Shown here: positions 1-37,654 of the stretch, one piece after another
How positions within the stretch are numbered: position 1 is the first letter of the stretch
Layout: each line of letters starts with the position of its first letter
NCBI GenBank assembly: GCA_049599475.1
Contig: JBMYOQ010000038.1
Coordinates: 1 to 37,654, forward strand
Reading direction: 5' to 3'
Length of the DNA stretch: 37,654 bases
From: Opitutales bacterium
Lineage (GTDB): Bacteria; Verrucomicrobiota; Verrucomicrobiia; Opitutales; JABSRG01
Program-made: the position numbers and the translations under genes
Notes under the pieces: generated by a model
Database searches by the model: none
What the model was told of the DNA's origin: nothing
Seen by the model: the letters and a program-made list of their open reading frames with translations, nothing else

Positions 1-106
1 GGTCGTCGGCCGCTACCTTTGGTTTACGAATGTACTTTTGAGAATTAGTCTAGGGACCTGCAGTCTTTAGGGTTGAACCCATAAGTTCTCAACAAATGTC
101 TCTCTT

Positions 107-1126
107 ATGTTCCGTCTCGTTTTCAGCACATTCACTATCTCTCTCTTTTTGTTGCTAGCAGATACTGGCCTAGCACAACGCACCTCCGTCACCGACCTCT
201 TTAGCGATGTTACCTCGTCAGGCAGCTCCGGCTCATCAGGGACGTCAAGCTCTGGAAGTAGTTCTGGGTCTTTCACTTCAGGATCAGTTGGGAGCGCAGC
301 AGCACCTAGTAGCCCCAATACAAGCACTCCCGTGACTCCAGGGCCCCCTACTGATCCAAGTATAACATCCGTAAATTATCCAATCGGTTTCGAGTCACTC
401 CCAGGTGCATCCGACTGGGCAATCGCCGAAGGACTCGGCGCATATTATTACGAAAACGATCCCTGGATCTATATTGAGAACATGGGCTACATGTACCTGC
501 TAAGTGTCGAGAGTGACCTCTCTCCCGTAGGATATGGTATAGCCGCATGGATCTACTCCCCCGATATCGGACGATTTTGGTGGTCCCACGATACCGGTCC
601 TTACATTTACCTATACGCTACCGAATCCTGGGCTTACATCGAAGGCGATGCCGAGACGAAAACACCGTGGCTCTACAATTTCGACGGAGATGAGTGGCAA
701 ATCCCCACGCGCCCTCAGCAGCATTTCGACTCATTCGATGCCGAGGCCCTAATCCTCGCAACAGCAAGTGAGTCCGATGATACCGTCACCATTACGCGTT
801 TTGTAGAGACGCGCGAAGGCCTGAATTTCGAGGGAGATATCGAAACGTCTGTATCCGACAGCGGAGTTACCGGAACCCTCTACATGAGCTTCAAGCTCTC
901 AATCGATCCAGCGGATTTCAACGCCTTCCTCATCTCAATGACCGTGGATTCCTTCGAAAGCAATCTAGGTACATTCAGACCTTCGGATTTTAGTCCAAGC
1001 GATCCAGGCTTCCCAGAATTGACTGAAGTTTCGATTCGGATCAACGACGACGGAATCACCGGCACTTACGTGGCAGTCATTTACCTCACGGACGGTACAT
1101 CTATCGAAGAAACGGGCACGTTTTAG
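107..1126 (+). CDS. Secreted hypothetical protein with Ser/Gly/Pro-rich linker and Trp/Tyr-rich domain
   Basis: 339-aa ORF with an N-terminal signal peptide (..GLA|Q), a low-complexity SSGSSGSS/PTPVTP linker, aromatic repeats (PWIYIENMGYMY, WWSHDTGPYIY, PWLYNF) and a C-terminal Phe. Confidence 0.8.
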   Translation: MFRLVFSTFTISLFLLLADTGLAQRTSVTDLFSDVTSSGSSGSSGTSSSGSSSGSFTSGSVGSAAAPSSPNTSTPVTPGPPTDPSITSVNYPIGFESLPGASDWAIAEGLGAYYYENDPWIYIENMGYMYLLSVESDLSPVGYGIAAWIYSPDIGRFWWSHDTGPYIYLYATESWAYIEGDAETKTPWLYNFDGDEWQIPTRPQQHFDSFDAEALILATASESDDTVTITRFVETREGLNFEGDIETSVSDSGVTGTLYMSFKLSIDPADFNAFLISMTVDSFESNLGTFRPSDFSPSDPGFPELTEVSIRINDDGITGTYVAVIYLTDGTSIEETGTF

Positions 1127-1180
1127 GAATCAGTCACCAATCCCTGGTAGAGATGCCTTTACCGAGTAAACTGCGCAGTA

Positions 1181-3382
1181 TCAGGATGCGGCACCTTCGC
1201 GGAAAGACTGCTTGAAGTGATTTTGAGTCTCTGAGACCCGCATATTGATCCCCTGCATTTCAGAAATCACAGCGCTCAAATTCTCCATAAGCTGATCGAT
1301 CAAGCGGTTTGCTCCCTCAACGCGGCCTTGCACTTGCTCCCTGCTGGTATTCTGAAATTCTAATGATTTATCGAGCTGCAAATTCAATTTTTGAATAGCA
1401 CTCACCTGCTTTTCAATCTCCTCGGTAGCCGATTCAGTTTGCCCCGACAGGCTTCGAATCTCCTCCACCACTGAGCCAAAGCCTTTGCCGGCTTCTCCTG
1501 CGCGCTCAGCCTGTATCTTCGCATTCAGAGCCAAGATTGTTGTCTTCTGGGCAATAGTCCTGATCGTGTCGATCACTGCGCCAATTCGCTCTGAGACGCC
1601 ACCTGCTGTCTCTAAAATGTCTCTTGTTGAATCTTCTGCAACCTGGAGAGTCTTTCCGACATCCTGGCCCATTTCATTTACTGAGACATTCACATTATTA
1701 GCCGCACCACGAGTATTCTCTAGGGTGTCTGTAGCTTTGTTGGCTACCGATGAGATATCTTCGACATGCTCTGCTAGATAGCCTTCGAATTCACCTAATA
1801 GTCCATCAGATTTTTGCACTGCAGCCTCAGCCGTCGCCTTCGCAAGATCTGCTACCTCTAACTGCAAATCGACTTGCTCCCGCGCTGCCTGAGCCTCTTT
1901 CAACTGCTTAGAAGCCTCAAGCATAGCATCGTTAATAGCGGTGACCATTTCATTGAAAGATTCAGATAGATCCCCCACTTCCGTGCCATGTTCGATCTCA
2001 TCGATGAGCTTATAAGTGCCTGATGTCGAAGCCGCATTCATCGTAGTAGCCAAATCCAAGATACCGGAAGTAGCTCCATGCTCTACAATATTGAGCCCCT
2101 TACGTTCAGCCTCTTCATCGACACGCAGTGGCATAAACTTCTTGATGACCATCAAGAGCACATAGGTGAGTCCAAAGCCCCAAACGAATGCAGTGATGAC
2201 GCCCATTACTTGGATACCGGTCTGGTCCCAGCGAGAAACACCGTCTGCAAGAAATTCCGACTTGATAAACAGCCCCGTTGCAATCGTCCCCCAAGCACCC
2301 GCAAAGCCGTGAGCAGGGATGGCGCCGACGACGTCGTCGACTTTAAATACACGCTCCAAAATCAAGGTCGTAGCATACATGACCGCTCCTGAAACAAGGC
2401 CAATAATTACAGCGCCTTCGGTGCCTACGACATTACATCCCGCCGTGATACCCACGAGCCCCGCGATTGCACCGTTTGCAATAGATTCTGGTTCAGGTTT
2501 TTTCCGGTGATGAAAAATCCACGAACACACCGACCCCGCCAAGGCCCCAAAACAACCCGAGATGAGTGTATTGGCCGCAATAACCGCGATATCCGAAGTC
2601 ACTGAAGTGGTGCTGCCACAGTTGAACCCAAACCACCCAAAAAAGAGAATAAACGTGCCCAAATACGCGAGTACGAGACTATGAGCGGGGATTTTCTTGG
2701 GATTACCCTTTTCATCAAAACGTCCGATCCGCGCACCCACCGCGATCACACATGCCAGGGCGACCCAGCCGCCGATAGAGTGCACCACTGTAGACCCTGC
2801 AAAATCGAGAAAACCCTTTGACTCCAGCCAGCCCGCAGCCGCGTCGCCATTGAGCAAACTGCCCCAGGCCCAGTGCCCGAAGACCGGATAGATCAAGGCC
2901 GAGATGACGGTTGTGATCACTAGATAAAAAGTAAAACGCGTGCGCTCAGCGATGGCTCCCGAATTAATCGTGGCCGCTGTTCCAACAAAGACCGCCTGAA
3001 ACACAAAGAATACGGCGATCCATGCTTCGCCGTCCAAGCTAGGCATAAAGTGACTCCAACCGAACCAGCCCGACATAAATTCGGTATTATTACCAAACAT
3101 GATGCCGAATCCGACTAGCCAGAATGTCGCGACGGCGATCGTGAGATCCATCATGTTTTTTACTGCGACATTGATCGAGTTCTTCGCCCGACTCATACCG
3201 GATTCCAAACACATGAACCCGGCCTGCATGAGAAACACGAGGGCCGCAGCCAACAGAGTCCACAGAATATCAGCATTCTGCATGAACTCTTCCAGAAGGC
3301 TCACTTGCGTTTCTTGAGCATTCAGCTGGAAGGGAATTAAGGTCAGCAGGAAGACACAGATAGGGGTTTTTACAAAGCGCAT
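1181..3382 (-). CDS. amt: Ammonium transporter (Amt) fused to C-terminal HAMP-like and methyl-accepting chemotaxis (MCP) signalling domain
   Basis: Amt motifs FLMQAGFxxLExG..R.KN, GAIAER, DFAGSTVVH, GWFGFN, GAIAGLVGIT, DDVVGAIPAHG. The C-terminal part carries EVGDLSESFNEM and an MCP-tip-like IAQKTTILALNAKIQAERAGEAGKGF. Confidence 0.92.
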   Translation of the reverse strand: MRFVKTPICVFLLTLIPFQLNAQETQVSLLEEFMQNADILWTLLAAALVFLMQAGFMCLESGMSRAKNSINVAVKNMMDLTIAVATFWLVGFGIMFGNNTEFMSGWFGWSHFMPSLDGEAWIAVFFVFQAVFVGTAATINSGAIAERTRFTFYLVITTVISALIYPVFGHWAWGSLLNGDAAAGWLESKGFLDFAGSTVVHSIGGWVALACVIAVGARIGRFDEKGNPKKIPAHSLVLAYLGTFILFFGWFGFNCGSTTSVTSDIAVIAANTLISGCFGALAGSVCSWIFHHRKKPEPESIANGAIAGLVGITAGCNVVGTEGAVIIGLVSGAVMYATTLILERVFKVDDVVGAIPAHGFAGAWGTIATGLFIKSEFLADGVSRWDQTGIQVMGVITAFVWGFGLTYVLLMVIKKFMPLRVDEEAERKGLNIVEHGATSGILDLATTMNAASTSGTYKLIDEIEHGTEVGDLSESFNEMVTAINDAMLEASKQLKEAQAAREQVDLQLEVADLAKATAEAAVQKSDGLLGEFEGYLAEHVEDISSVANKATDTLENTRGAANNVNVSVNEMGQDVGKTLQVAEDSTRDILETAGGVSERIGAVIDTIRTIAQKTTILALNAKIQAERAGEAGKGFGSVVEEIRSLSGQTESATEEIEKQVSAIQKLNLQLDKSLEFQNTSREQVQGRVEGANRLIDQLMENLSAVISEMQGINMRVSETQNHFKQSFREGAAS

Positions 3383-3443
3383 TGCGCAATAGTCGACCCC
3401 ACGCGCTCTAATCCTTAATGATATTCAGTAATAAAAATATTTT

Positions 3444-4394
3444 TTAGTATCCCTGCACCTGGAAGAGCCCGGTCACGCTCTTGTTCACGTTGATACGGTT
3501 GATGGCTTCTCCGAGGAGTGGTGCGACACTTAGGCGGGTGATCAAAGGAGGATCTTCACTCAGAGGCAAAGTGGTATCGGTGGTGATGAGATGATCCAAG
3601 GGACAGTCGTCAGCGCTTAGGCGGCTGTGAGCGGTCTCATTGAGAACGCCGTGGGTGACCGCCGCTTTTACTGTTTTTGCTCCCTTATCCTTCAAAATCT
3701 GAGCGGCAGCGATCAATGTCCCCGCAGTCTCGGTCATGTCGTCAATCAAGAGAACATCGCGGCCCTCGCATTCTCCGATCACGTTCACAGCTTCGACAGT
3801 ATTAGCGTCCATACGGCGCTTGGCCACAAAGCCCATGGGCGCCCCCAACATTTGCGCGTAAGCAGCAGTCATTTTCATACCACCGACATCCGGTGAGAAG
3901 AGCACCAGGTTGGGATCTCTAAATGCTTTCAGATGATCGAAAATAATAGGCGATGCGTAGAGGTGGTCGACCGGGATATCGAAAAAGCCCTGGATTTGCT
4001 GGGCATGAAGGTCCACAGCGAGCACCCGATCGGCCCCTGCCGAAGTGATCAAATTGGCCACAAGCTTCGAGGTAATCGGGACACGCGGCTGGTCCTTGCG
4101 GTCCTGCCGAGCATAGCCATAGAAAGGAATCACCGTGGTGATACGCGCAGCGGAAGCGCGCTTGGCCGCATCGATAATAATGAGCAATTCCATCAGGTGG
4201 TGGTTCGCCGGATTCGAAGTCGACTGGACGATGAAGACATCGTCTCCGCGAATGTTTTCATTGATCTTCACGAAGGTCTCACCATCGGGAAACGTCTCTA
4301 CCGTAATATCTCCAACTGGCACGCCGATGGCGTCACAGATCTTTTTGACAAGCGGTTTGTTCGAGCTACCTGAGAAAATTTTGAGTGAAGACAT
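3444..4394 (-). CDS. prs: Ribose-phosphate pyrophosphokinase (class I PRPP synthetase)
   Basis: FPDGE, ENIRG.DVFIVQS, PFYGYARQDRK, DLHAQQIQGFFDIPVD, SPDVGG, DDMTETAGTL. Start placed at ATG 4394 (MSSLKIFSG). Confidence 0.96.
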   Translation of the reverse strand: MSSLKIFSGSSNKPLVKKICDAIGVPVGDITVETFPDGETFVKINENIRGDDVFIVQSTSNPANHHLMELLIIIDAAKRASAARITTVIPFYGYARQDRKDQPRVPITSKLVANLITSAGADRVLAVDLHAQQIQGFFDIPVDHLYASPIIFDHLKAFRDPNLVLFSPDVGGMKMTAAYAQMLGAPMGFVAKRRMDANTVEAVNVIGECEGRDVLLIDDMTETAGTLIAAAQILKDKGAKTVKAAVTHGVLNETAHSRLSADDCPLDHLITTDTTLPLSEDPPLITRLSVAPLLGEAINRINVNKSVTGLFQVQGY

Positions 4395-4488
4395 GTTGGA
4401 TTCGAAGATTGGGCGCGCAGGGCTCAAACGGAAATAGGAAAGAGTCGACTAGGTCGAGGGAATTTTACCCATTATTCCCAGCCCGAAC

Positions 4489-4561
4489 TGAAGCGATCCG
4501 GACTCCATTTGGGGCGAGATATCCTTCGCCCCGCTTCGAATGCATGAAACGAATCGCTTCA
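4489..4561. repeat. Intergenic palindromic (REP/MITE-like or RNA) element
   Basis: TGAAGCGATCCG(4489-4500) pairs with CGAATCGCTTCA(4550-4561) with one mismatch, enclosing the hairpin GGGGCGA-gatatcct-TCGCCCC. Confidence 0.5.
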
Positions 4562-4583
4562 CTAGCCTCAGCGACCCTGAAAT

Positions 4584-5804
4584 CTATGCAGATATGCTTT
4601 CTTCTTTGAGCTCTTTGAGCTCGTCGTTGGACCAAATCTTACGGCGCCAGCGCGCGTTTTTCGAAGACATGTCTATCTGATAGAATCCATCGCTATGGCT
4701 CATCGTCGGGATTCCAAGGATTTCGCCGAGTTTCAGTGCGAGCCATTTTTCGATTTTGAGCACCACGAGTTTCTTGCGCAGGCGCCCTTGGGTGTCGCGG
4801 TTTAGAATGGTCGGGATGCTGTTGAGAGTGAGAATTTCGTCCACGGCAGTGTTCGCCATTTTCATTCGCCCTTCGTCACTCGCATGGAAGTGAGTCACCG
4901 CGAATACCGCCCTTTTCAGGTTTACCCGGCGCAGGAACTGGCAGGCTTTGACTACGGTTGAGCCTGATCGAACCATATCATCAAACAGGACCAATTCATG
5001 GCCCGCGATACTCTCCAGCGGCACCTCGCACTCGCGGTGTAGCTTAATATCCACCTTGCGCTCTCCCGTGCGCTCTTTATCGAGCATGATGAATTTCGCC
5101 TTAGGCAGATTCATTCTTCGATAAATTTCTTCAACGAACTGCCGCGCCCCTCCATCTGGTGCGCAGAGCACCAAGCCCTCGCCCAGGGGGCCATATTTTA
5201 CGATGTTGGAGTTCTTTAGGTAATCGATGTAAATATCGTAAGGGATCAGGTTGTGAAATTTCCCCTCAAAGACTTCCGTGAACATATTTTGCACGGACTT
5301 CGAGTGATTATGCACGGTCACAACACGATCCACTCCGGACATCTTCAACATCTCCGCATAGAGCTTGGATGTGAAAGGTTGACCGTCGAATTTCTTAAGG
5401 TCCTTTGAGCTACGCTCGACGCCTGCTTCGCCTAAATCTTGGCGCGGGCCTCTGTCTTGAGCGCTGTAATACAAATCGGGCTCCACAAGCGTTACCTCGG
5501 AAGCCCCATTCTCTTTCGCAGCCCGTGCTATCATGAACGTCCGCATCGCTAAGCTCTGCCGCGAGACATTTTGATTGCTCGTGCTGACGATGATAATCTG
5601 GCGCCCGGTCAGCTTATTTCCGATTTCGTCAAAATCGCTTTCGTCCGAGATAAATCGAGGGCAGAATTCTTTGTTTCCAAACTGCTTGAGGCTGATCACA
5701 TCTGCCACGTCTTCCTGCTGCCCCAGAGTGAATGCCACATCAATGGCAAACGGGTCGTCTGAGGTATTGCCTACCACGGCAAATTGGGGACAAAACCGAG
5801 TCAT
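4584..5804 (-). CDS. Divergent PRPP synthetase-like phosphoribosyltransferase
   Basis: 406 aa with Prs-like segments (ARAAKENGA, PDLYYSAQDR, VVTVHNHS, LCAPDGGA, DKER) and a PRT loop LFDDMVRSGST. Confidence 0.8.
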   Translation of the reverse strand: MTRFCPQFAVVGNTSDDPFAIDVAFTLGQQEDVADVISLKQFGNKEFCPRFISDESDFDEIGNKLTGRQIIIVSTSNQNVSRQSLAMRTFMIARAAKENGASEVTLVEPDLYYSAQDRGPRQDLGEAGVERSSKDLKKFDGQPFTSKLYAEMLKMSGVDRVVTVHNHSKSVQNMFTEVFEGKFHNLIPYDIYIDYLKNSNIVKYGPLGEGLVLCAPDGGARQFVEEIYRRMNLPKAKFIMLDKERTGERKVDIKLHRECEVPLESIAGHELVLFDDMVRSGSTVVKACQFLRRVNLKRAVFAVTHFHASDEGRMKMANTAVDEILTLNSIPTILNRDTQGRLRKKLVVLKIEKWLALKLGEILGIPTMSHSDGFYQIDMSSKNARWRRKIWSNDELKELKEESISA

Positions 5805-5879
5805 GGGTAATCCTTAGCTTCGTCTCAAAATCGTGACAATCCTGAAGACGCGTTTAGCCGGAATTCTTATTCACAAAAG

Positions 5880-6950
5880 CTAGCTTTCGCGATCCTTTAA
5901 CAATTGCTCGACGGAGCCGAGGCGTTTGAAAAATTCTGGAAGTCGTTTTTGCAGTACAGCGATCCGCGCGAACTCGGTCATATTCAGGTGAGGTGTCCCC
6001 CGCACTTTCGCTTTGGCATCTATATCACGGTTCACCCCAGTCTGGGCTCCGATCATCGCCATATCCCCAACTTTCAGGTGCCCTGCCAGGCCGGCCTGAC
6101 CACCGACTACGACGTATTTACCCAGCTCAGTGCTTCCGGAAATCCCCGCCTGAGCGACCACGATTGATCCGGGACCGATTTGCACATTATGACCGATCTG
6201 CACCAAATTATCTATTTTGGCTCCAGTCCCAATCCGGGTAACATCGAAACGTGCGCGATCAATAGTGACGTTGGCACCGATTTCGACGTCGTCCTCAATG
6301 ACAACGATTCCTATTTGAGGCTCTTTGTGATGCACTCCGTCGACGGTAGCGTATCCAAAGCCATCCGAGCCAATGGCAGTGCCGGCATGCACACGGCATC
6401 GCTCACCGACCTCACAATAAGCATAGAGCACGACATGCGGAAAGATCACTGAATCCGCTCCCACGCGAGCCCCACGTCCCACAGATACATGGCTATGCAG
6501 ATGCACGCGCTCGCCTACGACTGCTCCGGACTCAACCACGCAGAAAGGCCCCACGCGTGCAGATTCTGCGACCGTGGCTTCTGAGGAAACAGATGCCAGG
6601 GGATCAATCTCAGGCTCCGGCGCGGGCAAAAGCTTCCGCTCAATCGCCCCACAGATCAAAGCCAAGCCCAAGGATGGGTGCTTCAAATAGGCAAAGGCTT
6701 GATCTTGCCCAGGCTCTCCCTGGAAATCCTCGGGGACCAAGATTACCGTGGCCTTACACTCTGCTACTTGAGACGCGTATTTGGGGTTCGCCAAAAAAGA
6801 AATATCCCCCGCCTCGGCATCTCCCAGTGAAGCGACCCCTACAAGCTCTTGCTGAACAGCACCTTTCCAGCTCGTATCTTCGCCTAAAATCTCTTGGAGG
6901 CTTTCCAAGCTAAAGGAAAGCGCAGGTCTCTTCTCATTGCCCATAGCCAA
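5880..6950 (-). CDS. lpxD: UDP-3-O-(3-hydroxyacyl)glucosamine N-acyltransferase
   Basis: ISFLANPKY, hexapeptide repeats, IGSDGFGY, VEIGANVTIDR, KIDNLVQIGHN, GISGST. Confidence 0.96.
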   Translation of the reverse strand: MAMGNEKRPALSFSLESLQEILGEDTSWKGAVQQELVGVASLGDAEAGDISFLANPKYASQVAECKATVILVPEDFQGEPGQDQAFAYLKHPSLGLALICGAIERKLLPAPEPEIDPLASVSSEATVAESARVGPFCVVESGAVVGERVHLHSHVSVGRGARVGADSVIFPHVVLYAYCEVGERCRVHAGTAIGSDGFGYATVDGVHHKEPQIGIVVIEDDVEIGANVTIDRARFDVTRIGTGAKIDNLVQIGHNVQIGPGSIVVAQAGISGSTELGKYVVVGGQAGLAGHLKVGDMAMIGAQTGVNRDIDAKAKVRGTPHLNMTEFARIAVLQKRLPEFFKRLGSVEQLLKDRES

Positions 6951-6999
6951 AAGCCAACCTCAGCCGTGGCAGAGGTCAATACAAGCTTATGCCCAGCCC

Positions 7000-7968
7000 T
7001 TATCCGTAGAGCAAATTGCTCAGAATATAGAAGAGAGGGATGCCAAAAATTAGGTTAAAGGGAAAGGTAATCCCGAGTGAGCTTGCCACGTAGTAGCCAG
7101 GGTTCGCTGCAGGGATCGCTGCACGCACCGCAGCAGGCGCCGCTATGTAAGAGGCACTCGCACATAGAATGGCAAAGATTATAGCTCCTCCTTGGCTCAT
7201 CCCAATGAAGTGCGCGATCAGCATTGCAACAGTTCCCTGAACAACGGGTGCCAAGAGTCCGAAAATCAAAAGGGGCTTACCCGCTTTTTTCACATCTTCC
7301 ATCCGCTGGCCGGCAATCAAGCCCATCTCCAAAAGGAAAATGGTCAGCACGCCGTAGAACGGAGGGATTAGAGATTTGTTCAAGACTTCTACCGTCTCCT
7401 TTGAAGCTAGAGCTCCGGCAACCAAGCCTCCGACCAGCAGCAAAATGCTCTTGCTGGAGAGTAGCTCGCGCAGAGTCTCCGCATTCGACACGCCCTCTTG
7501 GCGCTTCAAATACTTCGCCAGGAACACTCCCACGAGAATGGCAGGGATTTCCATGGCAGCCATAATCGCAGGCATAAAGCCCTCGTACGCGATTTTCTGT
7601 GAATCTAAGAACGCGATACAGGCCATGAAGGTGACGGCAGAGACGGAGCCATAGTGCGCGGCTAGCGCAGCAGAGTCCTCCACGGACATCTTCATGAGCT
7701 TCCGCGTGACCAAGAAGACTGACAGCGGAATCGCAACCCCCATGGCCAAGGTCGCAGCCATGGGCAGGAATATCGCAGCCAGGCTTGTCGCACCAATGGC
7801 AATTCCACCTTTTATGCCGATAACCAACAGCAGGTAGATAGTCATGATCTGGTAGACGTCTTTCGGAATGCGCAGATCACTCCTAGAAATAGCAGCGAGA
7901 ATACCCACTATGAATAGCACTACAGGAGGGGAGACTAAATTACTCCCTAGCATTACAATGTTGTTCAT
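7000..7968 (-). CDS. sbtA: SbtA-family sodium-dependent bicarbonate transporter
   Basis: SDLRIP, YLLLVIGIKGG, AAHYGSVSAVTF, MEIPAI, FLLEMG, ASASYIAAPAA, SLGITFPFN. Start at ATG 7968 (or 7953) rather than the ORF-track 8154. Confidence 0.9.
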   Translation of the reverse strand: MNNIVMLGSNLVSPPVVLFIVGILAAISRSDLRIPKDVYQIMTIYLLLVIGIKGGIAIGATSLAAIFLPMAATLAMGVAIPLSVFLVTRKLMKMSVEDSAALAAHYGSVSAVTFMACIAFLDSQKIAYEGFMPAIMAAMEIPAILVGVFLAKYLKRQEGVSNAETLRELLSSKSILLLVGGLVAGALASKETVEVLNKSLIPPFYGVLTIFLLEMGLIAGQRMEDVKKAGKPLLIFGLLAPVVQGTVAMLIAHFIGMSQGGAIIFAILCASASYIAAPAAVRAAIPAANPGYYVASSLGITFPFNLIFGIPLFYILSNLLYG

Positions 7969-8012
7969 ACGGAAAAGAAAGTGACGATAAAGATATCTGA
8001 GATCTTTAAATT

Positions 8013-8074
8013 GCGAAATTAATTTCGTGATTGATACAACGCACTCAGGAAATGTAAAGCGAAATTCTATTCGC
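8013..8074. promoter_or_regulatory. Two related palindromic operator sites in the sbtA/regulator divergent intergenic region
   Basis: GCGAAATTAATTTCGT (8013-8028; perfect 14-bp core) and GCGAAATTCTATTCGC (8059-8074). Confidence 0.6.
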
Positions 8075-8129
8075 ATTTGAGAAATCTTGAATTGAAATTC
8101 TCCTGTTACTCCCCAAACTCGGCAAAAAT

Positions 8130-8414
8130 ATGAATGAAGAGCATAAATGGACATTCTTCACCAATCATGCTCACGTGTTGGTATGTCTTTCCCGAAACCC
8201 CGCCCAACCCCTGCGCGAAGTAGCGCTCGCCATCGGAATCACAGAGCGAGCGGTCCAGAGAATTGTATCTGAATTAGAAGCGGAATCATACCTCATCCGT
8301 GAGCGCGTAGGTCGCCAAAATCACTATACCCTGAACACCACGACTCAGCTCCGCCATCCCCTGGAAGAACACCGCAGCATCGGGGACCTTCTTGAGGTCG
8401 TGGTACCTGAGTAG
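8130..8414 (+). CDS. Small winged-HTH transcriptional regulator (ArsR/MarR-like, WTFxTNH type)
   Basis: WTFFTNHAHVL, LREVALAIGITERAVQRIV.ELE, R.GRQNHY, LRHPLE. Confidence 0.88.
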   Translation: MNEEHKWTFFTNHAHVLVCLSRNPAQPLREVALAIGITERAVQRIVSELEAESYLIRERVGRQNHYTLNTTTQLRHPLEEHRSIGDLLEVVVPE

Positions 8415-8497
8415 GACTGCTCAGGAAAATATCCTGGCTATATTTTGGAACTTGAGGCACTCAGCCTGGTTTTACACCTGCTGTAACTCTCGTTCCT

Positions 8498-10225
8498 GTG
8501 TCTCTCTCTAAAACACCTCATAGAAGGCTCAAATGGCTCACGGTGCTCAGTGTCATCTGCACGCTGTGTACGCAGCTGAATGCCGACTACAAGGACGCCA
8601 TTGGCTACACCGAGCTAAAAACTTATTTAGAGCTGCGAGGCATCGAAGTGCCCAATGGCAACGGGATCAAGGTGACTCAGGTAGAGGCATCCACAAGCCA
8701 AGGAGACACCCCAGCCTACCTGCCCGACACCACAAGTAACGAATTCTCAGGCAAAACCATCGTCGATTTGAGCCCTGGGGGCGATATTTCGGGCCACGCG
8801 ACGAACGTCGGTAAACTTTTCTTCGGCAACGAGACCTCCGTTGCCCCTGGGATCACCGATATCGATACCTACGAAGCCAACGACTTCCTCAATGTCCAGG
8901 GCTGGGCCACCACGCTCGAGCCCCCTATCGAGACCAGCAGTGTCCAAAATCACAGCTGGGTCGCGCAGGAGATCGACGACGCCGTCGAGTCGCCCATTCA
9001 AAATCTGATTATGGATTATGCGATCCAGAGGGATGACTTTCTCCTCGTAGCTGGCTTGAATAACGGGTCCGGCAAAGAAATACCCGATCTTTACGCCCAT
9101 CTGTGCAACGGTATTTCGGTCGGACGCGCAGACGGCAATCACAGCAGCGGAAACACGCAAGACATCTATCTGCCCGGACGCACAAAGCCAGAGATCGTCT
9201 CCGATGCCTCTGCTACCAGCAATGCGACTCCCCAAGTATCGGCCGCAGCCAGTCTTATTTACGACATGGCCAACGACACGATCGGCCATCGCTCAGTTAA
9301 GGCAATCCTCCTCGCTGGCGCAAATAAAGAAGCCTTCGCGGATTGGGACCAAACCATATCAAGACCGCTTGACGAGACATATGGTGCAGGCCTTCTCGAC
9401 ATTTTCGCCTCTTATCAAATTTTAGCCGGCGGGAAACAAGCACCTGGAGCGATCACCGATAGCTACGGTTGGAACCTAGACACCTTGGCCAGCAATAGTT
9501 ACCACACCTACACATTCACGGTCCCCCAGGGTTTTGAGCTGCGCAACCTATCGATACTCCTTACCTGGGATATCGTGGTGACAACTTTTCCCGAACAGGG
9601 GGCCATTTCAGGCGACCTCGCAGACATGGCCCTCTACCTAAACGAGGGCGAAAATAGCCTCCAGATCAGCGATAGCATGGTCGACAACGTCGAGCACATC
9701 TGGCGCGGCTCAGGCGTAAGTCTCCCCGCCGGCCAATATTCGATCACAGTCAGCACAAACGAAGCAGCGACCTACGCTCTCGCCTGGCGAGGCGACCTCT
9801 ACCAGGGCTACGAGCTTTGGCAGTCCATTGCATTTTCCCCGGAAACACCGACCGAGGATCAGGATAGGACAGACGACCCAGATAAGGATGGCATCGTTAA
9901 TCTACTCGAAATGGCCCTGCTCACGGATCCGGAAAACCATCAACTCGGAGTCTTACCCTATCAGATCACGTCCATATCTGACGGAGACACCTACCAAGAG
10001 CTGGGAGTCAACATCCCCACACATTTAAACGACCTTAGCTATACCGCAGAGACAGCCACCGATCTACTGGGCATCTGGAGTAGCGACCCCGCCGATGTAT
10101 CCCTGGTCGAGATCCTCCCAAGCGCAAATGGCTTCGAACAATACATCTTCCGCCGCACCCTCCCGAGTGAGAGTGCAGAACAAGCATTCTTGCGCCTGAA
10201 AGTCGAAGAGACAGTCGAGCCGTAA
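8498..10225 (+). CDS. Secreted S8 (subtilisin-like) peptidase with C-terminal Verrucomicrobia-type surface domain
   Basis: Signal peptide. Catalytic-site-like segments VTQVEA, SGHATNVG, VAGLNNG, KPEIV, ATSNATPQVS, KAILLAGA, YGAGLLD. Tail carries DDPDKDGIVNLLE and ends FLRLKVEE. Confidence 0.8.
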   Translation: MSLSKTPHRRLKWLTVLSVICTLCTQLNADYKDAIGYTELKTYLELRGIEVPNGNGIKVTQVEASTSQGDTPAYLPDTTSNEFSGKTIVDLSPGGDISGHATNVGKLFFGNETSVAPGITDIDTYEANDFLNVQGWATTLEPPIETSSVQNHSWVAQEIDDAVESPIQNLIMDYAIQRDDFLLVAGLNNGSGKEIPDLYAHLCNGISVGRADGNHSSGNTQDIYLPGRTKPEIVSDASATSNATPQVSAAASLIYDMANDTIGHRSVKAILLAGANKEAFADWDQTISRPLDETYGAGLLDIFASYQILAGGKQAPGAITDSYGWNLDTLASNSYHTYTFTVPQGFELRNLSILLTWDIVVTTFPEQGAISGDLADMALYLNEGENSLQISDSMVDNVEHIWRGSGVSLPAGQYSITVSTNEAATYALAWRGDLYQGYELWQSIAFSPETPTEDQDRTDDPDKDGIVNLLEMALLTDPENHQLGVLPYQITSISDGDTYQELGVNIPTHLNDLSYTAETATDLLGIWSSDPADVSLVEILPSANGFEQYIFRRTLPSESAEQAFLRLKVEETVEP

Positions 10226-10228
10226 TAG

Positions 10229-10266
10229 GCGCGCTCAATTGAGAAACGCGCACTCAATTAAGAAAC
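10229..10266. repeat. 19-bp tandem direct repeat between convergent genes
   Basis: GCGCGCTCAATTGAGAAAC immediately followed by GCGCACTCAATTAAGAAAC (2 mismatches). Confidence 0.75.
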
Positions 10267-10267
10267 C

Positions 10268-10774
10268 TTAGAGCGAAGCCAGAGCCTCTTTTACATCTGC
10301 CGCCTGTTGCGCAGTCGATGCTTTGAAGTCCAACCAAGCTACCTTACCACCTTTGATCAGGAAGGCCTGACGAGACACAAATTTCCCGCGTGTGGGCACT
10401 CCGAATGCCTCCACCAGCGCGCCTTCAGTGTCGGCGATAAGAGAAAACGGCAGATTGTATTTCTCTTTAAAAGCAGCCTGGTCCGCGACACTATCCATGC
10501 TCACGCCAAAGATCGTAACACCTGCATCCTGCAGCCCCTCATAGGCGTCGCGCAGGCTACACGCTTGTTTAGTACACCCAGGAGTATCCGCTTTCGGGTA
10601 GAAATAAACTAAGGTCACTCCTGACTCATAGACCTTTGCCAAATCGACAGAACTGCCATCATCTGTGGTCACTTTCAAAGCCGGTGCGGCCTCTCCTACA
10701 GACAGGGGCTCGCGGGCCATAAGAGAGGTAGAAAACAGGGCGGTGAGAGCGGCAAATAAAGTTTTAAGTTTCAT
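10268..10774 (-). CDS. bcp: Peroxiredoxin, BCP/PrxQ family (signal peptide predicted)
   Basis: YFYPKADTPGCTKQAC, GVSMDS, LPFSLIAD. Start at ATG 10774 (MKLKTLFAAL). Confidence 0.9.
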   Translation of the reverse strand: MKLKTLFAALTALFSTSLMAREPLSVGEAAPALKVTTDDGSSVDLAKVYESGVTLVYFYPKADTPGCTKQACSLRDAYEGLQDAGVTIFGVSMDSVADQAAFKEKYNLPFSLIADTEGALVEAFGVPTRGKFVSRQAFLIKGGKVAWLDFKASTAQQAADVKEALASL

Positions 10775-10896
10775 GGCACTCAAACAGCACGCACCGCGCG
10801 AGAACGCAAATGCAGACGTGAAAGTCCTGAAAATCAACCCAGGATAGCATTTCCAGGCGTTGACCCATCTTAACGCGGACGTCTCAATAAAGAAAC

Positions 10897-11595
10897 GTGC
10901 AGCCCTCCGAGTCAGAATTTTCAAATGCAGACCCTATCAAAACGCTCCTTTTCGGAGAGTCGATAGGACCTGTACGAAAACTTGCAGGATATAAGAAGCA
11001 CCACTTCGTGCCAGATAATCACTCCGACGCCACTCAGGCATTTGTGCGGTCTGTAGGATCCGAAAAAATCAAGGACCTTGCCGACACACTCTTCCTGACA
11101 ATCCGCCATCACTTCGAGCTGAAACGCAAACAGATCAACTATACCTGCGAAGATGGGTATGGATATCTCGCGACCCCGGACTTCACAGCAGAACTCTTTA
11201 TCGACCAGGACCCCGATAACCCAGCTCAGTACCTCGAAACAATACAGATAAGCCAACTGCACAACGAAGCCATTGCTCAAGATCCTCGGCTGCACGCCTG
11301 CTTTGATCCACATTGTGACACCTTGAAAATCGAGTTCCTGGGACCAATCAACGTCGAAGAAAAAATAGACGCTATCGAGGACATTCCCCAGCTCGAACAA
11401 TACTTAAGCTATGCCCCAGATGGCAGCTTCCTAGATCTCAAAATGAGGGAAATTTCCTTACACCTGCATATCGATTCCCATTCAGCATCGTTTAAGCTAA
11501 TCGGCACACGCGACTTAGCAACACTTCTGACCCGCTCTCAAGAGACCTTAAACCTCCTCGCACCAGCTGGCTTTCCTAAGCGCATTCATACGTAG
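10897..11595 (+). CDS. Hypothetical protein
   Basis: 232-aa ORF with normal composition filling the gap between bcp and the hydrolase. No recognised catalytic motif. Confidence 0.7.
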   Translation: MQPSESEFSNADPIKTLLFGESIGPVRKLAGYKKHHFVPDNHSDATQAFVRSVGSEKIKDLADTLFLTIRHHFELKRKQINYTCEDGYGYLATPDFTAELFIDQDPDNPAQYLETIQISQLHNEAIAQDPRLHACFDPHCDTLKIEFLGPINVEEKIDAIEDIPQLEQYLSYAPDGSFLDLKMREISLHLHIDSHSASFKLIGTRDLATLLTRSQETLNLLAPAGFPKRIHT

Positions 11596-11867
11596 CAGAC
11601 ACGCAACCAGCCAGTATTGATTCTCAATAATCATTAGTTACTAAAAAAATTTTCGATGCACCCATCTGTAAAATTTTTGCATTAATTCCCTTCAGATTTT
11701 TTTCAAGAGCCATGCAAGCTCCTCATCTTCAAGGAGTTCTAAGGTGTAGCGATTGAATTAACGTTATCAAAAACAGGTGCGCTCTTTTTGAGCCTCAAGC
11801 CCTAGGCAGCCACCTCCGATATTTGGGTTCACATCTTCAAAAAAAGTCATACAACCCGCTCTCCACT

Positions 11868-12362
11868 ATGAAAGATCTTCGCTTTCTCAGCCTTACATTG
11901 CTCATCACGATACTCTCGATTCCATCGAGTATCCATGCGCAGCTGTCGAATTACGAAAGGCAAATCGTAGCGTCGACCCTCGTCCTTGAAGCCGCGGGCG
12001 AAGGCACTGAGGGCATGCAGGCAGTTCTGAATGTAATCTACAATCGAGCCAAGCATCGCACCCATCGAATTGTTGGCGTGGTCGCCAAATATGGCGCATT
12101 TTCGAGCTTAAACTCAGTGACCAAGAGCAGAACTCCAGACTACTCTCCTATTCTTCGAAAAGCCCAACGGGATCGTGCTTACCCAACGGCATACCGGCTC
12201 GTGAAAAGACTCGAGCGCGAAGGTCTTTACGACATCACAGAGGGCAGCGACTACTTCTACTCGGTGCACGGCGAACGACCCGATTGGGCCGCCGACATGC
12301 AATTCGTAAAGAAAATCGGCGATCACCGCTTCTACCGATCAAAGCGGTCCTACTATCGCTAG
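11868..12362 (+). CDS. SleB/CwlJ-like cell wall hydrolase (Hydrolase_2)
   Basis: Signal peptide, TLVLEAAGEGTEGMQAVLNVIYNR, AFSSLN, DITEGSDYF, IGDHRFY. Start at ATG 11868. Confidence 0.88.
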   Translation: MKDLRFLSLTLLITILSIPSSIHAQLSNYERQIVASTLVLEAAGEGTEGMQAVLNVIYNRAKHRTHRIVGVVAKYGAFSSLNSVTKSRTPDYSPILRKAQRDRAYPTAYRLVKRLEREGLYDITEGSDYFYSVHGERPDWAADMQFVKKIGDHRFYRSKRSYYR

Positions 12363-12451
12363 ACTACGCTCAGCAAGCCTAGCGAAAGCATCTCCATTTT
12401 AGAACATCGGGGGCGCCCGTCCCAGGAACGAGCGCCGCACGATCAGATATT

Positions 12452-13303
12452 CTATCGATCCTCGAACGCTACTACACTTTGCTTGGATACCCCGAGGCCA
12501 TCGATTCCCAGCTCCATAACGTCTCCAGGTTTCAGATACACGGGCGGTTTGAATCCAAGGCCAACACCTTCTGGAGTTCCCGTTGAAATAATATCGCCTG
12601 GAAGCAAAGTCATAAATTCCGACAGGTAACTCACGACAGTCGGCACATCGAAAATAAAATCATCGGTATTGCCGTCCTGAACTTTCTTCCCGTTCAATAA
12701 CAACCACAAGTTTAACCTATGTGGATCGGCGACATCATCTTTGCTTACAAAATAAGGACCGAGAGGTGCGAAAGTGTCACAACTTTTCCCCTTCACCCAT
12801 TGACCACCGCGTTCAAGCTGATATGCGCGCTCACTCACATCATTATGTAGTGAATATCCTGCTACATAATCCATCGCTTCATCTTTAGTGATGTAACTCG
12901 CCTGTTTACCAATCACCACAGCGAGCTCGACTTCCCAGTCTGTCTTCTCACTTCCACGCGGGATCACGACATCATCGAAGGGCCCGACGATGGAAGTCGT
13001 TGATTTGAAGAAAATCACAGGCTCCTGGGGGACAGCCATTCCACTCTCTTCAGCGTGCTTTCGGTAGTTTAGCCCGATGCAAATTAGTTTGCTTGGACGC
13101 GCCAGTGGCGGACCTAAGCGCACCTCAGCAGAGACCGTTTTCGCCTGAGTAGCATCGAAGCTAGATTGAAGCTTCGCAAAACCATCTTCTGCAAAAAAGG
13201 CTTCATTATAGTCATCCACCAAGTCACTGACATCGTAGCGAACTCCGTCAATTTCCACTCCTGGTTTTTCAAGACCAGCTTCGCCAAATCGTATTAATTT
13301 CAT
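12452..13303 (-). CDS. Fumarylacetoacetate hydrolase family protein (likely 2,4-diketo-3-deoxy sugar acid hydrolase)
   Basis: KLICIGLNY..H, DWEVELAVVIG, NDVSER, WVKGKS.DTF.PLGP, TGTPEGVG. Confidence 0.92.
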   Translation of the reverse strand: MKLIRFGEAGLEKPGVEIDGVRYDVSDLVDDYNEAFFAEDGFAKLQSSFDATQAKTVSAEVRLGPPLARPSKLICIGLNYRKHAEESGMAVPQEPVIFFKSTTSIVGPFDDVVIPRGSEKTDWEVELAVVIGKQASYITKDEAMDYVAGYSLHNDVSERAYQLERGGQWVKGKSCDTFAPLGPYFVSKDDVADPHRLNLWLLLNGKKVQDGNTDDFIFDVPTVVSYLSEFMTLLPGDIISTGTPEGVGLGFKPPVYLKPGDVMELGIDGLGVSKQSVVAFEDR

Positions 13304-13312
13304 ATATCTATA

Positions 13313-14086
13313 TTAACCGTTTAATGTAATAAATCCGCCATCAATGGGAAATGAAGAACCCGTTATAAATGAAGCCTCATCCGAACACAGGTAGAGCACA
13401 AGTGATCCAATTTCTTCAGGTTTTCCCATTCTTCCAATTGGTTGTGTCTTAGAAAGCTTTTCAAAAACCTCTGCCTCTTCGCCCGGATAATTCTTCGATA
13501 TAAAGCCATCCACGAATGGCGTGTGCACCCGAGCCGGAGCGATTGTATTGCATCGAATATTTTGTGACAAATAGTCCTTAGCGACACTGAGTGACATCGC
13601 GTGAACCGCGCCCTTGCTCATCGAGTAGGCAAAGCGATCGGATATGCCGACATGTGCAGCGATGGAGGACACATTGATAATGGCGCCTCCTTTGGCAGTC
13701 ATCATAGGAATACCCGCCTTCAAACAATTATAGACACCCTTCACATTTACCTGGAAGACCTTATCGAAGTCCTCTGGACCCGTATTGTCTAGATTTCCAA
13801 CATGTGCGATGCCTGCGTTGTTAATCAATACATCAAGGCTTTCTGAGGAGAGTTGTGTGAATGCCTCTTGGACACTCTCCAAATCAGAAACATCACAAAG
13901 GGCAGACGTAGCCCGTCCACCGGAAGCCTCAATTTCTTCGACGACACGTTTTGCTCCAGCCTCATCGCGCTCCAGAATAAGAGTCTGCGCGCCCTGGGAA
14001 GCCAAGGCCTTAGCGATCGCTTCACCAATTCCACTGCCGCCGCCCGTAACGACCGCCGTTTTTCCAGTTAAATCAAATGTATTCAT
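13313..14086 (-). CDS. SDR oxidoreductase (2-keto-3-deoxy-L-fuconate dehydrogenase-like)
   Basis: TGGGSGIG, NNAG, YSMSK, PARVHTPFV, QPIGRMG. The ATG overlaps the uxaA-like stop (TAATG at 14088-14084). Confidence 0.9.
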   Translation of the reverse strand: MNTFDLTGKTAVVTGGGSGIGEAIAKALASQGAQTLILERDEAGAKRVVEEIEASGGRATSALCDVSDLESVQEAFTQLSSESLDVLINNAGIAHVGNLDNTGPEDFDKVFQVNVKGVYNCLKAGIPMMTAKGGAIINVSSIAAHVGISDRFAYSMSKGAVHAMSLSVAKDYLSQNIRCNTIAPARVHTPFVDGFISKNYPGEEAEVFEKLSKTQPIGRMGKPEEIGSLVLYLCSDEASFITGSSFPIDGGFITLNG

Positions 14087-15684
14087 TAAAGAGAGACTCC
14101 TCGTTTCCACGGTATAAAATCATTTTGCTGAAGCCGCATAGCCTTCGTTTCCTTACCGCTAGCCACTTCCAGTATCTTCTTCAAGATCTCCTCTCCCATA
14201 TCGTCGATGGAGTGCTCGCCAGAGATCACCGTTCCCGCATTAAGATCGATGATGTCGCTCATTTTTTGAGAAAGCGCAGTATTGCTCGAAATTTTAATGA
14301 CCGGGGTTACCGGGTTGCCCGTCGGCGTGCCCAATCCTGTGGTGAATAGGATAATATTGGCTCCACTCCCTGCGAGACCCGTGGTCGACTCAACATCATT
14401 GCCCGGAGTGCAGAGAAGGTTCAACCCTGGCTTGGTAACTGGCTCGGTGTAGTCGAGGATATCGCTCACGGGCGCCATACCTCCCTTTTGTGCCGCTCCG
14501 GCAGACTTGATCGCGTCCGTTATAAGACCATCCTTAATATTCCCGGGAGAGGGGTTCATATCGAATCCAGAGCCCACCGAATGCGCCTTGGCTTCGTAGG
14601 CCTTCTGTATACGCAAAAACTTCTCCGCAGTAGGCGTATCTACACAGCGGTCTACAACATTCTGCTCCACGCCATTCAATTCCGGAAATTCGCTTAAAAT
14701 CGTAGAGGCCCCCAGGGAAACCAATAAGTCCGACGCTCTCCCTACCGCAGGGTTTGCAGAGATACCGGAAAATCCATCCGACCCTCCGCACTCGAGCCCA
14801 ACAACCAACTTATCCAGCCCCGCAGGTGCTCGCTCAATTTTATTTACCTCGGGAAGTATCTCCAAGGTCTGGTCAATCGCGGCTTTAATCGTGCGCTCTT
14901 CTGTGAGCAGTTTTTGCTGCTCAATATAAACGATTGGTTTATCGCCTTCTGGGTAAAGCTCCTTTTGAATATCTTGAAACCACTTCACCTGCGCATGTTG
15001 ACAGCCAAGGCTGAGCACGGTAGCCCCAGCCACGTTTGGATGATTTACATACCCAGCCAGTAACCGAAGGAGCGTCTCTGCATCCGCGCGCGTGCCGCCA
15101 CAACCTCCGTCGTGATACAAGAAGCGAAAACCGTCTATATTTTCGAATACACGTTTCGGTTGAATAAATTGATCGGGAATCGTTTGTTTCAATTTCTCAG
15201 CAACATATTGCTCATACTGATTTTCCCGTTCATAGCCTAAGTTTTTATTGAGCGCTCTCTCGATGAATTTGAGATTTCGGTTCTCACAAAAGACCAAAGG
15301 AATAAAGAGCCAGTAATTCGCTGTCCCTACCTTTCCATCCGGTCTATGGTAGCCCATAAAAGTTTGCTCTTTCCAAGCAGTCACGTCGGGCGCATCCCAG
15401 GAATAGTGGGACTCACCCAGTGCGACTTCGTCCGCAAAATGAGTAATGTTTTCAGTAGTAATCAAAGACCCTGCGGGTAAATCTTCGTTTGCGACACCCA
15501 CCGGCACGCCATACATATACACCTTCTCTCCGGTGCTTAAAGCGTCTGTCAGAAACTTGTGCTTCTGAGGCACGGCCTCCGGGAGGCTGTATTCGGAGTC
15601 CTCATACTGAACGGGGCCTGCTGGCAAGTCTGCCAAAGCCACCAGAGCATTATCTTTAGGATTAATTTGAAGGATATCACGCAT
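14086..15684 (-). CDS. UxaA/GarD-family sugar-acid dehydratase (altronate dehydratase-like)
   Basis: N-terminal SAF-like domain, GYHRPDGKVGTANY, HDGGCG, LGCQ, LECGGSDGFSGISANP, NPSPGN, TPGNDVES, FTTGLGTP. Confidence 0.92.
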   Translation of the reverse strand: MRDILQINPKDNALVALADLPAGPVQYEDSEYSLPEAVPQKHKFLTDALSTGEKVYMYGVPVGVANEDLPAGSLITTENITHFADEVALGESHYSWDAPDVTAWKEQTFMGYHRPDGKVGTANYWLFIPLVFCENRNLKFIERALNKNLGYERENQYEQYVAEKLKQTIPDQFIQPKRVFENIDGFRFLYHDGGCGGTRADAETLLRLLAGYVNHPNVAGATVLSLGCQHAQVKWFQDIQKELYPEGDKPIVYIEQQKLLTEERTIKAAIDQTLEILPEVNKIERAPAGLDKLVVGLECGGSDGFSGISANPAVGRASDLLVSLGASTILSEFPELNGVEQNVVDRCVDTPTAEKFLRIQKAYEAKAHSVGSGFDMNPSPGNIKDGLITDAIKSAGAAQKGGMAPVSDILDYTEPVTKPGLNLLCTPGNDVESTTGLAGSGANIILFTTGLGTPTGNPVTPVIKISSNTALSQKMSDIIDLNAGTVISGEHSIDDMGEEILKKILEVASGKETKAMRLQQNDFIPWKRGVSL

Positions 15685-15689
15685 AGCTT

Positions 15690-15732
15690 TAAAAACGCCC
15701 TAGCACCTCCCCCCGAAGAGAAAGGTGCTAGG
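15690..15732 (-). terminator. Intrinsic terminator after the DUF1552 gene
   Basis: CCTAGCACCT(15699-15708)/AGGTGCTAGG(15723-15732) 10-bp stem, followed on the minus strand by GCGTTTTT. Confidence 0.65.
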
Positions 15733-15755
15733 ACTCACACTCGTTTGACGAAAAG

Positions 15756-17102
15756 TTAGACCAAAACCGAGGATAATCTGCCGTTGCTATCCGAGAAGGA
15801 GTCAACGTTCACGTCCACGGCATTCAGCATACTTACGAAGAGATTAGAGAGAGGCTCATGCTTCTCATCGAAGACCGTGTAAGCCCCATGCTCAGCTCCC
15901 AAATTCTTACCTCCAGCCAACACAAGCGGGTAGTTGCGCGCATTGTGTGTATTACTACATGCACTACCATAGAGGGTCAGGGTATTATCGAGAAGCGAAC
16001 CATGCTCATCGTGAGTATTTTTCATTTTGTCCACAAAATAGGCGAACTGCTTGTTGAGCCATTGGTCATACTTACCCCACTGCTCCCAGCGGTTTTCACC
16101 CTTATCGTGAGAAATTGCGTGGTGGCCTTTCTTAATACCCGCGGCTTGCGGGAACAAGTCTCCAAAGCCCATACCGTCTTCGCGCGCCATCATAAAGGTG
16201 GATACACGTGTCAAATCGATCTGAAAGCCGAGGACCATCAAATCAAAGACTGAACGGATGTATGCTTCAGGGTGGCTGTCAGGATTCGAGCTTAGGTCTA
16301 GTTCACTAGAATCAAATTCCTTAAATGGGATATCCAGCCACTTTTCATTACGGCGGACCTGCTCTTCAACGCTATTGAGCGATGTAAGATACTCGTCCAT
16401 CTTTGCTGTATCATTTTTGCCGAGGCGACGAGACAGGCGCTTACTGTCTTCCAAAATCAGGTCGACGATCTTCTTACCGCGCTGGATGCTCTTACGACGG
16501 TCTTCGGTAGTACCCCCGCCTCCAGGCGAGAAGTAGCGCTCGAAAATTTGACGCTGGTTGTGCTCCGCCGGGATAGCTTTACCGGTGCGATCAAAAGACA
16601 AGGTGGTAGCACGAGATTTGTACCCAACACCTCCGTCTGTAGAAAGTGTCAGGGATGGATAGCGAGTCTTTTTGCGCATCGCTTCCGCCGCTACTTGGTC
16701 TACCGAAATGGAATTATTGTAGGCACCACGGAGATCTCCACCGGTGAGCCATGTATCACCGGCGATATGCCCTAAGACACGACGACTCTTCGGGTGACTC
16801 AGTCCGCCCAAGACTGCGATATCATCGCGATAGGGAGCCAAGGGAGCCAAGTTCTGTGTAAACTTGTAATCTTTGCCTTCGCCCACCGGGAACCAGCTCC
16901 AATTCTCATATTCGGGATGGTCCTTGGCGGGAAGGGAGACGCCATTTGGAAGGTAAACAAAGCAAAGGCGTTTTGCGGGTCCACCCGTTGCGATGTCAGC
17001 GACTTTGGAAGCGCCCATCGCCTCCATATAGGGGAGCATACAACTGACGCCGAGGCCTCGGAGAAAGGTGCGTCGATCAAGGTGCCATGGTTTGCGACTC
17101 AT
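15756..17102 (-). CDS. DUF1552 family protein, Tat-type N-terminus
   Basis: LDRRTFLRG.G, FVYLPNG, ISVDQVAA, KMDEYLTS..VE, DLTRVSTFM, HHAISH, SLLDNT, H.A.NYPLVLAGG. Sits in its usual position after a DUF1592 gene. Confidence 0.9.
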   Translation of the reverse strand: MSRKPWHLDRRTFLRGLGVSCMLPYMEAMGASKVADIATGGPAKRLCFVYLPNGVSLPAKDHPEYENWSWFPVGEGKDYKFTQNLAPLAPYRDDIAVLGGLSHPKSRRVLGHIAGDTWLTGGDLRGAYNNSISVDQVAAEAMRKKTRYPSLTLSTDGGVGYKSRATTLSFDRTGKAIPAEHNQRQIFERYFSPGGGGTTEDRRKSIQRGKKIVDLILEDSKRLSRRLGKNDTAKMDEYLTSLNSVEEQVRRNEKWLDIPFKEFDSSELDLSSNPDSHPEAYIRSVFDLMVLGFQIDLTRVSTFMMAREDGMGFGDLFPQAAGIKKGHHAISHDKGENRWEQWGKYDQWLNKQFAYFVDKMKNTHDEHGSLLDNTLTLYGSACSNTHNARNYPLVLAGGKNLGAEHGAYTVFDEKHEPLSNLFVSMLNAVDVNVDSFSDSNGRLSSVLV

Positions 17103-17123
17103 AGTGTGATTTTCCTCTCTGGA

Positions 17124-20100
17124 TTATGGTTGGGTGAACGAATCGCTGCTAACGATGTGTTCAATGACTGATTTAAATCTATATCCATCTTGGCGAACGA
17201 GGGCCACGATGCCGTCAATTTCGGCTTCGTCCGCGAAGGAGACATTGCGGCCCAATGCGTAAGCATACATGTGCTCTACCAGAGACTTCGCGAAGGAGTC
17301 TTGGCGCTGTTCAAGAATGTATTGCTTAATGCCCGATACACCTTCGACTTCGGTCCCGTCGGGAAGTTGTGATTTAGCATCGACGGGCTTACCTTTAAAC
17401 TCGGTTACAAACCGGCCGGAAGCGTCGAAGTTTTCAAATACGACTCCGTATGGATCAATCTTCAGGTGACAGTCGACACACGACGCTTTGTTGCGGTGTA
17501 GCTCGAGCTGTTCCTTGAGAGTGAGCTTCTCGAACCCGGGCGTATCTGGGTCCAGCTCTGGCACATTTGGTGGAGCCGGAGGTGGTGGCTCTCCGAGGAT
17601 TTTCTCCTTAAGCCAAACCGCACGCTTAATGGGGTGGCTCTGGATACCATCAGAATGCCCATTCAAGAAGGCACCTTGTGTGAGCAACCCACCTCGCAGC
17701 GAATTTCCGGGTAAGTCAACGCGCTGAAAATGCGAGCCTTCAACTCCATCGATTCCGTAAAATTCTGCGAGGTTCTGATTGAGCATGGTGAATTCTGAAT
17801 CAATCAGCTTCATAATGCTCATGTCCTCACGAAGTACCTCGTTGATAAAGTGGTAAGTCTCTTTGGCCAAGTCTTCCTTAACAAAGCGCGTAAAGTCAGG
17901 ATAGTCTTCAACATTTGTATCCATCTGCTCGAGACGATCGACGCGCAACCAGTCGCGGGCAAACGCTTGAACCATCTCATAGGTCTTTTCGTCCTCAACC
18001 ATACGATCGACCTGCTCATCAATATTTTCCAGGAGCTTGCCTGTTTCTGCAAGAGCGAGCAATTCTTCATCGGGCGGCGCATTCCAGAGGAAGTAAGAGA
18101 GACGCGACGCGAGGAGGTTTTGATCATAGCGTTCATTACCGTCGACAGACTCAGGATTTACCAAGTAGAGGAAATTCGGAGAACACAGCACCGCCACCAT
18201 GACTTCTTTCACACTTTCCTCGTAGATCTCATAATCAGGACGAACCGCGCGCCAGAAGCTCATGTATAATTCGAGCTCCTCCTGAGCAATATTTCTCCGG
18301 AAAGCCTTCTCGATAAAAGTTCCCAAGACTTCCGCAGTGTAAGCCTCTTCGTTTCCAATTTTTGGAGAATCAAAGAAAATTTCTGTATGACTCTTGGGTG
18401 GCCACTGTTCGTAATAGGGCGCTTCAATTTCCATTGAGTGAATCTTCAATGGTGGGCCCGAGGCGGAGCTCTTTTTCACGAGGAAGTCATTCCATAGTCC
18501 CAGGACCATTGTATTGGAAAGATCACCACTGAGGTTGCTTCCGGCATCTGGGACAGGCAAATTTTCGAAATTCCCGATAAACTCATATATTTTAGCCTGA
18601 CCATTCGGCGCATCGACAACACGGGAATCGCCGAAGGTCTCGTAGTCCATACCGTCATCAGTACGTGTTCCGGCGTAAGCCCGGATAGCGGGCATGGAAT
18701 CGGAATACAATTCCTCATTTACACGCGACTCCGCAAGAAGAGCTTCGTGCTCAGGAGTTCCCTCGATAATTGGCGTGAATGCCATTCTGCGGAAGCCCAC
18801 AAAGAATCGGCCGCCCACATTCATTTTATACTTTTTCTTCTTAAAATATACCAAGCTTACAGGCCGTATAATACTTTCCTGAGAGGCTAGCTCCTCAGGG
18901 ATATTCAGCCGCTCCTGTTTATTGAAACGACGACCAAAATTCAGGCGGAATGAAGGCATCGCATCGGCAGCCGCATATGGGTGCTCTAAGTCTATCTGGT
19001 AGAAACCTTCTTTCGGAATATTCAGCTCGTAGATCGCCGATGCATTCGCTGTGAGATCTTTGGGTAAAATCCAGCCGTCATCGTTGACCTGCATGTGCTT
19101 CTGGCTTGTGAAGTCCTTACCATGGACAACGATAGTGCCTTCATTAGGAATCGCGCGCTTGTCCTCACGAAGACTCACGAATCCTTCCTCGAACGAAGCC
19201 ATAAAGTCGCCTTTAGACGCTTCCACACGAAACGCAAATCGCTCCTTGCCGGGATAGACATCCTTGATAAGCATTTTAAGATTTGGTGAGGGCCCTTGCC
19301 AAGAACGGGGCGCCGCTTCCTTGTGAGGAAGAGCTGAATACAAATTCATGCCATCCTTGGTGATTGCGAACCGATCGCGAGCAGATCCACGCAGATCAGC
19401 GCCAATCATCTTCTGGATGCCCTCCACCTCTGGCCCAGACATTGGCTGCCCGAATTCGTCGAGAACACTTACAGTGAAATCATCCGTTTCTACAGAGACC
19501 GATTGGAAGCCACCAAATTTGCCCGCAATTTTATTCCGGCCGCTGTTATCCGCGAAATCGACTCGGTAGCGTTTCACTTCGGGGCGGTCCCCCGTTACGA
19601 TCGCTTTATCCAAAGCAGAGCGCGCGATATCTTTATAGTATTCGATGTGTAGTGCGGATGTTTGCAGGGTATCCGCGGCATTCGTGAAACCCATCTCAGA
19701 TTTGCCGTCCTCAGGAAGGACGTCTCCGAAATCGATCGAAAGATTCAATAATTCGTTCAAAGAATTCGTGTACTGCGCACGTGTCAGGCGACGCATGGTA
19801 TTGCGAGGCTCACCGCGCTTGGCGATGGCTGCAACTTCAAGATTTTCTGTGATCCAATTGACCAGCGTCCGGCGTTCTTCGTCGGTAGGCTGCGCCTTAC
19901 CCTCTGGTGGCATTTCACCTGCATTGATTTGATCAAGCGCAGTATGCCAGCCTTCGGCGTCTACGCCGTTCACGATATCCCAATCCAGCTCATCCAATCG
20001 GATATTGCCATTCTGCTTGTCTGGGCCGTGACAATCGTAGCAGTACTGCGACATCACTGGCTGAATGTGGTTGGCAAAGAAAACAAGATCTTCATCCACC

Positions 20101-20699
20101 GCCTCTCCCGAAGCTTCTTGTTCGGCCAGCAATGCCTCGGCGCCTTCGAGCTTTTCCTCAATTCCGAGAATGCCCTTCAGTTCCGGCGGCATATACTTGG
20201 TAAGGTAATCCGAACCATGCGTGAGTGAACCCCCATAATGACCGGCCAAGGTGAGCAGAATCACATTAATAAAGAGGAACGGACGATAAAGCCATATCAA
20301 CGCGGGTTTCCCGCGCGCCGCGTATCGAAAAACAAGCAGCCAGACACAAAGAATTGCAGTTCCCCACCCGAGCCAGCTGTGACGACTCAAGAGCTCTTCA
20401 TTATACCCTCCTCCCGAGGCCAGAAGATAGCCAAAAACTACCGTCGGGATGGCACTCAACGCGCAAATCCAAATTAGAATTTCGCAGGCGCGGTCGAGCT
20501 TTGACTGAGGCTGCACCCAGCGAATGAACTCCATTACGAATAGAGCTAGGAGGGCTCCGATCGGAACATGCAGAATCAACGGATGCATCCGCCCGATAAA
20601 CTTGGACCAAGCTCCTCCCTCAGCGGTCTGCGCAGGCAGGTAGAGCATGCAAAGGAGAATTGCTGAAAAGACGACAGAAGCGGCTACGATTCGTTTCAT
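17124..20699 (-). CDS. Planctomycete-type cytochrome c protein (membrane N-domain + PSCyt1 + DUF1587/1595/1592/1588/1585)
   Basis: GRMHPLILHVPIG membrane domain. Haem-c motifs CYDCH and CVDCH. Also RRLTRAQY.N, LCSPNFLY, LASRLSYFLW..PPD, RGGLLTQ, HPIKRAVW, YALGR. Confidence 0.9.
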   Translation of the reverse strand: MKRIVAASVVFSAILLCMLYLPAQTAEGGAWSKFIGRMHPLILHVPIGALLALFVMEFIRWVQPQSKLDRACEILIWICALSAIPTVVFGYLLASGGGYNEELLSRHSWLGWGTAILCVWLLVFRYAARGKPALIWLYRPFLFINVILLTLAGHYGGSLTHGSDYLTKYMPPELKGILGIEEKLEGAEALLAEQEASGEAVDEDLVFFANHIQPVMSQYCYDCHGPDKQNGNIRLDELDWDIVNGVDAEGWHTALDQINAGEMPPEGKAQPTDEERRTLVNWITENLEVAAIAKRGEPRNTMRRLTRAQYTNSLNELLNLSIDFGDVLPEDGKSEMGFTNAADTLQTSALHIEYYKDIARSALDKAIVTGDRPEVKRYRVDFADNSGRNKIAGKFGGFQSVSVETDDFTVSVLDEFGQPMSGPEVEGIQKMIGADLRGSARDRFAITKDGMNLYSALPHKEAAPRSWQGPSPNLKMLIKDVYPGKERFAFRVEASKGDFMASFEEGFVSLREDKRAIPNEGTIVVHGKDFTSQKHMQVNDDGWILPKDLTANASAIYELNIPKEGFYQIDLEHPYAAADAMPSFRLNFGRRFNKQERLNIPEELASQESIIRPVSLVYFKKKKYKMNVGGRFFVGFRRMAFTPIIEGTPEHEALLAESRVNEELYSDSMPAIRAYAGTRTDDGMDYETFGDSRVVDAPNGQAKIYEFIGNFENLPVPDAGSNLSGDLSNTMVLGLWNDFLVKKSSASGPPLKIHSMEIEAPYYEQWPPKSHTEIFFDSPKIGNEEAYTAEVLGTFIEKAFRRNIAQEELELYMSFWRAVRPDYEIYEESVKEVMVAVLCSPNFLYLVNPESVDGNERYDQNLLASRLSYFLWNAPPDEELLALAETGKLLENIDEQVDRMVEDEKTYEMVQAFARDWLRVDRLEQMDTNVEDYPDFTRFVKEDLAKETYHFINEVLREDMSIMKLIDSEFTMLNQNLAEFYGIDGVEGSHFQRVDLPGNSLRGGLLTQGAFLNGHSDGIQSHPIKRAVWLKEKILGEPPPPAPPNVPELDPDTPGFEKLTLKEQLELHRNKASCVDCHLKIDPYGVVFENFDASGRFVTEFKGKPVDAKSQLPDGTEVEGVSGIKQYILEQRQDSFAKSLVEHMYAYALGRNVSFADEAEIDGIVALVRQDGYRFKSVIEHIVSSDSFTQP

Positions 20700-21090
20700 C
20701 AGAGACGTTACGGGATAAGGTGTGGGGGCTATTAAAGTGGTGTTTCTTCTCAGACGAACTTATCGGATCGATTAAAGTTTCGAATTTGAAGTTAGTGGGG
20801 AATAGCTAAAGTCGCCCAGTTTGAGACAGATTTTGGACAAATTATGACGATTTTTTGAAAATCCGCGCCCAAAAGCACCCTAACGCATCAAAACGTTAAA
20901 AAATCATCATAAAAGCCCAGATGACTAACACTAAACAGGCTCAAGGCGCCAAAATGCCCATTTTCAGAGGAAGACCGAATCTGAGTCACCTTGTCCAAAT
21001 GGAGCAAGGACCCAGTATTAAAAGCTTACATATCGACTAACCCAGACACACAAAAAGCACCTATATGATCTTAGGTTCTCGAAAGAAAAA

Positions 21091-21165
<75 letters not shown>

Positions 21166-21281
21166 GGTCAAAGCGATCAAGAATGACACCCTGGATGCGC
21201 GGGTCAAGCGAGAATTTCTATATCAAGCGCACGAATCTCCAGTTGCTAGTTTCTAAAATTGCATGCTTAATCACGCAGCAA

Positions 21282-22442
21282 ATGGGATTATTGTGGAGAC
21301 CTCTTACTTTAACCAGTGCACTAGCAGTCATGGCTGTGCTGACCGGCTGCGACTCTCCCCCAAGCACATATGAAGTCATAAAGGCCAAAGAATTGAAATC
21401 GGGTGCCAGCAACCACGATGCTCATTTAGCGGCCCTCGCTCCATATAGAGAGGAAATTCTACAGAAGCTCCCCGCAGAGAAGTATGCCACAAACGATCTA
21501 ATCATTCCCCCAGCACAGGCTTTTCGAGTACCCGAATGGACTGAGTGGGCAGATTTGAAGATAAAGATTCACCTTCCAAGGACTCAGGAGATGTTCGGCC
21601 CTTGGATAGTAGCCCAGGTGTCGGGCTACTTTGAGATGGCAGGTCTTCGCGTAAAGATCATTCCATCCGAGCCCAGTGAGGATTATTATGCGACCCTGCA
21701 ACATGAGATTGTAGATGCATTCATCGAACCCACAGGCACGCGCCTTATTCAAGCGGTAGCCAACGGTATGGATATGACTGCAGTCCAAAGCCTCTATCAA
21801 AAAAATCCGAATGTTATAACCACTATCGATACAGCAACACCTACCGATCAAATTTCCAACGCAACCTTCACTCCAGAGATTTTTTCTCAGCAGATAGTTG
21901 GGATCGATAGCAACCACACATATTTTGCCGGAGTCACTCGAGACCGCTGGGGCGTTGAACCACTAAATGTACGGTATGTTGGATTCAGAGTCCCAAACCC
22001 TTTCTTTATTTTCGAAAATCGGGTCATATTCTGCGAAACCGAAATAGGGGCTACATCTGCATTCTTCGAAATACGAAAGGTCCGTAACTGGGTTCATATT
22101 CCAGTAGACGATTACCTTTCACCACAGGCCAACTGGCTCACTGTAGTCAATAATTCCCTTCTAAACGAAAACCCTGACGTCATAAAACGCTACAACTGGG
22201 CACTCTTCAGGGCGATCTTGGACTTTTTTGAAAGACCGGATGAGATCAAACTTACGATACGAGACGCGATCGAACAGAAACGACACCCAAGCTATATCAA
22301 ACTAGCCTGGGAGGCGCGAATCCCCTACATCAAAGGAGATGGCCAAAAGCCCTTGCTCAGTATCAACAAGGACGCCTTGAACTGGAATGCCGCTACTTTA
22401 CTACAGCAGGGGTTACTGGAAGTTAACGAAACCAATGAATAG
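21282..22442 (+). CDS. Lipoprotein, NMT1/THI5-like ABC substrate-binding protein (divergent)
   Basis: Lipobox LTGC. Segments WIVAQVSGYFEMAGLRVKI, AVQSLYQKNP and ENPDVIKRY resemble SsuA/THI5-type binding proteins. Confidence 0.65.
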   Translation: MGLLWRPLTLTSALAVMAVLTGCDSPPSTYEVIKAKELKSGASNHDAHLAALAPYREEILQKLPAEKYATNDLIIPPAQAFRVPEWTEWADLKIKIHLPRTQEMFGPWIVAQVSGYFEMAGLRVKIIPSEPSEDYYATLQHEIVDAFIEPTGTRLIQAVANGMDMTAVQSLYQKNPNVITTIDTATPTDQISNATFTPEIFSQQIVGIDSNHTYFAGVTRDRWGVEPLNVRYVGFRVPNPFFIFENRVIFCETEIGATSAFFEIRKVRNWVHIPVDDYLSPQANWLTVVNNSLLNENPDVIKRYNWALFRAILDFFERPDEIKLTIRDAIEQKRHPSYIKLAWEARIPYIKGDGQKPLLSINKDALNWNAATLLQQGLLEVNETNE

Positions 22443-22514
22443 AGGACGCTCGTTCTTGTTACTCCAAACCTACTAAAATTAAAGTAAAGCATCCCTTCGC
22501 CAGTATTTTATAAG

Positions 22515-22542
22515 TTGAAACGTTACGAGTTGCCCATAAGGT
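22515..22542 (+). promoter_or_regulatory. Sigma70-like promoter for the 6S RNA candidate
   Basis: TTGAAA(22515-22520), 16 bp, TAAGGT(22537-22542), 7 nt upstream of the RNA's closing stem. Confidence 0.5.
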
Positions 22543-22548
22543 CACCAT

Positions 22549-22720
22549 TCCCCTGCAGCGTACGTGACCTATCGTGTTCTTTCCTTATGCTTCTTAATAT
22601 CGGGGATCAGCCCCTCCCTGTGGAAGTCACGCCGTAAACCGGAAGACCGAACTAGGGAGGAAGATTCCCACCTGAAAATTCCAGGTCAAAGAACACACCC
22701 TATACGGCGCATGCGGGGCC
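22549..22720 (+). ncRNA. ssrS: 6S RNA (probable)
   Basis: ~170-nt rod. 5' CCCCTGCAGCGTACGT pairs with 3' TACGGCGCATGCGGGG, GTGTTCTTT pairs with AAAGAACAC, there is a large central bubble and an inner CTCCCT/AGGGAG stem, and a T-tract follows. The ends resemble typical 6S termini. Confidence 0.8.
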
Positions 22721-22765
22721 CTTTCTTTTTTGTAGGTGAGTACGGATGAAACACAGATCCGGCCT

Positions 22766-23758
22766 CTAAACTCCCCAACTCGCCAAAACCGAATCGATTT
22801 CTGGAGCTAGCTTGAGCTTCGCCAACCACGCCGACGGCAAATCCTCTGCGCCCAATCGAGCACCCACCCAACTTCCTATCATCGCAGCGCGGCCGGCGCT
22901 GTCACCACCCGCGCGCACTGTTTCTAAAATCGCGTCCTCAAAATCTTCGTTATGCTTCGCAGTCGCATGGACCGCCGAGGGGAAACTGCATATTAGCGGG
23001 CAACTCTGACCAAGCTCATCAGTCGCCGCCACTACCGACTTATGCTTCAAGCTAAAGGCATCCTTCAACTTCCGGCGCACTTCACGATCCAATTTGACAT
23101 CGGTTTCCAACTGTTCTTCGACATGATGAAATGCGCTATGAATATCCCTTCCGCTCAGCAACTCCAAGAGCAGTCTCGCGTGAGCCTGACAGTATGCGAC
23201 GGCACGATCGTTATTCTGACGTACCCGAGTCAGGCGCGCCACATCTTCAAGAATTGCATCCCGGTCCTCAGGGACCTCTCCTAGCTTAACCACCGCAAAA
23301 GCAATGAAGCCGGCCAGGGCAGATATCGTCGCGAGCTGATCATCATCGGCACCTTCCTGAAAGGCATAGGGCTCATCAGAGACTTCGATGTGATTCAAAT
23401 AGTTCTCTAAAGTGCCTCGGGTCGCCGCATCAAAATAGCCTGTATATCCATGCTTCGGATTCATCTTTTTTGCGAATGACTCCCCAAACGCCGCGACGTC
23501 TAAATGCTCCGCCTCCTTCAGCGACTCCAAGAGCACCCAGGCCGCATCGCCGTAGTGCGTCTGTTCCCCCGACTCTTTTCCTGCGTGATAATGGCCATCA
23601 GCCGGCAGCTCGAATCCGCTAATTCCAGACGGATACGCCTTTTCGATATCCTTAGTATTATAAATCCAATGGGCACCGAGGGAAGCAGCATCCCCAAGGA
23701 ATTGTCCTAATACCATGCCGCGTAGGCGATTCTTGAGCCGAGTATCCATAGTTTCCAA
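22766..23758 (-). CDS. ADP-ribosylglycohydrolase (DraG/ARH) family protein
   Basis: RGMVLGQFLGDAASLG, GEQTHYGD, AILETVRAGGDSAGRAAMIGSWVGA..G...LPSAW. Confidence 0.85.
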   Translation of the reverse strand: METMDTRLKNRLRGMVLGQFLGDAASLGAHWIYNTKDIEKAYPSGISGFELPADGHYHAGKESGEQTHYGDAAWVLLESLKEAEHLDVAAFGESFAKKMNPKHGYTGYFDAATRGTLENYLNHIEVSDEPYAFQEGADDDQLATISALAGFIAFAVVKLGEVPEDRDAILEDVARLTRVRQNNDRAVAYCQAHARLLLELLSGRDIHSAFHHVEEQLETDVKLDREVRRKLKDAFSLKHKSVVAATDELGQSCPLICSFPSAVHATAKHNEDFEDAILETVRAGGDSAGRAAMIGSWVGARLGAEDLPSAWLAKLKLAPEIDSVLASWGV

Positions 23759-23795
23759 AAGTTGATTACTTATTATAGATCCGCAAATGCAGGTA

Positions 23796-24215
23796 TCATT
23801 CCCCCATCACTGTAACGAGCAAACTCCGACGGTGCGGTGATGTGCGATGCTCCCAGAGAAAAACGCCCTGCCACGTCCCCAGCGCCATGCGCCCATGCAT
23901 CACCGGCACCTGTTGATTTGTCTGCGTAAGCACCATCTTGATGTGACTCGGCATATCATCAGGCCCCTCATAGGTATGCGTGAAATGTGGATCATTGGGC
24001 GGCACGAGCCGATCAAAGTATCCCTCTAGGTCGACTCGTGCGGACGGATCCGCATTTTCCATAATAATCAAACTCGCACTGGTGTGTTTGCAAAACACCG
24101 AAAGCATCCCGGCCTGAATACCACTCGCTCGCAGAATCTGATCCAGCTGATCAGTGATCTCCAGGGTCCCAGCCCCACGCGTCCGAATATCAAAAGTGTC
24201 TTGGTATACCGCCAT
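23796..24215 (-). CDS. yjbQ: YjbQ/UPF0047 secondary thiamine-phosphate synthase family
   Basis: HTSASL...ENADP..R.D, HTYEGPDDMPSHIK, LGTWQGVFLWEHR. Confidence 0.93.
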   Translation of the reverse strand: MAVYQDTFDIRTRGAGTLEITDQLDQILRASGIQAGMLSVFCKHTSASLIIMENADPSARVDLEGYFDRLVPPNDPHFTHTYEGPDDMPSHIKMVLTQTNQQVPVMHGRMALGTWQGVFLWEHRTSPHRRSLLVTVMGE

Positions 24216-24267
24216 CTCCGACTTGCTACCGAAAGTCCAACAAAGCTCAAATTACAAATTTGCGATT

Positions 24268-25515
24268 CTACTTCTGGTACAGCCAATAACGCTTCGATTC
24301 CTGCTGAAACTGAATCGCCTCCTCGCGCCATGCGTTCAAAAACGTACCCACGCGCGCCCGAGAGCCACGAGTCGAGATCTCATCCCACCAGGCCTGTGAA
24401 CCCGTGTGTTTATTAAAGAGCCCCGCTTCTTTATCATCAATCCCCGTAAAAGCTCTCGGAGCCCAAGCCGCCGTGATCTGCATCATATGAAAACTGATCT
24501 CGAGCGGATCTAAGCTCTGAAAGTCATCCACCCGGACATACACGCCTTCAATGGTCGCCCCTTTCTTCGTCTTCGCTTGGATTATAGGAAAGGACAACCC
24601 AGGGATCCGCTTGGCAACCAGTGCCGATTGCACATCTTTCGCACTCTTACCCTTATAGCGTAAAAGGCGAAACGGGTATGGCGTTCCAATGCCGTGCGAG
24701 AACCCACCGACCTGGGCCCCCAGGCCCACCATCGAATAGCCAAGCACGGCCGAGACATCCGGAATATTTGGAGATGTCGGGGCAAATTTTAGACCGGTAT
24801 CAGGCCACAGCATTCTTCGCCTCCAGCCCTCCATCGGAATCACGGTCAATTTGCCCGCCGTCCGGTGTCGCTCATCGACCTTAAACCATCCAGGCTTGTC
24901 CTTCGCCATCAATGCCAGTTCGCCGATCGTAAGACCGTGCACATAAGGCACCTGAAACGCCCCCACGTAGCTCTCCCACTCTGCATCCAATCCTGGTCCG
25001 GCGACCTTTAAGCCACCCAGAGGATTGGGCCGATCCAAAATCATCACTTCTACCCCGTGCTTGAAACAGGCGTCCACCGTCCAACGCATGCAGCTGATAA
25101 AGGTATAGGAGCGCACCCCAATATCTTGTAGGTCGATGACCATGACATCGATTCGGTCGAGCATTTCCTTAGACGGACTGCGATATTTTCCGTAGAGGGA
25201 AAACACCGGAAGCCCGGTTCGGGGGTCAATATCATCTTCCACCGACTCACTCGCTTCAATGATTCCGTAAAACCCATGCTCTGGGCCAAACAAAGCGACC
25301 AGATTCACCCGAGGCGATCGGCGCAAAACATCGACCGACGAAACTCCCCGACGATTCAACCCCGCCTGATGTGTGAGCAAACCTACCCGCTTGCCTTCAA
25401 GTCCCGCAAAACCTCTACGCTCTAAGACGTCGATTCCCAACATCAAAGGCTGAGCAACAGACACATTTACAATGAAGCCCAGACACAGGGCATAAAAAAA
25501 CAGGCAAAGTCTCAT
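24268..25515 (-). CDS. namZ: Exo-beta-N-acetylmuramidase NamZ (DUF1343)
   Basis: [57 protein letters not shown]. Signal peptide from ATG 25515. Confidence 0.9.
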
Positions 25516-25530
25516 GCGCAAGGTGCCCAA

Positions 25531-25689
25531 TTAGCTATCCACAGAATCGGATTCGGACTCCGGTTCAACAGAACCAAACCAGCCATCTCCCTCGATTTTA
25601 ACGCCATTCTCATAACGCGTGCCTCCACACCCCGAAAACAGTGAAAGTAGAATTCCTAAAACCAGCGTAATACTCATGACACGTTTCAT
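25531..25689 (-). CDS. Small lipoprotein (52 aa, absent from the ORF track)
   Basis: Hand translation MKRVMSITLVLGILLSLFSGC-GGTRYENGVKIEGDGWFGSVEPESESDSVDS*: basic N-terminus, hydrophobic core, FSGC lipobox. The stop lies 15 bp before the namZ start. Confidence 0.75.
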   Translation of the reverse strand: MKRVMSITLVLGILLSLFSGCGGTRYENGVKIEGDGWFGSVEPESESDSVDS

Positions 25690-25831
25690 GCTCGAAGCAT
25701 CACGGTATCACACAATCTTTTCCAGCTTATTCCCTCTGCTAACAACAGAGATCCAATTCAAAAATAAGGCGATCAATCGCAACAATACGAATAGCTAATG
25801 CTATTTACTCAAGTATCTCAACGAATTCCCC

Positions 25832-26518
25832 ATGATCCTACTAATCGACATGACACATCTTGATTTTTCGGAGAACCAACCGGAAAATTGGCAGTCCGTC
25901 GCCCATCGGCGTCTACGCACCAAATATCGCTTCGAGGAACTCTCTGGAGAGCCTTGCCACGTCTTACGCTACACTCAATTCCCAGCCTGGCTGAGTGGGC
26001 GGTATCCAATACAAGGAGTGAACCGACTCGTATTCTCCGGATTTAACACTGAATTCGACCAGTATCCGTCTGATATCCTTGAAGCCATCAAGGGTTGGAT
26101 GCTCTCGCCACGCCTCCCTACGTTCACAATCTGTGGTAGCTTCCAACTGATGGCTCATGCACACGGTGCTGAAATTGCACCCATCGGAAAACAAGCCCCA
26201 GGCGCCACAGAACATGATGACCCGATAGTGCCGCAGGGCATGACTGCTGAGCTCGGCTTTCAAGAAGTCCAAGATCATCACCCTTCAAAACTCTTCGATC
26301 GCGAGATCCCACAATTTACCGTATTCCAACACCACTATTGGGAAGTGAAAAACATCCCAGACGGTTTCCGCCACACCGCAAGTTCACCAACATGCCATAT
26401 CCAAGCACTGGAACACAACACCCTCCCCCTTGCCGGAGTCCAATTCCACCCAGAGGATTACGACGACACGCACCCTGATGGAAAAACCCTTCTACTCAAC
26501 GTATTTAAGAAACGGTGA
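25832..26518 (+). CDS. Class I glutamine amidotransferase-like protein
   Basis: Nucleophile elbow TICGSFQLMA, QHHYWEV, GVQFHPE. Confidence 0.85.
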   Translation: MILLIDMTHLDFSENQPENWQSVAHRRLRTKYRFEELSGEPCHVLRYTQFPAWLSGRYPIQGVNRLVFSGFNTEFDQYPSDILEAIKGWMLSPRLPTFTICGSFQLMAHAHGAEIAPIGKQAPGATEHDDPIVPQGMTAELGFQEVQDHHPSKLFDREIPQFTVFQHHYWEVKNIPDGFRHTASSPTCHIQALEHNTLPLAGVQFHPEDYDDTHPDGKTLLLNVFKKR

Positions 26519-26604
26519 CATGAATATTTTCCGCAAATATCAATTCTTCGATTGACAGAATTTTTCATTCACCTATCAAGACAGACGATCTAACCAAAAG
26601 AATT

Positions 26605-26724
26605 ATGAACTGCTCAATCACAACCCGACTTATTATGCCAGAATATAAGAATACACACACAGTACTCTCAGGCGGCATCAACAACCGGGCAGTTCAAGGA
26701 CGCAACAACTTTGAACTAGAATAA
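26605..26724 (+). CDS. Putative 39-aa leader peptide of an attenuator
   Basis: MNCSITTRLIMPEYKNTHTVLSGGINNRAVQGRNNFELE*. Lies downstream of TTGACA(26552-26557) and ends 24 nt before a terminator hairpin. Confidence 0.55.
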   Translation: MNCSITTRLIMPEYKNTHTVLSGGINNRAVQGRNNFELE

Positions 26725-26748
26725 AGACTACAACAGTCTAAATTTTCC

Positions 26749-26785
26749 AAGCCCGGTAGCACAACGCTTCCGGGCTTTTTGTTTT
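26749..26785 (+). terminator. Intrinsic terminator / attenuator in the slipin leader
   Basis: AAGCCCGG-t-AGC acaac GCT-t-CCGGGCTT followed by TTTGTTTT. Confidence 0.75.
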
Positions 26786-26916
26786 CCGCCGCTCAAAAGT
26801 TTAAGGGTGCCCTTCTCACCGGACCTCAGAAGGTAAAACGTCTCGTAAATGGCGTCCAATCCACAGGTGTCTGCACATGTGATAGGGGCGACTGTACCCA
26901 ATTCAGCGGAAAACAA
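26779..26916 (+). ncRNA. Candidate structured RNA 1 (four-way junction inside an 11-bp stalk)
   Basis: TTGTTTTCCGC/GCGGAAAACAA stalk, GGGTGC/GTACCC stem, hairpins CCTTCT/AGAAGG and ACGTC/GGCGT, and a long third arm 26856-26886. Confidence 0.5.
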
Positions 26917-26983
26917 TGAATGTATTTACAATTCAGTTACGCAAAAATTTTCATATCGCTTTTAAGCCACCTAGTTTCTTTGC

Positions 26984-27087
26984 GGTCACGTACTTCGGAG
27001 TGCGATGTAATCGACGTTAGCAACAATCCGTTCTTCAGAAGTTACATATTCAATGAGGTTTCTAAGAACGCACCCGAACACGTGGCC
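26984..27087 (+). ncRNA. Candidate structured RNA 2
   Basis: GGTCACGT..TTCGG.GTG pairs with CAC.CCGAA.ACGTGGCC, enclosing the long hairpin 27029-27070. A T-rich tract follows. Confidence 0.45.
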
Positions 27088-27207
27088 ACTTATTTTTTAT
27101 CGGGGCACGCATATATAACGCAGCAAGCTCCAGCACATTTCGGATTTGGCATTCACCGCCATTCACCGACCCACCCAACCGACCATCATAACATCCACCG
27201 AAACACA

Positions 27208-28313
27208 ATGAACCTACTACTATTCAAGTATATACGTGTTCCATACGAACACCTGGGCTTGAAGTTCAAAGAAGGTCAATTCATCGGATTGATTCGTCCT
27301 GGGAGCACGTGGGTGTTCGATCCATTCAACAGGATCGTCATCAAGGTGCTCGCTCAGACCGTACCCAGGATTGACCTACACGAACCCAAGCTTAAACAGC
27401 TAAAAGACCACCCAGAAACCGCGACACTCGCAGAGTTTGTCGATCTTAAAGACAACGAACGCGGCCTGGTGTGGTACGACGATCGATTTCGAGGTATCTT
27501 GAGACCCGGCACTTATGGATATTGGACAAGCCGTTCCAAAATCTGCATCGAAACGATCCCAATCGAAACAATTCGATTCACTCACCCTGAGTTCGATACC
27601 ATTACGCGGCACCCGGATGCACAGCATGCTCTGGACGTGAAAAACGTCCCGCAAGGCCATGCAGGAGTTCTCTTCATAGATGAGCGCTACTCTGGCCAAC
27701 TCAATCCGGGGCGATACGCATTCTGGCGCGACTCAGGATCCGTAAAACTCCACATCTATGAACTCAGAGAAAATGTCTTGGAATACCAGGATCCAGAGAT
27801 CCCGACAAAGGATAGAGTCAACACCAGCATAAAAGCTGTAGTGACTTTTCAAATCGAAGATCCCTCAAAACTGGCAGAGACGACAACCGATTCAGAGCGC
27901 GTGCTTCGCCGCGAACTTCAGCGATCTCTTCAGTCAGCCGCTAGCTCAAAAACTCTCGATGAATTGCTTTTAGGTAGGTCCATCATTTCGACTCATGTCT
28001 TCAGCAAGATCAAAGAGAGCATTCAACACTACGGCATCCGGATCATAGATCTTAGAATCCAAGAAATTAAAATATCTGAAAAAGAAATGGGCCTCTTAAA
28101 CCAAACGAAGGGGCCTTCTGAAACCGCTCAGGCAGGCGGCTTCACGCGTCGGGAAGACACGGCAACTATGCAAAGTTAGCTCAAGCAGAGCAAACCTAGC
28201 GGAAACCGTGACTTCTGCGACTCCACGGACTCTAGTTCGTGGGAAAAACAAGCAAGGGCGCACATCTGCAAATCATCGTTGGTGATGGGCAGACACTCAC
28301 CATGCGCCGTTAA
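27208..28313 (+). pseudogene. Slipin (SPFH/band-7) family gene with degenerate C-terminus
   Basis: Repeated 'GL.F..G.F...L.PG.Y..W' slipin N-terminal units and an SPFH core ending RREDTATMQS*(28179). An out-of-frame remnant P*LLRLHGL*FVGK..LQIIVGDG continues to 28313. Confidence 0.7.
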
Positions 28314-28329
28314 AAACTCAACTAAACCG

Positions 28330-28365
28330 AATGCTTCGGAGACCAACGACTCCGGAGCATTTTCT
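28330..28365 (+). terminator. Hairpin (possible terminator or RNA-stability element) between slipin and the next gene
   Basis: AATGCTTCGGAG/CTCCGGAGCATT 12-bp stem (one G-U), followed by TTCT. Confidence 0.45.
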
Positions 28366-28393
28366 ATCATCCCGGCCCGGAGGGCATCCGTAT

Positions 28394-29392
28394 ATGAATA
28401 TCGAAGATATTAATTTTATTCGCGGCTGCCTTCCTCGCGGCCGCACAAAATTCTTAACCTTCAAAGACCAATATGCACCAACGCTCTTGTCATGGAAAAT
28501 CGGAGATAATCGCATCCCTGTTTCACAGCTCAAGTCACACCCAGCATTTACCCATTTATCCAAAAAGCCAATCGTCCAAGACCTCATCAAGATCAATGGC
28601 GGTCGCGATGTATCCAGCGAAACACTCAATGTTTGGCCAAACTTCAAGACCGTTCACGCATTTCGGCTAACCCTGGATCAATGGGGCGATAGTCTTTCAG
28701 CAAATAATTACTGGAACCAGACTTCTCGCCGCGGGCACAATCTAGTGCTTCAGCTAAACTTCCCCAAGAGCCACGGTTCCGAATACCGCAAGCTCGGCAA
28801 TGACGACTCGGACCCCTGCGGCTTCATCTACGATAGTCACCCAGTTAAAACTGAAAGTGAATACACGATGGCATGGTCGCGGATCGACCTGGACCTCGAT
28901 GCGGGCGTCGCCCTTATCGAAGAAATTCAAAACGATTGGTTACGCGAAGCGAAATGGTTGTATCAGAATCTCAAAAACAGAATCGAAGCGAAAAAGATAA
29001 CGCCCTGGAATGACTGGGGTGACACTTATGTGCGTAATATCCTTGCATATTACGAGACTCATATCGCGCCACTCGAATCTATTTGGGATGAAGCTACACT
29101 GCTCGCAGCGCTTCACCTCATCCGCAATGAGCTAGGAATACACCGCGTATATTACCACACTTGGGAGACAGGAAACTGGTTCAAACGCATCGGAAACACC
29201 TACACACCTCCCAAGTCGATATACACGGCACTTCCACGTAAGTTCGGATTCAAGAAGGCGAGTACCGGCCCCGGATTCATACTCCGGGATAAAACAAATC
29301 GTCGCAGGCTGAAGGCCTTCTACCAGGGACGCCAAAAGCACTCCTGGTGGTATTACGACCTATCTCCAGTCGACGAACTTCAAAGCAATTAA
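28394..29392 (+). CDS. Conserved-looking hypothetical protein (QTSR.G.NLVLQLNF / AWSRIDLD / IEEIQNDW motifs)
   Basis: Intact ~332-aa ORF (ATG 28394; the track start 28331 lies in the hairpin). Motif-dense, but function not assignable. Confidence 0.75.
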   Translation: MNIEDINFIRGCLPRGRTKFLTFKDQYAPTLLSWKIGDNRIPVSQLKSHPAFTHLSKKPIVQDLIKINGGRDVSSETLNVWPNFKTVHAFRLTLDQWGDSLSANNYWNQTSRRGHNLVLQLNFPKSHGSEYRKLGNDDSDPCGFIYDSHPVKTESEYTMAWSRIDLDLDAGVALIEEIQNDWLREAKWLYQNLKNRIEAKKITPWNDWGDTYVRNILAYYETHIAPLESIWDEATLLAALHLIRNELGIHRVYYHTWETGNWFKRIGNTYTPPKSIYTALPRKFGFKKASTGPGFILRDKTNRRRLKAFYQGRQKHSWWYYDLSPVDELQSN

Positions 29393-29447
29393 CCTTCAAC
29401 GCAGAAATACGCCCTATTCGGCGCCGACACAATGTTCGGTAATATTC

Positions 29448-29480
29448 AGAGCGCGGCATGCATGAGTCATGTCGCGCTCC
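29448..29480. terminator. Hairpin between convergent genes
   Basis: GAGCGCGGCATG/CATGTCGCGCTC stem. Confidence 0.45.
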
Positions 29481-29485
29481 ATTTC

Positions 29486-29935
29486 TCAATAATCAGGAAT
29501 AAGGCCCTCAATATGATCGAGCGGCCCATCTCCAGCTTTCCGACCAAATCGCGATAACAGCCAAGCCAAGACCTGAACCCACCGCGGCAAGCCTGACTTC
29601 GAAATATCCACCGTATTCGACACGAGCACAGCATTCGTCCCGATTGGCTCGATCTCCAAGATTTCCTCAGCCTCACTCGGCTTTCCATTCACCTCACCCG
29701 AATATCGGAATCGGATCAGGGCATTAGGTTTATACTGCACAATCTCTCCGCGCATATCCGTTTTTTCACGGCTCATCTGATAGGATACTTGAAAAACAGC
29801 ACCTTCTTTAATCTCCGGCGGACTTTCGCTGAAAACGCACTTATGATTCCACGCAGGCATATTCCCCGGATCATGAATGATCTCCCAAACCATCTCCGGC
29901 GTCGCCTTGATTTCCTTTTTCTCGACGAGCTTCAT
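29486..29935 (-). CDS. SRPBCC/START-family protein
   Basis: IKATPEMVWEIIHDPGNMPAWN signature and ~150-aa length. Confidence 0.85.
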   Translation of the reverse strand: MKLVEKKEIKATPEMVWEIIHDPGNMPAWNHKCVFSESPPEIKEGAVFQVSYQMSREKTDMRGEIVQYKPNALIRFRYSGEVNGKPSEAEEILEIEPIGTNAVLVSNTVDISKSGLPRWVQVLAWLLSRFGRKAGDGPLDHIEGLIPDY

Positions 29936-30031
29936 TCCTAGAGAATAAACGTCATATCTCACCAGAAGCTAACTTCCCAGAGCGATCCTACCGACTAAAT
30001 TACTAAAATTCTCAATCGCAATAGGCACAAA

Positions 30032-31279
30032 TCACTCAGAACCCTGGCGGATTGTCGAGAACCCCACACGCGCTAGCTCCAGCGCCTCGTCAATCACTGC
30101 ATCCGTATGCGACCAGCTCATAAAGCCATTGTGATGTGGATGGATAAACAAGCCCGCAGCGATCATAGCCTTTGCCCATTCTTGAGTTTTTATAAAATCC
30201 GGATCCCGATCAACACAGATATAGGGCGCGGCATTGGGCCCACTCGCTTTCAGCGGCACACCCCACTCATTTCCAAGCGCCAATAGTTTCTGGATCCAAC
30301 GCGCACCCGCTTGATCCAAGAAGTCAGGCACATTTTCCCGCTCCAAAATCTCAATACACTTCAGTGCCGCCGCCATAGCCACAGCATCATTCCCATAACT
30401 CCCCGTGAGGAAGACTTTCGACGCGGCGATTTTATATGCGTCCTTCCCCACACAAGCGGAAATCGGATAACCGTTCGCCATCGCCTTACAATAGCAGGCT
30501 ATGTCTGGCTTTATCCCATATACGGAATGCGACCCGTTCACACTCAGGCGGAAGCCCGACCGGATATCATCCAGAATTAAAATGACTCCGTGACGATCAC
30601 ATAAATCCCGAACCGCTGCAAAGAATTCTGGAGAGCCCATTTCTTGATCAGCAAAAACCGGATGGTGATAGGGCGTCAAGACGACCGCTGCAAGTTCATC
30701 GCCCTTGGCATCAAACAACGCTTTAACCCCCTCTAGATCATTCCAAGAAAAGGTGTCTATCAGCTCACGGTCTTCAGGAATCACACCTCCATATCCCGGG
30801 CTACACCAAGCATCCACGCCGTGATAGGCTCCCGCTACTTTAGCTATCCGCTTCCTCTTCGTCTGCTCGCGGGCAACTTGTATCGCCCAAGTCGTGACGT
30901 CTGATCCGTTCTTAGCAAAGACAGCCCAATCCGCGAAATCGATCAACGAGCACAACTTCTCCGCCAGCTCCACCATACGCTCGGTCGGGTGGTTAAATAC
31001 AGTTCCTTTCGCACGCTGTTCAGCAACGGCCGCCTCGAGCTCCTCATTCTGGTAACCCAAAACAATCGGACCATAGCCACAGACGAAGTCGATATAGCGG
31101 TTGCCATCAACATCCCAGTAGCAGGCTCCCTCCGCGCGCTCCGCATAATACGGTGACGCCTTGGGCAAAACCGCCGCAGGGCTGACATGACCATAAATAC
31201 CGCCAGGAATGACCTTCCCAGCTCGCGCGAACAAGTCGCCGGAGCGTGCAAAAAGATCCTTAGACGATTCTTTAGACAC
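30032..31279 (-). CDS. Class III PLP aminotransferase (glutamate-1-semialdehyde aminomutase-like)
   Basis: IPGG, AEGA..WDVDGNRYIDF..GYGP..LG, KNGSD, YHG, DDIRSGFR, CKAMANGYPISA. Confidence 0.88.
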   Translation of the reverse strand: MSKESSKDLFARSGDLFARAGKVIPGGIYGHVSPAAVLPKASPYYAERAEGACYWDVDGNRYIDFVCGYGPIVLGYQNEELEAAVAEQRAKGTVFNHPTERMVELAEKLCSLIDFADWAVFAKNGSDVTTWAIQVAREQTKRKRIAKVAGAYHGVDAWCSPGYGGVIPEDRELIDTFSWNDLEGVKALFDAKGDELAAVVLTPYHHPVFADQEMGSPEFFAAVRDLCDRHGVILILDDIRSGFRLSVNGSHSVYGIKPDIACYCKAMANGYPISACVGKDAYKIAASKVFLTGSYGNDAVAMAAALKCIEILERENVPDFLDQAGARWIQKLLALGNEWGVPLKASGPNAAPYICVDRDPDFIKTQEWAKAMIAAGLFIHPHHNGFMSWSHTDAVIDEALELARVGFSTIRQGSE

Positions 31280-31292
31280 GCTCCAATGAGAA

Positions 31293-32159
31293 TTAAAGCA
31301 TTGTCCCGCGCTTGCTTACCAACTCGCGGAAACGCTCGAGGAACTTGAGAGTCAGCGCACCCGGTTTGCTATCGCCGATGGGACGTCCATCAATCGAAAT
31401 AACCGGGACGATCTCGGCAGCGGTTCCGGTCAAGAAACACTCATCTGCGCACCAGGCATCATAGCGGGTAAGGTTGCCCTCAACAATTTCGATGCTCAGT
31501 TCGCGAGCAATCTCCAATGCAAAGTCACGGGTAATGCCTTTCAGGGCACCCGCAGATGTGGAAGGCGTGAAGAGTTTACCCTTGTGAATGATGAAGAAAT
31601 TATCCCCAGTGCACTCCGCAATATAGCCCTGATCATTCAGCATAAGCGCCTCATGATAGCCGAGCTGCTGACACTCAATCTTGGCCAGAACGTTGTTTAG
31701 GTAATTCAGAGACTTGATCATCGGAGGCAATGCCGCCGAATTGATGCGCCGCGTCGGCACCGTAATGATCTCCAAACCCTTCTCGTAAAATTCCTTCGGG
31801 TAGAGCTGAATATTGTCCGCGATCACAACCAGATTAGGCTCCGGGCATGACTTTATCGAAAGCCCCAGACTGCCCACACCGCGGGTTGCGATAAGGCGGA
31901 TATACCCGTCCGTGATCCCATTTGCGCGGCACGTATCACACACAGCATCTGCAATCTCCTGGCGACTCCAGGGCATATCCAGCAGGATAGCCTTCGCAGA
32001 ATACTCAAAGCGCTCCAAGTGCTCATCCAACAAAAACACACAACCTTGATACACACGGATGCCTTCGAAAATGCCGTCTCCATAAAGGAGGCCATGATCG
32101 AAGACCGAAATTTTCGCATCTTCTTGGTCGACGAGTTGGTTGTTGAGATAGACTTTCAT
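31293..32159 (-). CDS. ilvE: Branched-chain amino acid aminotransferase
   Basis: ISVFDHGLLYGDGIFEGIR, YIRLI.TRG, KSLNYLNN, ECTGDNFF, LKGITR, ADECFLTGTAAE. Start at ATG 32159. Confidence 0.95.
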   Translation of the reverse strand: MKVYLNNQLVDQEDAKISVFDHGLLYGDGIFEGIRVYQGCVFLLDEHLERFEYSAKAILLDMPWSRQEIADAVCDTCRANGITDGYIRLIATRGVGSLGLSIKSCPEPNLVVIADNIQLYPKEFYEKGLEIITVPTRRINSAALPPMIKSLNYLNNVLAKIECQQLGYHEALMLNDQGYIAECTGDNFFIIHKGKLFTPSTSAGALKGITRDFALEIARELSIEIVEGNLTRYDAWCADECFLTGTAAEIVPVISIDGRPIGDSKPGALTLKFLERFRELVSKRGTML

Positions 32160-32235
32160 GATTATAAGCCAGACAACAAAATCCAGAATGCCCGCCTGAG
32201 CAATTCCAAAAGAACTGCATCCCTCGAAGAACTCT

Positions 32236-33267
32236 ATGAGCACACCCGTCGATCTCCACCAGTGGTCCCGCGATCTAATTGCCCTCGGCCTGAGCGTTCG
32301 CTCTGCTCTGCGCGATAATGCGAACACAGCAATCGAAGCGCGGGCAGAAGTCGCGAAGACCGAGGACTCAGACTTCATTTACCAAATCGACCTCGAAAGC
32401 GAAGAAGTGATTCTGAGATGGTTCGAGGAAAACTGGAAAGACCGCCCCCCAGTCCAACTTGTCATGGAAGGTATAGAATCCATGGGCGACGTCATATTCC
32501 CAAAATCAGCCCAAGCCCCCGAATGGATCTGCATCATCGATCCTATCGACGGAACCCGCGGCTTGATGTACGATAAGCGCTCTGCGTGGTTCATCGCGGG
32601 CATGGCCCCCATCAAATCCAACGGAAACCTTCCTACCCTAGCCGATCTTAAGCTCTCGGTAATCGTCGAACTACCCACATCCAAGGCGGGCTATGCAGAC
32701 CACTTGGCTGCCGTAAAGGGATGCGGGCCCAAGGGCGTAATCTGCGAACGCATCCAACTCTTCGATAAGTCGATCTCCCCCTTGGCGCCTCGCCCCTATT
32801 CCGGCACAGAACTTCTCCACGGATTTGCTTCATTCTGCAAATTTTTCCCAGAAGGCAAAACGCTCACTGCCGAAGCCGAAACCGCCTTTTTTCAATCACT
32901 CGATTCAACGGTATCCGCAGGAGCTCCCCTCATTTTCGACGATCAATACATCAGCACCGCCGGGCAATTTTACGAGATTCTCATGGGCCACGATCGCATG
33001 ATCGCCGACCTACGCCCCGAAGTATTCAACAAGCTCGGCCTCGAAGCCATCCTCTGCTGCCACCCCTACGATATCGCCGGCTGGCTCATTCCGCACGAGG
33101 CCGGCTGCATCATCGAAACCCCCGATGGCAAAACCCTCAACGCCCCCCTCGATACCACCAGCCCCATCTCCTGGATAGCCTACGCGAATCGCGATATGGC
33201 CGCAGCATTCCGCCCCAAGTTGAACTCAGTAAGAAATCAATTGCTGGGATCCACAAATGAGCCCTGA
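32236..33267 (+). CDS. Inositol monophosphatase (FIG) family protein
   Basis: YQID..SE, MEG, IIDPIDGTRG, HPYDIAG...HEAG. Confidence 0.82.
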   Translation: MSTPVDLHQWSRDLIALGLSVRSALRDNANTAIEARAEVAKTEDSDFIYQIDLESEEVILRWFEENWKDRPPVQLVMEGIESMGDVIFPKSAQAPEWICIIDPIDGTRGLMYDKRSAWFIAGMAPIKSNGNLPTLADLKLSVIVELPTSKAGYADHLAAVKGCGPKGVICERIQLFDKSISPLAPRPYSGTELLHGFASFCKFFPEGKTLTAEAETAFFQSLDSTVSAGAPLIFDDQYISTAGQFYEILMGHDRMIADLRPEVFNKLGLEAILCCHPYDIAGWLIPHEAGCIIETPDGKTLNAPLDTTSPISWIAYANRDMAAAFRPKLNSVRNQLLGSTNEP

Positions 33268-33397
33268 TATCCAATCAACCCCCCAAGGCAATCAGACCCC
33301 GGCTTATGAGCATTCCGAAGGTGCATCCGACACCCTATTGGTTTTTCGTATTCATCGATGCTCGTTCATGGTGTCCAACCTGCTTGAGGAGAAGACA

Positions 33398-33871
33398 ATG
33401 AATTTTGATTCACAGAAAATCCATGCACTCCTCCTTGCCGCTCATGAGGTGGCCCTCGAAGCTGTTGATCGGGGCCTGCATCCTTTTGGAGCAGTCTTGG
33501 CGGGGCCCGACGGCGAGATCCTTATGAGACAGGGCAATGAAGGCACGGTGCGACACGCCGAGACTGAGCTCGCACGAAAGGCGGCTGAAACCTATGATTC
33601 TGATTTTCTTTGGAAATGCGCGCTCGTGACCACCTTCGAGCCCTGCGCGATGTGCGCGGGCACCACCTATTGGGCCAATATAGGCACCTTGATTTACGGT
33701 GTAGAGGAAACGACTCTTCTTAAGCTAACGGGCAATCACGACGCCAACCCAACCTTAGCACTTCCATGTCGTCACGTGTTTGAGGCGGGGCAGAAAAAAG
33801 TGCAGGTATATGGCCCGTATCCAGAACTCGAGGACACCTTAGTAGCTCCTCACGTGGAACACTGGAAATAA
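33398..33871 (+). CDS. Zinc-dependent nucleoside/nucleobase deaminase
   Basis: PFGAVL, HAE, EPCAMC. GAGGAG RBS precedes ATG 33398. Confidence 0.9.
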   Translation: MNFDSQKIHALLLAAHEVALEAVDRGLHPFGAVLAGPDGEILMRQGNEGTVRHAETELARKAAETYDSDFLWKCALVTTFEPCAMCAGTTYWANIGTLIYGVEETTLLKLTGNHDANPTLALPCRHVFEAGQKKVQVYGPYPELEDTLVAPHVEHWK

Positions 33872-33877
33872 GGTGAA

Positions 33878-34669
33878 CTAGAGCCCGTACTTGAACTCGA
33901 GCTCAGCTATGCGCTCGCGGACCAGACCTATATACGCCTCCGGATCATCCGCAGACAATTGCCATAAATCGACTCGCAAGATCTCTAATGCCTCCTCGGG
34001 ACGTCCAACCGTCTCTAATACTCGAGCGAGCAGTCTTCCAATATAGGGAGGGGAATTGGGCATCTCCCAGGCCTTCCTGAAATACTCGATGGTTTTCTCA
34101 TAATCTTTTGTCGCGTTGAGATAGACCTTGCCTGTCTCAATAGGAAACATCGGATTTTCTGGATACAATCGAGCGCCCTGTTCAAGGAGGTCGACAGCTT
34201 TTTGCATCTGCTCCCGGCGGATACGCTCCTGCACACTTTGCGGCACAACACTTTCGCCGCCGCCTTCTCGTATTCGCCAGACAGGCATATCAAAACCGAT
34301 CGTATGCGCCCCGGCCTTCCAAAACACCTCTGGACGCGAATCTATCAACAACGTTAAGCGGATCAGGGCCTCAGTCTCTGCCAAATTGCGATCCTCCCAA
34401 GCTTCATTCATACGGAGCCAGCTGATATCGGCTGCTATCGTTCGAAACCCTCCAAGGATGCCAAAAATCAATCCCGAACCCACTCGATTCCCGAGAAGAT
34501 CAGTATCGATCTTGGGGACACTCGCTAGGCTGCCTGTCACTAATTGATCCCGAGGGGCCAAATTTTGCGATAAACCAGAGGCCAAAAACACGACCAGCGC
34601 GCATCCCAAACCCGACAGGATTCGGCGAGCAATCCCGCTCATAGACTCTTGCGCTGAAACCTTTCGCAT
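33878..34669 (-). CDS. TPR-containing membrane-anchored protein associated with ABC transporter
   Basis: N-terminal TM helix, LGGFRTIAADISWLR, helical TPR-like repeats. Co-directional with the ABC genes. Confidence 0.7.
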   Translation of the reverse strand: MRKVSAQESMSGIARRILSGLGCALVVFLASGLSQNLAPRDQLVTGSLASVPKIDTDLLGNRVGSGLIFGILGGFRTIAADISWLRMNEAWEDRNLAETEALIRLTLLIDSRPEVFWKAGAHTIGFDMPVWRIREGGGESVVPQSVQERIRREQMQKAVDLLEQGARLYPENPMFPIETGKVYLNATKDYEKTIEYFRKAWEMPNSPPYIGRLLARVLETVGRPEEALEILRVDLWQLSADDPEAYIGLVRERIAELEFKYGL

Positions 34670-34673
34670 CGTT

Positions 34674-35474
34674 CTAAAATTCCCGACGATTGAAAGACCA
34701 GACCGCGACTAGCAAATATATCGAGGAGAATGCTATCGCGTACCCACCGAGTCCTGACAATACTTGGTAGCGCAACAAGCCCTCTTCTCTGAAAACAAGC
34801 TGATCGCCGACATTGAACAACTCAAAATTGGGCACCGCATACGTGAGCATCCAAGCCGCAATCTGCGCTCCCCCAGCTCCCGCGTCAGACCACGCATCCG
34901 TAGCAATGTATTGAATTTGGAAGACAATCCACAAAAACAAAACAATCACTACCGTAAGCAACTGACTCCGCGCATAGGATCCAATAAACATTACGAGCGC
35001 GATCAAGATCATCGATCGCATACACTGCAGAAGCGCAAACACCAGAACATCCGTTCCAATCCAACTTCCAGAAGGCAGTCCCAGCTGAGAGGAGCGATAG
35101 GATACGACCGCCAGGAGCGTAAGACCCGTGAGCGCCAGAAAGGAAGATACAACGACCATCGCTCCCAGCGCTTTTCCAAAAATAAAAGAGGCCCGCGAAA
35201 TCGGTCGCGCCAGCAGCGTATGCACCGTACGCTGATCCAGCTCCGAGAAATAAAGCTGAGCCGTGGCGAAAATGCTCAAAATCGCGCCAAAGAAAGTCAT
35301 CGCACCAAAGCCAAAATCGACGACAAATTTCAATTCGCTATCCCCAAAATTAAACTGCTGAAAAAAGAGGCTGCCGGAGACGATTGCCACGCTGCAAAAG
35401 GAAAGGGCTAAGACCAACTTCTGACGAATAGCCTCCCGAACCGTATTCAATGCGATAATACCGACTGCGTTCAT
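34674..35474 (-). CDS. ABC-2 type transporter permease
   Basis: IALNTVREAIR, ELDQRT..TLLARPISR..FIFGK, ~6 TM helices, FNRREF end. Confidence 0.88.
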   Translation of the reverse strand: MNAVGIIALNTVREAIRQKLVLALSFCSVAIVSGSLFFQQFNFGDSELKFVVDFGFGAMTFFGAILSIFATAQLYFSELDQRTVHTLLARPISRASFIFGKALGAMVVVSSFLALTGLTLLAVVSYRSSQLGLPSGSWIGTDVLVFALLQCMRSMILIALVMFIGSYARSQLLTVVIVLFLWIVFQIQYIATDAWSDAGAGGAQIAAWMLTYAVPNFELFNVGDQLVFREEGLLRYQVLSGLGGYAIAFSSIYLLVAVWSFNRREF

Positions 35475-36367
35475 CCGCTCACCTCCTGTGATGCATCAGG
35501 CGAGTTTGCATCAATCTCTCGGATACGTTCTACAAATGCATCCGATAAACTCTGCCCGAGATCCTTTCTCGCCGAGACCCAGGTAAAACCTGCAGCTTCC
35601 AGCGCCGACTTAGCCTTAACCTCTGGATCTGTATCGCCACCAGACACTTGAAAGGACCAAATATTTCCCGACTTTGAAAGCCCCGAAGCCGTTCCGTGGT
35701 ATATCTGTTTACCTTTATAGAGCATCAACAGGTCATCACAGAGCCCTTCGATCTCCGAGAGCAAATGCGAACACAGAATAATGGATTTCCCCGCTTCACG
35801 TAGACTCCGGATCATCCGCGCTATCTCAACGGTCCCTAACGGATCCACCCCTGCGGTCGGCTCATCTAAAATCACCAAATCCGGATCATGGACAAGCGCC
35901 TGAGCGAGTCCAATACGTTGCAACATCCCTTTCGAATAGGTACCGACACGCCTCTCTGCCGCAGCAGCCAGGCCCACACCTCCAATCACCGTTTCGATGC
36001 GCTCATTCAATAGTGAGCCTTTCAACCCTGAAAGCTTGCCCATCATACGCACACACTCTCTGCCACTCAGGAAACGGTAAAAATAAGGCGCTTCCGGCAG
36101 ATAACCGATACGTTTACGGGTCGCTTTATTCGATGGATCGCCTCCCTGGACTGTGACCTTGCCGGAAGTTGGCTTCAGGAGCCCTAAGATCATCTTAATG
36201 GTCGTCGATTTCCCAGAACCATTCGGGCCAAGCAAGCCCATCACACGCCCACGCCCCAGGGAGAATGAGAGATCATCCACTGCTCGAATTCGGTAGCCCT
36301 TCAGCTCAAGGGGAAAATCGCGAATCAGATTCGTGGCCTCGATTACTGATTTCGAATTATCAACCAT
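35471..36367 (-). CDS. ABC transporter ATP-binding protein
   Basis: GPNGSGKST, YSKGMLQR, LDEPT, SH. Confidence 0.95.
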   Translation of the reverse strand: MVDNSKSVIEATNLIRDFPLELKGYRIRAVDDLSFSLGRGRVMGLLGPNGSGKSTTIKMILGLLKPTSGKVTVQGGDPSNKATRKRIGYLPEAPYFYRFLSGRECVRMMGKLSGLKGSLLNERIETVIGGVGLAAAAERRVGTYSKGMLQRIGLAQALVHDPDLVILDEPTAGVDPLGTVEIARMIRSLREAGKSIILCSHLLSEIEGLCDDLLMLYKGKQIYHGTASGLSKSGNIWSFQVSGGDTDPEVKAKSALEAAGFTWVSARKDLGQSLSDAFVERIREIDANSPDASQEVSG

Positions 36368-36373
36368 CTAACA

Positions 36374-36658
36374 CTATATGATGACAAACCCTCGGAAACC
36401 CTGACACGCAGCGGGCTCTGCTTCCTCAACCTCATGAATATAAGAACGCATTTGATCCGAAATTTCCGCGATAAACGGCTTCACTTCGCTCGACTCACCC
36501 TCGGCGACCAAATGCACCCGGCCGTCAGCAAGATTTTGTACAGTGCCTGAAACCTCAAATTCTGTAGCAATCTGCCGACATGTATAGCGGAAGCCCACGC
36601 CCTGAACACGGCCAGAAAACCAAACTTCAACTCTAATCTGCTCTCCCAATGCGCTCAT
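36374..36658 (-). CDS. acyP: Acylphosphatase
   Basis: FSGRVQGVGFRY, GTVQNLADGRV...AEG. Confidence 0.92.
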   Translation of the reverse strand: MSALGEQIRVEVWFSGRVQGVGFRYTCRQIATEFEVSGTVQNLADGRVHLVAEGESSEVKPFIAEISDQMRSYIHEVEEAEPAACQGFRGFVII

Positions 36659-36824
36659 ACCACACATCTACAGCGACCCAAGCGATCAAATCGAGATTTT
36701 TATAAAAATTAACACCTCCTTTGCAAACCCGGCACACCACAGGCTTACTACCTAAAAGCGACCATTTCTTTAATATATAGGTTGCTTTCGCACCCTGCGT
36801 GAGCATCCTTGAAATCACTAGCCA

Positions 36825-37577
36825 ATGGCAAATTACGAATCTGAAAACTTCTTCGACGGAGATTGGGACGATAAAGGCGACATCGCCTGGAATGAATATG
36901 ATTGGGCGCGCTACCTAAAACGGTGTGACGCCGAGACTAAAAGGTTTAGAGAAATCTACAGAAACATCATCTCCCAGCCAGATCGCTTAGACGAGGCTGC
37001 ACGAAAAATGGGATGGGACCGCGAAGACTGGTCCGCAACCATGGAAGACGAAGGGGAAGAATCCCCTGAAGTCGACAACTACTCACTTCCCGACTTTTCG
37101 GAAATGTCCGCCGAATCACGACCGGAGCAGCCGGGAAGTGAAGAAGGCGACCCTTACAGCGCCCAGCGCCACCCAGTGTTTGTGGTGACACGTTCGCTGG
37201 CCATGGATATCGAAACATATTACATGCGCTTGATCTCTCGTCCAGAGCTACGCATCCCAGCATCGCTAGCCTGGGAGTCTGCAGCCGCCCTCAAGGACGT
37301 GGAAATGCATGTAGGTATGGCGGTCAATTCCCTCGACCTCGGTGATTTCGCCCTCGGCATTTGCTATTTCAAACGCTGCTTCTCCAATCTAAATGTCCTC
37401 TTGTCCGCGACATCGAGACTCAGCGAGTTCCTCCCGCCACGCCTGTGCGAGCCCTTCACAGAGCAGGTAAACATTCGCCTGTTTGACCTCAGAGAGGTTT
37501 GGCTCCGTGTCATCAGCGAGTGCCGCGAGGAAAATCAGCAAAACTTCGGCGACGATTCCAAAGAATCCGAGGAGTAG
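36825..37577 (+). CDS. Hypothetical acidic protein
   Basis: 250-aa ORF with WNEYDW.RYL, HPVF, RLFDLREVWLRV motifs. Function unknown. Confidence 0.75.
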   Translation: MANYESENFFDGDWDDKGDIAWNEYDWARYLKRCDAETKRFREIYRNIISQPDRLDEAARKMGWDREDWSATMEDEGEESPEVDNYSLPDFSEMSAESRPEQPGSEEGDPYSAQRHPVFVVTRSLAMDIETYYMRLISRPELRIPASLAWESAAALKDVEMHVGMAVNSLDLGDFALGICYFKRCFSNLNVLLSATSRLSEFLPPRLCEPFTEQVNIRLFDLREVWLRVISECREENQQNFGDDSKESEE

Positions 37578-37654
37578 ATCGAGGCTAGCCTGGGGAATGC
37601 TTAACTAGGGGCTGTCTTCAAATTACCCCCGCATCCAGACAATAATTGAAGCGA

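Follow-up and report, generated by a model that had tools for sequence, protein, structure and literature searches.

Introduction

Ribosome-mediated attenuation is a textbook mode of regulation for amino-acid operons and is known for some resistance genes. In the trp, his, leu, thr, and pheA leaders of enterobacteria, the position of the ribosome decides between a terminator and an antiterminator, and in pyrBI and pyrE of E. coli, the leader ORF runs through the terminator, with a closely coupled ribosome blocking the hairpin. Antibiotic-responsive, ribosome-mediated attenuators are reported for the resistance genes vmlR (PMC9226507) and msrD (bioRxiv 10.1101/2021.11.29.470318). Long tRNA arrays (L-arrays) occur in several phyla, including Verrucomicrobia, and are horizontally spread; the array of Anabaena sp. 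PCC 7120 is silent until translation is impaired and is then induced, its control being ascribed to direct repeats that span the -10 box and the start site and to a putative repressor (PMC8421152). The text of the latter article makes no mention of an attenuator, leader, or terminator, and we found no report in the literature of a leader peptide or attenuation before tRNA arrays.

Here we examine a window of 37,654 nucleotides from an Opitutales bacterium (GCA_049599475.1, contig JBMYOQ010000038.1), for which a sequence-only reading had proposed a leader-peptide attenuator ahead of a slipin operon. The core of this proposal, viz., a promoter, a leader ORF, a terminator, and a competing antiterminator before the slipin operon, with translation in general as the cue, is supported by the comparison of homologous loci, and we consider that positions 26552–26785 probably constitute a ribosome-dependent transcription attenuator. 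As in the trp-type attenuators, there is a promoter-proximal ORF and a terminator 5' arm that could alternatively pair inside this ORF; trp also resembles it in that the terminator is the more stable of the two structures, which would leave the antiterminator a purely kinetic role. Unlike the amino-acid attenuators, it has no run of regulatory codons, an unconserved peptide, a longer ORF (39–64 codons), and only a weak 4-bp candidate for an anti-antiterminator (26624–26627 with 26686–26689); moreover, the unit it precedes is comprised of a structured RNA, tRNA arrays, and a slipin-like plus GNAT-fold gene pair, and it belongs to the phylum Verrucomicrobiota. With the vmlR and msrD leaders, it shares an ORF devoid of amino-acid-specific codons and a logic, which we prefer here, whereby general stalling relieves the terminator; however, those leaders are short and precede ribosome-protection or resistance genes, whereas here no resistance gene is indicated and there is no conserved stalling motif. 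The likeness to pyrBI lies in a second ORF running through the terminator in most of the homologous loci, although the window itself has no start codon for such a frame. With the Anabaena L-array, it shares supernumerary tRNAs, and the induction by impaired translation matches the cue proposed below; by contrast, control in Anabaena is exerted via promoter repeats, and the window has lost its tRNAs.

The leader promoter and its conservation in a congener

The following elements mark the start of the leader:

26552–26557, + strand: -35 element TTGACA of the leader promoter, same in the congener G001 although the spacer diverges
26574–26579, + strand: weak -10-like hexamer TATCAA, 16 nt past the -35 element, TATCTA in the congener
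26605–26724, + strand: leader ORF of 39 codons with an ATG start (MNCSITTRLIMPEYKNTHTVLSGGINNRAVQGRNNFELE), with an equivalent ORF in all 15 leader-bearing loci

The TATCAA hexamer was not called by a consensus promoter scan. The predicted transcription start, at about 26587–26588, is an estimate, and conservation with the congener begins at the -35 element and is unbroken from 26588 onward. The motif TTGAC recurs at the matching place in all 16 homologous loci described below, mostly behind an A/T-rich tract. In the same genome, the 6S and SRP RNA genes carry TTGAAA in a comparable position. The palindrome TCAAT-N6-ATTGA (26540–26555) that had been noted over the -35 element is indeed present, but it does not hold up as an operator: the congener has TCGAT..GTTGA with non-compensating changes, and its occurrence is not above chance.

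A DNA search with the leader in 60 relatives matched only the congener, which was also the only match in a scan of genome contigs; inspection by eye upstream of the slipin homologue of genome G003 revealed no analogous element. Between the window and the congener, the leader is as conserved as 6S RNA (91% identical), as compared to 88% for the SRP RNA region and 60% for the slipin proteins. In the congener, the upstream amidotransferase gene has been lost but for 24 codons, and the slipin gene carries an in-frame TAA. The leader ORF is likewise 39 codons long there, with 22 differences spread as 8/8/6 over the codon positions, and the 16 changed codons comprise 3 synonymous and 13 non-synonymous ones; random mutation would keep such an ORF in the congener 17% of the time.

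A conserved structured RNA and its homologous loci

The GC hairpin and T-run of the terminator are directly followed by a conserved element that we term block B, with a second conserved stretch, block C, further downstream:

26779–26916, + strand: block B, a conserved RNA unmatched in Rfam, with its structure from covariation over 16 loci
26779–26789 with 26906–26916, + strand: block B helix P1, supported in 10 of 16 loci
26811–26816 with 26828–26833, + strand: block B helix Pa, from the covarying alignment
26834–26852, + strand: invariant core of block B, from the alignment
26853–26857 with 26886–26890, + strand: block B helix P3, in which 12 of 14 sequences retain a U.G pair
26862–26865 with 26878–26881, + strand: block B helix Pb, from the covarying alignment
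26994–27087, + strand: block C, also conserved and non-coding, upstream of the slipin-like gene, 81% identical to the congener over 94 nt

Block B is 96% identical to its counterpart in the congener over 117 nt, and the 116 nt past the T-tract are 97–100% identical, the highest of any part. A BLAST search with 26786–27100 recovered it in 13 of the 401 genomes of the order, and a search with the core pattern found it at 16 loci in 15 of these genomes (one of which, G152, is a single contig of 5.8 Mb), with no matches for the reversed control; in a phylum sample of 201 genomes outside the order, there was none. A second copy lies elsewhere in the window's own genome, namely on contig C86 (E = 9e-31 by nhmmer). 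The alignment of block B together with the terminator displays four strongly covarying helices, the first of which is the terminator itself: 94.4% of the cells are paired, against 27–46% with slid partners and a level reached by none of 500 shuffles, and there are 43 double changes as opposed to 3–11 with slid partners. The U.G pair of P3 places block B on the plus strand. In helix P1, the distal T-tract together with the bases following it is paired with a downstream A-rich strand, and this helix has support (P < 0.06) in 10 of the 16 loci, though none in the congener; this use of the distal T-tract as a 5' strand suggests that the read-through RNA matters. Block C is flanked on both sides by DNA that cannot be aligned with the congener, and the frame passing through it is not kept there.

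The covariation strongly supports block B being a new structured RNA. In the window, only 6S RNA and one tRNA, both elsewhere, reach the gathering score of an Rfam family; within 26400–27400 nothing was better than E = 0.36 (Trp_leader, at 19.7 bits where the gathering score is 41, covering the terminator only), and in eight homologous loci only tRNAs reached gathering score, the few chance matches lying far below (E up to 0.1). An identity as SRP RNA was rejected as that gene lies on another contig; a coding role is contradicted by frames that are broken by indels in the congener and differ between relatives, and a minus-strand RNA by the U.G pairs, the T-tract, and the co-oriented tRNAs. A metagenome scan with a 20-mer of block B gave a single match, which falls within a cupin-like ORF in unrelated, high-GC DNA and is due to chance.

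The homologous loci show the following order: an A/T-rich tract, a TTGAC promoter, a leader of 190–265 nt, a hairpin with at least five T residues, and block B. The promoter, leader, and terminator are found together in 15 of the 16 loci. Locus L060 has neither leader nor hairpin, with the promoter about 70 nt before block B, indicating that the module can do without the leader and again pointing to the importance of the read-through RNA. Same-strand tRNA genes follow block B in 14 of the 16 loci (1–17 within the DNA compared), and none were detected in positions 26400–27400 of the window or in the congener. The array, ancestrally present, has been lost in the genus of the window, which keeps the control region and the protein genes of the L-array unit without the array.

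Homologues of the slipin-like gene (34–40% identity) follow block B in 13 of the 14 loci examined, the exception being L054, and homologues of the second gene follow the slipin-like gene in 6 of the 14. The C86 locus has the same order, with three odd tRNAs and a slipin paralogue 37% identical to that of the window. The placement of the leader upstream of a slipin operon is therefore borne out by the link in 13 of 14 loci; however, the gene does not come directly after the terminator, since block B and the ancestral tRNA array intervene, and in the window 422 nt with the two further conserved blocks lie between the terminator and the slipin ATG.

A leader ORF probably kept for its translation

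The 39-codon frame pointed out in the sequence-only reading has an equivalent short ORF in each of the 15 leader-bearing loci, always ATG-started and 39–64 codons in length. Its position is constrained at both ends: in 14 of the 15 loci, 51–56 nt separate the start from the first T of TTGAC (74 nt in L054), while the stop lies 51–62 nt before the T-run in all 15 and 23–30 nt before the terminator 5' arm in those loci where the arm was parsed. An ORF as long as that of the window arises in 1.4% of 3000 dinucleotide shuffles, and the per-leader shuffle P ranges over 0.013–0.075 for the 15 leaders. These leaders form eight clusters with no blastn similarity between them, and a Fisher test over the clusters, conservatively entering only the least significant P of each, gives p = 5.9e-7 for the presence of the ORF. 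Two of the loci, L073 and L076, were added after the hypothesis was formed, and the ORF layout fits in both.

The encoded peptides are not conserved, being unrelated between clusters and rich in Cys, Ser, and Pro in the manner of a random frame. Leaders L055 and L059 are 66% identical and both have 54 codons with no indel, their differences falling as 17/18/21 by codon position, and such an even spread is seen in three of the four leader pairs compared. Since the frame and its position are kept while the peptide is unconstrained, we propose that the ORF, putatively translated, is kept for being translated rather than for its product. That it instead encodes a functional small protein, with a merely leaky terminator behind it, we regard as very improbable. 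This idea could draw on the maintained ORF length and on the closest pair, L055 and L056 (eight differences), in which 5 of the 8 changed codons are synonymous as against ~23% expected; it is countered by the lack of relationship between the peptides of different clusters, the even codon-position spread in the other pairs, the random-like Cys/Ser/Pro-rich composition, and the absence of any Pfam match for the leader peptide.

In the window, the ATG lies 53 nt after the -35 element, giving a 5' UTR of ~17 nt with no Shine-Dalgarno sequence, and none of the other leaders has one either. The slipin genes of these loci likewise have none and start behind A/C-rich tracts, as do the leader ORFs. The remark that the peptide has no run of one amino acid applies to the window and equally to all 15 leader peptides, and there is no run of regulatory codons in any of the 15; this excludes the amino-acid-operon subtype but not the general attenuator kind. 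A tuning of the leader codons to the tRNAs of the array was rejected, there being no enrichment (34.6% of codons match as against 34.2% in the slipin genes). With an unconserved peptide and no codon run, the cue would be the pace or amount of translation itself.

A second frame through the terminator

A second ATG-started ORF, of 56–70 codons, occurs in 11 of 14 loci and runs through the terminator and block B, opening within a few nucleotides of the stop of the first ORF or, in L054, inside the terminator. It points to a pyrBI-like coupling with the opposite sign, wherein ribosomes that complete the leader ORF would restart at, or continue into, the second frame and, if close behind the polymerase, would melt the terminator hairpin; translation that keeps up would thus turn the operon on, and lagging translation would turn it off. 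This is an unlikely alternative, though one with some evidence of its own, as family f12 has AAGGA 9 nt before the second ATG, and in the window the frame after the leader TAA stays open, in frame with the leader ORF, up to a TGA at 26917–26919. On the other hand, the window and the congener have no ATG for the second frame, which in the congener is broken by two indels, and close relatives use two different frames for it; both of these are open in most loci, and their openness may stem from the stop-poor conserved core. Such coupling also assigns no role to the enriched antiterminator complementarity described in the next section.

Terminator and proposed competing antiterminator

The distal part of the leader holds the candidate switch elements:

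26684–26690, + strand: ACCGGGC, proposed antiterminator 5' strand (codons 27–29), exact complement of 26751–26757
26691–26717 and 26718–26746, + strand: two hairpins bridging the antiterminator strands, with the stop codon 26722–26724 in the base of the second
26750–26785, + strand: intrinsic terminator, hairpin 26750–26776 (-17.7 to -18.6 kcal/mol) and T-tract 26776–26785

The intrinsic terminator, previously placed at 26749–26785, is present as a GC hairpin (26750–26776) followed by TTTTTGTTTT, and its stem covaries: 3 of 7 pairs are changed on both sides, with 93% of the cells paired. A hairpin with a run of at least five T residues is found in 15 of the 16 loci. Homologues have only 2–3 T residues beyond the stem on the minus strand, which argues for a plus-strand signal. 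A simple terminator scan missed the hairpin due to its T.T mismatch and loop size.

The exact complementarity of ACCGGGC to the terminator 5' arm GCCCGGT (26751–26757) is confirmed, and the former is the best duplex partner of this arm, an equally good duplex arising in 2.4% of 1000 shuffles (P = 0.024). The intervening hairpins, AGTTCAAG/TTTGAACT and AGACT-ACAAC-AGTCT, are likewise present as described, and relative to the congener, the lower stem of hairpin 3 has one compensatory change (A-U to G-C) as well as two single changes compatible with pairing. The ACCGGGC/GCCCGGT pair shows no covariation, being invariant in the congener, the only close relative of the window. For 13 leaders, we determined the best duplex that the terminator 5' arm, extended by a 4-nt foot, can form with the RNA between the estimated start and the ORF end: relative to shuffles, the complementarity has P values of 0.012–0.30, at or below 0.05 in 8 of the 13 loci and above it in 5, with a cluster-wise Fisher p of 0.0013, and the complementary partner lies 31–71 nt before the ORF stop in 10 of the 13. 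Complementarity to the terminator 5' arm is thus enriched inside the leader ORF, as judged from these duplexes and shuffles, and it joins the ORF, the terminator, and the synteny as a feature brought out by comparison of the loci.

The RNA of 26580–26790 folds at -48.4 kcal/mol, in comparison to -33.2 ± 4.0 for shuffled versions (z -3.8; 0 of 200 as good), and the leader MFE across loci ranges from -46 to -96 kcal/mol. In transcripts cut at 26757–26769, the ACCGGGC/GCCCGGT helix is part of the minimum-energy fold, where it closes a three-way junction. With the 3' arm included, the terminator prevails at equilibrium (P 0.9999; -46.3 vs -41.2 kcal/mol), and contrary to the anticipated effect of early stalling, it forms in every ribosome-masking scenario tried, early stalling included; any action of the antiterminator would therefore have to be kinetic. 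On reaching the stop codon, a ribosome would cover hairpins 2 and 3 and would miss ACCGGGC, which lies 32–38 nt upstream, so that the masking argument rests on steric exclusion.

We also considered that a protein or small ligand binding the leader RNA might set the choice between terminator and antiterminator with no role for translation. The well-structured leaders, with the z-score and MFE range given above, would suit such a factor, and the antiterminator complementarity fits it equally well. However, it predicts a conserved site, while the leaders fall into eight clusters with no detectable similarity, no Rfam riboswitch was matched, and the part that is conserved is the open frame and its position, making this option quite improbable.

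ACAAC loops and the free-standing RNA alternative

The motif ACAAC, which had been observed in three loops, is found there in the window, but as a conserved feature it does not stand, being partly kept in the congener and not conserved beyond the genus; in the congener, the hairpin 3 copy is kept, the hairpin 2 copy is shifted, and the terminator loop reads ATAAC. The leader has five copies versus 0.97 in shuffles (P = 0.0018; P = 0.04 when any 5-mer is allowed), and it is the only intergenic cluster of at least five copies in the 4.68-Mb genome, the other four clusters being within long ORFs. A/C-rich CAAC tracts also precede the slipin start codons, so ACAAC may merely represent local unstructured, ribosome-friendly RNA. 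A protein-sponge function for the loops was rejected given the lack of conservation beyond the genus and of an Hfq gene, none having been found in the window's genome (96.6% complete). A CsrA gene is present in this genome.

These loops bear on a further alternative, in which the ~200-nt terminated transcript acts in trans through them as a free-standing small RNA and the ORF is incidental. Its own promoter and strong terminator, a conservation equal to that of 6S RNA in the midst of flanking genes that have decayed in the congener, the enrichment of ACAAC and its presence in three loops, and the compensatory change in the stem overlapping the stop codon all speak in its favor. Yet it leaves the ORF of 15 out of 15 unrelated leaders unexplained, neither the leader sequence nor ACAAC is conserved beyond the genus, there is no paralogue and no Rfam match, and block B needs read-through. 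The recurrence of the ORF in unrelated leaders together with block B led us to drop it as the main reading, and we hold it to be rather improbable; the terminated leader RNA could still have an additional job in trans.

Protein genes of the unit

Two protein genes follow the conserved RNA elements in the window:

27208–28179, + strand: slipin-like (SPFH/Band 7) gene, first protein gene of the unit (Pfam Band_7, 5.5e-26)
28394–29392, + strand: second protein gene, GNAT-like in its fold; its ORF is open from 28331, and the homologues start at its Met22

Conservation with the congener jumps at the ATG of the slipin-like gene (27208). The second gene has no Pfam, NCBIfam, or PADLOC match, and a Foldseek search of the PDB yielded nothing at E up to 0.001; nevertheless, residues 110–345 of its structural model align by VIA-align with GNAT acyltransferases (Z 9.7, rmsd 3.2 Å, 121 aligned residues), and all of the matches listed (50) are of the GNAT type, which makes it a GNAT-fold protein by its predicted structure. 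An annotation as a defense system was considered and set aside, as PADLOC gave none.

Two polyA seawater metatranscriptome runs from one study each yielded one contig that is 100% identical to the window and covers 27158–27400. These contigs start at 27156–27158 and do not cover the leader, and hence carry no weight either way on the attenuator, though they hint faintly that a separate 5' end may lie 50 nt ahead of the slipin ATG.

Proposed mechanism

The same layout recurs before the structured RNA, the tRNA arrays, and the slipin-like gene, suggesting that it is probably a switch that reads the performance of the ribosome. We infer the translation of the ORF, the action of the antiterminator, and the sign and cue of the switch from this layout, and accordingly word each step below as a proposal. 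The TTGACA promoter would start an RNA near 26588, with the 39-codon ORF being translated from a short 5' UTR lacking a Shine-Dalgarno sequence, and RNA polymerase would next meet the intrinsic terminator. If there is no ribosome in the last third of the ORF, ACCGGGC could pair with the terminator 5' arm once this is made, aided by the two intervening hairpins, which would draw the strands together; with the antiterminator formed there would be no terminator, and transcription would proceed into block B, block C, and the slipin-like and GNAT-fold genes. Conversely, a ribosome reaching the stop at 26722 would unfold these hairpins and occupy the would-be antiterminator loop, whereupon the local terminator hairpin would win and the ~200-nt RNA be released. 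The preferred sign is thus an operon that is on when leader translation is impaired, and the cue is more likely translation in general, in its pace or amount, than any one amino acid.

Possible implications for L-array biology

As a whole, the module resembles a unit that is inducible by translation stress and has spread horizontally, its tRNAs having been lost in the genus of the window. Taking this further, we tentatively suggest, as a possibility that we would not rate as the likelier one, that this unit serves one verrucomicrobial order as a 'translation emergency kit' passed on horizontally, in which a stable-RNA-type promoter and a ribosome-sensing leader ORF with a terminator are combined with block B, supernumerary tRNAs in an array, a membrane scaffold of the slipin-like type, and a GNAT-fold acyltransferase. 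In such a kit, the attenuator might be the missing sensor that switches the arrays on at stalling, block B might be a new class of RNA working with tRNAs or ribosomes, and the window's genus might have lost the tRNAs while keeping the sensor for the RNA and the two proteins.

If true, a leader ORF reading ribosome performance would represent a second and simpler solution compared to the cyanobacterial promoter element, and the question of what turns tRNA arrays on would become testable. The same comparison also exposes a new structured RNA and an unstudied slipin-like/GNAT-fold gene pair that are tied to tRNA arrays.

A structured RNA motif between the leader terminator and tRNA arrays

Directly after the terminator of the 39-codon leader ORF lies a conserved segment, which we term block B, with four helices showing covariation and an invariant core of approximately 26 nt. 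Block B found no match in Rfam, and judged by sequence comparison it is a novel structured RNA motif. In the genomes searched, it occurs only within a single verrucomicrobial order. The copies detected, and the C86 module (C86 being another contig of the window's genome), are:

Window 26779-26916: block B, structured RNA motif with covarying helices
C86:8982-9148: second copy of block B in the same genome
Loci L051-L061, L073 and L076 (homologous loci): further copies of block B
C86:8745-11055: module in which a TTGACT promoter and a leader ORF of 50 codons precede a terminator, block B, three tRNAs and a slipin paralogue

At the homologous loci, block B is followed by arrays of as many as 17 tRNA genes on the same strand; their odd members include some with undetermined anticodons, a tRNA-Pro call of 97 nt and a tRNA-Sec-like call falling under the Rfam threshold. 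The module on C86 (locus L038/L077) is a diverged recurrence of the whole arrangement within the window's own genome; its slipin paralogue is 37% identical, and ARAGORN assigns its three tRNAs unusual anticodons, namely ATT, ATG and one undetermined. At a single locus, L060 in genome G318, neither the leader ORF nor the terminator is present, and a TTGACC promoter lies about 70 nt ahead of block B. Here the first tRNA begins roughly 10 nt past the 3' strand of P1, the outer helix of block B, so that block B could be set free through RNase P cleavage.

At loci L051-L059, L061 and C86, a second ORF (56-70 codons) starts within a few nucleotides of the leader-ORF stop and crosses both the terminator and block B, with its reading frame varying by locus between two different frames. 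The counterpart in the window, 26725-26919, stays open in the leader-ORF frame and has no ATG for such an ORF.

Two stable-RNA genes sit 4-5 kb upstream:

Window 22547-22723: 6S RNA gene (74.9 bits)
Window 21094-21165: one tRNA gene

In this genome, the promoters for 6S and SRP RNA both carry a GTTGAAA -35 element and a weak -10.

The slipin-like gene, its neighbor and its upstream region

The downstream part of the module comprises:

Window 26994-27087: non-coding block conserved at 81% identity with the congener (G001)
Window 27208-28179: slipin-like gene, Band 7 domain behind an N-terminal region of ~230 residues
Window 28331-29392: following gene, GNAT-like fold in a structure model

The N-terminal region of the slipin-like protein matches itself, revealing an internal repeat, and occurs in extra copies in homologs of 505-530 aa. 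No protein family matches the product of the following gene; in its structure model, residues 110-345 align with GNAT acyltransferases (Z 9.7, rmsd 3.2 Å, 121 aligned). As its homologs begin at Met22, the true start is probably at 28394.

The non-coding block is flanked on both sides by DNA that cannot be aligned with the congener, and its word TTCGGAGTG is found again at the corresponding position on C86. Metatranscriptome contigs from two polyA seawater runs of one study are 100% identical to the window, and both start at 27156-27158, 50 nt upstream of the slipin ATG, faintly hinting that a distinct 5' end or a processing site lies here. Across the start regions of 13 loci, the slipin-like start codons are preceded by no Shine-Dalgarno sequence, and tracts rich in A and C, poor in G and containing CAAC or ACAAC repeats lie just upstream. 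These tracts may constitute a local ribosome-loading signal, which may also be why the leader contains the ACAAC motif.

Follow-up and report, generated by a model that had tools for sequence, protein, structure and literature searches.

A pseudoknotted RNA family at the head of tRNA operons in Opitutales and phages, a candidate processive-antitermination element

An RNA element upstream of an SPFH-domain gene in an Opitutales bacterium is, on comparative evidence from its homologues, a real RNA family missing from Rfam 15, with a well-supported fold. The element was analyzed in a contig of 37,654 nucleotides (37.6 kb), referred to here as the window, and the features of the locus are listed in Table 1. 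The initial annotation of this DNA had proposed an unannotated structured noncoding RNA that fits no known RNA family, and both proposals were borne out. Homologues with covarying stems were found (66 distinct copies with compensatory changes), and Rfam returned nothing on the element when the window and 10 homologue loci were searched at gathering thresholds and at E ≤ 10. Rfam and ARAGORN also gave no match at its coordinates in the window. No description of the element was found in the open literature; subscription journals and supplementary catalogues of candidate RNAs lay outside this scope, and an earlier unnamed listing is possible.

The 66 copies were collected from GTDB genomes, JGI metagenomes, and IMG/VR by pattern and model searches. 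They form four subgroups: the window's own bacterial subgroup (18 copies), an Opitutaceae-type subgroup (7), and two phage or phage-like subgroups (23 and 18), which include metagenome contigs without formal viral classification. The set was defined by a regular-expression filter requiring at least four of the five core pairs and a 2-bp apical stem and, therefore, conservation of the core is partly built in. The copies are related by descent, so the counts given here overstate, and relatedness of the sequences inflates the structural counts. A 67th copy, in genome G361 (L473), lies outside the set. It stands behind a leader ORF and a terminator, has no tRNA in the 1.5 kb downstream, and is followed by a small membrane-like ORF and then by an ORF that resembles a sigma factor by eye.

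The pattern scan of genomes gave 102 matches, of which 14 were genuine; the other 88 were dropped as chance matches, as were all but 3 of 63, all but 1 of 120, and 3 of 17 further matches. Pattern matches without the helix and hairpin were dropped in other scans, and weak covariance-model matches (L377-L381, L486-L489, and L491) were also attributed to chance, e.g. coding sequence or antisense tRNA. All genuine genome copies with a given taxon were from Verrucomicrobiota (10/10), seven of them from Opitutales or taxa within it. Model R1 detected a genuine copy in 7 of 150 other genomes of the same order. Outside the order, the element was not found in the 401 genomes sampled from its own phylum, nor in 151 Planctomycetota-centred and 151 Bacteroidota-centred genomes, where the single weak match was an antisense tRNA. 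One phage record with the element is a T4-like myophage by gene content. Two phage variants, used as blastn queries, had no match among 50,697 annotated phage records, and tblastn of phage records against the window's own genome was uninformative about the host.

As read from covariation, the family fold opens with a 5′ H-type pseudoknot. A very small hairpin comes next, separated from the pseudoknot by the conserved linker AACG, and the fold is completed by the helix CGUCC/GGGCG, which carries a conserved 4x4 internal loop. The pseudoknot fits 55 of 56 distinct upstream segments, for 48 of which 5% or fewer of 60 shuffles were as good. Compensatory changes were seen in both of its stems, with stem 1 occurring as GGU/ACC, GGC/GCC, GCC/GGC, and GCG/CGC, and a covariation test on 13 sequences counted 25 double-change cells (0/500 shuffles as high). 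The core helix (26853-57/26886-90) has all five pairs in 60 of the 66 copies, and its three outer pairs covary, reading CG/UA/GC, GC/AU, and UG/UA/CG. When the entire family structure was scored on 28 aligned sequences, 95.8% of cells were paired and 65 double changes were counted, with none of 500 shuffles as high; the covariation score was 0.571 compared to 0.183 in the shuffles. The 3′ part of the fold was ambiguous until variant copies were compared. Columns of the linker and the A-rich hairpin are invariant or near-invariant in alignment A5, where they are partly fixed by the search patterns, and the 4x4 loop (AAWC/AKAG) is constant in 66/66 copies, mostly as a result of those patterns. 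One copy (L385) has an extra hairpin in pseudoknot loop 3; the 205 nt available there contain a short ORF and no tRNA.

Table 1. Features of the locus and of the surrounding window (positions in the window).
Feature	Positions	Strand	Basis or remark
Possible sigma-70-type promoter (putative)	26552..26579	+	TTGACA at 26552, -10-like hexamer at 26574; consensus scanner made no call
Leader ORF, 39 codons, no single-amino-acid run	26605..26724	+	Translation
Candidate antiterminator strand inside leader ORF	26684..26690	+	Complementary to terminator 5′ arm, 7 pairs
Intrinsic-terminator-like hairpin and U-tract (attenuator)	26750..26783	+	Hairpin -18.6 kcal/mol
Outer stalk 5′ arm, 11 bp, optional, subgroup-specific	26779..26789	+	Pairs with 26906..26916
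H-type pseudoknot	26806..26833	+	Stem 1 26806-09/26817-20, stem 2 26811-16/26828-33
Pseudoknot loops	1-nt loop between stems; loop 26821-27	+	Family fit
Single-stranded AAACG linker and 2-bp A-rich hairpin (26841-42/26851-52)	26834..26852	+	Alignment columns
Core helix CGUCC/GGGCG	26853-57/26886-90, within 26853..26890	+	Covariation
Conserved 4x4 internal loop	26858-61/26882-85	+	Alignment
Variable apical hairpin	26862-81	+	Alignment
Outer stalk 3′ arm; no boxA core in stretch	26906..26916	+	Pairing
Second conserved hairpin unit, probably a decayed tRNA	26996..27075	+	Folds with paired ends
SPFH/Band-7 gene	27208..28179	+	Pfam Band_7 E 5.5e-26; likely start 27208, not 26920
353-aa protein, last gene of operon	28331..29392	+	No Pfam/NCBIfam match
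6S RNA	22547-22723		Rfam 74.9 bits
tRNA-Met(CAU)	21091-21165

The element had initially been drawn as a four-way junction, or cloverleaf, enclosed by a perfect stalk and possibly mimicking a tRNA. The stalk is present: by direct reading, 26779-26789 and 26906-26916 are perfectly complementary over 11 bp, and they form the single perfect 11-bp inverted repeat in the window with arms 50-200 nt apart. The named helices are also all in the sequence and able to pair, namely GGGTGC (26805-10) with GTACCC (26894-99) plus A, CCTTCT with AGAAGG, and ACGTC with GGCGT. Covariation gives a pseudoknot and an internal-loop hairpin instead of the cloverleaf. CCTTCT/AGAAGG was confirmed, as pseudoknot stem 2, but the other two helices were unsupported by homologues. 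The acceptor-like stem is paired at 6/6 positions in 1 of the 18 subgroup copies (the window) and at 1-5 of 6 in the others, and its 5′ strand is pseudoknot stem 1 across the family. The ACGTC/GGCGT arm is fully paired in 40 of 66 copies and broken in 26, with zero compensatory changes; with 79% paired cells and zero double changes, the arm did no better than shuffles. The absence of T-loop and D-loop motifs had been correctly noted, as tests for tRNA features and with tRNA models were negative in the window and at the homologue loci. The tRNA mimic itself was not upheld, given no conserved acceptor stem, no T- or D-arm, and no tRNA model match. YrlA Y RNAs are tRNA mimics in rtcB operons, and the element resembles them in being a noncoding RNA in an RtcB-linked operon. 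This candidate was rejected: RF02553 was silent on the element in the window and at 10 homologue loci, with a weak match falling on neighboring tRNAs; T- and D-arms are lacking; and PF05731 (TROVE) was not found in the window's own genome, which is 96.6% complete.

Constrained folds, with the pseudoknot stem left out of the energy, gave -40.5 kcal/mol for the cloverleaf and -41.7 kcal/mol for the family structure. Since these energies are nearly equal, the homologues alone decide the choice. The unconstrained minimum free energy structure of the 138-mer is not the cloverleaf. Folding better than shuffles was found for the plus strand of the 138-mer (z -2.48; 2/200 shuffles equally good), but the minus strand did nearly as well (z -2.19). 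The stalk extends to 9-14 pairs, with compensatory changes, in 11 of the 18 copies of the window's subgroup. At least nine Watson-Crick pairs were found in none of the other 48 copies and, because the stalk is missing there, the proposed release of the RNA from a processing stalk is not a general rule.

The position claimed for the element, directly 3′ of an attenuator-like terminator, holds in the window. Immediately upstream, 24 of 25 bacterial copies and 16 of 41 phage-type copies have a terminator-like hairpin. The claim that the RNA is made only on read-through agrees with this arrangement in the bacterial copies but not with the phage copies, many of which are closely preceded by a promoter-like hexamer. 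Overall, a terminator-like or -10-like site is directly upstream in 60/66 copies, with the caveat that -10-like hexamers are common in AT-rich DNA. Upstream tRNAs were found in 7/66 copies, ending at least 57 nt before the conserved linker, and in none of the rest; in 3/66 the tRNA is within 300 nt, each time with a -10-like hexamer between. Same-strand tRNAs follow downstream in 59/66 copies, and five of the other seven end within 261 nt of a contig edge. In the window, its orthologue, and G361, no tRNA was called nearby, and there the element precedes protein genes. The copies L384 and L394 share one phage contig, at a distance of about 4.3 kb. A repeated promoter-like motif was seen between the leader terminator and the element in L264, L269, and L016, possibly a phage promoter that bypasses the attenuator.

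The leader ORF of the window shares 95 of its first 117 bases with the same-genus orthologue, and short leader ORFs before the terminator were judged by eye to be present in other copies as well. The 39-codon ORF is likely a ribosome-stalling sensor; together with the terminator, and without amino-acid-specific codon runs, it suggests a general ribosome-stall attenuator. The terminator (26750-26783) keeps 33 of its 34 bases in the orthologue and gave a weak match to Trp_leader (E 0.31), and a simple terminator scanner made no call there. The putative antiterminator strand in the leader ORF is suggestive only, since 3.5% of shuffles match its 7 pairs and most other copies were not significant. 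In the orthologue, 85 of 86 core bases of the element are kept and the perfect stalk is lost. The same layout of leader ORF and terminator heads arrays in relatives and phages (L016, L264, and L269).

A blastn search of the window's own genome with the leader region found one clear paralogue, on contig C86 (E 0.019). This operon (C86 8790-13449, L002) consists of a leader ORF, a terminator, the element, three atypical tRNAs, an SPFH gene, a 260-aa gene, and rtcB. Because the paralogue has the full tRNA-slipin-rtcB layout, the locus in the window is probably a tRNA-array/RNA-repair operon in reduced form. Between the element and the SPFH/Band-7 gene, which is of the slipin type, the window has only some 290 untranslated nt. 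Its protein aligns over 2-323 with the paralogue upstream of rtcB on C86. Compared to the orthologue, the second hairpin unit (26996-27075), which received no tRNA call, keeps 67 of 80 bases; the corresponding figures are 80 of 132 bases for the spacer ahead of the SPFH gene and 60% for its protein. Of 20 bacterial loci tested, 11 have a slipin homologue following the array, and a homologue of the 353-aa protein follows slipin in loci L078 and L005. One of the C86 tRNAs has a 6-nt anticodon loop, and ARAGORN assigned the anticodons AUU and AUG; more unannotated hairpins are present at about 9590-9810. In arrays L009, L010, and L078, the tRNAs are interrupted by palindromic repeat insertions and by a GxxExxY-like ORF.

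A boxA core was found behind many of the copies. Exact GTTCTTT occurs 6-16 nt behind the core helix in 36/66 copies compared to 26 of 12,602 random windows (0.2%). By subgroup, the counts were 7/7, 11/23, 18/18, and 0/18, the last being the window's subgroup, whose best partial matches reach 2-6 of 7 bases (3 of 7 in the window). In one of the phage subgroups, base pairing can place the motif in a hairpin. The same core is found as GTTCTTTGAAA 119-147 nt before the 16S rRNA in 5/5 genomes of the same order; the element was not seen in the five rRNA leaders read. GTTCTTTGAAA is close to the Bacillus boxA that binds NusB (PMC13753749). According to PMC13753749 and PMC12360218, boxA is a recruitment site for NusB-S10 and shields the transcripts of rRNA and CRISPR loci against Rho. 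The host genome encodes Rho and NusB.

We give an even chance to the interpretation that the element acts in cis, as nascent RNA, in processive antitermination, like put, EAR, and rrn boxB-boxA. A ribosome stalled on the leader ORF would cause the terminator to be bypassed; the element, folding first past this checkpoint, would then bind polymerase or a Nus factor. NusB-S10 would be loaded at boxA where boxA survives, and polymerase would go on to reach slipin and rtcB across kilobases of untranslated tRNAs. Such read-through would be needed when impaired translation no longer protects the transcript against Rho. The module was probably acquired by large phages to serve tRNA clusters of their own. 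An antiterminator would have to follow the regulatory terminator at the earliest possible point. The occurrence of the element in a single order among the bacterial genomes sampled fits the need for a host-specific surface. In the window, where the RNA core is kept but the tRNAs and boxA have apparently decayed, the element would need to function in the absence of boxA, in the manner of put. A count of terminator-like sites over 42 arrays (63.6 kb) gave a weak signal of 16 sense compared to 1 antisense, many of them tRNA 3′ arms followed by U-rich spacers. A gene for RNA-polymerase beta or a NusG-family protein was not found in 5 incomplete phage records. For LoaP, PMC12691694 describes a leader hairpin that recruits a NusG paralogue.

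Several observations count against antitermination. The window's own subgroup is without the exact boxA core (0/18), and the first position could have been inherited from one ancestral array. PMC12360218 assigns boxB-like hairpins a minor role in the rrn antitermination of E. coli. Moreover, boxA and the element may be two independent leader features, because the array of L005 (G003) has a boxA-like motif without the element. Upstream of slipin, that locus contains two tandem leader ORF-terminator units and three atypical tRNAs.

Very few cis-acting RNAs that modify RNA polymerase are recognized (put, EAR, boxA), and each shares some properties with the element. HK022 put is described in PMC9378689 as an RNA of about 70 nt just behind phage promoters that binds beta′. 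Like put, the element measures about 70-90 nt, has two structural domains, stands in many phage copies just behind a promoter-like hexamer, and is a candidate for cis action on the elongation complex. The two are set apart by description, since put consists of two stem-loops and a triplex and binds E. coli beta′ (PMC9378689), whereas the element combines an H-type pseudoknot with a 4x4 internal loop, also occurs on bacterial chromosomes behind attenuators, and often precedes boxA. The rrn boxB-boxA region (PMC13753749, PMC12360218) is similar in that it, too, places a structured RNA before boxA where a long untranslated operon begins, and the boxA core, where present, is identical to that in the rRNA leaders of relatives. 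Unlike in rrn, the upstream structure is far larger and conserved in sequence, and the window's subgroup lacks boxA. For the EAR RNA of Bacillus eps operons, a role in cis against the distal terminators of a long operon has been proposed (PMC7858274), as is proposed here. In that account, EAR sits inside a protein-coding operon, between its genes 2 and 3, whereas the element heads operons. At E ≤ 10, the element in the window and at 10 homologue loci matched no Rfam family, EAR-type models being covered if there are any. If antitermination is correct, it would explain how kilobases of untranslated tRNA and repair genes are transcribed in bacteria and phages with translation blocked. The element offers a 90-nt construct with natural compensatory variants.

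Another explanation, which we regard as unlikely, is a new class of small self-cleaving ribozyme that would cut the leader off the polycistron and leave 5′-OH and cyclic-phosphate ends. RtcB ligates ends of this type, and rtcB is part of the paralogous operon. The compact size, the pseudoknot, and the invariant unpaired nucleotides of the linker and internal loop would suit a ribozyme, as would the theta (minimal HDV-like) ribozymes, small pseudoknotted RNAs that adjoin tRNAs in phage tRNA regions (PMC10879173). Theta ribozymes have a nested double pseudoknot and a cleavage site at the tRNA 3′ end (PMC10879173). In contrast, the helix order of the element differs from the nested double pseudoknot of HDV-like ribozymes, and the element stands upstream of tRNAs rather than abutting their 3′ ends, with no tRNA 3′ end within 5 nt. 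At E ≤ 10, no Rfam ribozyme family matched in the window or at 10 homologue loci; the fold corresponds to none of the twister, pistol, hammerhead, hairpin, and HDV-like topologies, which had no Rfam support either. In many phage copies, the stretch from hexamer to element is short, leaving little to remove. A protein-free catalyst also has no need to stay in one order, and the boxA core would be left unexplained. Should the element be a ribozyme nonetheless, it would define a new class. Slightly short of an even chance is given to a new class of nascent-RNA device, common to Opitutales chromosomes and large T4-like phages, that is either a means of termination-proofing polymerase for tRNA arrays with no dedicated protein or a new-fold ribozyme wired to RtcB repair.

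The alternative closest to the initial annotation is a trans-acting small RNA excised through the outer stalk, serving as a decoy for a toxin ribonuclease or as a ligand of slipin or another operon protein. The paired stalk in 11/18 subgroup copies and the keeping of the core after tRNA loss favor this possibility, as does the proposal in PMC8421152 that L-array tRNAs are nuclease sponges. A phage homologue region was found in 22 RNA runs, and the element is among the deepest bins in several sets of RNA-run contigs, a weak sign since strains collapse on conserved segments. Contigs from 8 RNA runs cover the element plus upstream genes without back-joints at the element, and DNA origin is possible; no transcript ends were visible in the contigs of these 8 runs. 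We find a trans-acting RNA quite improbable: the 48 other copies have no stalk, tRNA and YrlA features are absent, TROVE/Ro60 was not found in the 96.6%-complete genome, and no slipin turned up in the vicinity of those Opitutaceae-type copies that were tested. It would also have no reason to come first after each promoter. The poorest prospects are those of a shield at the 5′ end, in which the fold would block 5′-3′ or 5′-end-dependent decay so that the tRNAs mature. The compact H-type pseudoknot at the front and the near-5′ place in phage transcripts would fit such a role, but bacterial copies lie about 200 nt behind the likely promoter, a roadblock needs no invariant loop or linker bases, and boxA is again unexplained.

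Long tRNA arrays linked to rtcB have been described as the Anabaena trn operon and L-arrays, which are induced by translational stress and occur also in Verrucomicrobia (PMC8421152). The arrays headed by the element share the tRNAs and the link to rtcB. L-arrays are controlled by direct repeats in the promoter, whereas the arrays studied here are apparently controlled by the leader ORF, the terminator, and the RNA (PMC8421152). The words "ribozyme," "ncRNA," "Y RNA," and "GOLLD" do not occur in the main text of that article. In a phage-like metagenome contig (L256, 1647-2005), the element lies directly before tmRNA and tRNA-Asp genes.
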